A DNA stretch of 64,000 nucleotides from an uncultured Acidobacteriota bacterium (lineage in GTDB: Bacteria; Acidobacteriota; Vicinamibacteria; Vicinamibacterales; Fen-181): contig CAWEZL010000001.1 in NCBI GenBank assembly GCA_963813585.1, forward strand, positions 504,487 through 568,486, written 5' to 3'. Shown here one piece after another: positions 1 through 64,000 of the stretch. The notes beneath the pieces are model-generated. The model was not told where the DNA came from, ran no database searches, and saw only the letters and a list, made by a program, of their open reading frames with translations. How positions within the stretch are numbered: position 1 is the stretch's first letter; every line of letters starts with the position of its first letter. The translations under genes and the position numbers were made by a program.

Positions 1-174
1 CTCGATCACCCCGTCCCGAAGGACGACGGTGCCCTGGTCGATGACGGGGCCGGCTGCCGTGACAATCCGCGCGCCGACGATCGCGTGGACGCGCGGGGCC
101 TCGGCCGACCCGGCCAGCGTGAGGGCGGCCGCGAAACCGGCCGCCAGGCTTGTCCGCAGGAAAGCGTGTCTCAT
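1..174 (-). CDS. amidohydrolase family protein, N-terminal fragment (gene continues past window start)
   Basis: Hand translation of the minus strand from ATG 174-172 gives MRHAFLRTSLAAGFAAALTLAGSAEAPRVHAIVGARIVTAAGPVIDQGTVVLRDGVIE. It has a signal-peptide-like start, then the same I-x-GA-x-I...GTVVxRDGxI opening as the neighbouring 889-aa amidohydrolase. Too short for the ORF track. Confidence 0.6.
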   Translation of the reverse strand, partial: MRHAFLRTSLAAGFAAALTLAGSAEAPRVHAIVGARIVTAAGPVIDQGTVVLRDGVIE

Positions 175-185
175 TGCAGGTCCCC

Positions 186-227
186 GAAATGGGGCCTGGC
201 CCCATTTCTCACGTCAGTCTCAATTAC
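186..227. repeat. REP-A element copy 1: palindrome GAAATGGGGCCTGGCCCCATTTC plus conserved tail TCACGTCAGTCTCAATTAC
   Basis: Perfect 11+1+11 palindrome read directly. Near-identical copies lie at 293-316, 55888-55930 and 55985-56027, all in the same orientation. This copy ends 11 nt upstream (minus sense) of the ATG at 174. Confidence 0.9.
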
Positions 228-292
228 GGCCTGCCCCTCGCCGAATCTCCAATGATTCCGGAGGCGCGGCCGGAGGCCGTGTGCGTCCGCCC

Positions 293-316
293 GAAAATGG
301 GGCCTGGCCCCATTTC
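293..316. repeat. REP-A element copy 2 (palindrome only, GAAAATGGGGCCTGGCCCCATTTC)
   Basis: Same palindrome as 186-208 with one extra A. It directly abuts the TAA stop (319-317, minus) of the 889-aa amidohydrolase. On the minus-strand RNA the stem is followed by AUUUUC, which is terminator-like. Confidence 0.9.
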
Positions 317-2986
317 TTACTGGCGCTGCATGTACCGCTCGTAGAGCAACAGGTGCTTGTTGTCGAGATCGACCTCGCGCCCGTTCACGATCACGTGCGT
401 GATCGTTGTGCGCGCCTCCAGCGGGTCGCCCGTCGCCACCAGCAGGTTGGCCACCTTGCCCGGGTCGAGGCTGCCCACCTCGCCCGACACGCCCAGAATC
501 TCGGCCGCGTCGATCGTCAGCGCCCTCAACGCCTGCTCGCGGGGCAGCCCCCACGCCACGGAGATCGCCGCGTGCCAGGGCAGCTGCCGCGCGTTCGCAT
601 TGTCGGCGGTGGCGAAGGCGAATCGCACGCCGGCGCGCGCCAGGCCGCCCGCGGCCTGGTAGCTGGCGGCGTGGAACTGGTCCTCCCGCGCCGGCAGCGT
701 CAGCACCGGCCCGAGGATCACGGGAATCCCCTTCTCCTTCAGGAGCGGCGCCGCCAGCACGGCCTCGGGGCCCGACGCGATCACGATACGGATGTTCGTG
801 CGCTCCGCGAACGCCACCGCCTCGCGGATGTCCTGCTCGCGCGGCGCGGTCGTGAACAGCGGGATCCGCCGCTGGACCACCGGGACGAGCGCCTCGAGCA
901 CCCAGTCGCGCTCGCGCCCCTCGACCGCCCCGGCATAGGCGCGAGCCCGGTCGAACAGCCGCGCCAGCGCGTCGAGCTTCGCGTCCCGCTCCTTGCGCAA
1001 CTCCTCGTAGCTGCGCTCGGGCCCGGGCGTCGCGCCGTAGGCCATTCGCCGCGCGCCGACGCCCGGGAACTGGAAGCTGACCCCGGCGATCGGCTTCAGC
1101 GTGCTCTCCTCCCAGGTCCACCCGTCGAGGTTCATCACCGGCACCTGCCCGCCGAGCAGCCCCCCCGACGGAAACACCGCCACCGTCGTCACGCCGTTGG
1201 CGCGCGCCACCGGGATGGCCTCGCTGTCGTTGTGATACGCGACCACCGTGCGCAGCTGCGGGTTGTAGTCGAGCATCTCGGCGGTGTCCTCGTACCCGCG
1301 CGCCCCGGGCTCGGCGAGCCCGAGCGTCGTGCGCGCGTTGATCCAGCCCGGGTACACCTCGCCTCCCGCCGCGTCGATCACCGTGGCCCCCGCCGGCACC
1401 GCGACCGACTCGCCCAGCGCCTCGATGCGGCCGTCTCGGACGACGATCGTGCCGCGCTCGATTGTGGGCCGCGACACCGGGACGATCTTCGCGTTGGTGA
1501 TCGCCAGCACTCCCCTGGCGAGATACCCGGGCGTCATCCGGGGCGCGAGGCGGGCGAGATCGGCCTCGTCCGGGGTAGAGGCCGGCGGCTTGACCAAGCC
1601 AACCCCCCCTGCCTCCTTCTCGATCGCAGCCGCCGCCGGCGCCCCGTCCTTCGGTCCCTTCCCCGCGCCGCCGTTGTCCTGCGCCTCGGCGGCGACCAGC
1701 GCCGCTTTCTCCTTCTCCAGCTCGGCGACGCGGGCGAGGTCGGCCTGGCGCTCGTAGCAGAGCGCGCCGTCCACGTAGGTGCGCTCGACGATGGCGTACG
1801 AGCTGAGCGGGTGGTGCGACCACAGCACCAGGTCGGCGTCCTTGCCCGCCTCGATCGATCCGACGCGCTTGTCCACCTTCAGTTGACGCGCCGGGTTGAT
1901 CGTCACCAGCGCCAGCGCCTGCTCCTCGGTCAGGCCGCCCCACTTCATCATCTTGGCGGCCTCGCTGTTCAGCCGCCGGGCGTGCTCGGCGCTGTCCGAG
2001 TTGATCGACACGACGACGCCGGCGCGCATCATCAGCGCCGCGTTGTACGGGATGGCGTCGATCGCCTCGATCTTGTAGCCCCACCAGTCGGCGAAGGTCC
2101 CGACCCCCGCGCCGTGCGCGGCCAGCTCGCGCGCCAGCTTGTACCCCTCGAGGCCGTGCTCGAAGGTCGCCACCTTGAAGCCGAACTCCTCGGCCAGGCG
2201 CAGCATCATCAGCATCTCGTCGGCGCGGTAGGCGTGCACGTGCGCCAGCCGGCGCCCCTCGAGCACCTCCACGAGCGGCTCGAGTTGCAGGTCGCGCCGC
2301 GGCGCGACGGCGTGATCGCCCGCCTTGCGGCTCCGCTCGTATTCCTGCCAGGCTCGCTGATAGACCCTGGCCCGGGTGAACGCGTCCCTGATGACGAACT
2401 CGACGCCGGGCCGGCTCGCCGGGTAACGCCGCGGGCCGGTCTGACCGAGCTGCCGCATGTCCTTCGGGTTCTCCCCGAGGGCGAACTTGAGGCCCGGCAG
2501 CGCGGCGTCGAACACCAGCTCCTCGGCCCGTGCCTTGCCCCACCGCAGCTTGATGACCGTGTTGGTCCCGCCGATCGGGTTCGCGCTCCCGTGGAAGACG
2601 CTGGCCACCGTCAGGCCGCCCGCCAGGTCGCGGTAGATGTCGACGTCGCCCGGGTCGAGCACGTCCATCACGTTGGTCATCGAGCTGACCGTCGTCCCCC
2701 CTTCGTTCGTGGAATCGGTGGCGATGTGCGAGTGCTCGTCGATGATGCCGGGGCTGAGGAAGCGGCCGGTCCCGTCCACCACCTCGGCGCCGGGCGGGAT
2801 GGGGACGTTCGAGCCGACCGCGGCGATCTTTCCGTCGCGGACGACCACCGTGCCGTTGGGGATCGTGCCCTTGGTCACCGTCAGGACCGTGGCGCCCCTG
2901 ATGACGATTGCCGGGCCCTGCGCGGCCGCGACGGCCGCCGCGAGAACCGACACGATCGCCGTTGCGCCGAGCGTGCTTCGAAACAT
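317..2986 (-). CDS. secreted tandem-domain amidohydrolase family protein
   Basis: 889-aa ORF with signal peptide MFRSTLGATAIVSVLAAAVAAAQG. The first half carries the metal-binding HxH motif (GIIDEHSHIATD). The second half restarts the fold (GTIVVRDGRIEALG...GGEVYPGWINARTT) but lacks HxH. Confidence 0.85.
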   Translation of the reverse strand: MFRSTLGATAIVSVLAAAVAAAQGPAIVIRGATVLTVTKGTIPNGTVVVRDGKIAAVGSNVPIPPGAEVVDGTGRFLSPGIIDEHSHIATDSTNEGGTTVSSMTNVMDVLDPGDVDIYRDLAGGLTVASVFHGSANPIGGTNTVIKLRWGKARAEELVFDAALPGLKFALGENPKDMRQLGQTGPRRYPASRPGVEFVIRDAFTRARVYQRAWQEYERSRKAGDHAVAPRRDLQLEPLVEVLEGRRLAHVHAYRADEMLMMLRLAEEFGFKVATFEHGLEGYKLARELAAHGAGVGTFADWWGYKIEAIDAIPYNAALMMRAGVVVSINSDSAEHARRLNSEAAKMMKWGGLTEEQALALVTINPARQLKVDKRVGSIEAGKDADLVLWSHHPLSSYAIVERTYVDGALCYERQADLARVAELEKEKAALVAAEAQDNGGAGKGPKDGAPAAAAIEKEAGGVGLVKPPASTPDEADLARLAPRMTPGYLARGVLAITNAKIVPVSRPTIERGTIVVRDGRIEALGESVAVPAGATVIDAAGGEVYPGWINARTTLGLAEPGARGYEDTAEMLDYNPQLRTVVAYHNDSEAIPVARANGVTTVAVFPSGGLLGGQVPVMNLDGWTWEESTLKPIAGVSFQFPGVGARRMAYGATPGPERSYEELRKERDAKLDALARLFDRARAYAGAVEGRERDWVLEALVPVVQRRIPLFTTAPREQDIREAVAFAERTNIRIVIASGPEAVLAAPLLKEKGIPVILGPVLTLPAREDQFHAASYQAAGGLARAGVRFAFATADNANARQLPWHAAISVAWGLPREQALRALTIDAAEILGVSGEVGSLDPGKVANLLVATGDPLEARTTITHVIVNGREVDLDNKHLLLYERYMQRQ

Positions 2987-3094
2987 GGCCTTGCCTTCCG
3001 GGGGGACCGTCCGGGACGATTTACGCGAGAGTATAGTGCAGGAGGGAATGCAGGGGCCGCGCGCGGCGCGGCCCCTCTGGATGCGGAAGGGACT

Positions 3095-3661
3095 CTAGAA
3101 GCGGAACGCGAGGCCGGCGGTTACCTGCCAGAAGTCGAAGCTGCCGAAGTCGAGGTCGAAGCCGTCCCCCTGATCATCATCGGAGACACTGCGGAAGTAG
3201 CGCACGTCGCCGCGCAGCCCGACGTTCGGGGTGAAGAACCCCATGACGCCGACGCCCGCGTTCACGCCGAAGTCGTTCCGCGAGATGTCGAACAGGTCGC
3301 CCGCCCCGCCGCCGATGCGCGAGCGCAGCACGCCGACACCGCCCGAGACGTACGGCCGCACCTGGCGCTCGTCGCCGATCGGCGCGCCGATGATCACGTT
3401 CCCCATCCAGCTCCACACGTTGTTGTCGCCGATGAGGTCCGAGTCGTTGAAGAACTGCGGCGTGTACAGGAACGTGGTCTCGAACCCGATCACGCCGGCA
3501 CCCATGTATCCGAGCGAGACGCCCACCGGAGGTTTCCGGCTTTCGTCGTTCGTGTCACCGCCGAAGTTCACGCCAACGAGCGGCGAGACGAACCAGTCGG
3601 CCCGCGCGGACGGCGCCACCAGCACCGTCGCGAGCAAGGCCATCAGCAGGATTCTCTTCAT
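3095..3661 (-). CDS. outer-membrane beta-barrel protein (small porin/OmpW-size family)
   Basis: 188 aa with signal peptide MKRILLMALLATVLVAPSARA, an alternating-strand pattern, and a C-terminal ...AGLAFRF ending in aromatic Phe as in OMPs. An SD-like AAAGGAG lies upstream. Confidence 0.75.
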   Translation of the reverse strand: MKRILLMALLATVLVAPSARADWFVSPLVGVNFGGDTNDESRKPPVGVSLGYMGAGVIGFETTFLYTPQFFNDSDLIGDNNVWSWMGNVIIGAPIGDERQVRPYVSGGVGVLRSRIGGGAGDLFDISRNDFGVNAGVGVMGFFTPNVGLRGDVRYFRSVSDDDQGDGFDLDFGSFDFWQVTAGLAFRF

Positions 3662-3763
3662 TCCTTCTCAACTCCTTTGCTGAGAGTCACATGCACCCAA
3701 CGGCAGCATGCTGCAATCGACGTGCCTCGAAAGGGTTGAGCTGGCGGGTGGGGCCCAGGCGGC

Positions 3764-5212
3764 TCAGCTGGCCAGTTGCTGGATGAGATCCCACGCGCGG
3801 CGCACGTGGCGCTCCTCGGTACGCAGGTTTCCGACCGCCAAGCGCAGCACGAAGCGGCCGTCGAGCTTGGTGTGCGAGAGGAAGACCTCCCCGGTCGCAT
3901 TGAGGCGATCGAGCAGGCCCTGGTTGAGGCGCTCGAGCCCGTCCTCACCGAGATCACGACCCCGTGGCCGGGCGCGGAAGCAAACGACGCTGAAGGGGAC
4001 CGGGGCCAGGCGCTCGAAGTCGGGGTGCCCGTCCACCCACGAGGCGAACAGCCGGGCGAGGCGCATGTGCTCGGAGAGGCGCGCGCGGATCCCCTGGGCT
4101 CCAAAATGTCGGAGGATCATCCACAGTTTCAGAGCGCGGAACCGGCGGCCGAGCTGGATGCCGGTGTCCATGAGGTTCCGCACGGTGCCCGCCTCGCTCG
4201 TCCGCAGGTACTCGGGCGTCAGCGCGAAGGCGCGCACGAGGACGTCCATGCGGCGCGTGTAGAACGCGCTGAGGTCGAACGGGGTGAAGAGCCACTTGTG
4301 CGGGTTCACCACCATCGAGTCGGCGCGATCGACGCCGCGCAGGATGTGCCGGTACTCGGGGACGATCGCCGCGACGCCCGCGTAGGCGCAGTCCACGTGC
4401 AGCCACGCCCCCTCCCGGGCGCAGACGTCTGCGATTGCCTCGACCGGGTCGACGCTCGTCGTCGACGTCGTCCCCACCGTGGCGACGACGGCCAGCGGCA
4501 CGAGGCCGGCCCGGCGGTCTTCGGCGATCGCCGCCTCGAGGAGGTCGGGTCGCATGCGGTACTCCGCGTCGGCCGGGATCTTCCGCAGGCCGTCGTGGCC
4601 GATGCCGATCAGGATCGCCGCCTTGTCGATCGACGAGTGCGCGTGCTCGGAGCAGTAGGCGCGGTAGCGGGGCAGCTCGGGGCGACCCGGCATCCCCTCC
4701 CGGCGCACCCCGGGCACCGCCGCCTCGCGTGCCGCGGCCAGCGCGTGCAGGCTCGAGACCGACGCGGTGTCGTAGATGACGCCCTGGAAGGACGCGGGCA
4801 GCCCCATCAGGTCGCGCAGCCACGCCATCACAACCTCTTCCAGCTCGGTGACCGACGGCGAGGTCCGCCACAGCATCCCCTGCGCGTTGAGCGCCGCCGA
4901 CAGCATCTCGCCGAGCACACCGGGGCCGCTCCCCGAGATGGCGAAGTAGGCGAAGAAGCCCGGGTGGTTCCAGTGGGTGATGCCCGGCACGATCACGCGC
5001 TCGAAGTCCTCCAGGATCGCGTCGAACGCCTCGCCCTGCTCGGGCGCCGCGGCCGGCAGCGCGCCCCGCACCTCGCCCGGCTTCACTCGGGACATCACCG
5101 GGTAGCGCCCCGGGTCCTCGAAGTACCGCGCGATCCAGTCGACGAGGCGGTACCCCTCGCGCCTGAAGCTCTCGGCATCCATGTCGCCGAAGGGCGTGTC
5201 GGACACAGGCAC
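3764..5212 (-). CDS. PLP-dependent group II decarboxylase (aromatic-L-amino-acid / tyrosine decarboxylase-like)
   Basis: 482 aa. Family hallmarks include HWNHPGFFAYF and the PLP-lysine region VVNPHKWLFTPFD. Confidence 0.9.
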   Translation of the reverse strand: MPVSDTPFGDMDAESFRREGYRLVDWIARYFEDPGRYPVMSRVKPGEVRGALPAAAPEQGEAFDAILEDFERVIVPGITHWNHPGFFAYFAISGSGPGVLGEMLSAALNAQGMLWRTSPSVTELEEVVMAWLRDLMGLPASFQGVIYDTASVSSLHALAAAREAAVPGVRREGMPGRPELPRYRAYCSEHAHSSIDKAAILIGIGHDGLRKIPADAEYRMRPDLLEAAIAEDRRAGLVPLAVVATVGTTSTTSVDPVEAIADVCAREGAWLHVDCAYAGVAAIVPEYRHILRGVDRADSMVVNPHKWLFTPFDLSAFYTRRMDVLVRAFALTPEYLRTSEAGTVRNLMDTGIQLGRRFRALKLWMILRHFGAQGIRARLSEHMRLARLFASWVDGHPDFERLAPVPFSVVCFRARPRGRDLGEDGLERLNQGLLDRLNATGEVFLSHTKLDGRFVLRLAVGNLRTEERHVRRAWDLIQQLAS

Positions 5213-5773
5213 CTACTGTTTCCCGTGCGCCTTCAGATATTCGAGCGTGAACTCGCGGACCGCGGGGCGCGCGCCCTCGCTGCGGCTCGGCACCTCGGCC
5301 ATCGCCTTCTCGACGCTCCAGCCGTCCAGCATCACCCGCTTGATCGCGAGCAGCATCGACGCGCGGCCGCCGCTCGCGCAGTTGACCAGCATCGGCTCGT
5401 TCGACTTGTCGCGGGCGATCTCGAGAAAACGCTCGACCGGCTCGGGCTTCGGATCAGACGACGAGAAGGGAACGTGGATGTAGCGGAGGCCGGCCTCGGT
5501 GGCGGCCTTCTGCATGGCCTCGAGGTTCGCGCCTTCCTCCTCGGCGGTGCGGAGGTTGACGATCGACGCGAAGCCGGCTTGCTTGAGCGCGGCGACGGCC
5601 TCGGGGGTCACCACCCCCGCGCAGGCGACGGTCGCATCGACCGGGGTGTAGTTGCGGATGCCGGGCAGCGCGGGCGCGGTCTGGGTCTCCTGCGCGCCGG
5701 CGGGAGCCGGGAGGAGCAGCGGAAGGACCAGCGGAAGGAACAGGACAAGGACAGTGGTGAGTCTCCTTCGCAT
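5213..5773 (-). CDS. DUF442/TIGR01244-like phosphatase-fold (sulfur-transferase-like) protein, secreted
   Basis: 186 aa with a signal peptide (…LLLPAPAGAQE) and a Cys-loop NCASGGRAS resembling the DUF442 CxxGxR loop. Its stop directly abuts the decarboxylase ATG at 5212. SD GGAGG precedes its own ATG. Confidence 0.65.
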   Translation of the reverse strand: MRRRLTTVLVLFLPLVLPLLLPAPAGAQETQTAPALPGIRNYTPVDATVACAGVVTPEAVAALKQAGFASIVNLRTAEEEGANLEAMQKAATEAGLRYIHVPFSSSDPKPEPVERFLEIARDKSNEPMLVNCASGGRASMLLAIKRVMLDGWSVEKAMAEVPSRSEGARPAVREFTLEYLKAHGKQ

Positions 5774-5782
5774 GCCTCCATT

Positions 5783-5844
5783 CTAGTCCCGACCCTGAAC
5801 TCCCCCCTCGTCTCTGGTCCCGACCCTGAAGTCCCCCTTCGTCC
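5783..5844. repeat. 31-nt tandem duplication (2 copies) at the 3' end of the glycine-zipper ORF
   Basis: The two units are ctagtcccgaccctgaactcccccctcgtct and ctggtcccgaccctgaagtcccccttcgtcc, read directly. The minus strand is rich in G tracts. The repeat encodes the last ~20 codons and the TAG. Confidence 0.85.
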
Positions 5845-6481
5845 GAACGCTCAACACCGTCCCAGGCCGCAACTCGACAACGTCCTCACGCCCGGGTCCG
5901 GTGGCCGCTGCCCCCGCCGCGCCGAGCACCCCGCCGATGGCCGCGCCCTTGCCGCCCCCGAGGATCGCGCCGACGGCAGCCCCCCCGGCCGCTCCGCCCC
6001 CCAGCCGGGCGAGGCTCGGAACCCGGCTGCCGGCGTCGCGCACCACCGGCTCGGTTTCAATCTCCACCCGCTCGCCACTTGGCAGCTCGAGCGTGTCGAA
6101 CCGGATCTCGAGGCGCGCCGTCTCCTTGCCCTTCGGCCCCTTCTCCACGAGCCTGGCCGTCCCGAGGACCCTCGCACCGGTGGGCACCGCCACCTGGCCG
6201 CCGACCATGACGTCGCGCGTCACGCTGGCGACCACCCGCTCGTCCCCCGCCTCGGGGCGCGTGGTGACGAGCGTTTCGAGCTGGAGGCCGAGGACCGAGT
6301 CGGCCGGCACCTTGAGTTCCCCAGGGGCGGCGGGGACCGGCGGCGGCGGCGGCGCGAGGCGCTGTTGGCGGGCCCCAGGCTCGATGCGCGCGCTCGCCGG
6401 GAGGAACGGGCCGACCACCCCCACCCCCGCGACCAGGAGGCCCACGGCGAGGAATGCGGGAGCGAAGGGTGTGAAGGTCAT
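5783..6481 (-). CDS. hypothetical membrane-anchored protein with C-terminal glycine-zipper
   Basis: I prefer the internal ATG at 6481 (MTFTPFAPAFLAVGLLVAGVGVVG, a TM/signal anchor). The C-terminal region GGGAAGGAAVGAILGGGKGAAIGGVLGAAG is glycine-zipper-like. The tail is repeat-derived, and no family was recognised. Confidence 0.5.
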   Translation of the reverse strand: MTFTPFAPAFLAVGLLVAGVGVVGPFLPASARIEPGARQQRLAPPPPPVPAAPGELKVPADSVLGLQLETLVTTRPEAGDERVVASVTRDVMVGGQVAVPTGARVLGTARLVEKGPKGKETARLEIRFDTLELPSGERVEIETEPVVRDAGSRVPSLARLGGGAAGGAAVGAILGGGKGAAIGGVLGAAGAAATGPGREDVVELRPGTVLSVRTKGDFRVGTRDEGGVQGRD

Positions 6482-6661
6482 GGCTATCGGCCGCAGCGGC
6501 AGGTCGGCACCCGCCCTGCGCGGACGCAAGAGGCGTACCCCCATGAACAGGCCTGATTTGGGTAGTCTTTAGCCCCCACCACGGCGCATTGTCGCCTCTG
6601 GTTGTCGCCTGGCGAGGTCACGACCCGTGATCCCGGGGACGCAGCCGGCGGGAAGATGCCG

Positions 6662-6667
6662 CATAAT
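6662..6667 (+). promoter_or_regulatory. -10-like hexamer CATAAT 9 nt upstream of the ATG at 6677 (near-leaderless arrangement)
   Basis: This AT hexamer stands out in GC-rich DNA. There is no SD between it and the ATG. Confidence 0.3.
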
Positions 6668-6676
6668 GGGCGGCCG

Positions 6677-7414
6677 ATGAAGCTGGTAGACCATTTCACC
6701 CGGTCGGGCGACGTCCTCTTTCGCTGGCGCGGCTACCTGCCGCTGCTGATGCTGCCGCTGTTCGTGCTCGGCCTGGTCGATGCCCGGCTGCCGCAGCCCG
6801 TGCCGGCCTCCGTCCGCCTCCTCCAGGTGCTCGCCGCGGTGGTGGCCCTGGCGGGCCTGGCCATCCGGGTCGTGGCGATCGGCACCGCCGCCGAGGGGAC
6901 CTCCGAGCGGAGCACCGTCAACCCGCGGGCCTCCCGCCTGCGCACGACCGGCCTGTACTCGCTCGTGCGCCACCCGCTCTACTCCGGCAACACCCTCACC
7001 GCGATCGGCCTTGCCGCCTTCACCACCCGCTGGTACCTCCCGGTCATCGTCCTGCTGCTCGGCCTGCTGTACCACGAGCGGATAGCGGCCCGCGAGGAGG
7101 CGTTCCTCGAGGAGCGGTTCGGCGACGAGTTTCGCGCGTGGGCCGGCCAAGTGCCGGCGATGATCCCGGCCGCCGCAACCTACCGCCGCCCGGACGTCCC
7201 CTTCGGCTGGCGCCGCCCGCTCGGCTCCGAGTTCCACGGGCTGATGACCATCGCCTCAGTGGTCTTCGTCCTCGACCTGTTCCGCGCCTGGCTCGCCACC
7301 GGGCGCCTGGTCGCTGATCCGCTGTGGACGGGGTTCTTCGCCGCTTCGGCCGCCATCTTCCTCACCTGCGCGACGCTGAAGAAGACGACGGGGGTGTTCA
7401 GGACGAAAGGTTAG
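6677..7414 (+). CDS. isoprenylcysteine carboxyl / phospholipid methyltransferase family membrane protein
   Basis: Start moved to MKLVDHF. The protein is polytopic and carries the conserved ICMT/PEMT region LRTTGLYSLVRHPLYSGN...ERIAAREEAFLEERFG. Confidence 0.75.
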   Translation: MKLVDHFTRSGDVLFRWRGYLPLLMLPLFVLGLVDARLPQPVPASVRLLQVLAAVVALAGLAIRVVAIGTAAEGTSERSTVNPRASRLRTTGLYSLVRHPLYSGNTLTAIGLAAFTTRWYLPVIVLLLGLLYHERIAAREEAFLEERFGDEFRAWAGQVPAMIPAAATYRRPDVPFGWRRPLGSEFHGLMTIASVVFVLDLFRAWLATGRLVADPLWTGFFAASAAIFLTCATLKKTTGVFRTKG

Positions 7415-7439
7415 CGGCCCGAGGGCGCCACGAGCGGCC

Positions 7440-7715
7440 CTACTCCAGCTTGTCCGCTTCGGCGGCGCCGGCGAAGTCCTTCCCGGTGACGCCCCCCTCG
7501 CTGTGGGTCGAGTACGAGAGCGTCACGCGGCGGTAATTGATGGTGACGTCGGGATGGTGGTCCGCGGCCTCGCAGCCCGGCACCAGGCGGTTCACGAAGG
7601 CCACGGCCTCGGGGAACCCGGCGAAGGTGAACTGGCGGACGATGGCGTGGCCCTCGACCCGCCAACCGGCGAGTTGCGGCAGCCTGCGCTCGATTTCGTC
7701 ACTCGACAGCAGCAT
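7440..7715 (-). CDS. phhB: 4a-hydroxytetrahydrobiopterin (pterin-4a-carbinolamine) dehydratase
   Basis: 91 aa. The GW...F.F..F..A..F.N.V...AE...HHPD...Y..V pattern is present (AGWRVEG...FTFAGFPEAVAFVNRLVPGCEAADHHPDVTINYRRVTL). SD GGGAGG lies upstream. Confidence 0.9.
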   Translation of the reverse strand: MLLSSDEIERRLPQLAGWRVEGHAIVRQFTFAGFPEAVAFVNRLVPGCEAADHHPDVTINYRRVTLSYSTHSEGGVTGKDFAGAAEADKLE

Positions 7716-7868
7716 GTTCGAGCCTCCCAGATGATCCTCCCGATCGTGCCATGGGTCTCGTGGTAGCCGGCGAAGCTGGTGACGTTCTCACCACGAAATG
7801 GGCAGATCGAAGGAACCGGGCATGCCGTCCCGGGGGTGCAACAGGGCTGCCAGCCCTCGCGGCATCTG

Positions 7869-7877
7869 TGCTATAAC
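7869..7877 (+). promoter_or_regulatory. extended -10-like TGcTATAAC upstream of the M14 peptidase gene
   Basis: Read directly, about 48 nt upstream of the ATG at 7925. A weak SD (TGAGGT) follows. Confidence 0.3.
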
Positions 7878-7924
7878 GCGGTGCCCGCCGGCACGGAGGC
7901 CGGCGCTACTGAGGTAACCAGCCA

Positions 7925-10795
7925 ATGGCGTCACCGAGGTTCCACGGCCTGACCGCCACGAGCGCGATCGCGCTCACCCTGTCCCTCGCGGTGCCGGCCC
8001 TCGCCCAGGCGCCGAAGGCGCCCGCGCAGAAGATCGACGTCGATTACACGGCGAAGATCAAGGAGTACACGCAGGACCCGCGCGTGGTCACCGAACTGGT
8101 CGACCACCTGCCGGCGTCGGCGACCGTCCCCACGCCGCTGAAGTTCCTCGGGCGCATCCCGGGGACGCCCGACGAGCTGACGTACTACAAGGACATCCTC
8201 CGCTACATGGAGGCGCTCGAGAAGGCATCGCCGCGCGTGAAGCTGCTGCGCATCGGCAAGAGCGAAGAGGGGCGCGACATGATCATGGTCTTCGTCGCGG
8301 ACGAGGCCACGATCGCGGGCCTCGAGCGCTACCGGAAGATCCTGAACGACCTCGCCGACCCGCGAACGCTGACCGAGGCGCAGGCGCGCCAGCTCATCAC
8401 GGCCGGCAAGCCGATCTACTGGGCCACGGGCAACCTGCACTCGGGCGAGACGGGCAGCGCCGAGATGCTGATGGAGCTGGCCTACCGCCTGGTCGTCGAG
8501 GAAACCCCGTTCATCCGAGACATCCGGAACAAGGTGATCGTGGCGCTGACGCCGGTCCTCGAGGTGGACGGCCGCGAGAAGGTGGTCGACAACCTCTACT
8601 ACAAGAAGAAGACCGGCCAGACGCTGCCGCTGACCTGGTGGGGCCAGTACGTGGCGCACGACAACAACCGCGACGGCCTTGGCGTCGGCCTCGCGCTGAC
8701 GCAGAACGTGCTGCGGGCCTTCCTGCACTGGAAACCAACCGTGCTGCACGACCTGCACGAGTCGATCCCCTACCTCTACGCATCGACCGGCGCCGGGCCC
8801 TACAACGTCAACCTCGACCCGCTGGTCACCGACGAGTGGTGGATGCTCGCCAAGCACGAGGTCTCCGAGATGACCAAGCGCGGCGTTCCGGGGGTGTGGA
8901 CCGGGGGGTTCTACGACGGCTGGACGCCGAACTACCTCTTCTTCGTCGCGAACCTGCGCAACAGCATCGGCCGCTTCTACGAGACGCAGGCCTACGGGCC
9001 GCAGAACCAGGAGATCAAGCTCGGGGCGACCGAGACGAGCCGCGAGTGGTACCGGCCGAACCCGCCGCTCGCGTCGATCAAGTGGGGGCCGCGCAACAAC
9101 GTGAACATGCAGCAGAGCGCGCTGCTCTTCGCGCTGCAGTACGCGGCGAGGAACCGAGACCTCCTGCTCGAGAACTTCTATCTGAAGGGGCGGCGCGCGG
9201 TGGAGCGCGGGCGCGGCGAGGCGCCGTACGCGTGGGTCATCCCCGCGGGCCAGTACCGGAAGGGCGAGGCGGTGGCCACCGTCAACATGCTGCGGATGCA
9301 GGGGGCCGAGGTGCACCGCGCGAGCGCCGCGTTCAAGGCGGGCGGCGTGCAGGTCGCGCCCGGCGACTTCGTCGTCCGGATGGACCAGCCCTACGGCGTG
9401 CTCGTCAGGACGCTGCTCGGCACGCAGTTCTTCGCGCCGCAGAACCCGTCGCCCTACGACGACACCGGCTGGAGCGTGCCGCTGATGCGCAACGTCGTGG
9501 TGCACCGGGTGGATGACAAGGCCATCCTCGACCAGCCGGCGACGCTGCTGGCCGAGGACGTCCGGGCCGAGGGGGGCATCAGCGGCGCGGGGCGCGTGCT
9601 GCTGGTCGAGCACAACGTGGACAACAAGCTCGTCACGTTCCGCTTCGCCCTCCCGAAGGTGCGGATGCTGGCGGCCGAGGCGCCGTTCGAGGCGGCCGGG
9701 CGCACGTTCGAGGCGGGAGCCTTCGTCATCCCCGACGCCGACGAGGCCGCGATCGGGCCGGTCCTGAAGGAGCTGGGGTTGACGGCGCACGCCGTGGCGG
9801 CGGCACCCGAGGTGAAGACGCACGAGCTGGACGTGCCGCGCATCGGTTACGTGCACTCGTGGCAGCGGACGCAGGACGAGGGGTGGGTGCGCCTCGCGCT
9901 CGACAGGTTCAAGGTCCCTTACACCTACTTCGGCGACACGAAGCTGCGCGAGGGGAACCTGCGCGCGAGGTTCGACGTGATCGTCTTCCCGCACGTCGGC
10001 GGCACGCCGCAGTCGCAGGTGAACGGCCTGCCGATGACCGGCGACCCGCTGCCGCACAAGAAGACCGACCTGACGCCGAACCTCGGCGTGCTGGACTCGG
10101 CCGACGACATCCGCGGCGGCATGGGGCTCGAGGGGCTCGCCAACCTGGCGGCGTTCGTCCGCGAGGGCGGGCTGCTGATCACCGAAGGATCGACCTCCAC
10201 GATCTTCCCGGCCTACGGCCTCACGCAGGGGGTGACGGTGGAGGAGACGCCCGGCCTCTTCGCGCGCGGGACGATCCTCAAGGCGGTGTTCGCGGATCGC
10301 AAGAGCCCCATCGCTTACGGGTACAATGCCGATCGCCTGCCGGTGTACTTCAGCCAGGCGCCGGTCCTCGCGGTGGGCGGGGGCGGCGGCTTCGGGCGCG
10401 GCGGCGCGTCGATCCCGGGCGTCGGCATGAACCTCACGCCCAACGCGGTGCCCGAGCGGCTGGCGTCGCTCGACGAGGCGCCGGCCCCGGCGAAGGAACG
10501 GGGCGACGAGCGGGCGGGCGGCGAGGCATTCAGCGGCCGCCAGGGGGCCCCCGCCGTGCCGCTGCCGCGGGTGGTCCTGCGGTTTCCGTCCAACCCGGAC
10601 GACATGCTGCTGAGCGGCGGCCTGGTCGGCGGCCAGGCGCTGGCGGGCAAGGCGGTGGTGGCCGACGCGGGCATCGGCAAGGGCCACGTGGTGCTGTTCG
10701 CCACGCGCCCCTTCTGGCGCTGGCAGACCCACGGCACCTTCTTCCTCGGCTTCAACGCGATCCTCAACTGGAACGACCTGGACGCGGGGAAGTGA
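7925..10795 (+). CDS. secreted M14-family metallopeptidase (zinc carboxypeptidase-like) with large C-terminal extension
   Basis: 956 aa with signal peptide ...SLAVPALAQA and an M14-like zinc region (WATGNLHSGETGSAEMLMELAYRL; ...LHDLHES). The C-terminal part resembles class-I glutamine-amidotransferase-like folds. Confidence 0.8.
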   Translation: MASPRFHGLTATSAIALTLSLAVPALAQAPKAPAQKIDVDYTAKIKEYTQDPRVVTELVDHLPASATVPTPLKFLGRIPGTPDELTYYKDILRYMEALEKASPRVKLLRIGKSEEGRDMIMVFVADEATIAGLERYRKILNDLADPRTLTEAQARQLITAGKPIYWATGNLHSGETGSAEMLMELAYRLVVEETPFIRDIRNKVIVALTPVLEVDGREKVVDNLYYKKKTGQTLPLTWWGQYVAHDNNRDGLGVGLALTQNVLRAFLHWKPTVLHDLHESIPYLYASTGAGPYNVNLDPLVTDEWWMLAKHEVSEMTKRGVPGVWTGGFYDGWTPNYLFFVANLRNSIGRFYETQAYGPQNQEIKLGATETSREWYRPNPPLASIKWGPRNNVNMQQSALLFALQYAARNRDLLLENFYLKGRRAVERGRGEAPYAWVIPAGQYRKGEAVATVNMLRMQGAEVHRASAAFKAGGVQVAPGDFVVRMDQPYGVLVRTLLGTQFFAPQNPSPYDDTGWSVPLMRNVVVHRVDDKAILDQPATLLAEDVRAEGGISGAGRVLLVEHNVDNKLVTFRFALPKVRMLAAEAPFEAAGRTFEAGAFVIPDADEAAIGPVLKELGLTAHAVAAAPEVKTHELDVPRIGYVHSWQRTQDEGWVRLALDRFKVPYTYFGDTKLREGNLRARFDVIVFPHVGGTPQSQVNGLPMTGDPLPHKKTDLTPNLGVLDSADDIRGGMGLEGLANLAAFVREGGLLITEGSTSTIFPAYGLTQGVTVEETPGLFARGTILKAVFADRKSPIAYGYNADRLPVYFSQAPVLAVGGGGGFGRGGASIPGVGMNLTPNAVPERLASLDEAPAPAKERGDERAGGEAFSGRQGAPAVPLPRVVLRFPSNPDDMLLSGGLVGGQALAGKAVVADAGIGKGHVVLFATRPFWRWQTHGTFFLGFNAILNWNDLDAGK

Positions 10796-10855
10796 CACGG
10801 GCAGGGACACTCGGACTTCGTGAACTCGGACTTCGGGGACTTCGTGGACTAATCT

Positions 10856-12025
10856 ATGCCGACAAAGTACGTGGTGATTGGGGCGGGCCGCCAGGGCGTG
10901 GCGGCCGCGTATGACCTGGGCGTGTTCGGGCGGGCCGACGAGGTCGTGCTGCTCGACATCGACGGCAAGGGGGCCGAAGCGGCGGCCACCAGGCTGAACA
11001 CCCTCCTCGGCCGCAACATGGCCCGCGCCGCGGCGGTCGATGCCGGCGACATCGCAGCCGTGCGACCGCACCTCGACGGCGCCACGGGCTGCATCAGCTC
11101 GGTTCATTTCACCTTCAACCTGGCGATCACCCGCCTGGCCATCGAGCAGCGCGTCAACCTGGTGGACTTCGGCGGGAACACCGGGGTGGTCCGCCAGCAG
11201 CTCGCGCTCGATCCCGAGGCGCGCGCGGCGGGGGTCGCCGTGGTGCCCGACTGCGGCATGGGGCCGGGGCTGAACATCTCGCTCGGGACCTACGTGACGG
11301 AGCTCGTCGAGGAGCCGCGCGAGGTGCTGATCTGGGACGGCGGCCTGCCGCAGGATCCGCAGCCACCGTGGAACTACGCGTGCGCGTTCGCGCTCGGCGG
11401 CCTCACCAACGAGTACGACGGCGACGCCTTCTTCCTGCGCGACGGGAAGGTGACGCCGGTGCCCGCCTTCTCGGGCTACGAGATGCTCGACTTCCCCGAG
11501 CCGCTCGGCCGCCTCGAGGCGTTCGTCACCTCTGGCGGGCTGTCCACCTCGCCGTGGACCTTCGAGGGGAAGCTGCAGCGCCTGGAGAACAAGACGCTCC
11601 GCTACCCGGGCCACGTCGCGCAGTTCAAGACGTTCGCCGACCTGGGGCTGCTCGGCCTCGAGCCGGTCGCGGTGGGAAGCCAGCAGGTGATCCCGCGCGA
11701 CGTCTTCCACGCGCTGCTGACGCCGCAGATCCAGCGCGAGGACTTCAAGGACATCTGCGTCATGCGCGTCATCGGGCGCGGGCGGACCGGCGGCCGCGAG
11801 GCCGAGGCCACCGTCGAGCTCGTGGACCGGTACGACGAGAAGACCGGCTTCACCGCCATGCAGCGGCTGACCGGCTGGCACGCGTCGATCATGCTGATCG
11901 CCGCGGTCGACCGGAAGGTGCGGCCAGGGGTGGTGTCGGTGGAGACGGCGATTCCCGGGAAGACCGTGGTGGACGAGTGCCGCCGCCGCGGTTTCGCGAT
12001 CGAGGAGAACGTGCGCCTGGCGTAG
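10856..12025 (+). CDS. saccharopine dehydrogenase family oxidoreductase
   Basis: 389 aa with an N-terminal Rossmann motif YVVIGAGRQGVAAAYDL and family-typical length and organisation. Confidence 0.8.
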   Translation: MPTKYVVIGAGRQGVAAAYDLGVFGRADEVVLLDIDGKGAEAAATRLNTLLGRNMARAAAVDAGDIAAVRPHLDGATGCISSVHFTFNLAITRLAIEQRVNLVDFGGNTGVVRQQLALDPEARAAGVAVVPDCGMGPGLNISLGTYVTELVEEPREVLIWDGGLPQDPQPPWNYACAFALGGLTNEYDGDAFFLRDGKVTPVPAFSGYEMLDFPEPLGRLEAFVTSGGLSTSPWTFEGKLQRLENKTLRYPGHVAQFKTFADLGLLGLEPVAVGSQQVIPRDVFHALLTPQIQREDFKDICVMRVIGRGRTGGREAEATVELVDRYDEKTGFTAMQRLTGWHASIMLIAAVDRKVRPGVVSVETAIPGKTVVDECRRRGFAIEENVRLA

Positions 12026-13015
12026 GTGGCCTTGAGCCCTGACACCTTCTTTTCCCCCCTCGTCCCCGCGACCGGGGCGATCCTCGAGGAGATCCTCGAC
12101 CAGACGCACCCGGTGTGGGGCGAGGGGCTCGACCGCGCGTCGTACGCCCGCTACAACGCGGCGCAGCTGAAGACGCCGTGGGGGCGCTCGCACCTGCGGC
12201 GGGTTGCGCTGCTGGACGAGGCGGGCCGCTGGGTGTCGACCGCGAAGCGGTACGACCTGCGCGTGCGGGCGGGCGGCCGCGAGGCGCCGGCGATCGGCAT
12301 CGGGGCGCTGTTCACGCGCCCCGATGCCCGGCGCCGGGGCGCGGCGGGCGCGTTGTTGCGCGCCCTCCTGGCGCAGGGCGAGGCCGAAGGGGCCAGCCTC
12401 GCGCTCCTCTTCTCGGAGATCGGCACCCGCTACTACGAGCGCTTCGGCTTCCGGGCGGTGCCGGTCATGCAGGCCGTCCTCGACCTGAAGGACGCACGCG
12501 CCCCGGCCCCGCCCGCCATCCCGATGCGATCGGGCGAGGCGGGCGACTTCCCCGCCATCGCCGAGATGAACGCGAAGCAGGCGGAGGGGCTTCCCTTCAC
12601 CCTCGCCCGCTCGCCGGAGTACGTCGGCTTTGCCATCGCCAGGAAGCGCCTGCTGGCGGCCAGCGGGGCCCCGGGCCACCGCGAGGTCGGATTCTTCGTC
12701 GTCGAGGAAGGGGGCCGTGCCGCCGCCTACGCCGTCGTCTTCGCGGTCGGTGACTACTGGATGGTCACCGAGTGCGGCGACCGCGACCCGTCGGGCGCGC
12801 GCGTGGGCGCGCTGATCGAGACGATGCGGTCGCGCCCCGGCGTTCGCGCCACGCGCATCGTCGCGTGGCTCCCCCCCAGCTTCCTGCCGCCGCAGCTGCG
12901 CGTCCTCTGGCGCGAGCGGCCCGCGGTCGCGATGATGGTCGCCCCGCTCGGCGGCTTCGCCCTCGACCTGCCGCACCGCGACCCGGTCGCCTGGTGGCAC
13001 GCCGACGCATTCTGA
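12026..13015 (+). CDS. GNAT family N-acetyltransferase (Eis-like size)
   Basis: A GTG start directly follows the TAG of the previous gene. The acetyl-CoA motif is RRRGAAGALLRALL..., followed by YYERFGF. Confidence 0.7.
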   Translation: MALSPDTFFSPLVPATGAILEEILDQTHPVWGEGLDRASYARYNAAQLKTPWGRSHLRRVALLDEAGRWVSTAKRYDLRVRAGGREAPAIGIGALFTRPDARRRGAAGALLRALLAQGEAEGASLALLFSEIGTRYYERFGFRAVPVMQAVLDLKDARAPAPPAIPMRSGEAGDFPAIAEMNAKQAEGLPFTLARSPEYVGFAIARKRLLAASGAPGHREVGFFVVEEGGRAAAYAVVFAVGDYWMVTECGDRDPSGARVGALIETMRSRPGVRATRIVAWLPPSFLPPQLRVLWRERPAVAMMVAPLGGFALDLPHRDPVAWWHADAF

Positions 13016-13087
13016 CGGGCGCCCCCCGCCCGAACCCTGCGGTATGATCGCCCCCCGGTGCCGGGTTCCTTCCTCAGGAGCAAGTAG

Positions 13088-16000
13088 ATGAAACGCTGCA
13101 CTTGTCTGACTGCCTGTGTGCTGACGATGGTCCTCGCGTGCGCCGCGGGGGCTGCCGCCATCGACACCTCCGACACGCGCCTGCTGAGCCAGCCGGCCAT
13201 CAGCGCGTCGAACCTCGCGTTCATCTACGCGGGCGACCTCTGGGTGTCGGGCCTCGACGGCCGGAACGTGCGCCGGCTGACGAGCGGCCAGGGCGCGTCG
13301 AACCCCACGTTCTCGCCCGACGGATCGCTTCTGGCCTTCACGGCGCAGTACGAGGGGAACGCGGACGTCTACGTCGTGCCGGTCGCTGGCGGCGTGCCGA
13401 CCCGCCTCACCTGGCATCCCGGGCGGGACACCGTCCAGGGGTTCACGCCCGACGGCGCCGGCGTGGTGTTCACCTCCGCGCGCACCGTGTTCAGCGGCCG
13501 CTACAGCCAGCTGTTCACCGTGCCGGTGAAGGGGGGCGCGCCGGCGCGGCTCGACCCGCCCTACGCCTTCCGCGGGGCACTGTCGCCCGACGGCACGCGC
13601 ATCGCCTACAACCCGCTCTACGACGCGTTCACGCAGTGGAAGCACTACCGCGGCGGCACCCATTCGACAATCTGGATCTACACGCCGGCCACCCGGGGGG
13701 TCGCGACCGTGCCGCAGCCGCCCGATCGGCCGAACGACGTCTACCCGGCCTGGATCGGCGACACGCTGTACTTCGTCTCGGACCGCGCCGGCGAGTTCAA
13801 CCTGTTCTCCTACGACACGAAGTCGAAGGCCGTGACGCAGATCACGCGCCACGACGACTTCCCCGTGCTGTACGCCTCGGCCGGCGGCGGCAAGGTGGCG
13901 TACGAGCAGGCGGGCTACCTCCACGTGTTCGACCCGGCGACCGGCAAGCACGCGAAGGTCGCCATCGGCGTGACCGCCGACCTGCCCGACCTGCGCCCGC
14001 GGTTCGTCAAGGGCGCGCGGCACCTCCGCAACGGCGCCCTGTCGCCCTCCGGCGCCCGCCTCGTCGTCGAGTCGCGCGGCGAGATCGTGACGGTGCCCGC
14101 CGAGAAGGGGGATCCCCGGAACCTGACCGGCACGCCGGGCGTGCACGAGCGGTCGCCCGCCTGGTCGCCCGACGGGAAGTCCATCGCCTACTTCTCCGAC
14201 GCGGGGGGCGCCTACCAGCTGGTGGTCGCGCCGCAGGACGGCAAGGGCCAGCCCCGCACCTACAAGCTGGCGGGCGCCGGCTTCTACGACCGCCCGGCGT
14301 TCTCACCCGACAGCCGGAGGCTGGCCTACACCGACAACTCCTGGACGCTCTACTGGATCGACCTCGACTCGGGCGTCTCGAAGAAGATCGCTGCCGAGCC
14401 CATCTACGGCCCGCGCAAGACGATTGGCGCCGCCTGGTCGCCCGACTCGAAGTGGATCGCCTACACGCTCAATACGCCCAACTACATCCAGCAGGTCCAC
14501 CTCTACTCCGTCGACCAGGACAAGTCGTTCCCGGTCTCGGACGGCCTGAGCGACGTGAGCGAGCCGGCGTTCGACGCGAGCGGCAAGTACCTCTACCTGC
14601 TCGGCTCCACCGACGCCGGCCCTGTCCGCGACTGGTTCGCGATGTCGAACGCCGACATGCACTCGACGAGCGCGATCTACCTGGCGGTGCTCGACAAGGA
14701 CGCCCCGTCCCCGCTGGCGAAGGAAAGCGACGAAGAAGGGAAGAAGGCAGAGGAGGGCGAGAAGCCGATCCAGAAACCGGCCGCCGACAAGCCGGCCGCG
14801 ACCGACAAGCCGGCCGCCGACAAGCCCGCCACCGACAAGGCGTCGATTCCACCCGTGGTGAAGATCGACGTCGAGGGGCTGGCGAGCCGCATCCTGACCG
14901 TGCCGGTGCCGGCCGCCGACCTCTCCAGCCTCCAGGCCGGCGAGGCGAACCTGCTCTACTACCTGCGCGCGGCCGACGCGAAGTCGGCCCTGCACCGCTA
15001 CGACCTGGGGACGCGCAAGGACGAGACGCTGCTGCCCGACGTCGGGGGCTACACCGTGTCGGCCGACGGCAAGAAGCTCGTCTACCGCAGCGGCGCGACC
15101 TGGTCGATCGTTTCCACGAAGGGGAAGATCGAGCCCTCGCAGGGGCGGCTCGACCTCGACTCGCTCGAGATCCGCATCGATCCGGCCGCCGAGTGGCCCC
15201 AGATCTTCGACGAGGCGTGGCGGGTCAACCGCGACTACTTCTACGACCCGACCATGCACGGCGTGGACTGGGCGGCGATGCGCGCGAAGTACTCCGTGTT
15301 CCTCCCGCACGTGGCGGTGCGCGACGACCTCAACCGCGTCATCCAGTGGATGTGCAGCGAGCTGGGCGTCGGTCACCACCGGGTCGGCGGAGGCGAGAAC
15401 CGGACCGAGCCGGCCTCGGTGCCCGGCGGCCTGCTCGGCGCCGACTATTCCATCGAGAACGGGCGTTACCGCTTCAGGAGGGTCTACGGCGGCCTGAACT
15501 GGAACCCCGAGCTGCGGTCGCCGCTCACCGAGCCGGGCGTCAACGTGAAGGCCGGTGAATACCTCCTCGCCGTCAACGGGCACGACCTGCGCGCCGACAC
15601 GAGTGTCTACGCGCCGTTCGAGAATACCGCCGGCAAGATCGTCGAGATCACCGTCGGCGCCAACCCCGACGGCTCGGCCTCGCGGACCGTCCCGGTGGTT
15701 CCAATCGCGAACGAGGCGGCGCTCAGGAACCGCGACTGGGTCGAGGGGAACCTGCGCCGGGTGACCGAGGCCACCAAGGGGCGCGTCGCCTACGTCTACG
15801 TCCCCAACACCAGCACGATGGGGCACACCTACTTCAAGCGCTACTTCTACCCGCAGGCCAACCGCGACGCCATCATCGTGGACGAGCGCTTCAACGGGGG
15901 CGGCTCGGTGGCCGACTATTACACCGACCTCCTCCGCCGCCCGCACGGCGCCTACTGGGCAACCCGCTACGGCGCCGACTTCCCGACGCCGACGGCGTCC

Positions 16001-16393
16001 ATCCACGGGCCGAAGGTGCTGCTCGTCGACGAGACCGCCGGGTCGGGCGGCGACCTGTTCCCCTGGATGTGGCGCAAGTTCAAGCTCGGACCGATCGTGG
16101 GCAAGCGCACCTGGGGCGGCCTGGTCGGCACGCTCGGCTTCCCCGTGCTGATGGATGGCGGCATGGTCACCGCCCCCAACCTCGCCATCTGGACCGAGGA
16201 CGGCTGGGTGGTCGAGAACGAGGGGGTGCCGCCCGACATCGAGGTCGAGCAGAACCCGGCCGACCTGCTGGACGGCAAGGACCCGCAGCTCGAGCGGGCG
16301 ATCCAGGTGGTGATGGAGGAGCTGAAGAAGAGCCCGCCGTCGAAGCCCAGGCGCCCGGCGTGGCGCAGCGTGCCGAAGGAGCGGGGGAAGTAG
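13088..16393 (+). CDS. tricorn-protease-like S41 peptidase (beta-propeller + PDZ + S41 domains)
   Basis: 1101 aa with a signal peptide. It has TolB/WD40-like repeats (SPDGS/SPDGT/SPDGK motifs) and a C-terminal S41 region (VDERFNGGGSVADYY...TAGSGGDLF...KRTWGGLVG). SD AGGAG and a TATGAT -10-like hexamer (13043-13048) lie upstream. Confidence 0.85.
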   Translation: MKRCTCLTACVLTMVLACAAGAAAIDTSDTRLLSQPAISASNLAFIYAGDLWVSGLDGRNVRRLTSGQGASNPTFSPDGSLLAFTAQYEGNADVYVVPVAGGVPTRLTWHPGRDTVQGFTPDGAGVVFTSARTVFSGRYSQLFTVPVKGGAPARLDPPYAFRGALSPDGTRIAYNPLYDAFTQWKHYRGGTHSTIWIYTPATRGVATVPQPPDRPNDVYPAWIGDTLYFVSDRAGEFNLFSYDTKSKAVTQITRHDDFPVLYASAGGGKVAYEQAGYLHVFDPATGKHAKVAIGVTADLPDLRPRFVKGARHLRNGALSPSGARLVVESRGEIVTVPAEKGDPRNLTGTPGVHERSPAWSPDGKSIAYFSDAGGAYQLVVAPQDGKGQPRTYKLAGAGFYDRPAFSPDSRRLAYTDNSWTLYWIDLDSGVSKKIAAEPIYGPRKTIGAAWSPDSKWIAYTLNTPNYIQQVHLYSVDQDKSFPVSDGLSDVSEPAFDASGKYLYLLGSTDAGPVRDWFAMSNADMHSTSAIYLAVLDKDAPSPLAKESDEEGKKAEEGEKPIQKPAADKPAATDKPAADKPATDKASIPPVVKIDVEGLASRILTVPVPAADLSSLQAGEANLLYYLRAADAKSALHRYDLGTRKDETLLPDVGGYTVSADGKKLVYRSGATWSIVSTKGKIEPSQGRLDLDSLEIRIDPAAEWPQIFDEAWRVNRDYFYDPTMHGVDWAAMRAKYSVFLPHVAVRDDLNRVIQWMCSELGVGHHRVGGGENRTEPASVPGGLLGADYSIENGRYRFRRVYGGLNWNPELRSPLTEPGVNVKAGEYLLAVNGHDLRADTSVYAPFENTAGKIVEITVGANPDGSASRTVPVVPIANEAALRNRDWVEGNLRRVTEATKGRVAYVYVPNTSTMGHTYFKRYFYPQANRDAIIVDERFNGGGSVADYYTDLLRRPHGAYWATRYGADFPTPTASIHGPKVLLVDETAGSGGDLFPWMWRKFKLGPIVGKRTWGGLVGTLGFPVLMDGGMVTAPNLAIWTEDGWVVENEGVPPDIEVEQNPADLLDGKDPQLERAIQVVMEELKKSPPSKPRRPAWRSVPKERGK
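14777..14839 (+). repeat. in-frame coding repeat (PAADK/PAATDK x4) inside the tricorn-like gene
   Basis: ccggccgccgacaag-type units read directly. They encode KPAADKPAATDKPAADKPATDK, a linker. Confidence 0.85.
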
Positions 16394-16398
16394 CCCGG

Positions 16399-16644
16399 CT
16401 ACCCGCCGCTGATCATGTGGATGACTTCGACGGTCGCGCCGTCGGGGACCGCGGCGGCGGCGTACGTCCCCCGCTTCACCAAGGTACCGTCGACCTGGAC
16501 GACGAGCATCCTGAAGATGTAGTTGCGGACCTTCAGAATGTCCGCAACCGTCATCCCTGGCTGCCAAGGCATCGGTTCGCCGTTCACGACGATGACGCCA
16601 GGATTCGGGAGTCGGGATTCGGGATTCAGGGCTGTGGCCGTCAC
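16399..16644 (-). CDS. ThiS/MoaD-family ubiquitin-like sulfur-carrier protein
   Basis: 81 aa ending ...VIHMISGG (C-terminal Gly-Gly), with a VNGE beta-grasp start. The GTG start overlaps the stop of the upstream 42-codon ORF (GTGA). Confidence 0.75.
   Translation of the reverse strand: MTATALNPESRLPNPGVIVVNGEPMPWQPGMTVADILKVRNYIFRMLVVQVDGTLVKRGTYAAAAVPDGATVEVIHMISGG
16601..16631. repeat. GGGATTC-type G-tract repeat
   Basis: The sequence ggattcgggagtcgggattcgggattcaggg has four GGG tracts on the plus strand. It lies inside the 5' end of the ThiS-like ORF, and the same motif family occurs at 60658-60733 in reverse orientation. Confidence 0.85.
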
Positions 16645-16769
16645 ACTGCCTCCCCTACAGCCCTGAGGCTTCGAATCAGGCCGTGAAGCATCCGACCCAC
16701 TTCGGCGCTATCTAACAGCAGCGCATTTGCAGACTCGTCGTCGATGAAGCCCAAGCGCTTGGCCAGCAT
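16641..16769 (-). pseudogene. C-terminal remnant of a four-helix-bundle protein gene (former 23S rRNA IVS protein family)
   Basis: The 42-codon ORF MLAKRLGFIDDESANALLLDSAEVGRMLHGLIRSLRAVGEAV matches only the last helix of that ~120-aa family (LG[FY]I...E[IV]G[RK]ML.GLI.SL). Its ATG is 8 nt after the AOR stop, and its stop overlaps the thiS-like GTG. Confidence 0.55.
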
Positions 16770-16777
16770 CCTGTCCT

Positions 16778-18985
16778 CTACGTGAGGTGCGGCGTGACGA
16801 CCGCCACCACCTCCGGGAAGTCCACCTTGAACTTCCTCAGCGTCTCGAGCGTGGGGATGGCGTTGTTGGTCCAGCCGCGGCGCTTGTAGACCGCGTCGCA
16901 CAGCTTGTTGTAGCGGTCCTCGCGCCACTGGCGATGGAGGGCCATCTTCTCCTCGGTGCCCTTCCCCACCGGGTCGATCCCGATCAGCTCCTCGAGCTGC
17001 TTGTCGTACCGCTCGGCGCGCGACTCGTACTCCTCGACGGTGAGCGGCCCCATCGAGCGGTACGGCGGCCAGTCGCTCTTCCGCCCGCCCATGCCCATCC
17101 GCAGGTTGAACACGCGCTGGAAGTTGTAGACCCCCTCGGACATGCGGATGAAGTCGTCGATCGTCACGTCCTGCCCGGTGATGCCCGCGTACAGCTCGGT
17201 GTAGTTGTGGACGTGCTCGGGCACCTTCGCGGCGTTCTTCCCGTGCTTGGCGTTGTCCTCGGGCTCGATGTCGTTCCAGGGCAGCTTGCAGAGGCCCATC
17301 AGCCCGAACCAGGTGCGGAACAGCGGGAAGTAGTGCAGCGCCTCGGCCTTGTCCTCGAAGCTCGGGATCTGGTTGTTCACCATGTCCATGAAGATCAGCC
17401 ACGCCTCGTCGTGCTGCGGCCCCTTGTTGGTGAGCGCGTAGCCGCCCTGCTGCGCCAGCGACTCCTTGGACTGGTACTGCGAGTACTCGAGGCCCTTCAC
17501 CTGCATGCCGAAGTCACGCATGAACTGCAGGTCGCCCCAGCCCTGTCCGGCGAAGTACTCCTGCATGTACTTCACCCCCTGCCCCACGAGCACGCCGAAC
17601 CCCTCGCCGCGGGCCATCTGGTGCAGCAGCTCCACGTGCGAGGCGCCGTTGCCCCACGTCAGGTCGAGGCCGCCCGTCCGCTCGAGGTTCAGGATGCCGC
17701 GCTGGAAGCACTCCATGGCGAACGCGCAGCAGGTGCCGAACGAGATCGTGTCGACGCCGTAGGTGTCGCAGTAGAAGTTCGACTCGAGGATCCAGTCGGG
17801 GTCGAAGATGCCGCAGTTCGACCCGAGGCCGGCGGCCGTCTCGTACTCCGGCCCGTCCACCGTGACCAGGTGGTCCTTGTAGGGACCGGTCATCACCTTG
17901 TGGCAGTCGGCTCCCTTGGCGCACGCCATGTGGCAGCCGTACCAGCAGCCGTCGAAGATCCCCTGGGTGAACCGCTTCTCCCACACCGTCGAGGCGATCT
18001 TGTCGATGTCCTTGTGCTTGCCGTACTGGAAGTTGTGGACCGGCAGCAGGTCGTAGGCGTCCATGACCTCGACCAGGTGCGCCGTGCCGATCTTGCGCAT
18101 CTTGCACTGCTCGTCGTCGAAGTCGTGGATCTCCTTGGCGAGCACGCGGCCGACCTTGGTGGTGCGGGTGAAGTCGGCAGCCCGGTTCAGGTCGCCCTTC
18201 ATCTTGAACCCGTGCACGACGAGCGCCTTGAGCTTCTTGTCGCGGAACACGCGGCCGATCCCGCCGCGCCCCGCCTGCTTCAGCCGCGCCGCGCCCCGCT
18301 TCGGGTCGTACCACGAGAAGTTCAGGCAGCCGATCCGGCTGTGGTCCGCCCCCTGGCCCGCCGACACCACCGACACGTTGACGAAGTCCTTCTCGTCGTC
18401 GGCGTACTCGTGCATGAAGACTTCGGCCGCGACGTGGCTGTCGTGGTTCTCCTCGGGCGCCTCCTCGATCGTGATCGTCTTCTTCGGGCCGTCGATGACG
18501 ACGACGACGTCCTTCTGCGCCTTGCCCTGGATCTCGAGGGCGTCGTAGCCGCAGAACTTCAACAGCGGCCCGAAGTACCCGCCCACGTTGCTGTCGATCG
18601 GGATGCCGGTGAGCGGCGACAGCGTCACCACCAGCGACTTGCCCGACCCGGCGTACGCGGTGTTCCCCGCCAGCGGCCCCGGGCTGATGATGATGTCGTT
18701 CTCGGGGTCGTCCCACTTCGTGGTGGGCTTGATGGCGTTCCAGAGGTACCAGAGGCCGAAGCCCCGCCCGCCGATGAAGACGTCCTTCATCTGCTGCGTG
18801 ACCTGCTTCTCGCTCACCGTCAGCGTGGAGAGGTCGATGTGGAGCGTGCGGTTGGTGTAGCCCCGCTCCGGGAGGCTCGGCTCGAACTGGTGCCGCAGGA
18901 GGACCCTGTGCGCCTCCTTCTGCCGGGCGACGTCCTCGGTGTACGAGGTGCGGGTCTTGTAGTCGTACGTGGTCGTCATGGCCAC
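16778..18985 (-). CDS. aor: aldehyde:ferredoxin oxidoreductase (tungsten/molybdopterin AOR family)
   Basis: 735 aa. The N-terminal AOR domain is YTNRTLHIDLS...GGRGFGLWYLW, and C-terminal domains carry the cluster/pterin-binding regions (…DGCWYGCHMACAK…, …FGTCCAF…). Confidence 0.9.
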   Translation of the reverse strand: MAMTTTYDYKTRTSYTEDVARQKEAHRVLLRHQFEPSLPERGYTNRTLHIDLSTLTVSEKQVTQQMKDVFIGGRGFGLWYLWNAIKPTTKWDDPENDIIISPGPLAGNTAYAGSGKSLVVTLSPLTGIPIDSNVGGYFGPLLKFCGYDALEIQGKAQKDVVVVIDGPKKTITIEEAPEENHDSHVAAEVFMHEYADDEKDFVNVSVVSAGQGADHSRIGCLNFSWYDPKRGAARLKQAGRGGIGRVFRDKKLKALVVHGFKMKGDLNRAADFTRTTKVGRVLAKEIHDFDDEQCKMRKIGTAHLVEVMDAYDLLPVHNFQYGKHKDIDKIASTVWEKRFTQGIFDGCWYGCHMACAKGADCHKVMTGPYKDHLVTVDGPEYETAAGLGSNCGIFDPDWILESNFYCDTYGVDTISFGTCCAFAMECFQRGILNLERTGGLDLTWGNGASHVELLHQMARGEGFGVLVGQGVKYMQEYFAGQGWGDLQFMRDFGMQVKGLEYSQYQSKESLAQQGGYALTNKGPQHDEAWLIFMDMVNNQIPSFEDKAEALHYFPLFRTWFGLMGLCKLPWNDIEPEDNAKHGKNAAKVPEHVHNYTELYAGITGQDVTIDDFIRMSEGVYNFQRVFNLRMGMGGRKSDWPPYRSMGPLTVEEYESRAERYDKQLEELIGIDPVGKGTEEKMALHRQWREDRYNKLCDAVYKRRGWTNNAIPTLETLRKFKVDFPEVVAVVTPHLT

Positions 18986-19123
18986 TCCCTTGCGGCTCGG
19001 ACTGGGGTATCAGGCTCGTTCCTGGCGGATGACCGGCTCCCGGGCACACCTCAACCGGAGCCGTGCGGGGGCCGGATGCCTATGATCTGACAGACCGGGC
19101 GGGGGAGGCAAGCGGGGGGAGGA

Positions 19124-20713
19124 TCACCGCACCCTGGTCCGGCTCTGCTCGCGGAAGTACTGCTGCAGGTAGTGCGGGCCGCCCGTCCCCTTGCCGGTCG
19201 AGCCGCTGGCCTTCCAGCCGCCGAACGAGTTCTGGCCCGGCCAGGCGCCGGTCGTCGCCCCGGCCCGCCGGTTCGCGTAGATGACGCCCGCCTGGATGGT
19301 GTCGAAGAACGTCTCGATCTCGCGCTCCTCCCCCGAGAAGATGCCGGCTGTCAGGCCGTAGGAGGTCCGGTTCGCCAGCTCGAGCGCCTCGTCCAGCGTC
19401 ATCACGTCGGCGACGACGGTGATCGGAACGAACAGCTCCTCGCGGAACAGCCGGTGGTCGCGCGGCAGGCCGTCGATGACTGTCGGCTCCACATAGTACC
19501 CGTGGTCGAAGACCCCGCCCGCCAGGCGGCGGCCGCCCACGACCACGCGGCCGCCGTCGCGCCGCGCCTCCTCGATCGCCTGCTCGTACCGGCGCACGGC
19601 TCGCTCGTTGATCACCGGGCCCATCCAGACGTCGCGCTCGAGCGGGTTGCCGACCTTGATCCGCTTCGTCTTCTCGACCAGCATCTCGACGAAGCGATCG
19701 CGCACCTCGCGGCTGGCGTAGACGCGCGAGCAGGCCGAGCACTTCTGGCCGGTGGCGCCAAAGGCCGACCGCATCACCCCGTCCGAGGCCTTGTCCAGGT
19801 CGGCCGACGCCATCACGAGCGCGGGGTTCTTCCCCCCCATCTCGATGATGAGCGGGCGCGGCACGGGGCGCGCCCCGTTCTGCCGCATCAGCATCATCCC
19901 GACTTCCATCGACCCGGTGAATACCAGGCCGTCGATCCCCTCGTTGTTGGCGATCTCCTCGCCCACCGGCACGCCGGGGCCGTTCACGAGGTTGAAGACG
20001 CCGGGCGGCAGGAACTCGGCCGCGATCTCGGCCAGAGGGACGCAAGCGAGCGGGGTGTCCTCGGCGGGCTTGCAGACCACGGTGTTGCCGGCCAGCAGCG
20101 CCGCGGCCATCGGTCCGGCGGCCAGCGCCAGCGGGAAGTTGAACGGCGCGATGATCCCGAACACCCCGTAGGGACGCAGGACGCTCAGGCTCTCCTCGCG
20201 CGAGCCCGGGAGCCCCATCAGGTTGCTGAAGCCGTCGGTCTGCTCCATCCGGTCGCAGTAGTAGTCGAAGAAGTCCACGGCTTCCTCGACCTCGCCGACG
20301 CACTCGAGCCGGTTCTTCCCGACCTCGTAGCCGATGATGGCGGAAAGCTCGGCGCGACGCTCACGGATGCGCTGCCCCAGCGTCCTGACGATGCGGACGC
20401 GCTCTTCCCACGGGACGCGGCTCCAGGCCGGAAACGCCGCGCGCGCCGCGGCGATCGCCTCTCGGGTCTGCTCGCGGGTGGCGGCGGTGAAGCGGCCGAT
20501 GAGGATCCGGGTGTCGATCGGGCTGCGGTCCTCGAACTCGCCCCCGGCCCCCTCCACGTCGCGCCCGGCGATCAGCATCGGGTGCGACCGGCCGAAGCCG
20601 GCCTTCACCGTGTCGATCGCCTCGTCCAGCTCGCGGTGCAGGTCCGCCATCTGGTCGGCGCTCATCGTGGCGTAGGTGATCTTCGCCTGGGCGGGTTTCG
20701 ACTCGCTCTGCAT
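19124..20713 (-). CDS. aldehyde dehydrogenase family protein (glutamate-semialdehyde / P5C dehydrogenase-like)
   Basis: 529 aa. ALDH motifs are present: FTGSMEVG, IIEMGGKNP, and the catalytic Cys region GQKCSACSR. Confidence 0.85.
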   Translation of the reverse strand: MQSESKPAQAKITYATMSADQMADLHRELDEAIDTVKAGFGRSHPMLIAGRDVEGAGGEFEDRSPIDTRILIGRFTAATREQTREAIAAARAAFPAWSRVPWEERVRIVRTLGQRIRERRAELSAIIGYEVGKNRLECVGEVEEAVDFFDYYCDRMEQTDGFSNLMGLPGSREESLSVLRPYGVFGIIAPFNFPLALAAGPMAAALLAGNTVVCKPAEDTPLACVPLAEIAAEFLPPGVFNLVNGPGVPVGEEIANNEGIDGLVFTGSMEVGMMLMRQNGARPVPRPLIIEMGGKNPALVMASADLDKASDGVMRSAFGATGQKCSACSRVYASREVRDRFVEMLVEKTKRIKVGNPLERDVWMGPVINERAVRRYEQAIEEARRDGGRVVVGGRRLAGGVFDHGYYVEPTVIDGLPRDHRLFREELFVPITVVADVMTLDEALELANRTSYGLTAGIFSGEEREIETFFDTIQAGVIYANRRAGATTGAWPGQNSFGGWKASGSTGKGTGGPHYLQQYFREQSRTRVR

Positions 20714-20763
20714 CCCGGGGCCTCGTCGTTGGTTGAGATTCTCGATGATACCATGAGGTCCCC

Positions 20764-21963
20764 ATGCCTTCCCGGCGCCCGCTCTTCGCCGTCTCGTGCC
20801 TCTCGATGTTCGTCTTCGGGATGGTCATCGCCCTGCTCGGGACGCTGTTCGGCCTGCCCGACATGCGGGCCCGCCTGGCGATCGACCTCGCCCAGCAGGG
20901 GCAGCTGTTCAGCATCATGTTCGTCGGCCTCCTGATCGCGACCGTCGTCGCCGGACCCACCCAGGACCGGTTCGGGGGGAAGGTGGTGCTGGTCGGCGCC
21001 GCGGCGACCGTGGCGGTGGCGCTGGGCCTCTTCGCCCTGGCGCGGGGATTCGCCAGCGCGGCCGCCTCGGCCGCGGTGCTGGGGGTGGGCGCCGGCTGGC
21101 TGAACCTCGGCGCCAACGCCCTCGTCTCGGACCTCTACCCAGAGAGCCGCGGCCGGATGCTGAACCTGGCGAACGTCTTCTTCGGGGTCGGCGCGCTGTT
21201 CGCCCCGCTGCTGGTCTCGGTCGCGTTCGGCGCCCTGTCGATCGGCGGCGTCCTGGCAGCCTGCACCGCGGTGGCGGCCGCCGGGGCGCTCGTGGCGGCG
21301 CCGCTGACGTTCCCGCCGCCCCGGGAGCAGGCATCCTTCTCGCTGGCCGAGTTCTGGCGCATGACTCGCCACCCCGGCGTGCTGCTGCTCGCGGTGCTGA
21401 TGTTCTTCCAGATGGGGAACGAGGCGGCGCTGAGCGGCTGGACCTCGACCTACGCCGGAGCGATGGGCTGGTCCCCGCGGGCGGCCACCGTCATCCTCCT
21501 CGGCTACTGGGTGATGACGATCATCGGGCGAAGTGTCTCGGCCGGCCTCCAGTCCCGGCTCGGCAACGAGCGCCTCGTGCTGGCGGCCGCGGTCCTGTCG
21601 GCGGCCGGCTGCGCCGTCCTGCTGCTCGGGGCGCGGTCGCTGCCGGTGCTCGCCCTCGGCGCCTGGCTCACCGCGCTCGGCCTCTCACCGGTGGTCCCCA
21701 CCACGCTGGCCCTGGCCGCCGACCGCCACCACCGCTTCGGGGGAACGGTCTTCTCGCTCCTCTTCACGGTCGGCACGGCCGGGTCGACGTCGTTCCCACT
21801 GGCCCTTGGCGGGCTGTCCAAGGCGGCCGGCCTGCGCCTGGGCATGGTGGTGCCCCTCGCCGGCACCCTTGCCGTCGCTCTCTGCGCCCTGGCCGTGCTG
21901 AGGGGCCGGAACACCGTGCCGGTTACTGAAGAGGGGTCGGGGTCAAACGAGCGCCGGAACTAG
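20764..21963 (+). CDS. MFS transporter
   Basis: 399 aa with about 12 predicted TM segments and an MFS loop motif (GPTQDRFGGKVVL). Confidence 0.8.
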   Translation: MPSRRPLFAVSCLSMFVFGMVIALLGTLFGLPDMRARLAIDLAQQGQLFSIMFVGLLIATVVAGPTQDRFGGKVVLVGAAATVAVALGLFALARGFASAAASAAVLGVGAGWLNLGANALVSDLYPESRGRMLNLANVFFGVGALFAPLLVSVAFGALSIGGVLAACTAVAAAGALVAAPLTFPPPREQASFSLAEFWRMTRHPGVLLLAVLMFFQMGNEAALSGWTSTYAGAMGWSPRAATVILLGYWVMTIIGRSVSAGLQSRLGNERLVLAAAVLSAAGCAVLLLGARSLPVLALGAWLTALGLSPVVPTTLALAADRHHRFGGTVFSLLFTVGTAGSTSFPLALGGLSKAAGLRLGMVVPLAGTLAVALCALAVLRGRNTVPVTEEGSGSNERRN

Positions 21964-21964
21964 A

Positions 21965-22781
21965 CTAAATCCAGCCCGAGTACAGCTCGGGACGGCGGTC
22001 GCGGAGGAACAGCCGGCGCGCGTGCGAGGCCGTGACCTCGCCCAGGTCGATGTCGGCGAAGAGTATCGTGTCCTCCCTCGCCTGGGCTCGGGCAATCACC
22101 CTTCCATCCGGCGCGCAGACGAAGGACTCGCCGCCGAAGTTCAGGCACTCCTCGGGACCGACCCGGTTGCACAGTGCGGTGAAGTAGCCGTTCTGGAAGG
22201 CCGCCACCCGCATCTCCGCCTCGTAGAGCCCCTCGGGCCACTCGCCCACCGCCCCCGCCTGTGGAACCACCACCAGCTCGGCGCCGCGCACCGCCAAAGC
22301 CCGCATGTATTCCGGGTAGTGGCGGTCGTAGCAGATGGCCACGCCGATCCGGCCCGCCCACGTGTCGTACACGGGCGCGCCCGTGTCGCCCGGCGCGTCA
22401 GTACCCCTGCTCGTGGAAGCAGGCGTACTCCGTGATGTGGATCATCCGCGTGCGCCCCAGCAGCCGGCCGTCGGCGTCGATCACCGGCGAGCTGTCGTAG
22501 GTGCGCTCGCCGTCGCGCTCGAACAGGTTCAGCACGACGACGACGCCGAGGCGGGCGGCGCGCTCCTGGAAGGCGCGCGTGATCGGTCCGGGGATCGGCT
22601 CGGCGAGCGCGAGCGAAGCCGGCGTCGCGGGCCGCTGCGGGTAGAACGGCTCGAACGCCAGTTCGGCGAAGCAAGCGAGCCGGGCGCCCCGCGCGGCCGC
22701 CTCGTCGAGCGCCCTCAGCCCCCGCGCCAGGTTTTCCTGCTTGTCGGGCGTCGCGTGCTGCTGGATGAGCGCAATCTGCAT
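21965..22781 (-). pseudogene. carbon-nitrogen hydrolase (nitrilase superfamily), split by one frameshift near 22400
   Basis: Two ORFs (22398-22781 and 21965-22372) together give one C-N hydrolase. The N-part is MQIALIQQ...CFAELAFEPF. The C-part is IGVAICYDRHYPE (catalytic Cys). The second frame already reads DAPGDTGAPVYDTW upstream of its listed start. Confidence 0.8.
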
Positions 22782-22790
22782 ACGCCCTGG

Positions 22791-22824
22791 CCCCTAGCTC
22801 CTAGCTCCTAGCCCCTAACCCCTA
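22791..22824 (-). repeat. heptamer repeat TAGGGGN/TAGGAGC x5 between the GS-like and C-N hydrolase genes
   Basis: The minus strand reads TAGGGGT TAGGGGC TAGGAGC TAGGAGC TAGGGGC, then CAGGGCGT, then ATG. The first TAG is the GS-like stop. The 7-nt period puts TAG in all three frames, and GGAG units are SD-like. Confidence 0.85.
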
Positions 22825-24231
22825 CATCTGCAGCAGCGCCTCGATCGTCCGGTCGATCACGTGCACCGGGAACACGTTCCCCGCCTCGAGCGAGGCGCGG
22901 TGCTCGCGCAGCCCGACCGCCACCTCCGAGAACATGCGCGGCACGGCGATCGCCTGCGAGGCGGCCGTGCCGACCGCCGTCCTCTCGAGCAGCGCGTCGA
23001 TGTCGGCGAAGGTCCGCCCGGCGATCATCGCCTGCGCGATCCCGGCGAGCAGCAGGTGCGGGTGGGCCGACCCGTCGGGCAGCCGGAACTCCACCGTCTC
23101 GGGACTCACCGAGCGCCCCTGCGCGTCGGCCGCGACGATCGGCAGCCGGACCAGCGCCTTCCGGTTGTAGCGCCCCCACGTCACCGCGCTCGGCGCCTCC
23201 TTCGCCTGCGTGAGGCGGACGAACGAGGTGGACGTGCGGTTGCCGAACGCCATCAGCGCCGCGGCATGGCGGACCAGCCCTGCGATCAGCCACTTGCTCG
23301 GCCCCACCAGTTGCCCGTCCGGCGTGCTGTGCTTCTGGTGCGCGCCGCCGACGACCGGCGACATGTGGAAGTGGAGGCCGCTGCCCGCGTGCCCCTTGCG
23401 CAGGATCGGGTCGAAGGCGCAGCGCCAGCCCGCCTGCCGCGCGAGGTTGCGCAGCACCCACTGCGCGATCAGCACCGAATCGGCCGACGCGGGCAGGGGC
23501 TGCAACGCCAGCTCGATCTCGTGCTGCTCCCAGATCCGCGGGTCCACATCGTCGGCCTGGATGTAGCCCACCTCGCTGTGGCCGTACTTCAGCGGGATGC
23601 CGGCCTCCGAGAGCAGGACCATCGCCCGCCGCCGCAGCGCCTCGCCGAAGACGAACGGCGAGCTGGCGTGGTAGCCCCGCTCGGCCGCGCCATAGATGTC
23701 GTTCTCCTCGGGGCGCTTGCCCAGGAAGAACTCCACCTCGCCGAGCGCGTGCAGCTCGACGCCCGCCTCGGCCTGCAGGCGCTCGTGCGCTTTGCGCACG
23801 ATCGTGTCGGGCGACTCGGGCAGCCTCTCCCCGTCGCGCCCGAAGTGGCCGCAGAAGACGACCAGCGTTGGATACGTGGCGAACGGATCGATGAAAGCGG
23901 TCGAGAGCCGTGGCCGCAGCACGACGTCGGACGCCGTCACCGGGACGCCCAGCGCGCCGAACAGACTCGAGCCGTCGGCGCGCTCGCCGAACGACAGGAC
24001 CTCGCGCAGGTGCGGTACGTCGCGCGGGACGAAGTCGAGCGTCTTCAGCCAGCCGTCGCCGCCGACGTGCATGAGGCTCACCAGCCGGATGCCGAGTGCC
24101 CCGACGACTCCGACCAGGTCGTCCACCGTCCACTCGTCGGGCTCGCGCCCGATCAGGCGGGCCAGGCGGCACGCGGGCAGGGGGTGAGACGCCTCGTTCT
24201 CGGCGACGCGGGTCGAGAGCGCTTCGGTCAT
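22822..24231 (-). CDS. glutamine synthetase family protein (gamma-glutamyl ligase-like)
   Basis: 469 aa with a beta-grasp plus catalytic domain. Motifs: GEVEFFL, KYGHSEVG, WEQHEIEL, GSGLHFHMS. Confidence 0.8.
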   Translation of the reverse strand: MTEALSTRVAENEASHPLPACRLARLIGREPDEWTVDDLVGVVGALGIRLVSLMHVGGDGWLKTLDFVPRDVPHLREVLSFGERADGSSLFGALGVPVTASDVVLRPRLSTAFIDPFATYPTLVVFCGHFGRDGERLPESPDTIVRKAHERLQAEAGVELHALGEVEFFLGKRPEENDIYGAAERGYHASSPFVFGEALRRRAMVLLSEAGIPLKYGHSEVGYIQADDVDPRIWEQHEIELALQPLPASADSVLIAQWVLRNLARQAGWRCAFDPILRKGHAGSGLHFHMSPVVGGAHQKHSTPDGQLVGPSKWLIAGLVRHAAALMAFGNRTSTSFVRLTQAKEAPSAVTWGRYNRKALVRLPIVAADAQGRSVSPETVEFRLPDGSAHPHLLLAGIAQAMIAGRTFADIDALLERTAVGTAASQAIAVPRMFSEVAVGLREHRASLEAGNVFPVHVIDRTIEALLQM

Positions 24232-24329
24232 GACCAGTTCGGCTCCAGTTTCGAGGGATTCGAAAGGCGGCGCGGGGGAACGCCATTATAGCCCCGCCCC
24301 CGCTCTCGGCCCCCGGCCCCCGCGTTCTG

Positions 24330-24335
24330 TAGAAT
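24330..24335 (+). promoter_or_regulatory. -10-like TAGAAT 8 nt upstream of the GTG at 24344 (near-leaderless)
   Basis: ctgTAGAATgtcactcaGTG read directly, with no SD. Confidence 0.3.
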
Positions 24336-24343
24336 GTCACTCA

Positions 24344-25573
24344 GTGCCCCCTTTCGATGCCATCGTCGTCGGCGCGGGCCCTGCCGGGTCGACCGCGGCC
24401 CGGGTGCTCGCCGCCGGCGGCGCCCGCGTCTGCCTGCTCGAGCGCGCCCGCTTCCCCCGCAACAAGCCGTGCGGCGGCGGCATCACGACGCGCGCGCTCT
24501 CGCGATTCCCGTGGCTCGGGGTCGCGCTCCCCCGCATCGCCACCCACTGGGTGTCGCGGCTCTTCCTCGAGGCCGGCAGCCTGAACCACGTCGTCCTCAC
24601 GTCCGGGCGGCCGGCCGTGCTCCTGGTCCGCCGCTACGAGTTCGACGAGCTGCTGGCGCGCCTCGCCGCGGAGGCGGGCGCGGAACTGTGCGAGGAGGCC
24701 TGGGTCTCGCAGGCAGAGGCCGACGGGGAGCGCGTCGCCGTGCGGACGCGGGACGGCCGCGCGTTCACGGGGCGTTACCTCGTGGCCGCCGACGGCGTCA
24801 ACGGCATCATGACGCGCCGCCTCGGCCTGCACCCGGGATGGGATGGCGAGGCCGTGGCCCTCGACATGATGGAGGAGGCGCCCGAGGCCCGGCTGCGGGC
24901 CACCGACCCGGCAACACTCTGGGTGTCGTACGGGCACGGCGGGACGGACGGGTACGGCTACGTGTTCCCGAAGGAGGGCCACGTCAACGTCGGCGTCGGC
25001 TGCCTGCTGTCGTACTTCAAGGAGCAGGTGGCCCGGTCACCGTACGAGGTGCAACGCGGGTTCGTGAACGACCTGGTGGCACGGGGGGTGCTGCAGGGGG
25101 CCTCGGCTCGCGAGCACTTCACGCCGTGCCATATCCCGGTGGGCGGGCCAATCGCGCGGACGGCCGCCGGGCGCGTGCTCGTGGCCGGCGACGCGGGAGG
25201 CTTCGTCAACGCCTACACGGCCGAGGGGATCTACTACGCGATGGTCACCGGCGACCTCGCGGCCGGGGCGATCCTCGCGGCGCTCCGCGCGGACGGCGCC
25301 GACCATCGCGAGGCCGCCCGGTGTTACGTGCGCGCCTGGAAGCGCGAGATCGGCACCGAGCTGCGCGACGCGCGCCTGATCCAGAAGTACCTGTTCCGCG
25401 ACCCGCGGCGCATCGCGGCCGTCGTCAGCGGCGCCCGTAATCACGGCGACCTGGCGCAGGCGATCATCGCCTACGCCACGGGCACCGTCACCTACGCCGC
25501 GGCCCGCCGCCGCGTCCTCTCCCAGTTCCCGCGCACCGCCCTCCGCCTGGCCAGGATCGCGATGTTCGGGTAG
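24344..25573 (+). CDS. geranylgeranyl-reductase-family FAD-dependent oxidoreductase
   Basis: Start moved to the GTG at 24344, because the track start overlaps the divergent gene. The protein opens with FDAIVVGAGPAGSTAARVLA (GxGxxG), and also carries RFPRNKPCGGGI and LVAGDAGGFVN. Confidence 0.8.
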   Translation: MPPFDAIVVGAGPAGSTAARVLAAGGARVCLLERARFPRNKPCGGGITTRALSRFPWLGVALPRIATHWVSRLFLEAGSLNHVVLTSGRPAVLLVRRYEFDELLARLAAEAGAELCEEAWVSQAEADGERVAVRTRDGRAFTGRYLVAADGVNGIMTRRLGLHPGWDGEAVALDMMEEAPEARLRATDPATLWVSYGHGGTDGYGYVFPKEGHVNVGVGCLLSYFKEQVARSPYEVQRGFVNDLVARGVLQGASAREHFTPCHIPVGGPIARTAAGRVLVAGDAGGFVNAYTAEGIYYAMVTGDLAAGAILAALRADGADHREAARCYVRAWKREIGTELRDARLIQKYLFRDPRRIAAVVSGARNHGDLAQAIIAYATGTVTYAAARRRVLSQFPRTALRLARIAMFG

Positions 25574-25617
25574 GTGGGCACCGAGGCCGGCTGCCAAGGC
25601 CAGCTCGGAGGTCGGCC

Positions 25618-28300
25618 CTACTGCAGGCTGATCAGGTTCGCCAGCAGCTGGTAGGCGCCGGGGGTGCCGGCCGGGAGCTGCCGCCACAGCCCCAAGCCCA
25701 CGTAGATCCACCGCCCCTTGCCCACCTGGGCCTCGACAAGGGCGCCCGTCTTCACCCCCGGGTTGTGCGGGAACGGATCTTCGAGGCTGACGAGGTCCAC
25801 GTAGCGCGGGTCCTTGTCGGGCCCGAGGAAGTACAGCCCGCGTTCCTGCACCCACCCCTTCCACGCCTCCTCGCCGATCCGGTTGGGCGTGTTGAACGCC
25901 GGGTGCTGCGGCACGAGCACGCGCACGGGCGCGTCTTCGCCCGTGACACGGTTCGAGCTGACCTTCACGGGGTAGGGCGCGTACTGCGCCTCGTTGAACT
26001 CGAACTTGTTGTACTGGACGATCAGCGTCCCGCCTGCCTGGACGTACTGCACCAGGCGGCGGTTGTTCGCGCGCAGGTCGGCGCGCCGCTCGTACGCCCG
26101 CACGCCCGTCACGATGGCGTCGTAGGGCGAGAGGTCGCCCCACGCGAGGTCATCCGCGCCGAGCAGGGTCAGCTGCACGCCCAGTTGCTCGATGGCGGGC
26201 GGCACCTGGTCGCCCACGCCCATCACGTACCCGACGTGCAGTCCCGGCGTCACCTTCACGTCGATTGCCTTGATCGCCGTCTCGGCCTCGACGATGCGGT
26301 GCCGCCGGTTGACGTGCGGGTACTCGATCACCTGGTATCCGGCCGAGAACGTCTCGCCGTTGTCGCGCACGCGCGCCCGAACCGTGTAGTCGCCCGCCCG
26401 CACGCCGGAGGGCGGCGTCACCAGGAAGCGCACCGTCTCGGTTTCGTCCTCGCGCGCAAAGTCGACCGGCGCCGTCGCGGGTTCCACCTTCCACCCCTCG
26501 GGCACCTCGAGCGAGACGGTGGCCTTCGAGGCGCCGCGCGTCCCGTTGGTCACCGCCACCCGCAGCTCGCGGGTGGATGGCGAGGTTGAGCTGGCCGCCG
26601 CCTTGCGTCCGGCTGCCGGCATCGCGGCCGCCGCCGTGGGGACGATGGCGATGTCGGGCGTCATCACGACCGAGTACCGGGGCACGACGAGGAGCTCGGC
26701 CCGCTTCTCGCCGCTGAAGATGTTCCCCTCGTAGCGGGACCTCACGGGCAGGTCGGCCGACACCCTCGTCCCGGCGATCGAGAGTTCGAGCCGCGCCCGG
26801 AACGGTGTGGGCGCGAACGGCAGGCCGAAGGGGACGCCGGGTTCGAACTCGTAGCGCGCCGTGCCGGGGATGGGCCGCCAGTACGGCGTCGTCGAGGCGC
26901 GCATCGGCGGGAACGCGGACCGCGGAGGCGCAGCGATAGAGGCCGGACGCCTTCAGCTCCTCGACCGCGCACGACGACTCGCCGTCGAAGCCCGACAGCC
27001 TCACGCCCTCCACGCGCACGGCCGAAGCGCCGCGGTTCGCCACGATCGCCTGCACGTTGACCGCCTGCCCGGGCACCACGAGCCCATCGTCGGCGAGCAG
27101 GTCGACCCGCAACGCCTGGGCGATGAGGATCGCTTCCTGGAACTCGTCCTCTTCGCGGGCAAGGCGGAAGTCGATCTCGAAGACCGCGGCCGAATCGAGG
27201 CCGAGGGCCTTCAGTTGAGCCCGAAGCTGGCGAATGGCGGCGGTGCCGGCGGCGAGCGGGGCGATCGCGGCCTCCATCCCGCCGGCCTCGAAGGCCCGGC
27301 GCGCCTCGTCGGCCTGGCGGGCGATCGCGGCCAGCCCCGAGGACAGCGCCTCGGGCGGCGCCCCGCCGGCGTACTGCGCAAGACCCTGCAACGTGGGGTC
27401 GATGCCGTCGAAGAGCGAGGAGTCCTTGCGGTCGGTGCCGCCCGGCAGGGAGGTGTCGCCGAGGCGGTACCGCGCCGTCTGTGCGCCGGGCAGCGGCAGC
27501 AGTTGCCCCATGCCCTGGCACTTGTGGTAGCTGCGGGCCTCGCCGCCCACCTCGGCGTAGGTCGCACCGAGCACCGGGTCGTAGATGTCGGTCACGACCG
27601 GCAGCAGCGTCACGCCGGCCGGCGGCGGCGGTTCGCCACGGAAGCCGTAGCTGCCCGTGTAGTAGAGCTTGTGGGCCTGCCACGGGCGCAGTCCCTCGTG
27701 GATCTGTTCGGGAAACGTCGCGAGGTCGCCGGCCGCGCGGAAAGCCTCGCCTGTGATGCGCGCCTGCGCCTGGTGGTGCTCGCCGCCGCCCTCGCCGTCG
27801 GGCCTCATCGTGAGGATCACGTCCGGGCGCAGCGTCCGGATCATCCGGACGTAGTCGGACAGGACCTCGGTGCGCCCCCACTTCTCGAACGTCTCGTCGA
27901 CGCTGAACGAGTAGCCGAAGTCGATCTCGCGGCCGAAGTACTGCTCGGTGCCGTCGAAGCGGTGCACCTGCTCGAGCTCGCTCGTGCGCAGGACGCTCAG
28001 CGCCTCGAACAGCTCGGGGCCGATCTCGTTCTGGCCGCCGGTGCCCCGCGTGGCCGTCAGCAGCGTGGTCCGGTAACCCAGGCCCCGGTCGAGCATGGCC
28101 AGCAGGGCGCTGCTCTCGTCGTCGGGGTGCGCGGTGGTCTGAAGGAAGGTGCCGACGTTCCCCAGGCCGCGCAGTGCGATGGCGAGGGCCGCCCGCCCGC
28201 TCTCAGGCGCCGGGCCGCGGGGCTGGGTGGCGAGCGGGATGGCGACGGCCGCCGCGGCAGCGGCGGCCAGGAAGGCAGTCGTCCTGAAGTGGTTGGCCAC
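25618..28300 (-). pseudogene. PIG-L/LmbE-family deacetylase fused to a ThuA/GATase1-like C-terminal domain, one frameshift near 26900
   Basis: ORF 26150-28300 is convincing only as far as ...SAVRVPAD; it contains AHPDDE and EHHQA. ORF 25618-26904 continues as (M)RASTTPYWRPIPG... and ends in a ThuA-like region (GGTLIVQYNKFEF...). Together they make about 890 codons. Confidence 0.8.
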
Positions 28301-28367
28301 GGAGAGATTCTAAATCGAGACGCTCGAGGCCCGGGCGATACGGCCGTGAGGCGCTGGGCGCGAGCCG

Positions 28368-29345
28368 CTAGCCGACTCGCCGTATCACCATCACCGTCTC
28401 GTCGTCGGCGCGCTGGGCGCGGCCGCGGAAGGCGCGCGCGTGCTCGACGCAGCCGTCGGCAAGCGCGGTCGAGGAGTGGTCGAGCCACCCGGCGACCAGT
28501 TGCGCAAGGCGTTCGTCGCCGTACGGCTCGCCGTTCTCGTTGGTGGACTCGGTGATCCCGTCCGTGTAGAGCAGCAGTGCGTCGCCCGGGGCGAGGTCGA
28601 GCGTCTCGACCCGGAACTCCTCGATGCAGAAGAGGCCAATCGGGACGCCGGTGGCCTCGAGCGGCGTGGCCTGGCCGTTCCGCACGAGCAGCGGCGGGCA
28701 GTGGCCGGCGTTCGCCAGCTCCACGCGACCCGACGGGGACAGGCGGGCGCAGACCAGCGTTGCGTAGTGGTTCTGCATGGTGCTCTCGCAGAACACGCGG
28801 TTGGCGCGGTCGAGCACCTGCGGCAGCGGAAGGTCGAGGCCGGCCAGCGTCCTCGCGGTCGCGTGGAGGTGGGCCATCAACATCGAGGCGGCGACCCCCT
28901 TCCCGGAGATGTCGCCGAACATGACCAGCAGGCCGCCGTCCGCGGCGGGCGGCCGGACGATGTCGCAGTAGTCGCCGCTGACGGGTCCGAGCGGGCGGTA
29001 CAGGTAGGCGATCTCCCACCCCTGGTGCACGAGCAGCCGCGGCGGCAGCAGCCCCTGCTGGACGCGGCCGGCCAGCTGCAGGTCCTGCTCGAGGGCGCGG
29101 GCCTCGTCGCGGCTCAGGTGGTCGAGGCAGAACCGCGTCAGCGGGTCGGCGGCCAGGCGCTCGGGTTCGATCGCGTCGCCGCAGGTCTCGCAGCGGCCGT
29201 AGGAGCCGGTCTCGACGCGTTGCAGCGCGCTGTCCACCTCGTGCAGCAGGTTCTCGATCTGCGGTAGCGCCATCCCGGCCTCGAGCACCCCCTCGAGCCG
29301 GCGGCGGCGGTCCAGCAGTTCTTCTCGCGCTTCGCTAGGCGACAT
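28368..29345 (-). CDS. DksA/TraR-type zinc-finger domain fused to a PP2C/SpoIIE-family phosphatase
   Basis: 325 aa. The N-terminus has a coiled-coil plus CETCGDAIEPERLAADPLTRFCLDH (C-x2-C-x17-C-x2-H). The C-terminus has SpoIIE/PPM motifs: VSGDYCDI, FGDISGKGVAASMLMA, LLLYTDGITE. Confidence 0.8.
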   Translation of the reverse strand: MSPSEAREELLDRRRRLEGVLEAGMALPQIENLLHEVDSALQRVETGSYGRCETCGDAIEPERLAADPLTRFCLDHLSRDEARALEQDLQLAGRVQQGLLPPRLLVHQGWEIAYLYRPLGPVSGDYCDIVRPPAADGGLLVMFGDISGKGVAASMLMAHLHATARTLAGLDLPLPQVLDRANRVFCESTMQNHYATLVCARLSPSGRVELANAGHCPPLLVRNGQATPLEATGVPIGLFCIEEFRVETLDLAPGDALLLYTDGITESTNENGEPYGDERLAQLVAGWLDHSSTALADGCVEHARAFRGRAQRADDETVMVIRRVG

Positions 29346-29444
29346 GGATGCCCCCCACCACGCCAGTGTACAGCGGAAGGCTGAAGCGTCCTTCCCCGAG
29401 ATGCTGCGCGCCGCTTCGAGTCTGCGGGAGTCGCGATCGGTGAT

Positions 29445-30917
29445 TCAGAACTGGAAGTAGATGAAGTCCAACGACGTGTAGCTGCGAAGCACCAGGATGG
29501 CGGCGAACATGACGCCGGCCAGGCACCCCTGCGCGAGCACTTGGCCGAAGCGCACCTCGGCCTCGGCGCGCTCGAGCGCCGCCGTCAGGTCGATCGGCGC
29601 GAACCGCGCCCACAGGCTCTGGATCCAGAGCGGCACGGAGTAGAGCAGCGCCAGCACGAATAGGTAGATCCCCGCCTGGTGCTGAAGCTGCGTGGACTGG
29701 AACGGGTTCAGCCAGAGGTCGCGCCAGATCATCGACAGCTCGGGCTCGCGGAAGATCAGCCAGCCGACGTTGGTCAGCACGAACATGCCCGCCCACTGGA
29801 ACGGCCTGAGGTACCGGCGCGCGCGCCGCCGCGGCCGCCACATCGAGGTTGACGCCCGCGCGATGACGAGCAGCAGCCCGTGGTAGCCGCCCCACGCGAC
29901 GTAGTTCCAGCTCGCGCCGTGCCAGAGGCCCGACAGCAGGAACGTGATCATCGTCGCGGCCGCGTAGATGCGCAGCTCGGCGCGCATCCCGAACCGCTTC
30001 CCCTCGTCCACCCGCCGCGAGATCGCGAAGCTGAGCGGAAAGAACACGTAGTCGCGGAACCAGGTGGTGAGCGAGATGTTCCAGCGCTTCCAGAAGTCGG
30101 TCGGCCCGGTGGCGAGGTACGGGTGGTCGAAGTTGCGGATCAGCTCGAACCCCAGCCACTTCGCCGTGCCGCGCGCGATGTCGGTGTAGGCCGAGAAGTC
30201 GGCGTAGATCTGGATGCAGAAGGCGAAGACGCCGGCCCAGAGCAGGTAGAAGTCGGGCGCCTGCAGCGCGAACACCTTGTTGGCGATCACTCCGACGTTG
30301 TCGGCGATCACCAGCTTCTTGAAGAAGCCCCAGGCGATGAGCAGCGTCGCATCGCGCGCGGCCGGCGCCGAGAAACGCCGCTCGCGCTCGACCTGCGGCA
30401 GCAGGTTGGTCGCCCGCATGATCGGGCCCGCGACCAGGTGCGGGAAGAACGAGACGAACACCATCATGTTCAGGAAGCCGTGCCGGGCGTGCGTGTGGCC
30501 CCTGTACACGTCGATGGTGTAGCTCATCGACTGGAACGTGTAGAACGAGATCCCGACCGGCAGGAAGATGTCGAGCATCGGGCGCGACAGCTGCCAGCCG
30601 AAGAGGGCGGCGGCCGCGGCCACGTTGTCCGCGAAGAAGCCGAAGTACTTGAAGAACCCGAGCAGGCCGATGTTGCTCGCGATGCTGAACCACAGGAAGC
30701 GGCGGCGGTGCGCCCGCCAGCGCGCGATCCCGACGGCCGACCAGTAGTCCACGAAGGTCGTCGCGAAGATCAGCGCGAGGAACCAGGGGTGGATCCAGCC
30801 GTAGAACACGTAGCTGGCGACCAGCAGCATCAGGTTCTGGCCGCGGTGGGGCAGCCGCCAGTACAGGGCGACGGTCACCACGAAGAAGCAGGCAAAGGCG
30901 AGGCTGTGGAAGATCAC
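29445..30917 (-). CDS. MBOAT family O-acyltransferase (AlgI/PatA/DltB-like)
   Basis: Start moved to the GTG at 30917 (VIFHSLAF...), which overlaps the upstream stop (GTGA). The protein is polytopic and carries the conserved His region (SGLWHGASWNYVAWGGYHG). Confidence 0.85.
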   Translation of the reverse strand: MIFHSLAFACFFVVTVALYWRLPHRGQNLMLLVASYVFYGWIHPWFLALIFATTFVDYWSAVGIARWRAHRRRFLWFSIASNIGLLGFFKYFGFFADNVAAAAALFGWQLSRPMLDIFLPVGISFYTFQSMSYTIDVYRGHTHARHGFLNMMVFVSFFPHLVAGPIMRATNLLPQVERERRFSAPAARDATLLIAWGFFKKLVIADNVGVIANKVFALQAPDFYLLWAGVFAFCIQIYADFSAYTDIARGTAKWLGFELIRNFDHPYLATGPTDFWKRWNISLTTWFRDYVFFPLSFAISRRVDEGKRFGMRAELRIYAAATMITFLLSGLWHGASWNYVAWGGYHGLLLVIARASTSMWRPRRRARRYLRPFQWAGMFVLTNVGWLIFREPELSMIWRDLWLNPFQSTQLQHQAGIYLFVLALLYSVPLWIQSLWARFAPIDLTAALERAEAEVRFGQVLAQGCLAGVMFAAILVLRSYTSLDFIYFQF

Positions 30918-32101
30918 TTGAACAGCCCCGGGTTGCGCCGCACCAGCAGCTCGGTCGTGTGCCGCTCGGCCTCGCGGCTGATGTGGTCGCCGTCGCGGTA
31001 GATCGAGATCGGCAGCTCGGGGTCGCCCCACTCGTCGTGGAAGTACGCCCCGTTCGCCTCGAGGTACGCCTTCAGCTTCCGCGTGTAGGCCACCAGCTCG
31101 GGCGACTGCGCCGGCGGGCGGGCGCCTTCCGGGCGCCGCTGCACGCGGATGAAGGCGAGGCGCGTCCCGGACTGCTTCCCGAGCCTGAGGATCTCCGGGA
31201 GCACCGACCGCGGCAGGTTCCGGTCGAAGTCGAGCTTCTCGAGGTCAGCGGCCCCGATATCGGCCGCCGCCATCGGGCGCAGCGTCCCGAGGCTGAAGAC
31301 CTCCTTGTTCATCCGGCCCAGCAGCTCGCGGCGCGTGCGCGGCCGCGACGCGGCGATCGGCAGCGGCGCGCGCTCGATGATCGGCTCGAGCCAGGCTCGC
31401 GTCCGGTCGTGCTGGTAGACGTCGCGCAGCCAGGCGTGAACTCGGAAGAACGGTCCCTGCGCGTGCTTCGCGACGATCTCGTTCAGCTCGGGCTCGCGGT
31501 CGAGGGCCACCCGGTCGACGTGCTGCGGGTTCAGCCGGAACATCGGGTCGGTCAGCATCCAGTCGCGAAAGTAGAAGATCACCGTCCTCGGCCGGATGCC
31601 CGACGCGACCACCCAGTTCTTGTAGGCGAGGTACCAGTAGGCCGAGGCGCTGGCCGGCTCGTAAATCGGCGCCGCGAGCTGTCCCGTGATCCGCGACAGG
31701 TGCCGGTGGTCCACGCGCGTCCCGGCCATCGAGTCGCCGATCACCACGATCGCGGGGTTCGCCCGGCGCAGCGCCGGCGCGGCGTCGGCGACGAACGGGC
31801 GGCGCGGCCCGGGCGGGAAGACCGACGGCAGGTAGCTCTCGGGAAGCTGGCCGGTGGTCGTGAAGGCATTGATGACGCGCAGCCCGAGCGGCAGCACGGC
31901 GGCGACCGCGATCACCAGCAGCAGCGACACCACCGGCCGGACGAGCGCCCCCCGCCGCGACGACACGGCGGCGCCGGCGTCGGCGGCGGACGCCCCGGTG
32001 CTCACACCGGCCGTTTCCGGGATGAAGGCTGGATCCTGCGCCACGTTCTGTCGAGGTTGAGGACGGTCCTGAAGGGACCCGGCAAAACGCGCATTGTACA
32101 A
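30914..32101 (-). CDS. membrane-anchored SGNH/GDSL-like partner of the MBOAT protein (AlgX/AlgJ/PatB-like role)
   Basis: It has an N-terminal TM segment (VVSLLLVIAVAAVLPLG) and a GDS block (IVVIGDSMAG), and it is translationally coupled to the MBOAT gene. The start is uncertain: TTG at 32101 or GTG at 32005. Confidence 0.55.
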   Translation of the reverse strand: MYNARFAGSLQDRPQPRQNVAQDPAFIPETAGVSTGASAADAGAAVSSRRGALVRPVVSLLLVIAVAAVLPLGLRVINAFTTTGQLPESYLPSVFPPGPRRPFVADAAPALRRANPAIVVIGDSMAGTRVDHRHLSRITGQLAAPIYEPASASAYWYLAYKNWVVASGIRPRTVIFYFRDWMLTDPMFRLNPQHVDRVALDREPELNEIVAKHAQGPFFRVHAWLRDVYQHDRTRAWLEPIIERAPLPIAASRPRTRRELLGRMNKEVFSLGTLRPMAAADIGAADLEKLDFDRNLPRSVLPEILRLGKQSGTRLAFIRVQRRPEGARPPAQSPELVAYTRKLKAYLEANGAYFHDEWGDPELPISIYRDGDHISREAERHTTELLVRRNPGLFK

Positions 32102-32127
32102 CAGGAGCAGGCTTCAGCCTCGCCGTG

Positions 32128-32149
32128 GAGCAGGGTTTCAGCCCTGCTC
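32128..32149. repeat. hairpin-B element GAGCAGGGTTTCAGCCCTGCTC (degenerate half-copy at 32105-32121)
   Basis: 9-bp stem with a 4-nt loop, read directly. The cobA stop codon TGA (32140-32138, minus) sits in the loop. A sister copy lies at 40049-40068 and a related copy at about 7838-7860. Confidence 0.85.
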
Positions 32150-32920
32150 GACAGGCGCCTCCCTGAACCACTTCAGGCGGTCCCTGAGCGCCACCACCTC
32201 GCCCACGACGACGATGGCGGGAGGCTGGATGCGGGCGGCGGAGGCCTCGTCGGCGATGCGGGAGAGCGGCGCCGTGATCGTGCGCTGGGCGGAGGTCGAG
32301 CCGTTCTCGATCACGGCCGCCGGGCAGGAGGCCGGCCGGCCGTGCGCCAGCAGCTCGCCGGCGACCTCGGCCAGGCTGGCGACCCCCATGAAGATGACCA
32401 GGGTCGCGCCGCTGGGACCGTAGAGGGCCCAGTTGACTGGCGTCGGCTTCGACTCGCACTGCTGCCCGGTGAGGAACACCAGCTCGGAGGTGTAGCCGCG
32501 GTGCGTGGCAGGGATGCCGGCGCAGGCGGGCACCGCCGTGCCGGCGCTCACGCCCGGCACGACCTCGAACGGGATGCCCGCCGCCGCGAGCGCCTCGGCC
32601 TCCTCGCCGCCGCGCCCGAAGACAAACGGGTCGCCCCCCTTCAGCCGGACGACCGTGCGCCCGGCCTGCGCCTCCTCGACGATCACCCGGTTCACCGCGT
32701 CCTGCGCCAGCACGTGTGGGTCGTCGCGCTGCCCGGCGAGGAACAGCCGCACGCCTTCCCGGCAGTGCCCCAGCAGCGCGCGGTCCACCAGCGCGTCGAA
32801 GACGACGGTGTCGGCCGCGCGCAGCAGCTCGAGCCCCCGCAGCGTGAGGAGGCGCGGGTCGCCCGGCCCGGCGCCCACCAGGTAGACCGTGCCCGCCTCT
32901 ATCTTCGAACCGCCGTTCAT
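32138..32920 (-). CDS. cobA: uroporphyrinogen-III C-methyltransferase (SUMT)
   Basis: 260 aa. Motifs: VYLVGAGPGDPRLLTLRG, VVRLKGGDPFVFGRGGEE, VPGVSA. Confidence 0.9.
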   Translation of the reverse strand: MNGGSKIEAGTVYLVGAGPGDPRLLTLRGLELLRAADTVVFDALVDRALLGHCREGVRLFLAGQRDDPHVLAQDAVNRVIVEEAQAGRTVVRLKGGDPFVFGRGGEEAEALAAAGIPFEVVPGVSAGTAVPACAGIPATHRGYTSELVFLTGQQCESKPTPVNWALYGPSGATLVIFMGVASLAEVAGELLAHGRPASCPAAVIENGSTSAQRTITAPLSRIADEASAARIQPPAIVVVGEVVALRDRLKWFREAPVEQG

Positions 32921-33027
32921 GTCGGACCGTCACCTCGAGCGCAGCGAGTCATGATGTTCTCGAGCGCAGCGTGACAGCCCGTCACGCTGGCGTGTTCGCC
33001 TCTGCGTTGCTTTACTGTCTGTCGTCC

Positions 33028-34641
33028 TTAGTGCCACTCCCACTCGATGAAGCCCGGCTTGACGTCCACCATGGCGTTGACGATCAGCTCGACCAGCCCG
33101 CCGTAGAGGATCCGGTGCTTCTCCCACAGGCCGTAGTAGGCGAGCATGTCGCGGAACTGCCCCTTGCAGTTGCTGCACGGCGCGCAGAGGTACTTCGGAA
33201 TCGACGGGTCGAGGCAGTCGGCGAACGCGTTGAGCATCTGCTCGAGCTTCTTGCGCCCCGCCACCTGGAAGCGCCAGTCGGGGAAGTTGTGGCCGCTCAT
33301 GATGGCGAAGCCGCTGCCGCCGCCGCAGCAGTAGTTGTCCACGCCGTGCGGCGTCATCTCCCGGAACTGCGGGCAGATCGCGCGCAGCGATCTCGCGCTG
33401 CGGCTCGACGACGCCCATCAGGCGCACCATGTTGCACGGGTCGTGCAGGGTCACCGGGAAGTCGTTGCGCGACGGGTCGAGCTTCAGCCGGCCGCTCGTC
33501 ACGATGTCGCGCAGCAGCGTCAGGAGCTCTCGCGCGGGATGTTCGAGGTCGCCGGTGAGGACGCGGTCGGCGACGACGGACAGCGCCTTGTGCGCGTGGC
33601 CGCACTCGCCGAGCACGATCTTCTTCACCTTCAGCTTGCGCGCCGCCTCGGCGTGCTTGATCGCCACGCGCGCGAACTGCGCGTCGTCGTACCAGAGGCC
33701 GTAGTTGATCGAGTCGTAGCCGGCGAGCTCGGACGACAGCGTCCACGAGATGCCGGCGGCGTTGAGGATCACGGCGAAGGCGCCCGGGTTCTCGGGCCAC
33801 GCCATGATCTCGCCGGCGTTGTGGATCAGCAGGACGTCGGCGCCCTCCACGTCCCAGGGCGTCTTCGACGTCGAGGCCCGTCTTCTCGCTGATGTCCTCG
33901 TCGATGAACTCGATGTTGTCCTTGACCACGGCCGGCGTCATGCCGGTGGACGAGCCCGACCTTGAGCTGCAGCATCGAGCCGTTCGTCGTGCAGCTCCTT
34001 CGGCGCGATCCCCATCTCCTGGCTGAACAGCTTGCGCAGTTCGTGCGCGATCAGGCCGTTGTCGGCGCCGATCGGGCAGGTCTGCGCGCAGCGGCGGCAC
34101 AGGTTGCAGCGGTAGGCCAGCTCGGCGAGCCGCGCGACGAGGGGCCAGTTCAGGTCGATGTCGCCGTGCTGCCACGCGGCGAGCAGGCCGCCGTTCCGCA
34201 CGTGCTTGAAGTAGAGGCGGCGCAGGATCTCGGAGCGGTAGGTCGGGCGGTAGATCTCGTTCGCCGCCGCTCGCCTCGAAGATGTGGCAGGCCTCGGAGC
34301 AGGTCTGGCACTTCGCGCAGTGCTCCATCGTGAGCAGCAGCGGCTGCGAGGAACGTCCAGTTGTTCTCGCGCTCGAACAGCTTGTCGAGGCCCGAGAGGA
34401 AGCGCCCGACCAGCGCCCGCTCCTCGTCCGGCCCCGCGGGCACCGGGAGGTTCAGGGCGAGCGTGCCGTCGAGCGCGCCGTCGTACCGTTCGCGCGCCTG
34501 ATCGGCGAGCGGCGCGAACGCCCTCAGCGCGGCCGGGTCGTCGAGCGGCGGGGGCAGCGGCGCCAGCTCCGCGCGGTCGATGCGCGTCACCTCGCCGCGC
34601 TCGCGGCGGGCGAGGTCTGAGATGCGCGTCGGGCCGCTCAT
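33028..34641 (-). pseudogene. DsrK/HdrD-like iron-sulfur (CCG-domain) protein, interrupted by six +1 frameshifts
   Basis: The pieces, read by hand across three frames, are:
- MSGPTRISDL...FERENNWTFL
- QPLLLTMEHCAKCQTCSEACHIFEASGG
- NEIYRPTYRSE...YRCNLCRRCAQTCPIGADN...PKELHD
- NGSMLQLKVG
- SSTGMTPAVVKDNIEFIDEDISEKTGLDV
- KTPWDVEGADVLLIHNAGE...VEPQREI
- LRAICPQFREMTPHGVDNYCCGGGSG...EWEWH
The breaks lie at about 34347, 34262, 33985, 33955, 33866 and 33388. Confidence 0.8.
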
Positions 34642-35555
34642 CGGTGCCCTCCACGCGTGGGGTCGCCGGCCGCGACGTCGCGCCACGTCCGGGTGCCGTC
34701 GGCCTGGACGTGCGGCGCCGACCACGTGGGGCGATAGGTGAGGTACTCGGTCATCTTCGCGCGCACCCGCTCGCTCGCCGGCCCGTCGTCCCACCGGACT
34801 CCGTGATACGTGAACCACTTCCCCACGAAGTGCGACATGTGGGTCAGCGGGACGTAGGCGGCCGTCAGCGCGGCGAGCGCGAGGCCAACCGCGAGCACCG
34901 GGTGCAGCGGCGCCGCCGTGTCGAAGCGAACCACGTGCGCCGCCACGACGAGGGCCGGCGCCGGCTCGATGAGAAAGCCCACCCCAACCAGCGGCAGGAC
35001 GCCCGCGAACAGCGCCAGGTTGAAGTAATCGGCCGGCGCGGAATAGGCGGCCAGCTTCGGATCCGTCAGGCGCGCGTGCAGCAGCGCCAGCGCGCCCCCC
35101 GTCCCGAGCACGACGCCAGCGCCGCCCAGCAGGCCCCAGGCCACGGTCGCCGCCCGCGCGGCCCGCGCACCGAGTGGCGCGCCGACCAGGTCGACGAGCG
35201 CGCCCGCCCCGGCCAGGGCGGCGGCAGCGACGACGAGGTAGAGCCCCAGGTGGAAGGGGTACGAGCGGTACCAAAGCGGGCGATTGTGGCGGCGGAGGCC
35301 GGCCAGCAGCAGCATCTCGGGCAGCATGCAGGCCAGCTCGCCCCGCAGGTTTCTTCTCTGCGGCCTCGTCCACCAGTCGGGCTCCTCGTAGCGGGAGCCG
35401 CCGTGGGCGGTCCGCCCGGGCGCCTCGTGGGGGACGGGGTACAGTTCCCAGCGCAGGTGCACCGGGGCACGCGCGTACCGCACCGCCCGGACGGCGGTCG
35501 CCGCGGCGAACACCCCGAGTCCCAGCCAGATCAGCAGGAAGGAAAGACCCGTCAC
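34638..35555 (-). CDS. DsrM/NarI-like integral membrane (heme b-type) subunit
   Basis: The GTG start at 35555 overlaps the dsrC stop (GTGA), and the stop overlaps the dsrK-like ATG (ATGA). 305 aa, polytopic, opening VTGLSFLLIWLGLGVFAAATAVRAVRYARAPVHLRWELYPVPHE. Confidence 0.65.
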   Translation of the reverse strand: MTGLSFLLIWLGLGVFAAATAVRAVRYARAPVHLRWELYPVPHEAPGRTAHGGSRYEEPDWWTRPQRRNLRGELACMLPEMLLLAGLRRHNRPLWYRSYPFHLGLYLVVAAAALAGAGALVDLVGAPLGARAARAATVAWGLLGGAGVVLGTGGALALLHARLTDPKLAAYSAPADYFNLALFAGVLPLVGVGFLIEPAPALVVAAHVVRFDTAAPLHPVLAVGLALAALTAAYVPLTHMSHFVGKWFTYHGVRWDDGPASERVRAKMTEYLTYRPTWSAPHVQADGTRTWRDVAAGDPTRGGHR

Positions 35556-35869
35556 ACGCACCCGGTGGGCTTGGGAAGCCCGGCCACCTTGCAGGCGCCC
35601 GTCGCGGGCCCCGACGGGAACATGTCGTAGATCTGCGCCAGCTTGAAGCCGGTTTCCTTGCAGAGCTTGCGGATCATCGGCGCCATGCCGAACTGGAGGT
35701 AATACCCGCGGAGGTAGTGCACCACCTTCCACTGGTCCTCGCTCAGCCCGCTGATGCCCTCGGTCGTGGCGAGGTCCTGCGCGACCTCCTGGTTCCAGGT
35801 GGCCGGGTCTTCAAGGAACCCGTCCTCGTCCACCGCGTACGTCCGCCCGTTCAAAACGATGGTTGCCAT
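35552..35869 (-). CDS. dsrC: DsrC (TusE/DsrC/DsvC family) sulfur-relay protein with both C-terminal cysteines
   Basis: 105 aa ending ...GACKVAGLPKPTGCV. It has the penultimate Cys plus a second Cys 11 positions upstream (10 residues between), which is the DsrC-type arm. Confidence 0.85.
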   Translation of the reverse strand: MATIVLNGRTYAVDEDGFLEDPATWNQEVAQDLATTEGISGLSEDQWKVVHYLRGYYLQFGMAPMIRKLCKETGFKLAQIYDMFPSGPATGACKVAGLPKPTGCV

Positions 35870-35875
35870 GTATTT

Positions 35876-35943
35876 GGGGTCAGGTCTTGCATTTCAGCAT
35901 TTCAGCCGGAAGGCTGAAATGCTGAAATGCAAGACCTGACCCC
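35876..35943. repeat. perfect 32-bp/32-bp inverted repeat with GGAA loop (68 nt, AT-rich)
   Basis: The sequence is ggggtcaggtcttgcatttcagcatttcagcc-ggaa-ggctgaaatgctgaaatgcaagacctgacccc; I checked the arms base by base. It sits between the SIS-gene stop (35952-35954) and the dsrC ATG (35869). Confidence 0.95.
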
Positions 35944-35951
35944 ACCTCCTC

Positions 35952-36995
35952 CTACGTCGTCTTCGTCACCTTGTTCAGGCCGCGGGGCTGGTCGGGGTCG
36001 AACCCGCGCAGCCGGCTCAGGTGGAACGCGAGCAGCTGGCCGGGCACCACCGCCGGGATCGGCGACAGCCACTCGGGCAGCCCCTGCGGCAGCGGCAGCG
36101 GCGCAGCGGCCAACGACAGCGACGAGGGGATGTTCGACAGCACCGCCGGCCGGGCACCGCGTCCGACCATCGCACGCAGCAGCGCCTCGACCTCCTCGCT
36201 CACCGCCCCCGCCACGTTCACCACCACCGCGGCGAAGCCGGTCTCGACCAGCGCCATCGGCCCGTGCTGGAAGTCCGCGGCCGAGTACGGCTCGACCGCC
36301 ACGTAGGCCAGCTCCTTCGCCTTCAGCGACACCTCGAAGGCGGTCGCGTAATTGTAACCGCGACCGATCACCACGCCGTGGCCGGCGTCCTTCAGCATCT
36401 CGGCCGCGGCACGGGCCTGGTCGCCCAGCTTCAGCACCTCGTCCACCTGGTCCGGCACCTCAGCCAGCTCGGACCACCGCCGGTCGTCGCCGCCGAGCGC
36501 CGCCGACAGCATCGCGATCGTCATCAGCTGGGCCGTATACGTCTTGGTCGCCGCGATGCTCCGCTCCTGGCCGGCGCCGAGCAGCAGCGTGTGGTCGGCC
36601 GCCCGCGTGATCGGCGACCCTTCCACGTTGGTGATCGCCAGGGTCGGGCACCCCTGCCGGCGCCCCTCCTCGACCACCGCCACCAGGTCGGGCGACTCGC
36701 CCGACTGCGAGATGCCGACGACCAGCGCGCCGTGCAGCCGCGGCGGCGACTGGTACCGGGTGAACAGCGACGGGGTGGCCAGCCCCACGTTCAGGCCGTT
36801 CCGGGCGCCGAGCACGTACTGCGCGTAACGGGCAGCGTTGTCGGACGACCCGCGTGCCGCGATGAGGACGCTGGTGAGGCCGCGACCGGCGAGCGCGCCA
36901 GCCACGTTGCGCACCTCGCCCTCGCGGTCGTGCAGCAGCCGCCGCAGCACGTCGGGTTGTTCGTCGATTTCCGAGAGAAGAGTCGAGTCGGTCAT
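35952..36995 (-). CDS. SIS-domain sugar-phosphate isomerase/aminotransferase-like protein (GlmS isomerase-domain type)
   Basis: 347 aa with two SIS repeats (IAARGSSDNAARYAQY...GISQSGESPD). Confidence 0.8.
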   Translation of the reverse strand: MTDSTLLSEIDEQPDVLRRLLHDREGEVRNVAGALAGRGLTSVLIAARGSSDNAARYAQYVLGARNGLNVGLATPSLFTRYQSPPRLHGALVVGISQSGESPDLVAVVEEGRRQGCPTLAITNVEGSPITRAADHTLLLGAGQERSIAATKTYTAQLMTIAMLSAALGGDDRRWSELAEVPDQVDEVLKLGDQARAAAEMLKDAGHGVVIGRGYNYATAFEVSLKAKELAYVAVEPYSAADFQHGPMALVETGFAAVVVNVAGAVSEEVEALLRAMVGRGARPAVLSNIPSSLSLAAAPLPLPQGLPEWLSPIPAVVPGQLLAFHLSRLRGFDPDQPRGLNKVTKTT

Positions 36996-37122
36996 ATCGG
37001 CGAATCATACCCCGGCTGGCTTGCCTCGCCGTAGCGCCCGGCGGATCCCGGGCGCAAAGGCGGCTGGCTTGCGAGTCGCGGCCGGGCCGGGGTACGCTCA
37101 CGCTGCTTTCACTGGAGAGGTC

Positions 37123-38799
37123 ATGTCCTCCACGCTCGTCGAATGCGTCCCGAACTTCTCGGAAGGCCGTAACCGCGCCGTCATCGACGCGATCGCCGAC
37201 GCCATCAGGGGGGTTGGCGGCGTGAAGCTGCTCGACGTGGACCCCGGCGCCGACACCAACCGCACCGTCTACACCTTCGTCGGCCCGCCCGGCGCGGTGG
37301 CCGACGCGGCCGTCAAGGCGGCGCAGAAGGCCTACGAGCTGATCGACATGAGCCGCCACACCGGCGCCCACCCGCGGATCGGCGCGCTCGACGTCTGCCC
37401 CATCGTCCCCATCGCCGGCGTCACGATGGAGGAGTGCGCCGGGATCGCCCGCGGCATCGGCCGGCGGATCGGCGAGGCGCTCCAGGTCCCGGTCTACTTC
37501 TACGAGCACGCGGCCAGCTCCTCCGCCCGCCGCAGCCTGGCCGACGTCCGCGCCGGCGAGTACGAGGGGCTGGAGCGCAAGCTCCAGGATGCCGCCTGGG
37601 CGCCCGACGCCGGGCCGGCCCGGTTCGACCCGCGCTATGGCGCCTCGGTCGTCGGCGCGCGCGAGTTCCTCATCGCCTACAACGTCAACCTGAACACCCG
37701 CGACCGCAAGCTGGCCAACGAGATCGCCCTCAACATCCGCGAGAACGGCCGCCTGGCCCGCGATGCCCGCGGTAACCTCGTCACGGACGCCGAGGGGAAG
37801 CAGGTGCGGGCGCCTGGCCGCCTTCGCGCCGTCCGCGCGATCGGGTGGTACATCGAGCAGTACCGCCAGGCGCAGGTGTCGATCAACCTGATCGACTACA
37901 AGGTGACGCCGCTGCACGTCGTGTTCGAGACCGTGCGCGAGGAAGCGGCGAAGCTCGGGCTGCGCGTCACCGGCTCCGAGCTGGTCGGCCTGATGCCGCT
38001 GCAGCCGCTGCTCGACGCCGGCCGCTTCTACCTCCGCAGGCAGGGGAAGTCGGCGGGCGTGCCCGAGGTCGAGCTCGTCGAGCTGGCCGCCCGGTCGCTC
38101 GGCCTCGACCAGCTCGCCCCGTTCGACCCGGCGAAGAAGGTGATCGAGTATCAGTTCCGGTCGCGCGGCCCGCTGGTCGCGATGCCCGTCGATCGCTTCG
38201 TGGACGAGGTGTCGTCCGAGTCGCCCGCCCCCGGCGGCGGATCGGTGTCGGCGCTCGCCGGCGCGCTCGCCGCGGCGCTGGCCGCGATGGTCGCCAACCT
38301 CACCGTGGGCAAGAAGGGGTACGAGGCCGCGTGGGACGAGCTGTCCGGGGTCGCCGCGCAGGCGCAGGCGGTGAAGGACCGCCTGGTGCGGGCCGTGGAC
38401 CAGGACACCGAGGCGTTCAACGCGGTGCTCGCCGCCAACCGCATGCCGAAGGGGACCGACGCCGAGCGGGCCGCGCGCGACGCCGCCATCGAGGCCGGGT
38501 ACCAGCAGGCCACCGGCGTGCCCCTCGCGACCGCCAAGGCGTGCCTCGAGGCGCTGAAGCTGGCGCGGGTAGCCGCCGCCCGGGGCAACCGCAACTCGGC
38601 GTCCGATGCCGGCGTCGCCGCCCTGATGGCGCGAGCCGGCGTCGAGGGCAGCGTGCTGAACGTCCTCATCAACCTGGGGTCGGTCAAGGACGCGGGCTTC
38701 GCCCAGGCCTGCCGTGGCGAGACCGAGGGGCTCGTGGCCGAGGCCAACGCCCTCTGCGCGCGCGTCGTCGGCGACGTGAAGGACACCTTCGAGGGATGA
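37123..38799 (+). CDS. ftcD: bifunctional glutamate formimidoyltransferase / formiminotetrahydrofolate cyclodeaminase
   Basis: Start moved to the ATG at 37123, after SD GGAGAGG. The formimidoyltransferase domain opens LVECVPNFSEGRN...HTGAHPRIGALDV. The C-terminal cyclodeaminase domain has ESPAPGGGSVSALAGALAAAL. Confidence 0.85.
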   Translation: MSSTLVECVPNFSEGRNRAVIDAIADAIRGVGGVKLLDVDPGADTNRTVYTFVGPPGAVADAAVKAAQKAYELIDMSRHTGAHPRIGALDVCPIVPIAGVTMEECAGIARGIGRRIGEALQVPVYFYEHAASSSARRSLADVRAGEYEGLERKLQDAAWAPDAGPARFDPRYGASVVGAREFLIAYNVNLNTRDRKLANEIALNIRENGRLARDARGNLVTDAEGKQVRAPGRLRAVRAIGWYIEQYRQAQVSINLIDYKVTPLHVVFETVREEAAKLGLRVTGSELVGLMPLQPLLDAGRFYLRRQGKSAGVPEVELVELAARSLGLDQLAPFDPAKKVIEYQFRSRGPLVAMPVDRFVDEVSSESPAPGGGSVSALAGALAAALAAMVANLTVGKKGYEAAWDELSGVAAQAQAVKDRLVRAVDQDTEAFNAVLAANRMPKGTDAERAARDAAIEAGYQQATGVPLATAKACLEALKLARVAAARGNRNSASDAGVAALMARAGVEGSVLNVLINLGSVKDAGFAQACRGETEGLVAEANALCARVVGDVKDTFEG

Positions 38800-39991
38800 C
38801 GGGGCGGTGCAGTGGCGCGGCGCCGCCGCGGTCCCCGTCAACCCCGAGATGCCCGCCGAGCAGATCGCGCGACGTATGGCAGCTACCGGCGCCGCCAGGC
38901 ACCACCAGCTCGACGCGCGACATCACGGCCCCCTCGAGCACCCGGTCCACCACGTCCATCCCCCGCACGACCTCCGCGAACACCGTGTAGTCGTGATCCA
39001 GGCGCGGAGAGTCCACCAGGTTCACGTAGATCTGCGCGTCGCCGGTGTGGCGCCCGCGTGTCGAGATGCCCAGCGTTCCCCGGCGCTGCGGGAATCGCCC
39101 CACCTCGTCGCGCATGTAGCGGTCGTGGCCGGCGAACTCGTTCGCCCCGGGGCTGCCCCCCTGGATGACGAAGTTGGGGACGACCCGGTGGAACGTGAGC
39201 CCGTCGTAGTAACCGATCTCGGCGAGCCGCGCGACCCTCAGGCACGCGAGCGGCGCCTCGCCGGGCAGCAGGCGCGCATCGAACGACCCCAGGCGCTCGA
39301 GGGTCACCCTGAGCACCTTTCCCTCGAGCCGGGCCAGCAGCGCCTCGTCGACAGGCTCGGCGAACGCCGCGGCGGGGACGGAGGCCTCGGCCCGCTGCCC
39401 GGTCCCCGAGGCGGGCGCGTCCAATCCCAGCTCCTTGAGCCGTTCGAGCAGCGCCGCGCGAGCATCGCGCGCCGTGTCGCTCCGCGTGGCGGTGAGGCGC
39501 TGGAGCGACGCGAGCAGCGCGGGGATGGCGCGGGGCGTTCCCTTCAGCGCCGCGGCAGCCGCCATCACGAGCTGGTGGTCGGTCGACTCGAGGGCGGTGA
39601 GATACACCTCGTCGGCCTGGTGGCCAATCGTCGCCGACAACCCGGTCACCGCCGCCTCGCGCACGTTCGCGTGCACGTCGGCGGCAAGCCGGCGCAGGGT
39701 GTCCTCGTCGCGCACGAGTGCCGCCCCGCGCGCCGCGTACACCCGCGCCTGCCAGGGCTCCGCCCGCGAGGCGCGGACGACGAGCGGACGTGCCCGGCCG
39801 GGCGCGACGGCGGCCAGCGCCACCAGCGCGTGGGCGCCGCGGTGCCACGCGGCCGGCGTGGCGTCCTCCACCTCGCGGGCGAGCAGAGGCGCGCGGCTCG
39901 CCCCGCACGCCGCCAGCAGGTCGATCGCGAGCAGCGCCACGTGGCCGTCCGTGTCGCGAGTGCGGCGCACCGCTGCCTCGCACGTCCGCAT
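38684..39991 (-). CDS. HEAT-repeat protein with C-terminal cyclophilin-type peptidyl-prolyl isomerase domain
   Basis: The cyclophilin core is YYDGLTFHRVVPNFVIQGGSP...TVFAEVVRGMDVVDRV. The last ~70 codons are Arg/Pro-rich, overlap the ftcD 3' end by 116 nt and look like read-through. The start has no properly spaced SD, so this may be the distal part of the upstream HEAT gene. Confidence 0.65.
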   Translation of the reverse strand: MRTCEAAVRRTRDTDGHVALLAIDLLAACGASRAPLLAREVEDATPAAWHRGAHALVALAAVAPGRARPLVVRASRAEPWQARVYAARGAALVRDEDTLRRLAADVHANVREAAVTGLSATIGHQADEVYLTALESTDHQLVMAAAAALKGTPRAIPALLASLQRLTATRSDTARDARAALLERLKELGLDAPASGTGQRAEASVPAAAFAEPVDEALLARLEGKVLRVTLERLGSFDARLLPGEAPLACLRVARLAEIGYYDGLTFHRVVPNFVIQGGSPGANEFAGHDRYMRDEVGRFPQRRGTLGISTRGRHTGDAQIYVNLVDSPRLDHDYTVFAEVVRGMDVVDRVLEGAVMSRVELVVPGGAGSCHTSRDLLGGHLGVDGDRGGAAPLHRPVIPRRCPSRRRRRARRGRWPRPRAPRSRHGRPGRSPRP

Positions 39992-39995
39992 CCCT

Positions 39996-40068
39996 TCAGG
40001 AGTACCTGGTGGTCCCCTCAGGTGTACCGGTGGTCCCCTCGGGTGTAGAGCAGGGCTTCAGCCCTGCT
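39996..40068. repeat. composite element: 22/21-nt tandem repeat (tcaggRgtaccKggtggtcccc x2.4) plus hairpin-B (AGCAGGGCTTCAGCCCTGCT)
   Basis: Read directly. The tandem copies lie at 39996-40017, 40018-40038 and 40039-40047 (partial), and the hairpin at 40049-40068. Confidence 0.85.
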
Positions 40069-40925
40069 GGACAGAGGTGCCGGCGGCCGAGCGCCCGCAG
40101 CGCCTCGTACCGCACCATCGGCGAGCGATCGGCCAGCGCGGACTGGAGGTCGTTCTCGCCTGCCGACGGCGCCGCCGCGGCGAGGCGGCGGACCTGCTCG
40201 TCAACGTCGCGGAGGGCTGCCGCGAGGGCGCCTGGATCGGGTCCGCCCGACGCGTTGAGCGCGGTCACCGCGAGCCGGCGGAGCGTGGCGGGCTCGCTCG
40301 TCGCACCCGCCGCGCGCGAGGCGATGGCCGAGAGGCGGTCGCGGCAGGTGGCGGAGAGCGCGCCGAACGTGGCGCCAACCCGCGCCAGCGACTCGATCCC
40401 GCGGAGCGCCCCCTCGACGGCTTCGGGGGCGGCCCGGCGCCGCAGGTCCGCGACGAGCGCCTCCTCGACGACCTGCCGGTCCGCGTCGCGTGCGAGCGGC
40501 AGGCGGCCCAGCGCTTCGGCGAGCGCGGCGACGACGGGCGCCTCGGGCTCGACGCGGAGCCGTGCGAGCAGCGTCGCGCGGGCCGAGCCTGCCGCCCCGG
40601 GGTCGCTGCCCGCCGACTGCGCGAGCGCGTTGGCCGCCTCGGCCCGAAGTTCGGCGGCCGGGGCACGCAGCAGATCCGCCAGCCTCGGAACCAGCTCCGG
40701 GCGCTCGAGACGTCCCAAAGCGCGAGCAGCCTGGCACCGGAGCGCCACCGACGGGCTGGCCGTCCCGTCGAGCAGGAGCTGCAGGTCCCCTTGCCCGCCC
40801 GCCCCGCGCGCCTCGGCCACCAGCAACTGCAGTCGCGTTGGCCCGGCGGGCTGCGAGTCCCCGGCCCCGCAGAACGTCAGGCACACGAGGATGGTGCCGA
40901 GCCTTCGGGTCATTGGTCCGGCCAT
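39996..40925 (-). CDS. secreted HEAT-repeat protein (3' end runs into the composite repeat)
   Basis: The start is at ATG 40925 or 40913 (MTRRLGTILVCLTFCGAG, a signal peptide). It contains HEAT-like D..VR..A repeats. The last ~27 codons (…HLCPAGLKPCSTPEGTTGTPEGTTRYS) are repeat-encoded. Confidence 0.6.
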   Translation of the reverse strand: MAGPMTRRLGTILVCLTFCGAGDSQPAGPTRLQLLVAEARGAGGQGDLQLLLDGTASPSVALRCQAARALGRLERPELVPRLADLLRAPAAELRAEAANALAQSAGSDPGAAGSARATLLARLRVEPEAPVVAALAEALGRLPLARDADRQVVEEALVADLRRRAAPEAVEGALRGIESLARVGATFGALSATCRDRLSAIASRAAGATSEPATLRRLAVTALNASGGPDPGALAAALRDVDEQVRRLAAAAPSAGENDLQSALADRSPMVRYEALRALGRRHLCPAGLKPCSTPEGTTGTPEGTTRYS

Positions 40926-40986
40926 GCTACCCCAACAATCAGCCCGGCGCGCGGATTGCACGGGCTCGGGCGGGGGAACCGAAGAG

Positions 40987-41343
40987 ATGAAGGTCATGGC
41001 AGGGGTTGTCCTTGGCTGCAGCCTGCTCGCCGGCACGCCGGCAGCCGTGTCGGAGCCGCTGGCCATCAGCGTCCACCCGATCGTCTCGATGGCCCCGGCC
41101 ACCGTCACCCTGAACGTGACCATCGAGCCCGACGAACGGAACCGGCTGCTGACCGTGGTGACCGACTCGACCGACTTCTACAGCGCCAGCGAGGTGTCCC
41201 TGGACGGGGACAAGGCGGCGCGCACGCAGCGATTCACGGTGAAGAACCTGCCTGCGGGGGATTACCTGGTGCGGGCGCGCATCACTCGGGGCGACGACTC
41301 CGAGCGCGTCGTCGAGACGCACCTGCTCGTGACGGGGTTCTGA
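40987..41343 (+). CDS. small secreted hypothetical protein
   Basis: 118 aa with signal peptide MKVMAGVVLGCSLLAGTPAAVS and a beta-rich sequence. A G-rich SD-like stretch lies upstream, and no family was recognised. Confidence 0.5.
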   Translation: MKVMAGVVLGCSLLAGTPAAVSEPLAISVHPIVSMAPATVTLNVTIEPDERNRLLTVVTDSTDFYSASEVSLDGDKAARTQRFTVKNLPAGDYLVRARITRGDDSERVVETHLLVTGF

Positions 41344-41349
41344 CCGGGG

Positions 41350-42738
41350 TCACAGTTCGACGGCGTCGAGGTACTTCGGCACGCTGACCTGCCACGCCAG
41401 CTCCTGGCGCAGCCGGGTGGCGAAGGCTTCCGCGCTCTCAGGCTCGCCGTGCACGACGAAGGTCTGCGACGGCGGCCGCGAGATCCCCTTCAGCCACCGG
41501 ATCAGCTCGTCGCCGTCGGCGTGCGCCGACATCGAGTGCAACTGCTCGATCGACGCGTTGACCGGCACCATCTGGCCGTGGATCTTCACCTCGCGCTCGC
41601 CCTCGACCAGGCGGCGCCCCCGGGTTCCGGCCGCCTGGAATCCGACGAACAGCACCGTGTGCCTCGGGTTCGGCAGCGCCGCCTTCAGGTGGTTCAGCAC
41701 GCGCCCGCCGGTCGCCATCCCGCTCGACGAGATCACGATCGAGGGGATGCGCGACGCCACCAGCTCGGCCGACTGCTGGGGGCTCGCGACCGTCTGGAAC
41801 CGCCGCGTGACGAACGCGGCGAACGCGCCGCGGCTGCCCTGCACGTCGGGGTCGAGCTCGTCGGACCGCCGCGCGTAGTGCTTCAGCGCCTCGACGGCCA
41901 TCGGGCTGTCGAGGAAGACCGGCACGCTCGGGATGCGCCCCGCCTCCTCGAGCCGCTTCAGCCACCAGATGATCTCCTCGACGCGGCCGATCGCGAACGA
42001 CGGGATGATCACCTTCCCGCCGCGCCCGATCGTCGTCGAGATCACCTCCGCCATCTTCTCCCCGTCGGCGTCGGGCACGTGAGCCCGGTCGCCGTAGGTC
42101 GATTCGACCAGCAGCACGTCGGCCGCCTCGAGCGGCGACGGGTCGGGCAGCACGGGGCGGCCGTAGCGACCCACGTCGCCGCTGAACACGACCTGCCGTG
42201 GCCCGCCGCCGTTGACGTTCAGCGAGAGCGTGGCGAAGGCCGAACCGAGCAGGTGCCCCGAGTTGGTGAAGCGCGCGGTGATGTCGGGCGCGACCGGCAC
42301 CGGGCGATCGAATCCCACCGGCTGGAGTTTGGCCAGCACGTGGACAGCGTCTTCCTCGGTGAACAGCGGCAGCGCCGGGCTGTGCCTGGAGTAGCCGTGG
42401 CGGTTCGCCTCGCGGGCATCTTCCTCGGCGAGCCGGCCCGAGTCGGGGAGCACGATGCGGCACAGGTCGGCGGTCCCGGGCGTGCAGAACACTCGCCCGC
42501 GAAACCCATCGCGGAAGAGCCGCGGGAGGTAGCCGGTGTGATCGACGTGCGCGTGGGTGAGCACGACCGAGTCGATGCTCTCCGGGGCAACGGGCAGGGG
42601 CGCCCAGTTGCGCTCGCGCAGCTCCTTGAGCCCCTGGAACAGGCCGCAGTCGACGAGCACGCGCGACGCGTTCACCTCGAGCAGGTACTTCGATCCGGTC
42701 ACGGTCTGGGCGGCGCCGAGGAAGGTCAGGGATGGCAT
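41350..42738 (-). CDS. MBL-fold metallo-hydrolase with beta-CASP / RNA-metabolising domain
   Basis: 462 aa. Motifs: FLGAAQTVTGSKYLL, LTHAHVDHTGYLPRL. The C-terminal beta-CASP region ends in SAHAD. Confidence 0.85.
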   Translation of the reverse strand: MPSLTFLGAAQTVTGSKYLLEVNASRVLVDCGLFQGLKELRERNWAPLPVAPESIDSVVLTHAHVDHTGYLPRLFRDGFRGRVFCTPGTADLCRIVLPDSGRLAEEDAREANRHGYSRHSPALPLFTEEDAVHVLAKLQPVGFDRPVPVAPDITARFTNSGHLLGSAFATLSLNVNGGGPRQVVFSGDVGRYGRPVLPDPSPLEAADVLLVESTYGDRAHVPDADGEKMAEVISTTIGRGGKVIIPSFAIGRVEEIIWWLKRLEEAGRIPSVPVFLDSPMAVEALKHYARRSDELDPDVQGSRGAFAAFVTRRFQTVASPQQSAELVASRIPSIVISSSGMATGGRVLNHLKAALPNPRHTVLFVGFQAAGTRGRRLVEGEREVKIHGQMVPVNASIEQLHSMSAHADGDELIRWLKGISRPPSQTFVVHGEPESAEAFATRLRQELAWQVSVPKYLDAVEL

Positions 42739-42741
42739 ACG

Positions 42742-43590
42742 TCAGATCCCGGCAAGATCGCGGATGCGGGCCAGCGCGCGGGAGGTGCCGACCAGCGGGA
42801 GGTTGCTGATGTAGAAACGCCGCACGCCGATCGCCGCGAGCGCGCGCACCGTCCGGGCGCACACCTCCTCGGCCGACGCCCCCTCGCCGAACTCGCGGGT
42901 CAGCCCCTCGGCCGGCACGGGGATGAAGTCGGCGAGCAGCGCGAGCGTCCGCGGGTTGGCGCTGCGGTAGTAGAAGACGCCGAAGACGCCCGGCATCGTC
43001 ACGCCCCGCGCCGCGACGCATTCGAGGAAGCGCGCCACCGGGCCCACGTCGTGGTGCGAGACGACCTGCGTCAGGAAGTACTCGCCGCAGAACCGCGGGT
43101 CCGTCAGGTACTCGATCTGCCGCTCGACCGGCCTGTAGGGGTTGGCCCAGCCGCCGAGCACCAGGTCCGACCCGGCCCCGCGAATCGCCTGCCGCAGCTC
43201 CCAGGCGTGCTCGACCAATCGCGGGACGCCGATCCGGCGGTCGCCGCCGAGCACGACGAGCGACTCGAACCCGTGCTGCCGCGCGCGGTCGGCGTACGAG
43301 AGGCAGTAGTCGAGCGGGTGCTTGCTGGTGAGGATCGGCACGACGCGGTCGCGCGCCGCGTCCTCGCCGATGTTGGCCGTCAGGTGCCGCAGGTTGTCCT
43401 CCTCGGGCACCCCGACCGCGCTGTCGGTGAGGAAGACGGCCGTCCCCTTCAGGGTGAGCGACCGCACGGCATGGTAGGTGTCGATCCAGGCGTCCATCCC
43501 GGCCGCCAACGCCAGCTCCGCGCGGGGCGGCCGGAGTTCGGCCGCGACGAAGGGATCCTTCGATCGCAGGGTCTCGAGCAGGGCACTCAC
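42742..43590 (-). CDS. methylenetetrahydrofolate reductase-like (MetF family) protein
   Basis: 282 aa with a TIM-barrel-like pattern and an ELRPPR opening resembling the MetF E(F)FPP(K/R) motif. This is a weak call made by eye. Confidence 0.45.
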   Translation of the reverse strand: MSALLETLRSKDPFVAAELRPPRAELALAAGMDAWIDTYHAVRSLTLKGTAVFLTDSAVGVPEEDNLRHLTANIGEDAARDRVVPILTSKHPLDYCLSYADRARQHGFESLVVLGGDRRIGVPRLVEHAWELRQAIRGAGSDLVLGGWANPYRPVERQIEYLTDPRFCGEYFLTQVVSHHDVGPVARFLECVAARGVTMPGVFGVFYYRSANPRTLALLADFIPVPAEGLTREFGEGASAEEVCARTVRALAAIGVRRFYISNLPLVGTSRALARIRDLAGI

Positions 43591-43599
43591 GTGACGCTA

Positions 43600-43605
43600 T
43601 AGAAT
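43600..43605 (+). promoter_or_regulatory. -10-like TAGAAT (gcTATAGAAT) 7 nt upstream of the ATG at 43613 (leaderless arrangement)
   Basis: Read directly, with no SD between the hexamer and the ATG. Confidence 0.35.
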
Positions 43606-43612
43606 ACCCCGC

Positions 43613-44596
43613 ATGGCCTTCTCCGCGGGACTCGACGCCCTGTGCGCGCTGCCGTCCATCTCGCTCGCGCAGTACCCGACGCCCGTCGAAACGCTCTCGC
43701 GCCTGCGCGCCACGCTCGGCGCCGGCCCGCGCCTCCTCGTCAAACGCGACGACGCGATCACGTTCGGCTTCGGGGGGAACAAGGTCCGCAAGATCGAGAT
43801 GCTCGCCGCCAGCGCGCTCGAGGACGACGCCGACGTGCTGATCACCACGGGGGGCGTGCAGTCGAACCACTGCCGCGTCACCGCCGCCGCCGCCGCCCGG
43901 CTGGGCATGCGATGCGTGATCGTCGCGAACGGTGCGCCACCCGCGCGCGCGACGGGCAACGCGCTGCTCGATCAGCTCTACGGCGCCGACGTGGAATACG
44001 TCGCCTCGCGCGAGGATCGGGCGCCCGCGATGGAGGCGATCGCCGAACGCCTCCGATCCGGCGGCCAGCACCCGGTGGTGATCCCGCTCGGCGCCTCGAC
44101 TCCGCTCGGGGCGGCCGGCGTCGCCCGCGCCGTCGGCGAACTGGTCTCGCAGCTCGACGAGGCGCCCGACTTCATCTTCCACTCCACCTCGTCCGGCGGC
44201 ACGCAGGCCGGCCTGGTCGCCGGGTGCGCCCTCTACGGCCTGAAGACCCGGGTGATCGGGATCAGCGCCGACGAGCCGGCCGACCGGCTGCGGGCCGTCG
44301 TCTCGGGGATCGTCGAGGGACTTGGCGGCCTGCTCGGGATGGACGGAAAGAAGCTGGCCGCGGCGTGCCCGATCGAAGTGGACACGCGCTTCATCGGCGA
44401 GGGTTACGGCGCCCCCACGGACGCCTCGTTCGAGGCCCAGTCGCTGCTCGCGCGCACCGAGGCCCTCGTCGTCGATCACACTTACAGCGCCAAGGCCCTC
44501 GCGGGGATGATCGGCTGGGTGCGCGAGGGGCGCCTCCGCGAGTCGGACACGGTGCTCTTCTGGCACACCGGGGGCCAGGTGGCGGTTTTCGCGTAA
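43613..44596 (+). CDS. D-cysteine desulfhydrase / ACC deaminase family PLP enzyme
   Basis: 327 aa. Motifs: YPTPVE, KRDD...GGNKVRK (PLP lysine), TTGGVQSNHCR. Confidence 0.85.
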   Translation: MAFSAGLDALCALPSISLAQYPTPVETLSRLRATLGAGPRLLVKRDDAITFGFGGNKVRKIEMLAASALEDDADVLITTGGVQSNHCRVTAAAAARLGMRCVIVANGAPPARATGNALLDQLYGADVEYVASREDRAPAMEAIAERLRSGGQHPVVIPLGASTPLGAAGVARAVGELVSQLDEAPDFIFHSTSSGGTQAGLVAGCALYGLKTRVIGISADEPADRLRAVVSGIVEGLGGLLGMDGKKLAAACPIEVDTRFIGEGYGAPTDASFEAQSLLARTEALVVDHTYSAKALAGMIGWVREGRLRESDTVLFWHTGGQVAVFA

Positions 44597-44634
44597 CAGT
44601 CGTCGCGAGTCGGTTCCCGTTCAGGCTGCGCCGG

Positions 44635-45633
44635 TCATTGCCCGGCCGCGTCCGCGGCCGAGGGTGTCGCGGAGGTCGTCGCGGCAGCCGCGGCCATCGG
44701 CTGAAGCTGCTCCAGCCGTGTCCGCACGCCCGCCGCTTCCGCGGCTTCCGGCGCCATCTGGAGGAACTCCCGGTAGGCGGCCACCGCCGCCGCCGCCTGG
44801 CCGCGGTTCTCCTCGCTGATGCCGAGCGCGAGGTGGAAGGTCGCGTCGTCCGGCTTCGCCGCGATCGCCTCGCGGTATCCCGCCACCGCTTCCTCCTCGC
44901 GGCCGGCACGGTGCAGCGACTGTGCGAGGTTGAACAGCGTGGCGTAATCGGCCGGGAACAGCTCGGCCGCCGCTCGGTAGTCCGAGACCGCGCCCGTCCA
45001 GTCGCCGAGCAGCCCCCGGCAGCGCGCCAGGTTGAAGCGGTACGCCCAGCGGCTCTCGTTGAGGGCGACCGCCCGCTCGAGCAGTGGCAGCGCGTCGGTC
45101 GGACGCCCCAGCCGGATCAGCACCTGCGCCGCGTTGCTGTGTGATTCGGCGTCGCTCGGGCGATCGACGATCTCCTTCTCGAACATGCCGAGGGCCTGCT
45201 CCAGCTCGCCGCGGGAGTACGCCAGCGTCCCTGCGGTGGCGGCGTCGATGAACGGCAACTCGGTCGGCACGCGCTCCGGGGGCGTGGACCTCCGGGGCTG
45301 GCTGGCCCGCATCAGCGCCGCGAGCGGCCCGCTGGAGTCGGGCGCCGACGCCGGCACGCCGGCCGAGAACGCCGGGCCCCAGACCCATCCCGTCAACAGG
45401 AGGATGATGCCCGCGGCGACCGAGGCGAAGGCGCCGGGCTTGACGTGCAGTCCCCGGCCCGGCACCGCCTCGGGCTGCCCGCGCCGCGCGCCCTGCCCGG
45501 CGGCAGCACGCGGACTGCGCTGCCCTGCCGCGCGCTCGATCGGCCGGGGATCGCGGCTCCGGCACCGCGGGCACTTCTCGTAGCGCGAGTGGTACCGGAT
45601 CCCGCACCGGCCGCACCTGACGGCAGCGCTCAT
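44635..45633 (-). CDS. zinc-ribbon + TM + TPR-repeat protein, translationally coupled to the pilY1-like gene
   Basis: Start moved to the ATG at 45633, which overlaps the pilY1-like stop (ATGA). The protein opens MSAAVRCGRCGIRYHSRYEKCPRCRS (CxxC...CxxC). It then has a TM segment (FASVAAGIILLLTGWVW) followed by TPR repeats. Confidence 0.7.
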   Translation of the reverse strand: MSAAVRCGRCGIRYHSRYEKCPRCRSRDPRPIERAAGQRSPRAAAGQGARRGQPEAVPGRGLHVKPGAFASVAAGIILLLTGWVWGPAFSAGVPASAPDSSGPLAALMRASQPRRSTPPERVPTELPFIDAATAGTLAYSRGELEQALGMFEKEIVDRPSDAESHSNAAQVLIRLGRPTDALPLLERAVALNESRWAYRFNLARCRGLLGDWTGAVSDYRAAAELFPADYATLFNLAQSLHRAGREEEAVAGYREAIAAKPDDATFHLALGISEENRGQAAAAVAAYREFLQMAPEAAEAAGVRTRLEQLQPMAAAAATTSATPSAADAAGQ

Positions 45634-48600
45634 CGACGGATCTCCCGCCAGGAGAGGATGCGCACACCCACCTGGCCCACGCCGTTGTTGAAGTCGTTCG
45701 GATCGCCGTACGCCTCGACCTTCGGGCCGGTTGAGCCCGACGTGGCGTAGTAGAGGTGCTGGTCCACGACGAAGGGGGCGGTCGCGCGGCCCGCGCCGGT
45801 CGTGACGAGCGGCGACAGCGGGTCGCCGGCACCCGTGCCCCGGTAGGCGCCGCCCCCGCGGTACGTCAGCGCGTAGAGGTTGTGCCGCGTGTCGGCGGGC
45901 ATGCCGGACGCGCACGCGGGCGCCACGTCCAAAGTGGTGGTGAAGAAGACGATCTCACCGGCCACGGCCGGAGAGGTCGAGGGGCGCTCGCCGACAGGCA
46001 GCCCCCCCAAGTTGGTCACGGCCGCCATGCTGACGGGAGCGAAGGAATTCGAGAAGACCCCGTTCGAGTCCTGCACGCCGAACAGCTTGAAGACCCCGGT
46101 CCCCCCGGAGGTGGACGGCGCGGTCGGCAGCAGATCGCTGCCGGTCATGAAGAAGATGTGCCGGTTGACCGAGCCGATGTACATCAGGGCCGACGAGGCG
46201 TAGATCGGCTGGTTGGTCGTCGTGAGCACGAGCGGGGTCTCGATCTTCCCGGTCGCGTCGAACTGGAACCGGTAGTACTTCCCGTCGAGGTCCCCCATGT
46301 AGGCCCACTTCGCGACGTACGACCCGTAGTTGCCGGTGACGGTCGGGTCGGCCTGCAGGGCGTTCTTCGGCGACGGGGTCCCCTCGCCCACGTCCTGGCA
46401 CCCCATGCCGCCGCACGTCGAGCCGGCCGCGTTGCCGAGCAGCTTCCCCGTGTCCATCCGGATCAGGTAGAACGCGTGGCCCGCGCTCGCCCCGTTCCGC
46501 CCCGCGAGCGTCGTCTCTGCGCGAGCCGGGTAGTAGCCCGACCCGACCATCGCAACGTTCACGCCGCGAGCGAGGTTGAGCGCGCCGACCGCGGGGTCGG
46601 ACCAGGTCTGGCCGACCGTCCTCTCCGCCGCCGATGCGCCGGCGGCCAACTCGCCGTGGACACGATAGACGCTGCCCGGCGTCGTGTCGGTCGGCGTCCC
46701 CGACGCCAGGCCGGTTGAGGTGAGCCAGATGTCCTGCCGGATGGTGGGGTCGAAGCTGCTGTACTCGGGGAACGACCACTTGAACTCCACGCGGTCTGGC
46801 GACGCGAACGAGTTCAGCACCCCCGCGTAGTCGTCGCTGTCGGGCTCCGGACCGCCCATGCCCGCCTCGGTGACGTCGAACGCCTGGTAGAACGTTCCGC
46901 CCGGCCCCTCGCCGATCACCAGGTAGCTGCGCCACTCGCCGCTCATCTTGACCTCGGCGATCTTCGGCGACTGGTCCACGTAGTAGTTGAACTGCTCGAG
47001 CGGCTGCCCCTGCTCGTACATCGCCCGCAGTTTCGGCAGCAGGTTGTAGGGGATGAACGCCCAGACCTCGTAGCCGGTCCGCGCGTCGATCGCGTGCAGC
47101 ATCCCGTCGTTGGCCCCGACCCAGATGATGGAGCGGCGGTTGTGGTGGTCGCCCGCGTAGGTGCCCGTCGCGTCGGCGCGCCCGTAGTCGTCGTCGGGCG
47201 GCGGGTCGAGCGAGGGCGGGTCCATGATGGCGGGCGTCGAGCCGATCACCGCGCCCAGGGGCAGGGCGCGCACGTAGTCGATCAGCGACGTCGCGCCGAT
47301 CGACGACGGGTTGAGGCTCGGGTTCGAGCTGACGAACGATCCGAGGTACGGCGCGAGGCGCCAGGCGTTAGCGTGTGTGAACGCCACCATCCCCGATCCC
47401 GGGATGTACGTGTAGATGTTGCGGTCGTCCGGGTTGGCGGGCACCCGCGCGAGGCCCGCCGTCTCGGGCCGGCCGTCGCGGTCGGGCCACAGGGCCGTGC
47501 CGTCCTTGGTGAACGTATAGCCGGATGGCTTGGTGCTGTCGGGGATCGCCTTGAAGACCCGGACCGCCCGCACGCGCCCGTAGAAGCCCGGGCCCCACGG
47601 AACGGCATGCGCGTCGGCCAGGCCCAGGCCGAAGCCGGACGTGATCATGAAGTTGTTGCGCTGCGGGATGGGATCGCCCGTCCCCGTGTGGATCAGGGTG
47701 TTCGTCAGCGCGAACCCCGACGAGTCGGAGGCCCCCTCGAGGTTCACCGTGCCGACGACGGGGCTCACCGGGTAGAACTCGCTCGACTTCCGCGACGACG
47801 GCAGGTTCAGGTCGCTCGGTCGGCTGAACCCGGTTTGAAGTGCGAGGTTGACCGCCCTCGCCACGCCGGACCGATCCCACGCCTGGACGAGCACGCCGCC
47901 GCTCGAGTCGGCGATCGTCTGCAACTGGACGCGGTCGGCCGCGTACTGCGGCGAGTGGAGGTTGGGCCTCACCCAGACGACGAAGACCGGGACCTTGTGC
48001 CCGCCTCCGGCCGCGAGCGACTTGAGCTGGGCCGCGATTCCCGACGGGTCGGCGGAGTAGTCACGGCCCGCCGTGATGAGGACGACCACCGTGTTCCGGC
48101 ACGTGCCGCAAGTGGCGTCGGCCGCGATTGCGTTGGTGACGGCGGTCTTCGCGTCCCCCAGCGCCAGGGTGAGCGGCCGGTCCTCGAAGTCCTTCGTGTC
48201 GAGCCCCGCCGGGATCAGCAGCGGGTTCGTGTCGGCCCCGTTCGTCGTGTCGGTGCCCAGGGCGGCCATGACGCCCGACGCGGTGCCGGCGGCCGGCGCG
48301 ATGAGCGGCACGGTGGCGGGGGCCGTGGAGTTCAGGGACGAGACGCTCGTGGCGAAGATCCCCAGCATGCCGCCCTCGCACGCGCCGTCGGGCAGGCCGT
48401 CCAGTGGCGATCCGGCCGGCACCGCCACCGGCTTCTCGCAGGCGAGGCGCCGGACCGGGTCATTCTGGCGCAGCTTCAGGAGCCCCCAGCGGAAGGTGGC
48501 CCCGCGGTTGTGCTCGACGGCGTCCCGCAGCCCGAGTCGCGCCATGTCGTAGCGGGTGCCGCTCCAGAACCGGGCGTATTGGGGATCGAGGTTGCTGATC

Positions 48601-48998
48601 GCCTCGATGCCGTCCGCCGTGAACTTGTCGCTCGCCGTCGGCACGCTGGTGCTGAACTGCAGGTTGCGGTAGATCCGCCGGTAATGGATCGCGCCGGCGG
48701 GGATGCCGAGCGCCGCCCGCATCTCGGGGGAGATGTCGGCCACGTGGTAGGTGTGCGTGTCGTAGAGGCTGCCATTGGGCCACACGTCGCCCGCGCCGGC
48801 GTAGCCGTCGTTCAACATCTGGAACGACGTGTCCATCACCACGACGACTGCCGGCGGCACGCGCTTGGCGAACAGCAACGGGTCGAGCTGTGCGTGCGCG
48901 GCCCTGGGCCAGGACAGCATCGCGAGGGCGGCCGCCGCGGCGAGCGCGACGCGCCAGCTCCAGGTTCGGGCGTTGGTGCGGGTGGTTGTTCGATTCAC
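45630..48998 (-). CDS. pilY1: PilY1-like type IV pilus tip-associated protein (vWA-like N-domain + beta-propeller)
   Basis: Start moved to the GTG at 48998, after SD GAGG (VNRTTTRTNARTWSWRVALAAAAALAMLSWPRAAHA). The vWA-like start is VVVVMDTSFQM. It has a large C-terminal PilY1-type propeller and sits downstream of pilVWX-like genes. Confidence 0.75.
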   Translation of the reverse strand: MNRTTTRTNARTWSWRVALAAAAALAMLSWPRAAHAQLDPLLFAKRVPPAVVVVMDTSFQMLNDGYAGAGDVWPNGSLYDTHTYHVADISPEMRAALGIPAGAIHYRRIYRNLQFSTSVPTASDKFTADGIEAISNLDPQYARFWSGTRYDMARLGLRDAVEHNRGATFRWGLLKLRQNDPVRRLACEKPVAVPAGSPLDGLPDGACEGGMLGIFATSVSSLNSTAPATVPLIAPAAGTASGVMAALGTDTTNGADTNPLLIPAGLDTKDFEDRPLTLALGDAKTAVTNAIAADATCGTCRNTVVVLITAGRDYSADPSGIAAQLKSLAAGGGHKVPVFVVWVRPNLHSPQYAADRVQLQTIADSSGGVLVQAWDRSGVARAVNLALQTGFSRPSDLNLPSSRKSSEFYPVSPVVGTVNLEGASDSSGFALTNTLIHTGTGDPIPQRNNFMITSGFGLGLADAHAVPWGPGFYGRVRAVRVFKAIPDSTKPSGYTFTKDGTALWPDRDGRPETAGLARVPANPDDRNIYTYIPGSGMVAFTHANAWRLAPYLGSFVSSNPSLNPSSIGATSLIDYVRALPLGAVIGSTPAIMDPPSLDPPPDDDYGRADATGTYAGDHHNRRSIIWVGANDGMLHAIDARTGYEVWAFIPYNLLPKLRAMYEQGQPLEQFNYYVDQSPKIAEVKMSGEWRSYLVIGEGPGGTFYQAFDVTEAGMGGPEPDSDDYAGVLNSFASPDRVEFKWSFPEYSSFDPTIRQDIWLTSTGLASGTPTDTTPGSVYRVHGELAAGASAAERTVGQTWSDPAVGALNLARGVNVAMVGSGYYPARAETTLAGRNGASAGHAFYLIRMDTGKLLGNAAGSTCGGMGCQDVGEGTPSPKNALQADPTVTGNYGSYVAKWAYMGDLDGKYYRFQFDATGKIETPLVLTTTNQPIYASSALMYIGSVNRHIFFMTGSDLLPTAPSTSGGTGVFKLFGVQDSNGVFSNSFAPVSMAAVTNLGGLPVGERPSTSPAVAGEIVFFTTTLDVAPACASGMPADTRHNLYALTYRGGGAYRGTGAGDPLSPLVTTGAGRATAPFVVDQHLYYATSGSTGPKVEAYGDPNDFNNGVGQVGVRILSWREIRR

Positions 48999-49030
48999 GG
49001 GTTGCCTCTGTCGCTGCGGATGGTGCGCGC

Positions 49031-49891
49031 CTACTGGACCGCCAGGCCGCCGCCGCCGCCGCCGATGTCCATCCTCATCTCGGTCAGCCCCGAGCCCGGG
49101 GTCTGCACGGCCGCCTTGCGCGCGCGCTGGTTCCACTCTTCCTGGCCGCGCTGCGCGATGTAGCCGCGCTCGATCTCCGTGCTGGAGGTCCTGGCCACCG
49201 TCATCTCGACCACCTTGTGGGAGCCGCCGACGCCCCACGCCTCGGCGTGCAGCGTGAGGACGCCGTTGGTGTCGAGCGCGGGGTTGTTGTCGTTCTCCGA
49301 CGCGTCGTCGGCGACCAGCACCATGACGTAGGCGTCGGTCGGGACCCCCTCGGGCAGGATGTTCGACATCGGGCCGTACGCGTAGACGCGCCAGACCGGG
49401 TCGTTCAGGCCCCAGATGTGGAGCGCGTTGGTCTCGGCCTGCACCCGCGCGCACTCCCGGGCGACGTCCACGCGGGTGCCGTCGACCAGGGTCACCGTCA
49501 TCGGCCCGTCGGTGAAGCTCGACTGCATGTTGCTGGCGCCAAGCAGGTCGTTCCACTGCGGGACCGCGAGGAGGTCCTGCACCACCCGCTCGGCCGCCGC
49601 GTCGGCGGCGTAGAGCGCCTCGTGCGCGTTGCGGTAGTTCGCGGTGAGCAGCGTCTCGGACGAGGTGAGCAGGACCAGCGACACCGCCAGCGCCGTCAGC
49701 AGCATCGTCGAGAGGAGGACGATGATGAGAGCGACGCCGCGCTCGTCGGCGAGCGCGCGGCGGAATCCGCTGCGGCCCTCGATTCCGGTAGGGCGACCCT
49801 TGATTCCGGTAGGGCGACCCTTTAGGGTTGCCCTGCTGCGACCCTCGATTCGTGTAGGGCGACCCTTCAGGGTTGCCATCTTCGTGTCCAT
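49031..49891 (-). CDS. pilX: PilX-like minor pilin/pilus assembly protein with a repeat-encoded N-terminal leader
   Basis: The PilX N-terminal signature is ERGVALIIVLLSTMLLTALAVSLVL. The only start codons (ATG 49891 with SD GGGAGAG, or ATG 49879) lie about 45 codons upstream, inside tandem repeats. Confidence 0.65.
   Translation of the reverse strand: MDTKMATLKGRPTRIEGRSRATLKGRPTGIKGRPTGIEGRSGFRRALADERGVALIIVLLSTMLLTALAVSLVLLTSSETLLTANYRNAHEALYAADAAAERVVQDLLAVPQWNDLLGASNMQSSFTDGPMTVTLVDGTRVDVARECARVQAETNALHIWGLNDPVWRVYAYGPMSNILPEGVPTDAYVMVLVADDASENDNNPALDTNGVLTLHAEAWGVGGSHKVVEMTVARTSSTEIERGYIAQRGQEEWNQRARKAAVQTPGSGLTEMRMDIGGGGGGLAVQ
49781..49891 (-). repeat. 21-nt (7-codon) and 45-nt tandem repeats forming the 5' end of the pilX-like ORF
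   Basis: gattccggtagggcgaccctt occurs twice (49781-49822), with a variant gattcgtgtagggcgaccctt (49847-49867). Yagggttgcc occurs twice. The repeats encode MDTKMATLKGRPTRI-EGRSRATLKGRPTGI-KGRPTGI-EGRSGF. Confidence 0.85.
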
Positions 49892-49901
49892 ATCTCTCCC
49901 G

Positions 49902-51053
49902 CTACCGCACCAGGTTCATGTTCCGGGGGGCGACGTCGTACTCGACGACGTAGTCCGGCACGCGCCGGTAGGCGCTGTTCGAGGTGCCCGGGTTCTGAAA
50001 GAGGGTCTGGCCGGACGGGTTGGTCCCGCGCAGCTCGGAGGCCCCCGCCTGCGCCCGCAACTGCACCGACACCTTGCGGATGCGGAACAGGTCGGCGTCG
50101 AAGGCGTTGGCGCCGGAGCCGCACACCGGGCCGTCGGTGAGCATCGCCGGCGTCAGCTCGACGAGCGAGCTGCCGTTGGAGGGCAGCGTCGGCAGCCGCG
50201 GGCTGCCGGCGGCGTCGATGATGCAGTTCGAGCCGCCGGCCACCGGGCGCGGCGCCAGCGGCGGGTTCGGGTCGCCAAAGTAGCGGAACCTGAGCCCGGC
50301 GACGTTGTCGACGAGCGGGAGGTCTTCCATCGCGCCATCGTAGTGATTGAGCTGGTTGACCGGCCGGTTCAGCCAGTACACGTGAGTCTCGACCTGCGCG
50401 ATGCGCGCGTGCTCCGCCTCGGTGTAGGACTTCGAGAGGTCCTTGCTGGCGTTCAGCGTCTCGTTGTGCTGGAGGTGGCCCTCGGTGCCGGTGCTCTGCA
50501 CCTGGGTGATCGTGAAGAAGTCGTACGCCCCCGTCTCGTCGAAGATCAGGACGCGCATCCCCTCCTTGAAGCCACACAGGTTGTCCTTCGGCGTCACGTC
50601 GGGGCAGCCGGGCTGCGAGTAGACCTTCACCTCGGCGGAGACGCTCGGCATCGTGTCGCGGACGCTGGTCTGCGACGCGGTGGCCGGCACGTAGGCGATC
50701 GAGATGCGGTCGGGGAAGAAGCTGAGGCCCGGATCGGGCGCGACCGACCCGGTCCGATAGGGCAGGATCGGCGGAAAGTAGTTCGCCAGCGCGCCGGCGA
50801 TGTCGCCGGAGTAGGTGCCGGCGCCCGCCATCAGCAAGTCCTTCTCGAGGACGTCCGCCGAGATGCGGAGCCGCTGCAGCACGTCGGCGGCCTCGGGCTG
50901 CGTGCGCGAGGTCGACTGGGACGGGTCGACCAGCGTGAACACCGAGCCGACCACCAGCAGCAGCACCGTCATCGACACCAGCATCTCGATGAGGGTGAAC
51001 CCCGCCCTGAGCGAGGCGGCTGCCGGCCGCCGAGTCGAAGGGTCGTGCCTCAT
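49902..51053 (-). CDS. pilW: PilW-like type IV pilus minor pilin (prepilin-type N-terminal methylation domain)
   Basis: Start moved to the ATG at 51053, which overlaps the upstream stop (ATGA). The class III signal is LRAG/FTLIEMLVSMTVLLLVV. 383 aa. Confidence 0.75.
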   Translation of the reverse strand: MRHDPSTRRPAAASLRAGFTLIEMLVSMTVLLLVVGSVFTLVDPSQSTSRTQPEAADVLQRLRISADVLEKDLLMAGAGTYSGDIAGALANYFPPILPYRTGSVAPDPGLSFFPDRISIAYVPATASQTSVRDTMPSVSAEVKVYSQPGCPDVTPKDNLCGFKEGMRVLIFDETGAYDFFTITQVQSTGTEGHLQHNETLNASKDLSKSYTEAEHARIAQVETHVYWLNRPVNQLNHYDGAMEDLPLVDNVAGLRFRYFGDPNPPLAPRPVAGGSNCIIDAAGSPRLPTLPSNGSSLVELTPAMLTDGPVCGSGANAFDADLFRIRKVSVQLRAQAGASELRGTNPSGQTLFQNPGTSNSAYRRVPDYVVEYDVAPRNMNLVR

Positions 51054-51646
51054 TGCGCTTTCCTCGTCTTGACGCCGGTAAGCCACGTTTCCTCGCCGAA
51101 GCGGCCGGTGGGAGCCGACGCGGCGACCGCCACCGCCTGCGCCTGTCGCACCGTCATCACGCGCACCTGGAAGACGAGCGTGTTGTTCGGGTTGGTGGGC
51201 AGCGGCGTGATCGACCAGCGGCGGACGTAGGCCGCGTTGGCCGCCCCGCTCGCGGTGTTGCCGACCCAGACGCCCTGCTCGTCCAGGTAGTCCACGTACC
51301 CGGGCGTGTCCTCGGTGATGGCGTTCGACGGCGACGGGTTGAGCCCCGATCCGCCGCCCGTCGGCGACGGCTGGCTGAGGTCGGTGCTGATGTCCGAGGC
51401 CGGCAGGCCGAGGGCGGACGCGTTCTGATCGAAGCCCCAGGTCAGCGCCTTCAGCTGCTCCATCCTCTGGACGGCGAGCAGGGCCGTCGACGTCTGCCCC
51501 CTCGACGAGAGGTTCGCCTTGGTCGCGACCGCGAAGAGCTGCGCGACGCCGAGCGAGACCACCGACAGCAGCGCCACCGACACCAGCACCTCGATGAGCG
51601 AGAACCCCTCGGAACGCCTCGTCTCGGGTTCGTGTGATTGCTTCAT
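51050..51646 (-). CDS. pilV: PilV-like type IV pilus minor pilin
   Basis: 198 aa with class III signal RRSEG/FSLIEVLVSVALLSV. Confidence 0.75.
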   Translation of the reverse strand: MKQSHEPETRRSEGFSLIEVLVSVALLSVVSLGVAQLFAVATKANLSSRGQTSTALLAVQRMEQLKALTWGFDQNASALGLPASDISTDLSQPSPTGGGSGLNPSPSNAITEDTPGYVDYLDEQGVWVGNTASGAANAAYVRRWSITPLPTNPNNTLVFQVRVMTVRQAQAVAVAASAPTGRFGEETWLTGVKTRKAQ

Positions 51647-51658
51647 ATGACAGCCGCC

Positions 51659-52255
51659 CTAGTTCCCCGTCTCCCGCCGAATCGCGATCTTCCCCACCGT
51701 GTTCACGTCCACCGTCGCCGAGTAGGGACCCATGGTCACCGTGACCGACTCGGTCCCGATCGGGCGCGGCGTGCTCCCTTCGAGCTTGGTTGCGCGGCCA
51801 TCGGGGGCGAACTGCAGCACGAGGTTGGACGACGAGAAGGCGATGGTCACGCGTGGGTCGAGGTTGCGGATCGGGCCGTCGTAGCGCGGCTTCGGCGGCA
51901 CCAGGTAGGGCGCGTTCGGCGGCGCCGGGTACGGGAAGGCGCCCGCGTCGCAGCGAGCCGAGTCGGACCACCCGGCCTCCACGATCCGGTACTGGCCCGG
52001 CGTGGGGCAGTTGAAGCGCACTTCGAGCCGGCGGTTCACCCCCACCGCACGCAGCCGCGCCGCCTGCAGCTCCTGCTGGACCGCGCGTGCGGCGTTGTCC
52101 ACCTTCAAGCGGTCCGTCATCCGGAGGCCGGGGACGGCGATGCCGACGAGGATGGCGCCAACGGCCATCACCATCAGCAGCTCGATGAGGGTGAACCCGG
52201 CTTCAGCCGGCCGGGGGGAGGTCGATTCCGCTCGTCGTGTGCAGCGATTCGTCAT
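51659..52255 (-). CDS. fimT: GspH/FimT/FimU-family minor pilin
   Basis: 198 aa with class III signal PAEAG/FTLIELLMVMAVGAIL. The following region AARAVQQELQAARLRAV is typical of the GspH/FimT family. Confidence 0.7.
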   Translation of the reverse strand: MTNRCTRRAESTSPRPAEAGFTLIELLMVMAVGAILVGIAVPGLRMTDRLKVDNAARAVQQELQAARLRAVGVNRRLEVRFNCPTPGQYRIVEAGWSDSARCDAGAFPYPAPPNAPYLVPPKPRYDGPIRNLDPRVTIAFSSSNLVLQFAPDGRATKLEGSTPRPIGTESVTVTMGPYSATVDVNTVGKIAIRRETGN

Positions 52256-52457
52256 AAGGCCGTCCCGGGCGGCAGCCTCTGGTCCGCCCCTACAAATGAA
52301 GCAGCAGTGGCAAGCCCCGGCCCAGGACGGGGAACCGGCTGCAAGTGGTTGTTCGGGAATCAGTTGTGACGAGAGGCTGGCGCAGCGGGCGATCGGCGCG
52401 GTGTGCCGGAACGGGACAGGCGGTTACAGGCCTGTGCGTGCTGATGAGAACGGTCGA

Positions 52458-53198
52458 CTACCTGACGTGCCTTCCCCCATCCACCCGGATCGTCTCGCCC
52501 GTGATGAAGTCGCTGTCGATCAGGGCGAGGACCGTCTTCGCGATCTCGTCCGCGCCCCCCCAGCGGCCGAGAGGCGTCGCCTGTTCGACCGCCTTCGATT
52601 CCTCGTCCTCGAGATCGGGCGGCGGCAGGATCGGGCCGGGGGCGATCGCGTTGACGAGGATCTGGTCCGGGGCCAGCTCCAGCGCCAGCGCCTCGGCCAG
52701 GCCGCTGACGGCCTTCTTGGCGACGTAGTAGTGCAGGAATCCGGTGTAGCGCGGGCGCTCGCTTGCCGCGAGCCAGTCGGAGACCACGACGATCCGCCCG
52801 CCGCCCGCCTCCCGCATGAGCGGCGCTGCCGCGAGGGCGCACGAGAAGGCCGACGTGACCTCGACGTCGAAGCTGTGTTGGAGGTCGGAGGCCGCGAGGC
52901 GCTCGAAGGGGATGCGGGCGTAGACCGACGCCATGCTCACGAGGATGTCCAGTCGACCGAGGTCCGACGCCGCCGCGGCGACCAGTTCGCGGCAGGCGGC
53001 CGGGTCGGCGAGGTCGGCCTGGCGGACGAAGGCGCGGCGTCCCGCCGCGCGCACCCCGGCGGAGGTCGCCTCGGCCTCGTCGCGCGACCGGTTGTAGCTG
53101 AGCGCGATGTCCGCGCCGGCCCGCGCCAGCGCCAGCGCCACAACCGCGCCCACCCGCCGTCCGCCCGTGACGAGCGCCACCTTGCCGTGTGCGTCCAT
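52458..53198 (-). CDS. SDR-family short-chain dehydrogenase/reductase
   Basis: 246 aa with a TGGxxxxG-like motif (VALVTGGRRVGAV) and YxxxK (YYVAKKA). Confidence 0.85.
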   Translation of the reverse strand: MDAHGKVALVTGGRRVGAVVALALARAGADIALSYNRSRDEAEATSAGVRAAGRRAFVRQADLADPAACRELVAAAASDLGRLDILVSMASVYARIPFERLAASDLQHSFDVEVTSAFSCALAAAPLMREAGGGRIVVVSDWLAASERPRYTGFLHYYVAKKAVSGLAEALALELAPDQILVNAIAPGPILPPPDLEDEESKAVEQATPLGRWGGADEIAKTVLALIDSDFITGETIRVDGGRHVR

Positions 53199-53203
53199 GG
53201 AGG

Positions 53204-53209
53204 TATTAT
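53204..53209 (+). promoter_or_regulatory. -10-like TATTAT 6 nt upstream of the ATG at 53216 (leaderless arrangement)
   Basis: ggTATTATccccccATG read directly, with no SD. Confidence 0.3.
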
Positions 53210-53215
53210 CCCCCC

Positions 53216-54520
53216 ATGACGACGCGACGCACCTTCCTCAACCGGCTCACCCGCGGAACGATCGCGGCCGGCACTGGCCTCCTCGCCTTCACGGACGACT
53301 CGCTGGCGCGCCTCGCCGCCGCGTCGCAGTCGGTCGCCGGGCGCACGCCGGGCGAGATCGCTGCCGACGAGAGCTACTGGCGCGAGATCCAGCAGGCGTT
53401 CACCCTCGACCGCACCCTGATCAACCTCAACAACGGCGGCTGCTGCCCGAGCCCGCGCGTCGTTCACGAGGCGTTCAAGCGCTACTTGGACATCTCGAAC
53501 CAGGCGCCCGTCTACCACATGTGGCAGGTGCTCGAGCCGAACATCGAGACCGTGCGCCGGCGGCTGGCGGCCGACTTCGGGTGCGACCGCGAGGAGATCG
53601 CGATCACGCGGAACGCGAGCGAGGCGCTGCAGATCGTCCAGCTCGGCCTCGACCTGAAGGCGGGCGACGAGGTGGTGACCACCAATCAGGACTACCCCCG
53701 GATGCTCGATACGTGGGAGCAGCGTGTCCGCCGCGACGGCATCGTCCTGCGGAAGGTGTCAATCCCGGTGCCGGCCGCGGACATGGCGGGGTTGGTCCGC
53801 CCGATCGAGGCGGCCATCACGCCGCGCACGAAGGTGCTGCACTTCTGCCACGTGGTCAACCTGACGGGGCAGATCATGCCGGTCCGCGAGCTGACGAGGA
53901 TCGCGCGCGCCCGCGGCATCCTCACCATCGTGGACGGCGCCCACGCCTTCCAGCACTTCCCGTTTGGCGGGCGCGATCTCGACTGCGACTTCTACGGCTG
54001 CAGCCTGCACAAGTGGACGCTGGCGCCGATCGGCACCGGGTTCCTCCACGTGCGGCGCGAGCGGATCGCGTCGGTCTGGCCGCTCACCCCGTGCAGCGCG
54101 ACGCTGGCGGCCGACATCCGCAAGTTCGAGGAGATCGGCACTCACCCGGCGGCGAACCACAACGCGATCGCGGAGGCGCTCGCGTTCCAGCACGGGATCG
54201 GCCTCGAGCGAAAGGCGGCGCGCCTGCGCTACCTGCGCGACCGCTGGGCGCTGCGCCTGCGGGAGCAGCCCCGCATCCGGCTGAACACGAACCTGTCGCC
54301 CGAGCACTCGTGCGGCCTGGCCAACGTTGGCATCGAGGGGATTGACCCGGGCGCGCTGGCGTCGCACCTCTGGGCGACATACCGGATGATCGTCACGCCG
54401 ATCAAGCACGCCGAGTTCGAGGGGCTCCGCATCACGCCGAACGTGTACACGACGCTCGACGAGGTGGACACCTTCGCAGAGGCGATGGAGGAAGTGCTGA
54501 GGAAGGGGATCCCCGGCTAG
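53216..54520 (+). CDS. class V-fold PLP-dependent aminotransferase/epimerase-like enzyme with twin-arginine (Tat) signal
   Basis: Start moved to MTTRRTFLNRLTRGTIAAGTGLLAF (T-R-R-x-F-L). The class V body has AITRNASEAL and CSLHKW (PLP lysine). Confidence 0.8.
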   Translation: MTTRRTFLNRLTRGTIAAGTGLLAFTDDSLARLAAASQSVAGRTPGEIAADESYWREIQQAFTLDRTLINLNNGGCCPSPRVVHEAFKRYLDISNQAPVYHMWQVLEPNIETVRRRLAADFGCDREEIAITRNASEALQIVQLGLDLKAGDEVVTTNQDYPRMLDTWEQRVRRDGIVLRKVSIPVPAADMAGLVRPIEAAITPRTKVLHFCHVVNLTGQIMPVRELTRIARARGILTIVDGAHAFQHFPFGGRDLDCDFYGCSLHKWTLAPIGTGFLHVRRERIASVWPLTPCSATLAADIRKFEEIGTHPAANHNAIAEALAFQHGIGLERKAARLRYLRDRWALRLREQPRIRLNTNLSPEHSCGLANVGIEGIDPGALASHLWATYRMIVTPIKHAEFEGLRITPNVYTTLDEVDTFAEAMEEVLRKGIPG

Positions 54521-54531
54521 ATCGTGCTGGT

Positions 54532-55879
<1,348 letters not shown>

Positions 55880-55887
55880 ACAGTGCG

Positions 55888-55930
55888 GAAATGGGGCCTG
55901 GCCCCTTTTCTCACGTCAGTCTCAACAAGG
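55888..55930. repeat. REP-A element copy 3 (GAAATGGGGCCTGGCCCCTTTTC + TCACGTCAGTCTCAACAAGG)
   Basis: Read directly. It ends 8 nt upstream (minus sense) of the response-regulator ATG at 55879, and it shares the A-to-T stem change with copy 4. Confidence 0.9.
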
Positions 55931-55984
55931 ATCACGGAACAGGCCGGAATCCGCACTCCGCCCTGCCGAAACGTGCCGTCGCCG

Positions 55985-56027
55985 GAAATGGGGCCTGGCC
56001 CCTTTTCTCACGTCAGTCTCAATTACG
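55985..56027. repeat. REP-A element copy 4 (GAAATGGGGCCTGGCCCCTTTTC + TCACGTCAGTCTCAATTACG)
   Basis: Read directly. The histidine-kinase stop codon TAA (56025-56023, minus) lies inside the conserved tail. Confidence 0.9.
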
Positions 56028-57522
56028 AAACGGTCACCGGGGCCGGCGGCAGGACCAGCGTGAAGGTGGACCCCACCCCCACCTCGCTCTTCACGGTCAC
56101 GGTCCCCCCGTGCGCCGCCAGCACCTCGCGGGCGATGCTCAGGCCCAGCCCCGAGCCGCGCCCCGCCTCCTTGGTCGTCACCCACGGGTCGAAGATGCGC
56201 GGCAGGAGGTCGGGCGCGATCCCCGTCCCGGTGTCCCCCACTTCGATCCGCACCCCCTCCGGGCCCACCGACAGGGCGATCGTCAGCACGCCCCCGGACG
56301 GCATCGCGTCGAGGCCGTTGCTCAGGAGGTTCAGCACGGCCAGCTCGAGCTGCACCGGGTCGGCCAGCACGGGCGGCACCTCCGCCACGGCGAGGTCGAG
56401 GCGCACACCCATCGCGGTCAACTTCGGCCGCGCGACGTCGCACACGCGCTGGACCAGCGCCGCCAGGTCGGCGGGCTCGCGGGGCGTCGGCCGCCTCGCG
56501 TGATCGAGCATGGTCCGAACGACGGAGGTGACCTTGGCGATCTGCTCCTGCACGATCTCGAGGCGCCGCGTGACCCGGGCGTCGGGCCCGTACTCCTCGC
56601 GGATCACCTGCACGTAGCCCGAGATGAGGTTTAGCGGCGTCCCGATCTGGTGCGCCACGCTCGCCGCCATGTGGCCCACCGCCGCCATCTGCTCGGCGCG
56701 CCCCAACGCCTCGCGCAGCGACAGCACGCGCTCGTAGCTGCGCACCAGCTCGTCGTTGCGGGCGCGCAGCTCGCTCGTCGCCTCGCGCACCTGCTCCTGC
56801 AGGGCGACGTTGAAGTTCTCCATCTGCGCGAGCATCCCGTTCAGGCCGGTGGCGACGGCGCCGATCTCGTCGTTGCGCAGCACCGGCGCCCGGGCCCCCA
56901 GCTCGCCGGCCGCCACGCGCTGCATCGTCCGACGGATGCCGCCGATCGGCCGGTGGATCAGCCGGCGCGTGAGCAGGTCCACCAGCAGCGCGAGCACGAC
57001 GATCGCCGCCGGCACGAACCATCCGAGGACGATCCGCCCCTCGCGCTTCAGCTGCTCCACCGTGTCCTTCGAGTAGGTGACCACCACCGCGCCGAACAGC
57101 CGCTCCTCGCGCCGGGCGGGCACGGCCACCAGCTTCAGCGCCCGGAACGACGAGTACACCGTGTCGTCGCGCCGCATCGCCGCCTGCGCCAGGCCCAGGA
57201 CCTCTGGCCGCTCCTGCGCCGCCGTGCTCACGAGGACCGCCGGCTCGCCGTCGGTGATGCGAACCACGGAGATGGCGCGCAGCGACGGCACCGCCTCGTA
57301 GAACTCGCGCAGGCTCTCGGCCAGCGCCCCGTGGCTGAGCGGCTCGGGGCGCACCTCCACGTCGTCGGCCACCGCGACGGCGATCTTGATCGCGGTGTCC
57401 TCGAGGCCCGCGCTGATCTCGGACTCGAAGACGCGCATCTGCAGGTAGCTGCTGGCCCCGACAACGAGGGCGACGACGAGGGTGACGAGCAGCGCGAGGC
57501 GGACGCGCAGCGGCTCCAGCAT
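56023..57522 (-). CDS. sensor histidine kinase (TM - periplasmic-like region - TM - HAMP - HisKA - HATPase)
   Basis: Start moved to the ATG at 57522 (MLEPLRVRLALLVTLVVALVV). HAMP is IHRPIGGIRRTMQRVAAGELG, the H-box is AASVAHQIGTPLN, and the G-boxes are GDTGTGI and GSGLGLS. Confidence 0.85.
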   Translation of the reverse strand: MLEPLRVRLALLVTLVVALVVGASSYLQMRVFESEISAGLEDTAIKIAVAVADDVEVRPEPLSHGALAESLREFYEAVPSLRAISVVRITDGEPAVLVSTAAQERPEVLGLAQAAMRRDDTVYSSFRALKLVAVPARREERLFGAVVVTYSKDTVEQLKREGRIVLGWFVPAAIVVLALLVDLLTRRLIHRPIGGIRRTMQRVAAGELGARAPVLRNDEIGAVATGLNGMLAQMENFNVALQEQVREATSELRARNDELVRSYERVLSLREALGRAEQMAAVGHMAASVAHQIGTPLNLISGYVQVIREEYGPDARVTRRLEIVQEQIAKVTSVVRTMLDHARRPTPREPADLAALVQRVCDVARPKLTAMGVRLDLAVAEVPPVLADPVQLELAVLNLLSNGLDAMPSGGVLTIALSVGPEGVRIEVGDTGTGIAPDLLPRIFDPWVTTKEAGRGSGLGLSIAREVLAAHGGTVTVKSEVGVGSTFTLVLPPAPVTVS

Positions 57523-57599
57523 CCGGCCGATGCGGCGGCGCGGCGGGGGCGGAAGTGGCGGCGGGGCTGGCTCGGGGCTCAAGGCTCGGGGCTCGCGCT

Positions 57600-57983
57600 C
57601 TACAGCCCGGCGGCCGACGAGGCGCGCTCGGCGTCGGGCACGCCGACGACGACGCTGGCCATCGTCTGTCCCTCCAGGGCGGTTGCGTAGAGGTACTCGA
57701 CGTTGATGCCCGCGTCCGCGATGAGCTGCGTGATCCGGAGCAGGGCACCCGGGTCGTTCGAGGTCGCGGTGTAGATGACGTCGCGCTCCTCGACCTGGTA
57801 GTGCTGCTCGCGGAGGATGGCGGCGGCGTGGACGGGGTTGTCGACGACCAGGCGCACGACGAGGGGGCTCGCCAGGTTCATCGCCACGATGTTGATCCGC
57901 TCGTTGGCGATCACCTGGCAGACCCGGGCGAGCATACCCGGGCTGTTCTGCAGCCGGAGCGTCAGTTCGGTGCGTATGGCCAT
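57600..57983 (-). CDS. ACT-domain protein
   Basis: Start moved to the ATG at 57983 (MAIRTELTLRLQNSPGMLARVCQVIANERINI). 127 aa with a two-ACT-like arrangement. Confidence 0.65.
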   Translation of the reverse strand: MAIRTELTLRLQNSPGMLARVCQVIANERINIVAMNLASPLVVRLVVDNPVHAAAILREQHYQVEERDVIYTATSNDPGALLRITQLIADAGINVEYLYATALEGQTMASVVVGVPDAERASSAAGL

Positions 57984-58050
57984 GGGGGGAGGATACTGCA
58001 AGGGGGAAGGCGGAAGGAAGGGATCGGGGATCAGGGGAGAACGGAAACGG

Positions 58051-58095
58051 AACAGAAAGAGGCCGACGCCAGGATCCCATGTTCCGGCGTCGGCC
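58051..58095 (-). terminator. intrinsic-terminator-like hairpin downstream of the OmpA-family gene
   Basis: 10-bp stem GGCCGACGCC (58061-58070) / GGCGTCGGCC (58086-58095). On the minus-strand RNA it is followed by UCUUUCUGUU. Confidence 0.5.
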
Positions 58096-58214
58096 CTTCC
58101 TGCGATGCGGCAGCCGCTCCTCAGCACCGGGCGCGTTATTCCGTCCGCACCGCAGACCCGACGGAGAACGTCCTGCGGTTCCCGTTCTCCGTTTCCCGTG
58201 ACAGCGTCAGTTCC

Positions 58215-58880
58215 CTACACCAGGACCTTGATCACTACCCGGCGGTTCTTCGCGCGGCCCGCCCGGGTGTTGTTCGGCGCGATCGCGTTCTCCGACCCAT
58301 AGCTGATCACGTTGATCCGGTGCAGCGGGATCTGGTGCTGCGAGTAGAGGTACCGCTTCACCGACTCGGCCCGCTGGAGGCCCAGCTCCTGGTTGTACCC
58401 CTTCGAGCCGACGTTGTCGGTGTAGCCCTCGACCTCGATGAACGCGCCGTTCGGGTTCGACTTCAGCTGCGACGCCACCTCGTCGAGGCGGGCCTTCGCC
58501 TCGTCGGGCAGCAGCGCCTGGCCGAACTTGAAGTTGCCCTGGTCCTCGCTCAGGGTTACCTCGTAGACGATCCGCTTGACCGACTTCTCGACCGCCTCGG
58601 CCTTGTTGGCCGCGGTGTCGGCTGCCGTCCGCGCCTCGCCCGCCGCCGTGTTGGCGGCCGCCGCGCGCTGATCCACCTGCTGGATCTTCTGCTCGGCCTC
58701 GCCGATGCGCGCCTCGTTCTTCTTCGTCCGCTCCTGGGTCTCTTCCAGGGAGCGCGACACCGTCTCCACCTTGTCGTTGACCTCGCCCACGCGGTCGCGG
58801 ACGAATCCCTTCGTCGCGCACGCCGTGGATCCCATTGCCGCGATCGACGCCACCGACATGGCCAGCACGAACTTCCTCAT
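58215..58880 (-). CDS. OmpA-family (peptidoglycan-associated) probable lipoprotein with coiled-coil N-region
   Basis: 221 aa with signal MRKFVLAMSVASIAAMGSTAC. The C-terminal OmpA-like domain is VEGYTDNVGSKGYNQELGLQRAESV...NRRVVIKV. Confidence 0.85.
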   Translation of the reverse strand: MRKFVLAMSVASIAAMGSTACATKGFVRDRVGEVNDKVETVSRSLEETQERTKKNEARIGEAEQKIQQVDQRAAAANTAAGEARTAADTAANKAEAVEKSVKRIVYEVTLSEDQGNFKFGQALLPDEAKARLDEVASQLKSNPNGAFIEVEGYTDNVGSKGYNQELGLQRAESVKRYLYSQHQIPLHRINVISYGSENAIAPNNTRAGRAKNRRVVIKVLV

Positions 58881-58917
58881 GATCGAACGCCTCCTCGTAA
58901 CTCGATGAACGACTGAA

Positions 58918-59901
58918 CTAGTCCTGAGCCTGTCCGGCCATGTACCCGCTGCGCGCCCTGACGATCAGGTTGTCCTTCCGGGTGCGCACCTCCAGCGGGT
59001 GCCAGCCCGGCCGGCTGCCCGGCTCGAACGCGATCAGGTACTGATGGCGGAGTTCGTTGACGATTTCGCGAGTGGCCGCACTGGTGTGGCCCGCGCCGCT
59101 GCTGACGTACAGCTCGCCGCCGGTCCACCGCGCCAGGTCCGCCAGGTCGCCGACCGGCACCGGGCGCTCGGTCCGCACCGCGGTGGCCGCACCCGCGTGA
59201 TCGAGCGGGGACACCACCGCGACGATATACACGGGGACGTCGATGGAGCTGGCGATCCCCGACACCTCGGCTGGCGTCAAGCGGCTGCCGTTGTCCACGC
59301 CGTCGGTCAGCACGATGACCGCGCGGTGGATGTTCGCGCGCTCGGCCACCACCCGGGAGGTGGCCGCCACCGCGTCGTGCAGCGACGTCATGCCGAAGGG
59401 CACCACCCGCGCGAGCGACGCGTGCAGCTCGGCGAGCTCGTCGGCCGTCGCGAACGGCCGAAGTTCGTAGAGGCCCGTATCGAACGAGAAAATGCCCACC
59501 TCGTCGCGCCCCGGATCGAGCCACGCGAACAGGTATTGCGCAGCCGACCGGGCCTGGTCGATCTTGTCGGCGACCTGCATGCTCCCGCTGCCGTCCACCA
59601 GGACGGCGATGCTGATCGGAGCCTCGTCCGGACGAAAATCCCTTATCGTCCGGGGTATCCCGCTGTCGAGCAACTCGAAGTCCGAGCGCCGCAGGTTCTT
59701 CACGATGCGGCCTTTCCGATCCCGGACGACGGCGCTGACCGTCACCATGTCGATGCCGCTCCGGAAGGTCACCCCCGCGGGCGGAGCCACTTCCGTTTGC
59801 GCCGCAGCGGGCACCGCGGCACCGAGCAGCATGACGCCGAACAAGACGCGCACGACGGCAAACATCCTGGCCCTTCCAGAGGCAACTCGCTTGCCATTCA
59901 T
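58918..59901 (-). CDS. VWA-domain protein of the acidobacterial VWFA-related type
   Basis: The start is ATG 59901 or 59865, with signal ...LLGAAVPAAAQ. The MIDAS motif is VLVDGSGSM. The architecture matches the family I recall as TIGR03436. Confidence 0.8.
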   Translation of the reverse strand: MNGKRVASGRARMFAVVRVLFGVMLLGAAVPAAAQTEVAPPAGVTFRSGIDMVTVSAVVRDRKGRIVKNLRRSDFELLDSGIPRTIRDFRPDEAPISIAVLVDGSGSMQVADKIDQARSAAQYLFAWLDPGRDEVGIFSFDTGLYELRPFATADELAELHASLARVVPFGMTSLHDAVAATSRVVAERANIHRAVIVLTDGVDNGSRLTPAEVSGIASSIDVPVYIVAVVSPLDHAGAATAVRTERPVPVGDLADLARWTGGELYVSSGAGHTSAATREIVNELRHQYLIAFEPGSRPGWHPLEVRTRKDNLIVRARSGYMAGQAQD

Positions 59902-60135
59902 GCAAGTGCTTATCGGGCAATTAGTTACCTTTGAGCAGCGGAAACACATCCCCGTAACGGATGAGGTTGTGTCGTGTAGAAATTACACGAAATGAGCGAA
60001 AAAGGGAAAAACTCCGTGTAAAGACTGCTCGGGCAGGACGAATTGCTGAGGAAACAGAGGGCTGCCGCCATCCGCGAGCCCCGGGCCGCCAGCCGCAGGC
60101 CCGGGCCCGCTAGCCGCACGGCACACGCCGCGCGC

Positions 60136-60240
60136 CGCAAGTCGCACGCCGCAAGCCGCAGGTCGCAAGCCGCAGGTCGCAAGCCGCAGGTCGCAAGCCG
60201 CAGGTCGCAAGCCGCAGGTCGCAAGCCGCAAGTCGCAAGC
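60136..60240. repeat. tandem array of 7-nt units CGCAAGC/CGCAGGT (15 heptamers; 14-mer CGCAAGCCGCAGGT x5 perfect at 60150-60219)
   Basis: I counted it unit by unit. It has no spacers and lies in the divergent intergenic region between the VWA gene and the DUF5658 gene. Confidence 0.95.
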
Positions 60241-60248
60241 CTACCGTG

Positions 60249-60263
60249 TGGCACAAGTGTTGT
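60249..60263 (+). promoter_or_regulatory. sigma-54-type promoter-like sequence TGGCAC-N5-TTGT
   Basis: tggcacaagtgttgt read directly, 61 nt upstream of the ATG at 60324. The spacing is canonical, but the -12 GC is GT. Confidence 0.3.
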
Positions 60264-60323
60264 TTATTCAATGGCTTGGAGTGACGGTTTGACGGCTAAA
60301 GTCAGCTGACAGGTAGACCTAAG

Positions 60324-60656
60324 ATGCTGTCACGTTGGATATTCAACCGTTCCAGGGCCTCCGGCTTCGGGGACCTCGCCGTGATCGCCTTCCTCGTCGT
60401 CCAGGCGCTCGACGGCGTGCTCACCTACATCGGCCTCGTCAGCCTCGGCTCGCACATGGAGGGCAACCCGGTCGTGGCCTCGCTGATGGTGACCTTCGGC
60501 ATGGGGCCGGGGCTCACCGGGGCCAAGCTCGTCGCGGCCACCCTCGGGATCGGGCTGCACCTCACCGGCGTCCACCGCCTCGTCGCGGTGCTGACGGCGA
60601 TCTACCTCGCGGCCGCGGTCCTCCCCTGGACGGCGCTGCTGCTGCTCGCGACGTAG
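60324..60656 (+). CDS. DUF5658-family small membrane protein
   Basis: 110 aa with 3-4 TM segments and a conserved D..LT...L.....E.NP pattern (ALDGVLTYIGLVSLGSHMEGNPV). Confidence 0.6.
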   Translation: MLSRWIFNRSRASGFGDLAVIAFLVVQALDGVLTYIGLVSLGSHMEGNPVVASLMVTFGMGPGLTGAKLVAATLGIGLHLTGVHRLVAVLTAIYLAAAVLPWTALLLLAT

Positions 60657-60657
60657 T

Positions 60658-60733
60658 CAATTCCAATTCCGATTCCAATCCCGATCCGAATCGACGAATC
60701 CCAATCCCAATCCCGAATCCCAATCCCAATCCT
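60658..60733. repeat. AATCCC/AATTCC hexamer-type C-tract repeat (reverse orientation of the GGGATT family)
   Basis: The sequence caattccaattccgattccaatcccgatccgaatcgacgaatcccaatcccaatcccgaatcccaatcccaatcc was read directly. It lies between the DUF5658 gene and the acsA-like gene. Confidence 0.9.
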
Positions 60734-60832
60734 CGTCTAAGACGCCGCGGTAACCGAGGCGGGGCGACCGTGCCCGTGCTATCCTCTGCCCCACTTATCC
60801 ACCCGCTTCGTCGCTGCATCGGAGGAGTTTCT

Positions 60833-62548
60833 ATGACCTCTGCGGCCGTCGGCGGCGTCGATTACCTGCGCCTGCGTTCCGAACTCTCCTGGGACGTCGC
60901 GAAGAAGGAGCTGGGCTACACCGAGAGCTCGCCCCTCAACATCGCCACCATCTGCGTGGACCGCCACGCGGCCGGCGCCCGGGCCGGCACGCTCGCCTTG
61001 ATCCACGAGAACCACGAGGGCCAGTTCCGCCACTTCACCTACCGCGACCTGATGCAGCTCACCAACGGGTGGGCGGCGTTCCTGCGCGGCCTCGGCCTCC
61101 GCGACCTCGACCGGGTCTGCCTCTTCCTCGACCGCATCCCCGAGCTGTACATCGGTTTCATGAGCATCCTGAAGATCGGCGCCGTGGTCGAGCCGCTCTT
61201 CTCGGCCTTCGGCGAGGACGCCCTCTGCGCCCGGATGGAGGACAGCGGGGCGACGGCGATCATCACGCAGAAGAAGCACCTCGGGAAGGCCCGGCGCGCG
61301 AAGGAGCGCCTCCCCGCGCTCAAGACGATCATCGTCGTCGACCACGAGGCGGACGGCCGCCCGCTGCGCGAGGGCGAGGTGTCGTTCCGGATGATGGACC
61401 ACCGCCTCGACGAGTTCCCGGTGTTCCGCACCTACGCGGAGACCCCCTCGGTGCTGCACTACACGAGCGGCACGACGGGCAAGCCCAAGGGCGCGCTGCA
61501 CGTGCACTCGAGCATCTTCGCCCAGTACCTGACCACGAAGGTCGTCCTCGACGTGCGCGACGATGACGTCTACTGGTGCACCGCCGACCCGGGGTGGGTG
61601 ACCGGCACGAGCTACGGCATCATCGGCCCGTGGGCGCTCGGGGCGACGCAGGTGGTCGTGGACGCCGGCTTCTCGAGCGGCCGCTGGTACGAGACGATCG
61701 AGAAGCACCGCGTGACGGTCTGGTACACGGCGCCGACCGCCATCCGGATGCTGATGAAGGACGGCCTCGAGCCGGTGCGCAAGCGCGACCTCTCCAGCCT
61801 GCGCCACATGGCCAGCGTCGGCGAGCCGCTGAACCCCGAGGCCGTGCGGTGGGGCCGCGAGGCGTTCGGCCTCGACTTCCACGACACCTTCTGGCAGACC
61901 GAGACCGGGGCGATCGTCATCACCAACCTCCCCGGCATGCCGGTAAAGCCGGGCAGCATGGGCCGCCCCTTCCCGGCGCTCGAGGCGGCGATCATCGACC
62001 CGCGGACGGGCCAGCCGATCACCGAGCCGGGGCGCGTCGGCCTGATCGCGGTGCGGCCCCCCTGGCCGAGCATGATGCGGACCTACTGGAACAACACCGC
62101 GACCTACCACAGGAAGTTCGTGAACGGCTGGTACATCTGCGGCGACGAGGCCAGTCTCGACGCCGACGGCTACTTCTGGTTCTGCGGGCGAGACGACGAC
62201 GTGATCAACACGGCGGGGCACCTGGTGGGGCCCTTCGAGATCGAGAGCGCGCTCCTCGAGCACGAGGCGGTGGCCGAGTCGGCGGCCATCGGCAAGCCCG
62301 ACCCCGTGAACATGGAGGTCGTGAAGGTCTTCGTGGCGCTGCGCCCCGGCTACGAGCCGAGCCCGGACCTCGAGCTCAGCATCATGAACTTCGTGCGGCG
62401 CAAGCTGTCGCCGCTGGCGATGCCGCAGGAGATCACCTTCGTGGACAGGATCCCGAAGACGCGCAGCGGCAAGATCCTGAGGCGGGTGCTGAAGGCGCAG
62501 GAGCTGGGCCAGCCAATCGGCGACATCAGCACGATGGAGAACGACTAG
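60833..62548 (+). CDS. acsA: AMP-forming acetyl/acyl-CoA synthetase (short AcsA type)
   Basis: Start moved to the ATG at 60833, after SD GGAGGAG. 571 aa. The AMP-binding motif is YTSGTTGKPKG, and the C-terminal motif is IPKTRSGKILRR. Confidence 0.85.
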   Translation: MTSAAVGGVDYLRLRSELSWDVAKKELGYTESSPLNIATICVDRHAAGARAGTLALIHENHEGQFRHFTYRDLMQLTNGWAAFLRGLGLRDLDRVCLFLDRIPELYIGFMSILKIGAVVEPLFSAFGEDALCARMEDSGATAIITQKKHLGKARRAKERLPALKTIIVVDHEADGRPLREGEVSFRMMDHRLDEFPVFRTYAETPSVLHYTSGTTGKPKGALHVHSSIFAQYLTTKVVLDVRDDDVYWCTADPGWVTGTSYGIIGPWALGATQVVVDAGFSSGRWYETIEKHRVTVWYTAPTAIRMLMKDGLEPVRKRDLSSLRHMASVGEPLNPEAVRWGREAFGLDFHDTFWQTETGAIVITNLPGMPVKPGSMGRPFPALEAAIIDPRTGQPITEPGRVGLIAVRPPWPSMMRTYWNNTATYHRKFVNGWYICGDEASLDADGYFWFCGRDDDVINTAGHLVGPFEIESALLEHEAVAESAAIGKPDPVNMEVVKVFVALRPGYEPSPDLELSIMNFVRRKLSPLAMPQEITFVDRIPKTRSGKILRRVLKAQELGQPIGDISTMEND

Positions 62549-62550
62549 GA

Positions 62551-62567
62551 CAGGATTCGGGATCCTG
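62551..62567. terminator. short hairpin CAGGAT-tcggg-ATCCTG between convergent stop codons
   Basis: 6-bp stem read directly, with no U-tract on either strand, so this is a weak call. It is related to the GGGATT motif. Confidence 0.25.
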
Positions 62568-62571
62568 ACTC

Positions 62572-64000
62572 CTACTTCAGCGAAATCGTCAGCCGGTACG
62601 CGTCCCCCTCCGCCTTCGTCTCGGTGGCGAACTTCATCTTCTCGAAGACGCGCAGCATCGGCTCGTTCTCGCGCAGGATCTCCGCCGTGAAGCCGTGGAG
62701 GCCCTGGCGCCGGGCGATTTGTGTCAGGTAGGCGAGGAGCTCGGTCCCGATGCCCCGGTTCTGGTACTGGTCCCGCACCGCGAACGCCACGTTGGCCGTC
62801 AGACCGTCCTCCTCCAGGTAGTACTCGGCCAGGCCCACGACCTCCTGCCGGGTGCCCGTCTCGACGCACGCGAGGATCACCATCTCGCGCGTGTAGTCGA
62901 TGACCACGTACTCCTGCAGGCGCTCGTGCGGCATCTCGATGCGCGGCGTCATGAAGCGCCGGTAGAGCGACTTGTCCGACAGCGAGTAGAAGAAGTCCTT
63001 CAGCAACGGCTCGTCGCTGATGCGGACCGGGCGCAGCAGCAGCGGCAGCCCCTTCCGGGTCGCGCGGCGGGTCTCGAGGTGCTCGGGGTACTCGCCCCGC
63101 TCGCCGGGGACGAACGCCTGGTCGCCGTAGATCAGGCGCTGCTCGCGGGCCTCCTCCACCAGCCGGTGGCGGAACGCGGGGTGGGCGATCGCGATCAGGT
63201 CCATCGCCCGCTCGCGCACGTTCTTGCCGTGCACCTGCGCGATGCCGTACTCGGTGACGACGTAGTGCACGTCGCCGCGGTTGAGCGTCGCCCCGGCGCC
63301 CTGCCTCAGGGCCGGCACGATGCGCGACACGGCGCCGCCCTGCGCGGTCGACTGGATGGCGAGGATCGACTTGCCGCCCGGCGCCAGGATCGCCCCCCGC
63401 ATGAAGTCGGCCTGCCCGCCGATCCCCGAGTAGAAGACGTTGCCGATCGACTCGGCGCTCGCCTGGCCCGTCAGGTCGATCTCGAGCACGCTGTTGATCG
63501 CGCACATCCCCTCGTGGCGGGCGATCACCAGCGGGTTGTTCGTGTAGTCGATGGTCTTCAGCTCGACCGCCGGGTTGTCGTCGACGAAGCGGTAGGTGTC
63601 GCGGCGGCCCATGCAGAAGCTCGCCACGGTCTTCCCGCGGTTCACCGTCTTGCGCGAGTTGTCCACGACCCCCGCCCGCATCAGCTCGACGATCCCGTCG
63701 GTCAGCAGCTCCGTGTGCACCCCCAGGTGCTTCTTCCGGCCGAGCGCCGACAGGATGGCGTTCGGCACGCTGCCGTAGCCCACCTGGATGGTGTCGCCGT
63801 CCTCGACGATGCTGGCGACGTGCCGGCCGATGCGGCGGGCGATCTCGTCGGGCACCGTCGTGGCGTACTCGAGCAGCGGCTCGTCGTGGGGCACCACGAA
63901 GTCGACCTCGTTGACGTGCAGGAACCCGTCGCCGTGCACCCGCGGCATCTCCCGGTTCACCTGGGCGATCACCAGCGGCGCGTCGCGGATCGCCGCCTTC
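62572..64000 (-). CDS. acetyl-CoA hydrolase/transferase-family domain fused to a C-terminal GNAT acetyltransferase (N-terminus beyond window end)
   Basis: The reading frame stays open to position 64000 (…KAAIRDAPLVIAQVN…). The CoA-transferase C-domain has EIDLTGQASAES...GIGGQADF. The C-terminal GNAT has QNRGIGTELL. Confidence 0.8.
   Translation of the reverse strand, partial: KAAIRDAPLVIAQVNREMPRVHGDGFLHVNEVDFVVPHDEPLLEYATTVPDEIARRIGRHVASIVEDGDTIQVGYGSVPNAILSALGRKKHLGVHTELLTDGIVELMRAGVVDNSRKTVNRGKTVASFCMGRRDTYRFVDDNPAVELKTIDYTNNPLVIARHEGMCAINSVLEIDLTGQASAESIGNVFYSGIGGQADFMRGAILAPGGKSILAIQSTAQGGAVSRIVPALRQGAGATLNRGDVHYVVTEYGIAQVHGKNVRERAMDLIAIAHPAFRHRLVEEAREQRLIYGDQAFVPGERGEYPEHLETRRATRKGLPLLLRPVRISDEPLLKDFFYSLSDKSLYRRFMTPRIEMPHERLQEYVVIDYTREMVILACVETGTRQEVVGLAEYYLEEDGLTANVAFAVRDQYQNRGIGTELLAYLTQIARRQGLHGFTAEILRENEPMLRVFEKMKFATETKAEGDAYRLTISLK

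Follow-up and report, generated by a model that had tools for sequence, protein, structure and literature searches.

Split ribosome-binding sites (RBSs) were reportedly described in bacteriophage T4 by Nivinskas et al. in 1999 and by Malys and Nivinskas in 2009. In T4 gene 38, structure between the Shine–Dalgarno (SD) sequence and the AUG cuts the spacing from 22 to 5 nt, and in gene 25, at the 26–25 intercistronic junction, the spacing is cut from 27 to 11 nt (PMC3014915). Replication template switching, a process that homogenises the arms of inverted repeats, inverts their spacers and creates hairpins, has been documented mostly for arms of 7–16 bp (PMC8604942, PMC8794818).

A comparable arrangement was found upstream of dsrC in the window, by which is meant the whole 64-kb stretch of DNA analysed here. 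As in T4 genes 25 and 38, the SD is linearly too far from the start codon and an intervening stem–loop would bring the two to a functional distance; as in gene 25, the site lies at an intercistronic junction (SIS–dsrC), and as in T4 the arrangement appears to be confined to one subclade of relatives. Unlike the T4 genes with their short stems, the dsrC site would pass from 75 nt to 5–7 nt by means of a perfect 33-bp palindrome of −66 kcal/mol; it is also located on a bacterial chromosome, and the sequence of its arms is unchanged between lineages. At 33 bp the helix greatly exceeds the T4 structures in size, a feature that counts against bridging.

In the window sequence a perfect 68-base palindrome lies within an otherwise textbook dsrC ribosome-binding site. 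The features of the locus, in the order in which they are read on the mRNA, were as follows.

35952..36995, minus strand: upstream double-SIS protein, GlmS C-terminal/NagB-II-like, 347 aa (Pfam SIS, E = 5e-30; TAG at 35952–35954)
35945..35951, minus strand: Shine–Dalgarno-like GAGGAGG, directly 3' of the SIS stop and one base 5' of the 32-nt arm (from the sequence)
35912..35944, minus strand: hairpin 5' arm (mRNA strand), U + GGGGUCAGGUCUUGCAUUUCAGCAUUUCAGCC (repeat search, 33 nt, 100 %; fold; identical in L001, L097 and L124)
35908..35911, minus strand: tetraloop, UUCC on the mRNA strand and GGAA on the plus strand (sense loop GAAA in L124)
35875..35907, minus strand: hairpin 3' arm, GGCUGAAAUGCUGAAAUGCAAGACCUGACCCC + A (fold, repeat search; Logan contig L002 starts inside this arm)
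35870..35875, minus strand: A-rich spacer AAAUAC, from stem to AUG (the first A can pair with U35944; CAAAUAC in L124)
35552..35869, minus strand: dsrC, 105 aa (Pfam DsrC, E = 1e-35; TIGR03342; start ATG at 35869–35867)
34638..35555, minus strand: DsrM-like membrane protein, 305 aa (gene call on L001; weak NarI/DsrM Pfam match, E = 0.017)
33028..34641, minus strand: DsrK-like Fe-S/CCG protein (NCBIfam DsrK at 314 bits, the cut-off being 400; Pfam Fer4_8 and CCG)

Read on the minus (coding) strand, the SIS stop codon TAG (35954–35952) is followed by GAGGAGG (35951–35945), a single T (35944), a 32-nt arm, a 4-nt loop, the second 32-nt arm, AAATAC and the dsrC ATG at 35869, an order that had been proposed in the initial annotation and was borne out by the sequence and by an inverted-repeat search. 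This search returned arms at 35875–35907 and 35912–35944 (33 nt, 100 % complementary, 4 nt apart), the 33rd pair being formed by the flanking T and A outside the 32-nt arms; the longest perfect hairpin in the window after this one was 13 bp. The arms had also been described as AT-rich and internally duplicated, which agreed with their GC content (53 %, compared with 71 % for the window) and with the presence of GCATTTCA in tandem duplicate inside them; the palindrome as a whole contains four TGAAATGC units, two direct and two inverted. As had likewise been stated, the sequence contains no SD-like motif between the hairpin and the dsrC ATG, AAAUAC being the whole of that stretch. The suggestion that a GGAA (GNRA) loop stabilises the hairpin fails for this mRNA because the GGAA lies on the antisense strand, the mRNA-strand loop being UUCC.

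The hairpin was identical in two strain assemblies, namely the window (part of a 5.35-Mb contig) and ENA contig_6771, and both arms were seen at broken ends of short-read Logan contigs from run ERR10755943. An assembly artefact was therefore rejected.

The SIS gene, for which the NCBIfam GlmS/NagB-II-like match was below the cut-offs, is also annotated on the public contig. The dsrC product possesses both conserved C-terminal cysteines and its homologues align from residue 1; the 305-aa DsrM-like gene overlaps the dsrC stop by 4 nt, and the DsrK-like gene is intact (535 aa) on the contig of the other strain and broken by ten 1-nt indels in the window. In outgroups, whose SIS proteins are 84–86 % identical, a TP_methylase gene follows directly after SIS and the cassette is absent. 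Judged from these gene orders, the SIS–dsrC junction is the boundary of an acquired dsrC-MK cassette. Where cassette-boundary repeats were sought, the dsrK-to-TP_methylase intergenic region had no similarity to the palindrome. The hairpin marks the junction of a recently acquired dsrC–dsrMK cassette in soil Vicinamibacterales, in which, to our knowledge, sulfur metabolism is poorly known.

RNA fold prediction for the hairpin region, a check proposed in the initial annotation, gave a 33-bp stem with an energy far beyond chance. The MFE in a 121-nt context was −71.7 kcal/mol (z = −10.4; none of 200 shuffled sequences folded as stably), the full stem was present in both the MFE and the centroid structure, and the energies of the hairpin alone as RNA and of the DNA fold were −65.8 and −44.2 kcal/mol (z = −14 for the latter). 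The hairpin does not fit an RNA thermometer or other folding-sensitive switch, since 33 perfect pairs at −65.8 kcal/mol are not marginally stable; a stem of this kind cannot melt physiologically, and the temperature- or folding-sensitive dsrC start that had been suggested is therefore not supported.

GAGGAGG ends 75 nt before the dsrC ATG in linear sequence and 5–7 nt before it with the stem closed, so that sequence and fold together uphold the proposed geometry of an SD 75 nt away linearly and about 7 nt away once folded. With the stem closed, the SD had a mean predicted unpaired probability of 0.72, and the spacer plus AUG one of 0.64. Without the 68 nt the sequence would read TAGGAGGAGGTAAATACATG, which is typical of a dsrC RBS; 69 of 77 dsrC homologues possess an SD core of 5 nt or more, in most cases AGGAGG, at 4–11 nt upstream (mode 6–8), and closure of the stem gives the window a spacing of 7 nt, within this range. 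On these predictions, folding probably reunites the two halves of the dsrC ribosome site. What stands of the structure-dependent start put forward in the initial annotation is the split-RBS geometry, with an SD and AUG that are predicted to be mostly unpaired and with recurrence in a second lineage, whilst the temperature or folding sensitivity falls away. Initiation independent of the SD is also possible, because SD use in the genome is moderate (strong SDs were found in few window genes) and the SIS gene looks leaderless.

In the SIS–dsrC mRNA, the palindrome would fold co-transcriptionally into the 33-bp hairpin and would be closed effectively always. The SD, which overlaps the SIS stop, and the AUG would then be single-stranded at the helix base and 5–7 nt apart via the junction, giving a split RBS of the T4 gene 25/38 kind at an intercistronic junction and leaving dsrC and the dsrM/K-like genes still translatable, through 30S binding or through re-initiation once SIS translation has terminated. 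If initiation does occur across this permanently closed helix of 33 bp, its looped-out insert would far exceed in size any other known to occur naturally in a bacterial RBS, and the site would be a chromosomal counterpart of T4 genes 25 and 38 with a bearing on the steric limits of 30S–mRNA docking and on termination–reinitiation coupling.

A second lineage, L124, carries the hairpin; its SIS protein is 92 % identical to that of the window and dS is 0.27–0.42 (about 0.3). The hairpin arms of the two were identical (64/64), and the L124 loop, GAAA, corresponds to UUCC inverted and changed at one base. The intergenic region is 82 nt in both; L124 keeps GGAGG abutting the stem and (C)AAAUAC-AUG after it, the flanks common to the two being TAGG.GGAGG and AAATACATG. 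The bases just outside the arms differ (T/A in the window, C/C in L124), and the neighbouring intergenic sequence is only about 65 % identical (about 35 % different). The effective spacing with the stem closed in L124 is 8 nt, and its SD is predicted to be mostly paired with a downstream segment (unpaired probability 0.19). The window and L124 were not sisters in either flanking-gene tree, and a recent recombination patch between them was rejected, as the 60 nt on each side differ by 12–13 % with no local dip in divergence. The initial annotation had taken the 32/32 match of the arms to imply recent origin; this is not supported, given the occurrence of the hairpin in lineages at dS about 0.3, because of which it must be either old or acquired twice.

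Five other sister lineages have unrelated sequence in the SIS–dsrC intergenic region, from which the palindrome is absent. In most sister lineages stable hairpins occupy this region, belonging to a family with 15-bp stems that is repeated in tandem 1.5 to 3 times, and no exceptional structure was present in L088 and L096 (z = −0.15 and +0.26). Similarity of the palindrome to the GGGGCCGTACC hairpin family or to other sister intergenic regions was not significant (p = 0.08–0.65); a 9-mer common to the palindrome and L088 was marginal (p about 0.03–0.04). A search for further hairpin-bearing lineages by way of N-terminally extended DsrC calls returned only the protein of L124 itself.

The palindrome may have arisen locally, with its perfect self-complementarity upheld by replication template switching, of which the internal 8-nt tandem duplication, the homogenised arms and the loop inverted between lineages would be the marks. 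It resembles inverted repeats of the Ripley model (PMC8604942, PMC8794818) in its homogenised arms and spacer inversion (UUCC vs GAAA), in an internal tandem duplication indicating slippage, and in being a long hairpin that would have appeared de novo; the difference from the documented cases is one of size, with arms of 32–33 bp here. A local palindrome, kept perfect by template switching, that splits a canonical dsrC RBS and is bridged by folding is the reading preferred here, with a confidence that falls slightly short of even. It would illustrate cleanly, in nature, how template switching (arm homogenisation, loop inversion) acts on a regulatory region.

Template switching accounts for the identity of one arm with the other, but not for identity between lineages, which the split-RBS/bridging model by itself does not explain either: the arms show 0 of 64 changes, compared with 12–13 % in adjacent coding DNA. 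The 64/64 arm identity between diverged lineages is the part of the case likeliest to hide something new. Arms of 2 × 32 nt that have stayed identical over a divergence at the species level (dS about 0.3), around a loop that is inverted, would imply a partner that reads the sequence. The palindrome could be a sequence-constrained functional module whose partner (a protein, a nuclease or a trans-acting nucleic acid) gates the acquired dsrC–dsrMK cassette from the upstream housekeeping transcript, or a new single-site, orientation-flipping mobile hairpin that targets the RBS spacer, a proposal that we regard as rather unlikely.

A low but appreciable probability is given to an element for RNA processing, stability or insulation, be it an RNase III site, a structure that stabilises the SIS message at its 3' end or a partial terminator lacking a U-tract. 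Such an element would uncouple the SIS housekeeping transcript from the acquired dsrC-MK cassette, with dsrC translated from processed or read-through RNA without the distant SD. In general, perfect duplexes longer than about 22 bp serve RNase III as substrates, and the 33 contiguous Watson–Crick pairs exceed this length (about two helical turns or more). The stem is also a long intercistronic double-stranded RNA in a polycistronic transcript, like the RNase III hairpins of T7 early mRNAs and rRNA operons; the known sites, however, are imperfect, with internal loops that lead to single-strand cleavage, whereas the present duplex is perfect and its predicted cleavage would part the SD from the AUG. 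The stable hairpins of most sister lineages at the same position, the location at a cassette boundary where SIS and TP_methylase are direct neighbours in outgroups, and the modest SD use of the genome are all consistent with processing or insulation. Against it, exceptional structure in the region is lacking in L088 and L096, functions that depend on structure only do not need the 64/64 sequence identity, and the position of the conserved GGAGG directly at the base of the stem would have to be coincidental. Nor were signals for ending or restarting transcription found: a consensus scan returned no promoter-like sites and, in 35400–37300, no terminator-like sites, there is no U-tract after the stem on either strand (AAAUAC on the sense side, ACCUCCUCC on the antisense side), and only 3/6-type matches to −35/−10 boxes were seen by eye in the AT-rich arms. 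An intrinsic (Rho-independent) terminator was rejected on the U-run and scan results. These results, together with purifying selection on dsrC and the next gene (omega, window vs L124, 0.15 for dsrC and 0.23 for the 305-aa gene), which are therefore not silent, leave the earlier suggestion of a strong terminator after the SIS gene unsupported.

A small, non-autonomous mobile palindrome of the REP/MITE/PATE type, site-preferring and inserted independently in opposite orientations in the two lineages, would be tolerated because folding restores the RBS spacing. The locus has in common with REP/BIME and MITE elements (malE–malF REP, Correia elements, PATEs) a short non-coding intercistronic palindrome between co-directional genes, which could stabilise the upstream mRNA, and sister lineages with hairpin repeats in tandem at this position. 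Mobility would fit arms that are identical at dS about 0.3 whilst the bases immediately outside differ, the opposite loop orientation in L124, flanking-gene trees in which window and L124 are not sisters, the clean canonical RBS left by excision, and the different hairpin repeats of other lineages in the same region. REP/BIME and MITE families, however, have many dispersed copies, usually imperfect stems, and terminal motifs (GTAG for REP) or target-site duplications. Here no target-site duplication was present at the hairpin flanks, no transposase or RAYT was among the annotated neighbours, and no second copy was found in the 64-kb window, which is the part of the host genome covered (arm sub-sequences with up to three mismatches), or among 124 fetched loci. 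The DNA collections searched lacked the known positives (the window genome and L124), and within that scope an exact 22-mer had no match in 185,579 GTDB species genomes, the five matches in JGI metagenomes were all chance (contigs of 32–55 % GC without the hairpin), and no copy was found in IMG/VR or, by blastn, in plasmids and phages (best E = 0.6). A three-frame translation of the palindrome, aimed at ORFs ending in other copies, gave three word-sharing candidates among 5.8 billion protein clusters, none of them significant. The dispersed MITE-like insertion considered in the initial annotation is not supported, since neither the window nor the loci nor these collections yielded a further copy. 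The shared flanks (TAGG.GGAGG and AAATACATG) and the equal 82-nt intergenic regions fit a single origin, and independent insertion of a mobile palindrome is considered quite unlikely.

It is improbable that the palindromic double-stranded DNA, with its four TGAAATGC units, is itself read by a protein, whether it served as an operator, a roadblock, a site of recombination or some other sequence-specific target. Conservation at the level of sequence, with arms unchanged while loop and flanks vary and neighbouring intergenic sequence only about 65 % identical, is the pattern of a symmetric binding site. The extent of 2 × 32 bp, however, is far beyond known operators, the whole arm rather than just a core is kept, repeats with a period of 8 bp are out of phase with the helix, the adjacent genes include no regulator or recombinase, and five sister lineages are entirely without the site.

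Among known structural classes, Rfam 15 gave no gathering-level match in the whole window; the sub-threshold matches, on both strands, were to generic miRNA-precursor hairpin models and were rejected, and no tRNAs were found. An integron attC is an imperfect palindrome with R''/L''–L'/R' boxes (RYYYAAC ... GTTRRRY) and extrahelical bases, near an integrase or cassette array. This candidate was rejected, the stem being bulge-free and perfect, with arms GGGGTC...GACCCC and no GTTRRRY core, and no integrase was found among the annotated neighbours.

A disruptive, essentially neutral lesion, with the dsrC RBS broken, cassette expression crippled and loss under way, is very unlikely: although the cassette is absent from outgroups and the DsrK-like gene of the window strain differs from the intact sister-strain allele by 76 substitutions and ten 1-nt indels with weak third-position bias (34, 29 and 13 substitutions at codon positions 3, 1 and 2), omega is 0.15–0.23 for dsrC and the 305-aa gene between the hairpin-bearing lineages, and 64/64 identity would not be expected to last at dS about 0.3. 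The dsrC-MK cassette may nevertheless be decaying in the window strain because its DsrK-like gene is frameshifted there, whilst in the sister strain, whose hairpin is identical, that gene is intact at 535 aa.

On the minus (coding) strand, the junction between the SIS gene and dsrC was found to be organized as proposed in the initial annotation, the order stop, GAGGAGG, perfect stem, AAATAC and ATG being evident from the sequence and the stem itself also from a repeat finder.

35954–35952, minus strand: TAG, stop codon of the SIS gene
35951–35945, minus strand: GAGGAGG, straight after the TAG
35944, minus strand: T flanking the 5′ arm
3′ of T 35944, minus strand: 32-nt arm, 4-nt loop and complementary 32-nt arm
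Between the 3′ arm and the ATG, minus strand: AAATAC
35869, minus strand: ATG of the 105-aa ORF (dsrC)

The repeat finder reported arms of 33 nt each (35875–35907 and 35912–35944) that were 100 % complementary across a 4-nt gap, the 33rd pair being formed by the flanking T and an A. Folding of the minus-strand RNA in a 121-nt context confirmed the stem (−71.7 kcal/mol, z = −10.4, with 0 of 200 shuffles as good); the hairpin by itself gave −65.8 kcal/mol and the DNA fold −44.2 kcal/mol (z = −14). The runner-up perfect hairpin within the 64-kb window had 13 bp. The arms had a G+C content of 53 %, compared with 71 % for the window, and held GCATTTCA twice in tandem, an 8-nt duplication. The loop on the mRNA strand was UUCC, the GGAA originally assigned to it lying on the antisense strand.

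The contig that contains the window is 5.35 Mb long, and an identical hairpin was present in a different strain (ENA ERZ25039513 contig_6771, 1.6 Mb; locus L001), which matched the window completely over 34619–37311 and differed elsewhere. The short-read Logan assembly of ERR10755943 had SIS and dsrC on separate contigs, the former stopping within the 5′ arm and the latter beginning within the 3′ arm, which is the k-mer break expected at a palindrome. An assembly artefact was rejected on the basis of these two strain assemblies and the Logan assembly.

The downstream 105-aa ORF was a true DsrC (Pfam E = 1e-35, TIGR03342, both C-terminal cysteines present), with its closest relatives among species-representative genomes in the Vicinamibacterales, phylum Acidobacteriota; the upstream gene encoded a double-SIS protein of the GlmS-C/NagB-II-like type. 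A cassette of dsrC and genes for 305-aa and 535-aa proteins was situated between the SIS gene and a TP_methylase gene, the latter two being:

34638–35555: 305-aa membrane protein, weakly DsrM-like, between dsrC and the DsrK-like gene (weak NarI/DsrM-type match, E = 0.017; no Pfam or NCBIfam family reached threshold)
33028–34641: DsrK-like gene (535 aa on L001; Pfam Fer4_8 and CCG matches, NCBIfam DsrK score below the cut-off)

The cassette was confined to a subclade with SIS proteins 91–93 % identical to that of the window, and in outgroups (84–86 % identical; loci L099–L102) the TP_methylase gene followed SIS directly, with a gap of 3 nt in L099 and L100. The hairpin therefore marks one edge of a cassette (33028–35869) that has been either gained or lost. 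The DsrK-like gene was intact in L001, from which the window allele differed by 76 substitutions and ten 1-nt indels (33092–34618) with a weak third-codon-position bias, the adjoining 2.7 kb being 100 % identical; the window allele is either a pseudogene or a strain-mixture consensus artefact of the 5.35-Mb assembly.

An SD core of 5 nt or longer, in most cases AGGAGG, stood 4–11 nt before the start (mode 6–8) in 69 of the 77 dsrC homologues taken from species-representative genomes; five had a 4-nt core and three had none. Removal of the 68 nt from the window left TAGGAGGAGGTAAATACATG, i.e. AGGAGG, 7 nt and ATG. With the hairpin closed, the predicted unpaired probability was 0.72 for the SD and 0.64 for the spacer and AUG. 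Structures between SD and AUG that give functional spacing are an established mechanism in phage T4, reducing 22 to 5 nt in gene 38 and 27 to 11 nt at the intercistronic junction of gene 25 (PMC3014915), and the dsrC start would resemble them in this respect. A ribosome-binding site split by a tolerated insertion and putatively bridged by the stem, as the initial annotation suggested, is the best-supported, if still tentative, reading.

As a counterweight to this reading, initiation at dsrC independent of the SD, on the A-rich AAAUAC-AUG, has to be reckoned with, since SD use in this genome was moderate and the SIS gene is itself apparently leaderless or nearly so. The latter carries a conserved −10-like TATGAT 8 nt before its ATG and no SD (36996–37009, minus strand). 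The intergenic region in which this motif lies is otherwise about 65 % identical to that of L124, a second hairpin-bearing lineage, and has few such conserved islands; the motif suggests a SIS mRNA with no leader or a very short one. RNase III processing, mRNA stabilization or insulation would be a plausible added or alternative role of the hairpin. The temperature- or folding-sensitive start (thermosensor or folding switch) and the strong classical terminator that had also been suggested were rejected, given a stem of about −66 kcal/mol and the lack of a U-tract or consensus match, respectively, as were an internal promoter (no match in a consensus scan) and a silent dsrC (purifying selection; cassette intact in the sister strain).

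The SIS–dsrC spacer was hypervariable within the cassette subclade. That of L088 (89 nt) contained GCCGCAA three times and that of L096 a short G+C-rich stem, both with unexceptional folds; the end of the L096 Logan contig (~1514–1538) was contaminating Illumina adapter sequence, AGATCGGAAGAGCGTCGTGTAGGGA. Spacers of 96–185 nt in L089/L004, L003/L114, L120 and L104 held 1.5–3 tandem copies of a hairpin unrelated to the palindrome, with a 15-bp stem GGGGCCGTACCGGAA ... TTCCGGTACGGCCCC (L089, 3545–3640; L114, 2545–2675; L120, 2545–2655; L104, 2545–2729). In this family the stems were conserved and the loops variable, each loop including an SD-like AGGUGA; these lineages had no canonical SD beside the dsrC ATG, and two of them were among the three homologues without an SD.

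The same palindrome was found in L124 (JGI 3300039415), in a spacer of 82 nt as in the window: TAG GGGAGGC [arm] GAAA [arm′] CAAATAC ATG. Both 32-nt arms were identical to those of the window, with GGAGG adjoining the stem and AAATAC-ATG following it, and the GAAA loop differed at one position from GGAA, the reverse complement of UUCC. Without the palindrome the sequence reads GGAGG, 8 nt and ATG; with the hairpin closed the AUG was predicted to be open and the SD to be paired with a downstream segment (unpaired 0.19). The public DsrC call in L124 (2603–2944; 113 aa) begins at an ATG within the 3′ arm, its extra N-terminus MQDLTPKY being an annotation artefact made by the palindrome.

Between the window and L124, dS was 0.27 for SIS, 0.31 for dsrC and 0.42 for the 305-aa gene (dN/dS 0.16, 0.15 and 0.23, respectively). 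Divergence was 12–13 % over the 60 nt flanking the spacer on each side, with no local patch of similarity, and identity in the neighbouring FTCD–SIS intergenic region was about 65 %. At 12–30 % per-site divergence, the chance of 32 unchanged positions is 2e-2 to 1e-5 and that of 64 is 3e-4 to 1e-10. The two lineages were not sisters: L124 grouped with L120/L104 in the SIS-side tree (bootstrap 83 %) and the window with L088 in the dsrC-side tree (96.5 %). As the arms are frozen while the flanks have diverged in non-sister lineages, their identity requires either that the sequence itself be constrained or that the palindrome was acquired independently or laterally. A sequence-constrained module read by a partner, or a single-site mobile hairpin that flips orientation, thus stays alive as an unlikely reading.

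Template switching between inverted-repeat arms leaves documented signatures (PMC8604942, PMC8794818), which the palindrome resembles in the tandem duplication inside its arm, its perfectly identical arms and a spacer inverted between lineages. Given these signatures and the slippage products in sister spacers (the GCCGCAA repeats and tandem hairpin units), the simplest reading is that the palindrome would have arisen locally, in the course of replication. This covers a perfect stem without selection on each pair, but not the identity between lineages.

No second copy was found in the window (≤3 mismatches allowed) or in the 124 fetched loci. Neither 185,579 GTDB species genomes, JGI metagenomes (five matches, all chance, on low-GC contigs without the hairpin), IMG/VR, plasmids nor phages, collections that lack the known positives (the window genome and L124), yielded the palindrome, and a three-frame protein search of 5.8 billion clusters for ORFs starting or ending in copies gave just three candidates that shared words with the palindrome, of which none was significant. 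The insertion was therefore unsupported in its proposed form of a dispersed MITE-like element; a low-copy, lineage-restricted family may exist, because the DNA collections lack known positives and the scan of the host genome covered 64 kb. An attC site was rejected, as was a known RNA family, Rfam giving just sub-threshold matches to generic miRNA-precursor models.

Elsewhere in the window, an insertion of ~97 nt relative to L001 (~38801–38900), just past the FTCD stop codon, changes the convergent cyclophilin/HEAT gene at its 3′ end. Just downstream of a gene ending at 317, the perfectly palindromic 23-mer GAAATGGGGCC-T-GGCCCCATTTC occurs twice (186–208 and 295–316, 109 nt apart), and the pair look like bidirectional terminators.
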